From contig JAEORO010000227.1 of assembly GCA_016840855.1 (NCBI GenBank), positions 1-10,281 of the forward strand: a stretch of 10,281 nt of DNA, read 5' to 3'. Every line of letters starts with the position of its first letter. The stretch's first letter is position 1. Positions 1-10,281 of this stretch are shown one piece after another. The position numbers and the translations under genes were made by a program. Under the pieces are notes generated by a model. The model had not been told where the DNA came from and did no database searches. It saw only the letters and a list, made by a program, of their open reading frames with translations. Source of the stretch: Candidatus Thorarchaeota archaeon (GTDB taxonomy: Archaea; Asgardarchaeota; Thorarchaeia; Thorarchaeales; Thorarchaeaceae).

Positions 1-2
1 CA

Positions 3-3000
3 GATACAGAACTGACTTTGATTGAGGCAGCACTTCCTTCTCCATGTCTTGATTACATGGTCTATACATTCCTATATTCAGATTCATCTGGAAGTGGAAT
101 AACAAATGATACTTCCAATGTGATAATAAACGTAGATTTTGTTGGAGTCACTGTTGATATATCGCAGGTGGACATCTGGGAAATTGATAGTAGCGGAAGA
201 CCGGGTGAATATTCTATTGGATTAAATAATTCAATACTTGGAGGAACAGGTATCTTTTCCATGAGAGTCTTCATCAACTGGTCTGCTGGGATTTATCCGT
301 TTTATACCAACAGAGCGGATTTAATCTCTGTAAGAGTACTTCCAAGAACTGCCATACTTTCAGTCATACCTCCTACTAGCATTCCCTTCGGTGAGAATGC
401 TACATTCTCGTTTACATATGAAGACACGACGGGAGGCACCTCCAGTCCTATCACATATAATGCCTTAGCGATGACGATGTCACTGAATGTGCCAGATTTC
501 ACAATGACATACAACTCGCTGGACAGACTATATACAGTTTCATTCAACACAAGTCAGCTAGGTGCTCCATTAGGACAGAGATTATTGATACTAAGTCTTA
601 CTTGGAGTGGATTACCATTCTATTCAAATGTCACTGGACGAGTTATTGAAATTACGCTGATTGAAAGGCAGACACTTCTAACATATCCTACTCCTCCTGA
701 AACACCCTATGGTAACAATGTCACCTTTAGTGTTACATATATTGACATCGCAGGTTCCGACTCGAAAGTTGTCTTAGGAACCATAATTAAGATATATGAC
801 GGACCAACAGAAATTCCGTTCAGTTATGTTCACATCATGCATGTAGGATCAGGAGAATATCAAATCGAACTGAACACATCCTATTTTAGCCAACCGGGGC
901 TATATTCGCTTAGAATTGAAGCCTCGTCGGGACAATTTTACTACCAGGCAAGAAGTACTACAAAAAGCCTTGAGGTCAATTATCGGACAACATTGTTGAC
1001 CGCTGAGCCAGTTGGATCTGTTCCATATAATGCCTCATTTACTATTATTCTGCATTATCAGGATCTTGATTCACTTGTACCGATAAGAAATGGTACAGGG
1101 GTTGTAACTAATTTAGAGATTCTGAATGGAACTAGTTGGAAGTTTACATGTTCTTGGAGGGCTACGCTACAAAACTATCTTCTCACAATCGAAACATATA
1201 ACCAAGTGCTTGAACTAGGTAAGACCTATTATCTCTGGTTGAATTTCAGCTCAGAATATACAATACCGTTCTATGATTGGGCTGATGTTTTGGTGCCCTT
1301 CCAGATGCGTGAGAGGGACACCAACTTGGTCTTGATTTCAGCGCCATCGCAGACATACTATCAGAATTATGCGAACTTCACTATCTTATTCAGAGATGTG
1401 TTAACATCATCAGGCATCACTGGCGGTTCAATTTCACTGTATTTCGGATTAGAGCTTCTTCAGCCCTCAGTAGACTACACAATCATTGAAGTGAGTGCTG
1501 GCAGGTACACAATTTCAGTAGATACAGCAGTTTTTGGCAGTACTGGAAGTCACACACTGCTGGTGATTGCAGACTGGTCTGCTGGATCTCCATATTATCA
1601 TGATGCACAAAAGAACATTATTTTTTCAGTCATTGAAAGACCAACAAATGTTGAGATAATATTTCCACCGAGCAAAACATGGTATCTTGACAATGTATCA
1701 TTAGATTTCGCTTTCATAGATATGTCAACAGGTCAAAGAGTGAACATTGCACTCGCAGACATCAAAGTATACAGCGGGCTTACACTTCTTTCATATGGTG
1801 AATATGTCATTCAACCAATTGGTTCGATATACAAGCTCCAAATCAACTCCACAGTGATTAACGCTAACCTGGTGAGCAATTGGAACATAACAATTGAAGT
1901 TGATTGGACAGCCGGTGCACCATTCTATAAAGATGATACAACCTCTGTTTTTGTCAGCACAATAGGTAGGATTGGAACTATTGAGCTGAGTCAAGTTGAG
2001 GAAACACCATTTGGAGATACCATGAACATTAGCTTGTTGTACACAGATCAGAGAACAGGGTTACCAATAGAAGGCGCAACCATTGTTCTTGATTGCGTCG
2101 AAGTGCCGGGTCTGACTGAGGGAGTCGATTATTGGGTGCAGATGGGAACTGGTGTGGATTCAGGAAAATATAGAATTCTTGTTAGCACTGCATGGCTGGG
2201 AAGCCTTGGAATCTTTACCTTTGATATTGAAGTGCAATGGAGTGCAGTAGTAAGTCCCTACTATAGCAATATTATGGTAACAGGAGTAAAGGGAAGTGTT
2301 CGCGCAATTCAAACATCTGTTTCTAGCGATTTGCCATCACCCTCAGTAGTAGCATTCTATGAGGACATTTTCTTCTTAATTCAATTCACAGATACAGACC
2401 ATGGAATTTCGATTAATGGTGCAGAAGGACAGATTTCTGTGAGGTATGGAACAACGGGTCCAGAACCATCATCTTGGTCAGTTCAAGCACTAGGTGGAGG
2501 ACAATATAATATTACATTGAGCATGATGGATTCTTTGAGTGTAGGACTACAATCTGTAACCGTTACAATCAATCATTCACCCTATCAAATTGCTCAGACA
2601 TCTGTAGTGTTTGGGTTAAGGAATAGAGTTGCTGGATTATATGCTGTTGTTGCACCTACAAACTATGCAGGGTATGCAACATCTGTCACAATATATCTTG
2701 TTGATTATGACGCTAATGACAATCCACTTCCAGGAGCAACTCTAAACCTAATTTGGGGAGATTCTTCGTCATATGTAGATCTTGGTGACGGTAGCTATAA
2801 TGTAACACTCCAGACTGGAAATCTGAATTTTGGCTCTCAAACTTTAACTGTACAAGCTAATATGTTACATTATTCAACTACTTCGCTGAATGTAGAGATC
2901 AACCTTCTTGCAGTGCCCTCAGAGTTGATAGTCACTTGGAGTGGACCAAGAGGTGGCAGTGAGATATATTGGGGTGAACCCCTAACTATTTACGCAGCAA

Positions 3001-4830
3001 TCAATGATACTCTTAGGAATCAGACGGTTTCAGTAGCGACTATTACCTATGACTGGGTTGGTGGATACGATTCATTTCTGCCCTCAGGAATGACTGGCAA
3101 CTACTCAGCGATTCTTGATACTAGCTTGGGTGCAATATCAGATACAACCATTGTTTTGATTGAGGGAAGTGCACCAAACTATATTGATGCATCATATCAG
3201 CTTGTCTTCAGACTTTTGCCGAGACCAATGGAGGTTATTCCAGAAGAAAGCAAGTATGTCTTTACAGTTCCTAATGGAAACACTGCTGAAGTAATCGTTT
3301 ACTTGCAAGATTTACTTGATAGCAATCTTGTGACTGAAGCGATACTTTCAGCAAGTTGGGTTTACGATACCAATCTAACATTGATTGAGATTCCAACCGA
3401 TCCCGGACATTACAAACTATCAATCCCAACTGGGTCAGCTGGTTCTGGAAGCTACGAAATTTGGATAGATGCATCAAAAGAAAACTACGGTGATTCATCA
3501 GCAACTTTGATAATGGCAATATCAAAAATCCAGATGGTTGTATGGCTAGATAATACCACTGCCACCTATGAATATACTTCGTTCTATTGGTCAGAGATTG
3601 TTAGAATTGGAGTCTATGTTCTTGCACCAGCCCTTAATGCGTCCTATCCATTCTCCACAGGGTTGAACGGTCTGATCGTTACTTGGGCTTCACCAGAACT
3701 TGCCGCAAATGGAACTCTCGTGAATGGAGTCTTAATAGGTGGACCAGGGTATTATTATTATGACTTCAATACTAGCCAAGGAATCGCAGCGCTTCATACA
3801 TTCATCATCTCAGCAAACCCACCAGATAATGATTATGAACGAGCAGACAACTCTACAACGATATTCGTGAAAAATCTAGAGGCATCCATTATTTCACCAG
3901 GCGCGCCTGAATTTGTTTGGGGATGGACAGGTCTAGTTAATGTCACATATTATGACATCTTTCACGCACAGGGTATGCAAGCTGATTTCTCTGAATTCTC
4001 ATGGGCTGGTGGATATGGTAGTGCTATCTATCTAGGTGGAGGAGTTTATGGTATACCAATTGACTCAGCAAAACTCAGACCAGGAACTTATGCCATCACA
4101 ATTGAATTTCGTAAGGCAAACTATGAGGATGCAGAGATAACGATTAGAATCCACATTGCGCCAGTCCCGACGGAGATTGCAATTCTCCTCCATCCAATTT
4201 ATCAAATAGGTGACACATGGACGGATCTACAAGTTCCCTATGGAGAAATACTTACAGTCACCTTATTGTACAACGACACAAATAGTGGTAGAGGAATTCC
4301 AGGGGCTTCGTTCAATAATTCGGTCTTTACAGGACCGGGAGTGTTCGAAGACCCTCTAAACCTAACAAATCATGGAAATGGCAATTACTCCTTTATCTTC
4401 AACACACTTGACTGGAATCTTGGAAACACAATTGAATTTAAGATAATATTCATGCTTGTAAACCATACAACAGCATTCTTTGATTTTGAGATAACCATTA
4501 TCAGAATTCAAACTGATCTTGATGTAGTCGGGCCCTCAGTAATTTCCCTCAACTGGGGGTTGAACACCACCTTCTGGGTTTATTATTCAGATGCGTGGCC
4601 AGGACACTCAGGCGAGGGCATTACTGATGCGACAATAGTAATTGAGTACGGACCACAAGGAGGAAGATACGCTACTGTTGAATACCTTGGTCCCGATACA
4701 AGTCGTCCTGGATACTATCAGTTCAGTATCATCGCATCAAGTATATCAGGTGTCGAAGATGTAATAATCAAGTTCAATAAGACGTGGTATATTGAAAACG
4801 AAGTATCCCTCTCAATTTCTGTAAGTCCAT
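3..4830 (+). repeat. Array of ~15 degenerate protein-level Ig-like repeats (96-116 aa)
   Basis: The motif (R/I/V)xTx(L/I)...P...(P/Y)(Y/F/W)(G)xNxT(F/I)xxx(Y/F)xD recurs at about nt 3, 345, 666, 984, 1314, 1638, 1968, 2307, 2625, 2913, 3222, 3528, 3876, 4164 and 4506. Many units also carry GxYx(I/L)x(F/L/V)(N/D)T and GxYx(L/I)x(I/V). The repeats are not obvious at DNA level. Confidence 0.8.
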
Positions 4831-6158
4831 CTGAGGAGGATATATTGAGGCTCAATACATTCACCTTTGGTGGAGCTCTTATTATCATCCTAATTCTTGG
4901 TTCTCTTGTGTGGGTACGCATTCTAAGAGTGCCAAAGTTAGTTAGAATAATGAGCGGTCAGATTCGGCAAGTACAAAGAGGAAAAGTACCGAAACCAGCG
5001 AAAGGTGTTCGGGCAAGAAATGCCCTTGCGGCAGAGATATTTAATGAAATCTATGAGCCAATTGGATTGAAAAGAAAGGCATCTCAAATGCCTATAGAAC
5101 CCATCATTATAGAAGTACCTGAAATTGATGAGCTAATTATAGATCTCTCAATCCTGACTGGTATGACTCAGGAGGAAATTAATGACTTCAAATCTGAGAT
5201 ATCAAAGATGAAGATGAGTCAACAAACCACATTTGTTAGAGAAGTGATTCATCAGGAGGTCATAAGAGTTGCAGGTGTCCAGAACAAGCCTATTGAACAG
5301 GTGATTGAAGAGGTTGTGGCAGAGCGAAGACGGAGAATTGGAGGATTTGCGCCACCAGTAGCCACACCAGAAGTATACGAAGAAATGGAGGAAGAAGCTG
5401 AGGTTTCCGAGGAAGAAGAGGAAGGTATCGATTTTGAATATAGAATGAGAGAGTTTGAGCTCGAAGAAATGGCTGCAGAACTAGAAAAACGGGGTATTCC
5501 AAAGCACGAGATTGAGTCATTCATTGCTCAGGCTCGTGAACTGCCCAAAGATGTGGTTGAGTTACTTCTCCAGAGCTTTCAGCCAAAAGAAAAAGTGAAA
5601 GAAGTCGAAAAAGAAACGGAGCATCTCTCTGAAAAGGAGATTGAGGACCTTAGAGCAGAGCTGGTCAGACGAAAAGCTAGCGACCGTGAGATTGAGTCGA
5701 TCATTGAACAAGCAAGAAGCCTTCCAAGAGAACTTGCACTTGAATTCTTCAAAGAACCTGAGGATGAGCCTAAGAGGAAGAAAGTCAAGAAAGTCGAGAA
5801 GCTCTCAAAAGAAGAACTTCAAGATTTGAAGAAGGAGTTGGAAGGTAAAGGAGTACCTGAAAAAGAGATCAAGTCAATTATGAAACAAGCTCAAGCAGTT
5901 CCGAAGGATAAAGTTGAGGAATATCTCAAGACAATTGAAGATCAAGAACACAAAGAGCCAATTGATGAGGTTGAATTTGAAGACAGACTCAGCGAGTTTG
6001 AGGTCGAAGAGCTTCGCATGGAACTTGAGAAGCGAGGTTTGCCTGAAGAGGAAATAAACTCAATTGTGAAGCAAGCTAAAAACCTTCCCAGTGCGCTAAT
6101 TGATGATCTATTGAAGAGCATTGATGAAGACCTAGAACATAGGAAAAAACAGGAGTAA
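3..6158 (+). CDS. Giant type-I single-pass membrane (cell-surface) glycoprotein with tandem Ig-like beta-sandwich repeats, a TM helix and a cytoplasmic helical-repeat tail; 5'-truncated
   Basis: The frame is open from base 3 (DTELTLIEAA...), and this segment matches the repeat-start motif (RDTNLVL, RQTLLTY). The TTG at 18 is therefore probably internal, and no signal peptide is present. The ectodomain is T/S/Y/I/V-rich with alternating beta-strand patterns and dozens of N-x-S/T sequons. One hydrophobic helix, FTFGGALIIILILGSLVWV (~4860-4916), is followed by a basic stretch (RILRVPKLVR..., positive-inside rule) and then an E/K-rich tail. Stop TAA at 6156-6158. Confidence 0.9.
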   Translation, partial: DTELTLIEAALPSPCLDYMVYTFLYSDSSGSGITNDTSNVIINVDFVGVTVDISQVDIWEIDSSGRPGEYSIGLNNSILGGTGIFSMRVFINWSAGIYPFYTNRADLISVRVLPRTAILSVIPPTSIPFGENATFSFTYEDTTGGTSSPITYNALAMTMSLNVPDFTMTYNSLDRLYTVSFNTSQLGAPLGQRLLILSLTWSGLPFYSNVTGRVIEITLIERQTLLTYPTPPETPYGNNVTFSVTYIDIAGSDSKVVLGTIIKIYDGPTEIPFSYVHIMHVGSGEYQIELNTSYFSQPGLYSLRIEASSGQFYYQARSTTKSLEVNYRTTLLTAEPVGSVPYNASFTIILHYQDLDSLVPIRNGTGVVTNLEILNGTSWKFTCSWRATLQNYLLTIETYNQVLELGKTYYLWLNFSSEYTIPFYDWADVLVPFQMRERDTNLVLISAPSQTYYQNYANFTILFRDVLTSSGITGGSISLYFGLELLQPSVDYTIIEVSAGRYTISVDTAVFGSTGSHTLLVIADWSAGSPYYHDAQKNIIFSVIERPTNVEIIFPPSKTWYLDNVSLDFAFIDMSTGQRVNIALADIKVYSGLTLLSYGEYVIQPIGSIYKLQINSTVINANLVSNWNITIEVDWTAGAPFYKDDTTSVFVSTIGRIGTIELSQVEETPFGDTMNISLLYTDQRTGLPIEGATIVLDCVEVPGLTEGVDYWVQMGTGVDSGKYRILVSTAWLGSLGIFTFDIEVQWSAVVSPYYSNIMVTGVKGSVRAIQTSVSSDLPSPSVVAFYEDIFFLIQFTDTDHGISINGAEGQISVRYGTTGPEPSSWSVQALGGGQYNITLSMMDSLSVGLQSVTVTINHSPYQIAQTSVVFGLRNRVAGLYAVVAPTNYAGYATSVTIYLVDYDANDNPLPGATLNLIWGDSSSYVDLGDGSYNVTLQTGNLNFGSQTLTVQANMLHYSTTSLNVEINLLAVPSELIVTWSGPRGGSEIYWGEPLTIYAAINDTLRNQTVSVATITYDWVGGYDSFLPSGMTGNYSAILDTSLGAISDTTIVLIEGSAPNYIDASYQLVFRLLPRPMEVIPEESKYVFTVPNGNTAEVIVYLQDLLDSNLVTEAILSASWVYDTNLTLIEIPTDPGHYKLSIPTGSAGSGSYEIWIDASKENYGDSSATLIMAISKIQMVVWLDNTTATYEYTSFYWSEIVRIGVYVLAPALNASYPFSTGLNGLIVTWASPELAANGTLVNGVLIGGPGYYYYDFNTSQGIAALHTFIISANPPDNDYERADNSTTIFVKNLEASIISPGAPEFVWGWTGLVNVTYYDIFHAQGMQADFSEFSWAGGYGSAIYLGGGVYGIPIDSAKLRPGTYAITIEFRKANYEDAEITIRIHIAPVPTEIAILLHPIYQIGDTWTDLQVPYGEILTVTLLYNDTNSGRGIPGASFNNSVFTGPGVFEDPLNLTNHGNGNYSFIFNTLDWNLGNTIEFKIIFMLVNHTTAFFDFEITIIRIQTDLDVVGPSVISLNWGLNTTFWVYYSDAWPGHSGEGITDATIVIEYGPQGGRYATVEYLGPDTSRPGYYQFSIIASSISGVEDVIIKFNKTWYIENEVSLSISVSPSEEDILRLNTFTFGGALIIILILGSLVWVRILRVPKLVRIMSGQIRQVQRGKVPKPAKGVRARNALAAEIFNEIYEPIGLKRKASQMPIEPIIIEVPEIDELIIDLSILTGMTQEEINDFKSEISKMKMSQQTTFVREVIHQEVIRVAGVQNKPIEQVIEEVVAERRRRIGGFAPPVATPEVYEEMEEEAEVSEEEEEGIDFEYRMREFELEEMAAELEKRGIPKHEIESFIAQARELPKDVVELLLQSFQPKEKVKEVEKETEHLSEKEIEDLRAELVRRKASDREIESIIEQARSLPRELALEFFKEPEDEPKRKKVKKVEKLSKEELQDLKKELEGKGVPEKEIKSIMKQAQAVPKDKVEEYLKTIEDQEHKEPIDEVEFEDRLSEFEVEELRMELEKRGLPEEEINSIVKQAKNLPSALIDDLLKSIDEDLEHRKKQE
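5433..6122 (+). repeat. Four tandem ~60 aa cytoplasmic alpha-helical repeats
   Basis: R1 (5433-5579) MREFELEEMAAELEKRGIPKHEIESFIAQARELPKDVVELLL; R2 (5616-5750) LSEKEIEDLRAELVRRKASDREIESIIEQARSLPRELALEFF; R3 (5793-5936) LSKEELQDLKKELEGKGVPEKEIKSIMKQAQAVPKDKVEEYL; R4 (5976-6122) LSEFEVEELRMELEKRGLPEEEINSIVKQAKNLPSALIDDLL. Periods are 180, 177 and 186 nt. Confidence 0.88.
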
Positions 6159-6189
6159 CCGCAATAGCAGAGTTCCAAAGCTGTCATAT

Positions 6190-7524
6190 TCATTTCTTTA
6201 ATATTAGTATCCATTCACCAATCATGCGCTCAGGGCGAGGGATCCGTATGAAATGATGAATCAATTTCGAAAAGAAAGTTCGTTCCAGCTCAAACCCCAT
6301 GGCAGAAGTAGCAATATCTGAGAGTATTTTGTTGGATTGTACTTCTACACCACGAATGAGATTGTTTCCGATTGCTATACAATACCGGGCTTCAGGTTTT
6401 AAAATCCTAAACATCTCTGAAAGTTGTTCTTCCATGTCTTTGAAGAACTTGTACACGATGAAAGACCTTCTGGGATCCACATCGAATATCCTTTCGAGTA
6501 TTGGGTCTAATGTTTCATATCCTGATGTCTTTAGAGTGCTATACTCATCCTTGTAGACTGTTTCAGTACCAATATACTCTCTCTTTACGTGTGAGAGTGG
6601 CCCTTCTTCAAGAAGACTGAGCCAATACATTTCCAACTGGTGTGTCCGGGGATAGTCTACTGCATTAATGTATGGAGGAGAAGTTACAGCAAGGTTTACA
6701 GAATCATCATCTAAGTTTGTTTCAAGAGCAGTTCCTATAGGTAAATAAACCTCATTTTTATCAAGTGTTTTTGAAATTTTAGAAAACTCGGACATTGAAG
6801 TACACTGCCGAAAGAGCATTTCAGTGAACTTTACAAATGTGTTACCGGGAGAGATTTTCTTGACTACCTTTTTCCTAAGGACAGTTCTTGTACAATGAGG
6901 ATCGGCATTTGATACATCTCGGATAATAGATGAGAGAACCACCCGGAAGAAATCACGAACATTTTGCCGCTCTGAGTTTTGTATGTTTTTCAAAGATACA
7001 ATTTCAATGCTATCCTTGATGATTGCAAGCTCTCTTAAGACAAATGGACGGAACCAGCTATCTCGATAGTGAAACTCAGGTATTGAAGGAATGTAATCCG
7101 AAGTATCTTGTAGAATTTTAATCTGGTCAAGTAATGCTCGTGTAGCCAGTGTCAATTTTTTTGGATTAATGGGCGTTGTCTTGACTTTTGTAATAAGACG
7201 TGCCATTGGATCAATATCGATTCCAATAGCAGTCCGATTATTCAAAACCGCTTCCAGAACAACAGTCCCACTTCCGCACATCGGGTCTAATACAACATCA
7301 CCGTTATTGGAATATTTACGAATCAAGTATCGAGGTAGCTCTGGAAAAAACTTTGCAGGGAACTTATGGATACCGTGAGTCAAGTATGATTGGTCATTGC
7401 TGATGATGAGAATCTTGCTTAGATTTGGAATCTCAAGATTTGGATTGATATCACCCTCAATCTCAATTAATTCAGTCATGTCTTCGGATGCTGCTGCTGC
7501 ATCAGACGATGTTGACAAATCCAC
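6190..7524 (-). CDS. Site-specific amino-DNA methyltransferase, alpha-class motif order, probably N4-cytosine (m4C)
   Basis: Motif X-like THGIHKFPAKFFPEL and SAM-binding motif I VLDPMCGSGT followed by GIDIDP lie near the N-terminus. After ~190 aa of variable (target-recognition) region come catalytic motif IV VTSPPY and then MFRILKP..YCIAIGN. SPPY is typical of m4C enzymes. The GTG start at 7524 has AGGTG 10 nt upstream; an alternative ATG is at 7479. Confidence 0.88.
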   Translation of the reverse strand: MDLSTSSDAAAASEDMTELIEIEGDINPNLEIPNLSKILIISNDQSYLTHGIHKFPAKFFPELPRYLIRKYSNNGDVVLDPMCGSGTVVLEAVLNNRTAIGIDIDPMARLITKVKTTPINPKKLTLATRALLDQIKILQDTSDYIPSIPEFHYRDSWFRPFVLRELAIIKDSIEIVSLKNIQNSERQNVRDFFRVVLSSIIRDVSNADPHCTRTVLRKKVVKKISPGNTFVKFTEMLFRQCTSMSEFSKISKTLDKNEVYLPIGTALETNLDDDSVNLAVTSPPYINAVDYPRTHQLEMYWLSLLEEGPLSHVKREYIGTETVYKDEYSTLKTSGYETLDPILERIFDVDPRRSFIVYKFFKDMEEQLSEMFRILKPEARYCIAIGNNLIRGVEVQSNKILSDIATSAMGFELERTFFSKLIHHFIRIPRPERMIGEWILILKK

Positions 7525-7586
7525 CTTATGCGCCCACCTTCTGCTCCGGGAGAAACCAAACTTGTGACTAGGAATGTTTGACCATC

Positions 7587-7598
7587 ATATATTAAATA
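7587..7598. promoter_or_regulatory. Putative TATA box(es) in the divergent intergenic region
   Basis: ATATATTAAATA lies between the divergent starts at 7524 (-) and 7665 (+). It reads TTAAATA on + and TTTAATATAT on -. A purine-rich AAGGAGAG RBS-like tract precedes ATG 7665. Confidence 0.45.
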
Positions 7599-7664
7599 CT
7601 AGAAGGACTTACAGCAAGTGACCCTTTTGAGGGTTATGTAAAAAGAAGGAGAGAAAAATCTGAA

Positions 7665-7988
7665 ATGGCTGAGCTAAAGAAGATTGGGGATATTCTAATT
7701 CTCCTTGGTGGAATAGTTGGTCTTATTGAAGGTATTTTGACCATCCTGCAAAACCCTCTGTTGAGGTTTCTGCCATATGTAGTATTAGTAGATCCCTTGA
7801 TAACAGGAATTTTGGGAATAATATTTTCATTAATAGCACTGGTCAACAGTGGTAATCTGAAAATCAAGGTACTTGAGTTTCAGAATAAATGGCTTGTAGT
7901 GCTAATAATGGGTATTCTCATGTACCTGTTTGCCAGCGGTCTTGGTGGCGCATTAGTCATAATTGGCGCAATTCTATTATTGCTTTAG
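7665..7988 (+). CDS. Small hydrophobic membrane protein, ~4 TM helices, unknown function
   Basis: 107 aa, almost all hydrophobic and Gly-rich (ILILLGGIVGLIEGILTIL; ITGILGIIFSLIALV; WLVVLIMGILMYLF; LGGALVIIGAILLLL). RBS-like AGGAG upstream. Confidence 0.82.
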   Translation: MAELKKIGDILILLGGIVGLIEGILTILQNPLLRFLPYVVLVDPLITGILGIIFSLIALVNSGNLKIKVLEFQNKWLVVLIMGILMYLFASGLGGALVIIGAILLLL

Positions 7989-8002
7989 TTTAGGTTTGTT
8001 AC

Positions 8003-8026
8003 GCACCAGCTCTGTTGAGCTGGTGC
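8003..8026. terminator. Perfect inverted repeat between convergent genes; putative terminator or RNA-stability hairpin
   Basis: GCACCAGCTC-TGTT-GAGCTGGTGC gives a 10-bp perfect stem with a 4-nt loop. It sits in the 65-bp gap between the stops at 7988 (+) and 8054 (-), and a T-rich tract (TTCCATTTTTCTGTTCT) follows on +. Confidence 0.65.
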
Positions 8027-8053
8027 TGCATTCCATTTTTCTGTTCTAACCAA

Positions 8054-9400
8054 TTATTTGACAGCAGTGATTGCTTTATCAAGTCGGGCAACAGCATCAT
8101 CCAAGTTTTCTTTAGTGATAATATAGCTTGGAGTAAATCGAATCACATTCTGTCCAGCTCCAAGAACCCAGAGTTTTTGTTGTTGAACTGCATTCTTTAT
8201 GATGTTGTCTCTAAGCTTTGGTGCTTTTTCTTTGGATTTTTTATCTTTCACAAATTCGATACCAACCATGAGGCCCATTCCTCGAACGTCCCCAACAACC
8301 TCATGTTTATCCTTCAATTCATTTAGGAGTTTTATGAGATATACTCCATGCTCTGCATTCTTTTTGAGATAGTCACCATCTTCAAGCGTCTTTAATATCC
8401 ATAGAGAAAGAAGAGACATTTTTGGCTCTGCGGAAAATGTTTCAGAGTGACGAGATCCTCCTGAGAACATTGGTGCAGGACCGATGGACGCACCCATGGG
8501 ATACCCGCCGCCTATAGCTTTGCCCATTGAAATAAAATCAGGAACTACCCCATGATTCTCGATAGCACACCATTTTCCAGTCCGACCCATACCCGCTTGA
8601 ACCTCATCAGACATAAAATAGGCACCAACCTCACGTGTCAACTCAAATATTCCTTGAACCGCTTTTGCGGGAGGGACAATCAACCCACCTTCACCACAAA
8701 GAGGTTCCATTACAGTAACGGCAATATCATTCCCTTCCACTTGAAGTGCATATCTAAGAGCTTCAACACACTCATCACTGCAGTTCTCGACAGTTGTGCC
8801 ATATGGACATCGGTAACAGTATGGGTAGAAAACACGAATCACATCGAGTCCTTGTGGAAATCCAGACTTATGTTTCGAGTTGGATGCTGTGACTGCAAGT
8901 GCATATCCTGTCCGGCCATGAAAGGCTGGTCTAAAACCAACAACCCTTCGTTTCCCGGTAAGGTCTATTGCAGACTTTAGGCAACCTTCGACAGCTCTAC
9001 CACCAGAAGTTGTGAACATCACACGTTTCTTGTGGTCACCTGGAGTAATTCCTGCGACACGTTCAGCAAGCAGTGTCTGCGGTATTGCATCGAAGTCTTG
9101 TCCAGGGAGCTCGTTAACTACATCATTAATAGTTGCTTCAAAATCAATATAGGGCTTGTATCTAAGACCTAATGCTCTGACAGCTACTCCACCAGTTACA
9201 TCCAGATATTCAGTCCCTTCAACATCAAATATTCTGACTCCTTCGCCTACAGTATGGTCAAGACATCCATAGATATCACGGTCTTGAGTGGTGATTGCAA
9301 GAGCATCAGCAGCTCTTCTCTTCCAATATTCATTTGTCATCATACTCTTGTTAATGTCAAAACCAAAATCTTTCAGAATTTGAATGTGTTTGTCATCCAT
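8054..9400 (-). CDS. Class-III PLP-dependent aminotransferase (4-aminobutyrate/ornithine/acetylornithine-AT family); substrate uncertain
   Basis: Canonical class-III motifs: GEGVRIFDVEGTEYLD, FTTSGGRAVE, AFHGRT, EPLCGEGG, DEVQAGMGRTG, PDFISMGKAIGGG (PLP lysine), GDVRGMGLMVGIEFV, NVIRFTP. Start options are ATG 9400 (GGTTGA upstream), ATG 9412 or TTG 9424. Confidence 0.92.
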   Translation of the reverse strand: MDDKHIQILKDFGFDINKSMMTNEYWKRRAADALAITTQDRDIYGCLDHTVGEGVRIFDVEGTEYLDVTGGVAVRALGLRYKPYIDFEATINDVVNELPGQDFDAIPQTLLAERVAGITPGDHKKRVMFTTSGGRAVEGCLKSAIDLTGKRRVVGFRPAFHGRTGYALAVTASNSKHKSGFPQGLDVIRVFYPYCYRCPYGTTVENCSDECVEALRYALQVEGNDIAVTVMEPLCGEGGLIVPPAKAVQGIFELTREVGAYFMSDEVQAGMGRTGKWCAIENHGVVPDFISMGKAIGGGYPMGASIGPAPMFSGGSRHSETFSAEPKMSLLSLWILKTLEDGDYLKKNAEHGVYLIKLLNELKDKHEVVGDVRGMGLMVGIEFVKDKKSKEKAPKLRDNIIKNAVQQQKLWVLGAGQNVIRFTPSYIITKENLDDAVARLDKAITAVK

Positions 9401-9487
9401 ACTATCAACCATCCATGGATTCAACGGTGTCCGGGGATGATGGCCACATTATCTAATTTGCGGTGTAGGCTAGAGTGCCAGATGTTT

Positions 9488-9859
9488 CTACTTCTTGAAT
9501 ATGAGGAGTAGTCCACCTAATAGAATCATAAGACCTGCAAGTGTATACAAACTTCTAAACCAAGCTATAGGATCTAACGTGATTGCCGGATATGAAACAA
9601 TCAAGATGATTATGAGTCCAAATAGACTCAGGAGTGCTCCTGACTTTTGTACCTTCCATGATATGAATCCGCAGGCATCGAATGCAAGAGCCACCATTAT
9701 TATTATTACAATTCCGAGAAGGATTTCAATGACACCATCCAACGAACCTGGACCTGGGCTCATCATAGCCCTGTAAATCCGTTCGATTGCAAAAATAAGA
9801 AGCACAAGACCACCTAGCACAGTAAAGCCCTGTGCTGCACCTTCAGCTTTACAACCCAT
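9488..9859 (-). CDS. Small membrane protein, ~4 TM helices, unknown function (123 aa)
   Basis: Re-started at ATG 9859 (MGCKAEGAAQ...), which has GGAGG (9874-9870) 10 nt upstream. The extra 41 N-terminal codons in the ORF track run through the promoter region and look non-coding. There are four hydrophobic segments and a C-terminal KK. Confidence 0.8.
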   Translation of the reverse strand: MGCKAEGAAQGFTVLGGLVLLIFAIERIYRAMMSPGPGSLDGVIEILLGIVIIIMVALAFDACGFISWKVQKSGALLSLFGLIIILIVSYPAITLDPIAWFRSLYTLAGLMILLGGLLLIFKK

Positions 9860-9909
9860 CGCTAATTTTCCTCCAAATGAACAGCCACCCCAAATTGATT
9901 CATCGCAGG

Positions 9910-9916
9910 TATTTAA
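9910..9916 (-). promoter_or_regulatory. Putative TATA box for the 9859 gene (and possibly the aminotransferase)
   Basis: TTAAATA on the minus strand ~50 nt upstream of ATG 9859. The same heptamer occurs at 7592-7598 upstream of the other 4-TM gene. Confidence 0.4.
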
Positions 9917-10001
9917 CCATCCTGTATCAGACCCAGATAATACATACACCTGTATTGCTTGGAGGACATGACGGTATGACATTTAGTCACAAACCTGTGA
10001 G

Positions 10002-10281
10002 GTGGCATATACGAGATACTCCAGCTATGACGGGAATAAGAGTACTGAGAGGTCGATAAGACTTGACAAGACCGAGGGACATGTCATCATCGAAGGAAGG
10101 TCATACCCTGCTCGAGAGATTGTCGAAGCTCTCGCACAGAATGGGTACACAGAGCTGAGGACCGTTGGTGATTCACTTATCCTTGGGAATAGACGAATAA
10201 CTCCAATCTTCAAGTCACGTCAGGACCGCGCAATGGCATCACTATGTCATGGTAGCCTCGCCTATTGCTGTCCATTATCAA
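10002..10281 (+). CDS. 3'-truncated hypothetical protein with a Cys motif resembling methanogenesis marker domain 9 (CxGSLxxCC); not in the ORF track
   Basis: After an in-frame TAG (9984-9986) the frame stays open from GTG 10002 to the window end: MAYTRYSSYDGNKSTERSIRLDKTEGHVIIEGRSYPAREIVEALAQNGYTELRTVGDSLILGNRRITPIFKSRQDRAMASLCHGSLAYCCPLS. It is divergent from the 9859 gene. Confidence 0.72.
   Translation, partial: MAYTRYSSYDGNKSTERSIRLDKTEGHVIIEGRSYPAREIVEALAQNGYTELRTVGDSLILGNRRITPIFKSRQDRAMASLCHGSLAYCCPLS

Follow-up and report, generated by a model that had tools for sequence, protein, structure and literature searches.

A giant surface-protein gene that enters the window (the whole 10,281-nucleotide stretch analyzed, contig JAEORO010000227.1) belongs to an accessory island of four genes, whose other members are a second giant gene, a gene for an LRR protein that is small and cytoplasmic, and a divergently transcribed Ras/Roc-type GTPase-like gene. 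To our reading this membership is new. The host is a Thorarchaeota metagenome-assembled genome (MAG), in line with the Asgard origin that an earlier, preliminary description of this DNA had considered. On balance, we read the gene product, here called giant 2, as a type I glycoprotein of an S-layer-free Asgard surface, most likely a long-reach adhesin or else a contact receptor, on whose tail cytoplasmic partners would dock. From outside in, the protein would comprise a variable DUF2341/LamG-type head, ~23 Ig-like modules, a transmembrane (TM) helix, and a cytoplasmic tail of 407 aa. In the tail, a strongly basic helix would hug the membrane; next would come the conserved helical module, a linker of acidic character, and a set of four three-helix bundles, likewise acidic.

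Cultured Lokiarchaeia are described as having no ordered S-layer and many protruding surface proteins, and such proteins in Asgard archaea are thought to mediate the contacts between cells on which models of eukaryogenesis center (PMC9834061). The present analysis defines the anatomy of one such surface-protein family: giant Ig-like membrane proteins of type I with a conserved, folded cytoplasmic tail, nearly specific to one Asgard order. One member of the family travels with cytoplasmic LRR and Ras/Roc-type GTPase-like proteins as a present/absent island. With island-bearing and island-free natural strains, and with soluble domains (tail, LRR, G domain), the hypothesis that an archaeon couples contact at its surface to machinery of the small-GTPase type becomes testable.

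Gene extent and Ig-like ectodomain

The open reading frame (ORF) at positions 3 to 6158 (+) is real. It holds 2,051 codons and a stop, in agreement with the >2050 aa first reported, but it is open at its 5′ end and represents the rear half of the gene (coordinates below are window positions on the + strand unless marked otherwise). Contig C2 adds 1,950 codons upstream (L003:3-5975, minus strand), back to an ATG, for a total of 4,001 aa; the protein is indeed giant, but twice as long as first seen. The start of C2, in reverse complement, is identical to window positions 1 to 127, and the frame is open across the join. A complete 3,977-aa orthologue from a same-genus genome is collinear with giant 2 across the same point. 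Unitigs from two other studies reach 395 and 283 nt beyond window position 1 and carry strain variants at positions 40 to 230; they are short and are no stand-alone proof of the join. The 20 sequencing runs listed for the giant 2 gene included no RNA run containing it.

Recovery of the upstream contig, which the preliminary description had proposed for locating the N-terminus, yielded a signal-like segment followed by a DUF2341/LamG-type head. Pfam placed DUF2341 (PF10102) in the head at P0002 aa 597 to 664 (E = 3.4e-6; score of 27.9 bits, above the cut-off of 23.4). PF13385 (LamG-type jelly roll) was unreported by Pfam on P0002. In precomputed annotation, many of 54 head relatives, from Thor-, Sif-, Odin-, Hod-, and Hermodarchaea, carried PF13385 and PF10102. 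In archaeal huge proteins, an N-terminal Laminin_G_3 domain is reported to be the most frequent architecture, with a function that is not understood (PMC11573180).

The stalk of the ectodomain (positions 3 to 4850) contains 14 detected Ig-like beta-sandwich modules of ~100 to 115 aa each, characterized by a repeat HMM, AF2, and Foldseek. They start at aa 14, 127, 234, 340, 451, 559, 668, 783, 888, 988, 1089, 1305, 1411, and 1516 of P0001, the window portion of the protein. Modules were counted at a domain E value of ≤0.01, and a 15th was inferred at P0001 ~aa 1195 because one spacing is double (216 aa). The tandem beta-repeat ectodomain of at least 15 Ig-like modules described earlier therefore stands, as 14 modules found by HMM plus one inferred. 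Across the whole protein, 22 modules were detected and one was inferred, and 15 of these lie in the window. The AF2 model of a single module (positions 666 to 992; 118-row module alignment) was all-beta, with seven strands, a pLDDT of 95.1, and a pTM of 0.83. Foldseek against the PDB gave E ≤0.001 for 193 among the best 500 matches counted, with I-set Ig domains of titin at the top (E = 2e-5; TM score of 0.64 to 0.71). At the sequence level, Pfam reported no Ig, I-set, FN3, or cadherin family at E ≤0.1 in P0001 or at E ≤1 in P0002 and P0003. If extended, the stalk would be of the order of 90 nm long.

Membrane anchor and cytoplasmic tail

Just two hydrophobic peaks (Kyte-Doolittle >1.8) were present in the joined protein: the N-terminal signal-like segment and P0001 aa ~1622 to 1641. 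The second, and the only one away from the N-terminus, corresponds to the TM helix FGGALIIILILGSLVWVRIL (positions 4866 to 4925), which is helical at model residues 2 to 21; hydropathy thus agrees with the single TM helix proposed at the outset. It is followed by the basic juxtamembrane segment that had also been noted (positions 4926 to 5030), a predicted amphipathic helix with a net charge of +10 over 35 residues (10 K/R and no D/E) that contains the family-invariant motif VPK..R ... P.P ... R. Sequons for N-glycosylation numbered 61 in the ectodomain, where composition would predict 35, and 0 in the tail. The signal-like N-terminus, the positive-inside segment, and the distribution of sequons predict a type I protein whose tail lies inside the cell, as the preliminary description had assumed.

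After the TM helix come 407 aa of largely helical tail (mean pLDDT of 79), in which helical domains with pLDDT values of 85 to 93 are separated by disordered linkers. The long, structured intracellular region reported before was therefore recovered in the model, and it is conserved. Its most conserved part is a membrane-proximal module of four helices (positions 5115 to 5342; pLDDT of ~90), followed by an acidic disordered linker (positions 5343 to 5447; net −13). Four three-helix bundles complete the tail: repeat 1 (positions 5427 to 5570; net −5), repeat 2 (positions 5601 to 5747; net −2), repeat 3 (positions 5778 to 5927; net −2), and repeat 4 (positions 5964 to 6113; net −7). The paralogues have one tail repeat each, equivalent to repeat 4 of giant 2. 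Compared with the orthologue in genome G093, identity was 77% in the tail (85% in the module and 80% in the repeats), 80% in the stalk, and 64% in the head. These identities indicate purifying selection on the tail. Such a contrast is what one would expect if the head were a variable tip that binds ligands, carried by a stalk and tail under constraint.

Giant 2 has the TM helix, the VPK..R...P.P...R segment, the helical module, and at least one C-terminal three-helix repeat that characterize a Thorarchaeial tail family defined here, whose invariant columns were read from alignments A1, A2, and A4. A search of 1,835,955,588 proteins with the tail module returned 121 matches at E ≤0.001, all of them C-terminal in long proteins. 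Strong matches were confined to one order, with several copies per genome, and matches in other Asgard families were weak. The module was found in 42 of the 43 genomes of the family and in the single genome of its sister family. Within the present genome, the profile matched strongly only six giant ORFs among 7,270 ORFs of ≥80 aa (next match, 4.7e-4).

This distribution bears on a possible, if less probable, alternative: that the giants are a passive coat, structural proteins replacing an S-layer, with a tail that merely retains, orients, or clusters them and has no dedicated cytoplasmic partner. Self-association of the tail, or lipid binding via the basic helix, could serve such a role. All six paralogues share the TM helix, the basic helix, and the module, whatever their neighbors, and a fixed-length subfamily (open frames mostly of ~2,560 to 2,630 aa among the matches listed, often in tandem pairs) recurs in genera throughout the family, as a core envelope component would. 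The +10 juxtamembrane segment and the failure to detect a partner also fit a coat. However, a TM helix and a few basic residues suffice for retention, whereas here 200 to 400 further folded residues have been kept at an identity like that of the stalk. Should the tail be an anchor only, the family would still be a useful marker of the Thorarchaeial cell surface.

No fold relative or family was recognizable for the tail, and its function therefore rests on context. A search of the ESM Atlas gave no usable match. The sole NCBIfam match, MHJ_0274, was sub-threshold and was set aside. The best PDB match of the repeat-alignment profile, the EF-hand region of polycystin-2, had an E value of 3.6e-4 over the whole sequence and 0.27 for a single stretch; we judged it to reflect compositional or helix-loop-helix likeness. 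The membrane-proximal module was also considered as a fifth repeat, for which the hhalign probability of 35% over 23 columns was too weak.

We regard as highly improbable a nucleic-acid- or RecA-family-binding tail, in which SAP/HeH- or RecX-like repeats would hold DNA or a filament at the membrane. Sub-threshold Pfam matches at E ≤1 among 61 repeats (RecX_HTH1 in 20, RecX_HTH2 in 11, and SAP in 8) point that way, as do JGI automatic names of some fragments ("RecX" or "HTH antitoxin"). Repeat 4 scored 15.6 bits against SAP (cut-off of 23.9) and 13.4 and 13.9 bits against RecX_HTH1 and RecX_HTH2 (cut-off of 26). The best RecX E value among the 61 repeats was 2.7e-4, and the repeats are net acidic.

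The preliminary description had suggested coupling to actin, profilin, or ESCRT homologs, and none of our results provided such a link. A tail binding actin regulators or ESCRT components, and so connecting surface contact to cell shape, would suit an Asgard host and a modular helical tail, and in G093 the island has an ESCRT-II/Vps4 cluster ~5 kb upstream. Nonetheless, the tail resembles no known module that binds actin or ESCRT. The ESCRT genes, moreover, belong to the backbone beyond AspRS and are kept in island-less genomes, so their proximity is positional rather than co-inheritance. We consider this coupling very unlikely.

The four-gene island and its cytoplasmic proteins

The gene for P0003 lies directly upstream of giant 2 on C2, giving a tandem of giants (giant 1 and giant 2); the same pair is present in G093, and both tails occur in tandem on a single contig in G140 and G170. 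Upstream of the giants are the LRR and Ras/Roc genes, an alpha/beta hydrolase gene, and AspRS. In order, the island runs from the divergently transcribed Ras/Roc-type gene through LRR and giant 1 to giant 2. The right border of the island falls at positions 6159 to 6189 (no strand), before a methylase gene at positions 6190 to 7524 (−) that is conserved chromosomal backbone, kept in relatives without the island.

Within the genus, the island is all-or-none at one chromosomal site. The distance from the aminotransferase gene to AspRS is 2.6 to 3.6 kb in G103, G194, G200, and G108, versus 37.3 kb in G140, and the backbone genes between the two are conserved at the empty site. The island genes are also linked in two further genera; Roc, LRR, and giant genes are adjacent in G093, G140, and G087 (all genus g1), in G158 (g9), and in G152 and G179 (both g12). 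Orthologue-grade LRR matches (E ≤1e-30) were found in 10 of 12 genomes with a four-repeat giant and in 0 of 27 without one, these being related genomes and not independent samples. The Roc orthologue was not found in any of the four same-genus genomes lacking the giant, which carry just 31 to 33% paralogues. In G204, the LRR/Roc pair adjoins another giant, whose sequence an N-run interrupts, and the four-repeat orthologue lies 260 kb away.

Co-inheritance of the gene with cytoplasmic LRR and Ras/Roc-type GTPase-like proteins makes an intracellular partner of the tail plausible and, for the four-repeat form, speaks against a purely passive coat. We retain the adhesin or contact receptor with a docking tail as the preferred reading, in which the LRR and GTPase-like proteins would be the best candidate partners. 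Linkage of LRR/Roc to the giants is nevertheless no demonstration of contact with the tail. Beside the other four paralogues, tblastn found no LRR/Roc match at E ≤1e-4 in 13 context loci, in which gene starts were roughly estimated. Since those paralogues carry the module with no LRR/Roc in the examined flanks, the module works without LRR/Roc too.

The LRR protein has no signal peptide. In the GTPase-like protein, whose nearest solved relatives are Rab/Ypt1, the P-loop and switch II are degenerate, so it may not be a switch. The pairing resembles ROCO proteins in that an LRR module is genetically coupled with a Roc/Ras-type G domain, but ROCO proteins combine LRR, Roc, and COR in one chain, whereas here the genes are separate and divergently transcribed, with no COR found by Pfam. 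A more specific version of the preferred reading, which we hold to be doubtful, is outside-in signaling: the ~90-nm stalk would sense contact, and the three-helix tail would recruit the LRR protein and the Ras/Roc-type GTPase, possibly a pseudo-GTPase. If true, it would amount to a prokaryotic receptor-to-small-GTPase module on a transferable four-gene island, and possibly to a forerunner of eukaryotic adhesion-receptor signaling and GTPase-guided membrane traffic.

The patchy distribution of the island might also suggest cargo of a mobile or conflict element, that is, an aloposon-like or polymorphic recognition cassette acting in self/non-self recognition, exclusion, or conflict between cells. 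The island is patchy in three genera, forms an indel at a fixed site, and in other genera stands as a cassette in different flanks; the head, as noted, is the most variable part. Tandem Thorarchaeota giants are reported to be distantly related to aloposon giants (PMC8813620), and VARTIG supplies a precedent for variable Ig proteins (PMC8416519). On the other hand, deletion would explain the patchiness equally well. Scans of the window and of five related loci (L003, L014, L015, L017, and L018) found no tRNA gene, and Pfam identified no integrase, transposase, or MinD/ParA in the 21 flanking ORFs scanned. The C-terminus is not toxin-like, because it is the cytoplasmic tail. Conflict cargo is in our view unlikely.

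Relation to known surface proteins

The preliminary description regarded this protein as the best candidate for an undescribed system, and this is true in part. Its architecture fits no characterized family, but Asgard giants with LamG/DUF2341 domains and tandem Thorarchaeota giants are already in print (PMC11573180 and PMC8813620), so that giant 2, one of six paralogues, is no isolated oddity. By its head it is a member of the Asgard DUF2341/LamG-like jellyroll giants (automatic NCBI names). That label covers the head alone, and the TM helix with its conserved tail and the LRR/GTPase-like island appear in none of the annotations seen. We found no literature on the tail module or the LRR/Roc/giant island, although Extended Data Fig. 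7 or the supplements of PMC8813620 may show the same tandem giants.

The giants Otus and Ephialtes of Heimdallarchaeum aloposons (Wu et al. 2022, PMC8813620), with which tandem Thorarchaeota giants are mentioned, are, as described there, likewise tandem paralogous genes for 3,000 to 6,000 aa with a patchy, island-like occurrence. Aloposons, however, are described with a tRNA integration site downstream of the giants and four upstream genes including a MinD/ParA ATPase, neither of which was detected in the loci and flanks scanned here. The available portion of that paper gives no cytoplasmic-tail anatomy for the tandem giants.

Like eukaryotic IgSF adhesion molecules (L1/NCAM type), giant 2 is predicted to be a type I protein with Ig folds in tandem outside the cell and a tail in the cytoplasm. 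The adhesion-receptor topology first proposed thus holds for the overall layout, including the folded tail, but not for the kind of tail, which is unlike Ig-CAM or cadherin tails and unrelated to ankyrin- or catenin-binding ones. Giant 2 is also ten-fold longer and without sequence-level Ig or cadherin membership.

Archaeal S-layer glycoproteins anchored by a TM helix or PGF-CTERM share N-glycosylation (predicted here) and a C-terminal TM helix, but PGF-CTERM/archaeosortase anchors end with a few basic residues after the TM helix, in contrast to 407 folded residues in giant 2. Bacterial giant Ig-repeat adhesins similarly present a distal binding head on a long tandem Ig-like stalk; they are wall-anchored or secreted and, unlike giant 2, are not known to have a structured cytoplasmic domain. 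Wall anchoring in these adhesins is by LPXTG. Examples of such adhesins, or "periscope" proteins (compare PMC9704523), are Embp and a Mobiluncus adhesin of 7,651 aa. VARTIG of Thermococcales, as described in PMC8416519, is also a large archaeal protein with Ig domains and is likewise encoded in a gene module that varies, but it belongs to another order, has another domain layout, and ends in a hypervariable Ig domain, whereas the C-terminus of giant 2 is a conserved cytoplasmic tail.

Reconstruction, topology, and ectodomain of giant 2

Giant 2, the gene under study, is open in frame +3 from base 3 of the window to a stop codon at 6156 to 6158 (2,051 codons, forward strand), and its truncation is due to assembly alone. 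The source MAG (3.36 Mb, 92% complete, 259 contigs) contains the window as the complete contig C195 of 10,281 nt. Over its first 127 nt, C195 is identical to the reverse-complemented start of a second contig, C2, on which the frame in that orientation continues for 1,950 further open codons back to an ATG; after this ATG come a basic run and then a hydrophobic segment resembling a signal sequence. Joining the two parts over a 41-residue overlap gave a protein of 4,001 aa. The preliminary description had put the protein at more than 2,050 aa and had looked to the upstream contig for its N terminus; both the N terminus and the signal-like segment are located on C2. An uninterrupted 3,977-aa ORF in a genome of the same genus (G093) is collinear with giant 2 across the C195/C2 join, with 75% overall identity, and unitigs of two other studies extend beyond window position 1 by 395 and 283 nt. 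Strain-level variants crowd positions 40 to 230 in unitigs of four independent runs; this is the site of the C2/C195 assembly break, and we attribute the break to these variants.

Strong hydrophobicity is confined to two segments of the joined protein, one signal-like at the N terminus and the other near the C terminus, the latter being the one transmembrane (TM) helix recognized earlier. Acidic residues stand before this helix, and the 35 residues after it include 10 K/R and no D/E, in line with the basic juxtamembrane segment previously noted. N-x-S/T sequons number 61 in the ectodomain (35 expected from composition) and 0 in the 407-aa tail (0.4 expected). Because there are two hydrophobic segments, with this charge pattern around the TM helix and sequons only in the ectodomain, the predicted topology fits a type I protein with a cytoplasmic tail. 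A similar basic juxtamembrane motif, (Y/F)P(K/E)..RK.RK..K.L.K..(I/L)P, follows the TM helix in three other proteins of ~1,060 to 1,170 aa (P0112, P0118, and P0122; the only named one is labeled Promethearchaeota), which have a different ectodomain and end with little beyond the motif. Possibly, this motif serves more generally as a signal for C-terminal anchoring.

Starting from a single repeat, an HMM (domain E ≤ 0.01) detected 14 Ig-like modules in the portion encoded by the window and 8 in that encoded by C2, and a 216-aa, double-length spacing implies one more. This profile-based estimate of about 23 modules altogether, 15 of them within the window, agrees with the at least 15 initially proposed. 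A module at nt 666 to 992, modeled on a 118-row alignment of modules from giant 2 and its relatives, was predicted as a seven-strand beta sandwich (pLDDT 95.1, pTM 0.83). In a Foldseek search of the PDB, 193 among the best 500 matches counted had an E value of ≤0.001, and the top matches were titin I-set Ig domains (E value, 2e-5; TM score, 0.64 to 0.71; identity, 13 to 19%). For the module modeled, the term Ig-like is therefore correct at the fold level; a Pfam scan of giant 2 detected no Ig or cadherin family.

The same database placed DUF2341 in the N-terminal ~1,100 residues. The 54 relatives detected for this head region are all long and come from Thor-, Sif-, Odin-, Hod-, and Hermod-archaea; their NCBI names are "DUF2341 domain-containing" or "LamG-like jellyroll fold domain-containing protein." Archaeal giants with LamG at the N terminus have already been counted, with no function given (PMC11573180), and Wu et al. 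(PMC8813620) described tandem giant genes of Thorarchaeota as distant relatives of the giants in Heimdallarchaeum aloposons. The existence of such giant genes is therefore not new. What is new in giant Ig-repeat surface proteins is an undescribed intracellular module and its gene context. In the literature searched, we found no description of a conserved TM-plus-helical cytoplasmic tail, and nothing on its restriction to Asgard archaea or on a four-gene LRR/Roc/giant island; giant 2 and the island give the study of Asgard cell surfaces a concrete, testable entry point.

Identity between giant 2 and its G093 ortholog was 64% in the head, 80% in the Ig stalk, and 77% in the tail (85% in the tail's module and 80% in its repeats). 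These values indicate that the tail is constrained like the stalk, as under purifying selection, and that the head is the variable part. Considering the variability of the head that the Ig stalk carries, together with the envelopes of cultured Lokiarchaeia, described as lacking an S-layer and studded with proteins (PMC9834061), we infer that giant 2 would act as a long-reach adhesin or contact receptor.

Architecture and distribution of the cytoplasmic tail

A model built on a 31-row alignment of tails (mean pLDDT 79.4, pTM 0.27) comprises the TM helix, a basic amphipathic helix, a conserved helical module (pLDDT ~90), an acidic disordered linker (net charge, −13), and four three-helix bundles (pLDDT 86 to 93) separated by short disordered linkers. 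The low pTM would fit independent domains with flexible linkers between them. A structured tail of 410 aa had been proposed from the sequence, and the 407 aa following the TM helix, with helical domains modeled at pLDDT 85 to 93, bear this out. All four bundles repeat a single unit of ~50 aa, which is present as one copy in paralogs. Every repeat is net acidic, and the whole cytoplasmic part carries a net charge of −29; the acidity of the repeats disfavors nucleic acid binding by the tail.

The tail matches nothing known in Pfam, NCBIfam, fold searches, or the ESM Atlas. Matches in the first two were all below threshold, fold searches returned generic helical bundles only, and the Atlas search gave no usable match. 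When 61 tail repeats were scanned singly at E ≤ 1, matches were to the Bap31 C-terminal coiled coil (26/61), RecX_HTH1 (20/61), cwf21 (14/61), RecX_HTH2 (11/61), and SAP (8/61), with best E values of ~3e-4; all family matches of the window's fourth repeat fell under their curated cutoffs.

Six tail-bearing proteins are encoded in the source MAG: giant 2 (C195/C2), its paralog giant 1 directly upstream on C2, proteins of 4,145 aa on C248 and at least 4,279 aa on C53, a 2,573-aa protein on the minus strand of C176 (L017:4385-12094), and a fragment on C181. None of its 7,270 ORFs of ≥80 aa is a free-standing tail module or repeat. The C176 protein represents a tail-bearing subfamily of near-fixed length (open frames mostly ~2,560 to 2,630 aa among those listed), often arranged as tandem pairs or triplets, which recurs across genera of the family and is a candidate core envelope protein. 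Its stop codon overlaps the start of the next gene, which encodes at least 1,462 aa and matches Invasin_D3 weakly. Giant ORFs without the tail module lie on C144 (4,885 aa), C102 (4,048 aa), C254 (2,303 aa), C162 (2,266 aa), C58 (2,163 aa), and C5 (2,067 aa); the very large proteins of this MAG thus belong to several unrelated families.

Across 201 genomes sampled from the phylum, a single tail sequence used as the query matched 60, including 42/43 in family f1, 1/1 in f2, 14/19 in f12, and 2/4 in f3, with no match in the remaining 23 families. At E ≤ 1e-5, a profile of the module matched 82 of the 201 genomes. Strong matches (E ≤ 1e-40) were found in f1 and f2 only and weak ones (1.9e-14 or worse) in f3 (4/4), f12 (17/19), f9 (10/40), f7 (3/5), f15 (2/4), and f21 (2/3), with none in the other 19 families sampled. 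Among 1.84 billion representative proteins, 121 matched the tail module at E ≤ 0.001, nearly all at 100 to 430 residues from the C terminus of long proteins or fragments, and the named members among those looked up were all "hypothetical protein." A close relative of the tail (89% identity) occurs in Candidatus Thorarchaeota archaeon. Weak relatives include Hermod-, Odin-, and Hel-archaeota and Promethearchaeota-labeled proteins, of which those labeled Hermod and Odin retain the TM helix, basic motif, and acidic helical units. A repeat-profile search among longer proteins recovered same-family fragments only. These searches indicate a tail family restricted to Asgard archaea and strong in one order only.

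The four-gene island

Gene order upstream of the tandem giants is described from G093 and G140. An LRR protein of 151 to 175 aa, without a signal peptide, is encoded on the same strand as giant 1, 181 nt upstream of it in G093 and 20 to 377 nt in three other genomes (G087, G152, and G158). Beyond it lie one or two divergently transcribed genes for ~420-aa Ras/Roc-type proteins, at L045:13023-14276 (minus strand) in G093 and as two tandem copies at L041:2619-3887 and 4014-5258 (plus strand) in G140. In the source MAG, the Roc ortholog (82% identical) is at the extreme end of contig C19 (13699-14967, minus strand), so that the assembly gap takes in the LRR gene and the beginning of giant 1. In the Ras/Roc-type protein, a conserved N-terminal domain of ~200 aa, without family assignment, is joined to a G domain, with Pfam Ras and Roc both above cutoff and Ypt1/Rab as the closest solved relatives (E value, 7e-10). 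The canonical P-loop lysine is missing in most orthologs, switch II is degenerate, and NKxD is retained; the protein may be a pseudo-GTPase. The Roc/LRR/giant adjacency recurs in G087 (genus g1), G158 (g9), and G152 and G179 (both g12), the four-repeat giant of G179 being on the opposite side of the Roc/LRR pair.

The tail matched across all four repeats in 12 genomes (the source MAG G000 and G087, G093, G120, G140, G149, G197, G152, G170, G179, G158, and G204). Ten of them gave an ortholog-grade LRR match (full length, E ≤ 1e-30), the exceptions being G000, with its assembly gap at that place, and G170 (88% complete); of the family genomes without a four-repeat giant (those common to both samples), 0 of 27 gave one. 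These counts come from related genomes rather than independent samples. Searches of four same-genus genomes lacking the giant gave only G-domain paralogs of the Roc protein (31 to 33% identical). The island's flanking genes, encoding an aminotransferase and AspRS, are 37.3 kb apart in G140 and 2.6, 2.6, 3.0, and 3.6 kb apart in the empty sites of G103, G194, G200, and G108. The empty interval holds the methylase gene in the three examined (G103, G200, and G194) and, in G103 and G200, also the homolog of a small ORF, genes that in the window lie beyond the giant 2 stop codon. From these distances and contents, the unit that is present or absent as a whole consists of exactly the Roc-type protein(s), the LRR protein, giant 1, and giant 2. 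In closed genome G204, an exception, the LRR/Roc-like pair adjoins a DUF2341 giant interrupted by an N-run and is 260 kb away from the four-repeat ortholog. Taken together, the comparisons indicate that giant 2 is co-inherited with giant 1 and with two signaling-type proteins of the cytoplasm. Presence and absence of the island divide four genera internally, and its flanks differ in g9 and g12. Such a patchy distribution would also suit a mobile or conflict cassette, akin to the aloposons of Heimdallarchaeum or VARTIG, the variable Ig module of Thermococcales, but no tRNA gene was found in the window or five related loci, and no integrase or ParA gene among 21 flanking ORFs scanned with Pfam.

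The tail of giant 2 would dock cytoplasmic partners, for which the LRR and GTPase-like proteins are the leading candidates. Alternatively, the tail may be purely structural or serve clustering, as the module is in every paralog and most paralogs were not seen with the LRR/Roc pair. Coupling to the cytoskeleton or ESCRT could be imagined from the genes beyond the Ras/Roc gene(s) in G093 and G140, which encode an alpha/beta hydrolase, AspRS, two ESCRT-II subunits, and Vps4; however, the ESCRT genes are backbone, outside the island. They form a cluster ~5 kb upstream of it, beside AspRS (L045:7700-10422 in G093; L041 in G140), comprising Vps4 (MIT and AAA domains), a Vps25-like ESCRT-II subunit, and an EAP30/Vps22-36-like subunit. 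Its proximity to the island looks positional rather than co-inherited, since AspRS is the left flank and is kept in empty-site genomes.

The right border of the island in the source MAG lies between nt 6158 and 6190. Directly after the giant 2 stop codon is an N6/N4 DNA methylase gene (PF01555; 6190 to 7524, minus strand), with homologs at the equivalent backbone position in island-bearing G093 and G087 and island-less G103, G200, and G194; G140 lacks it. Two small ORFs follow, one of 107 aa without a family match (7665 to 7988, plus strand) and one of 164 aa without a family match above threshold (9488 to 9982, minus strand), both conserved in position and sequence (57 to 85% identity) in same-genus genomes. 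The C-terminal end of the 164-aa product is hydrophobic, with a weak Gram_pos_anchor match (E value, 0.02).
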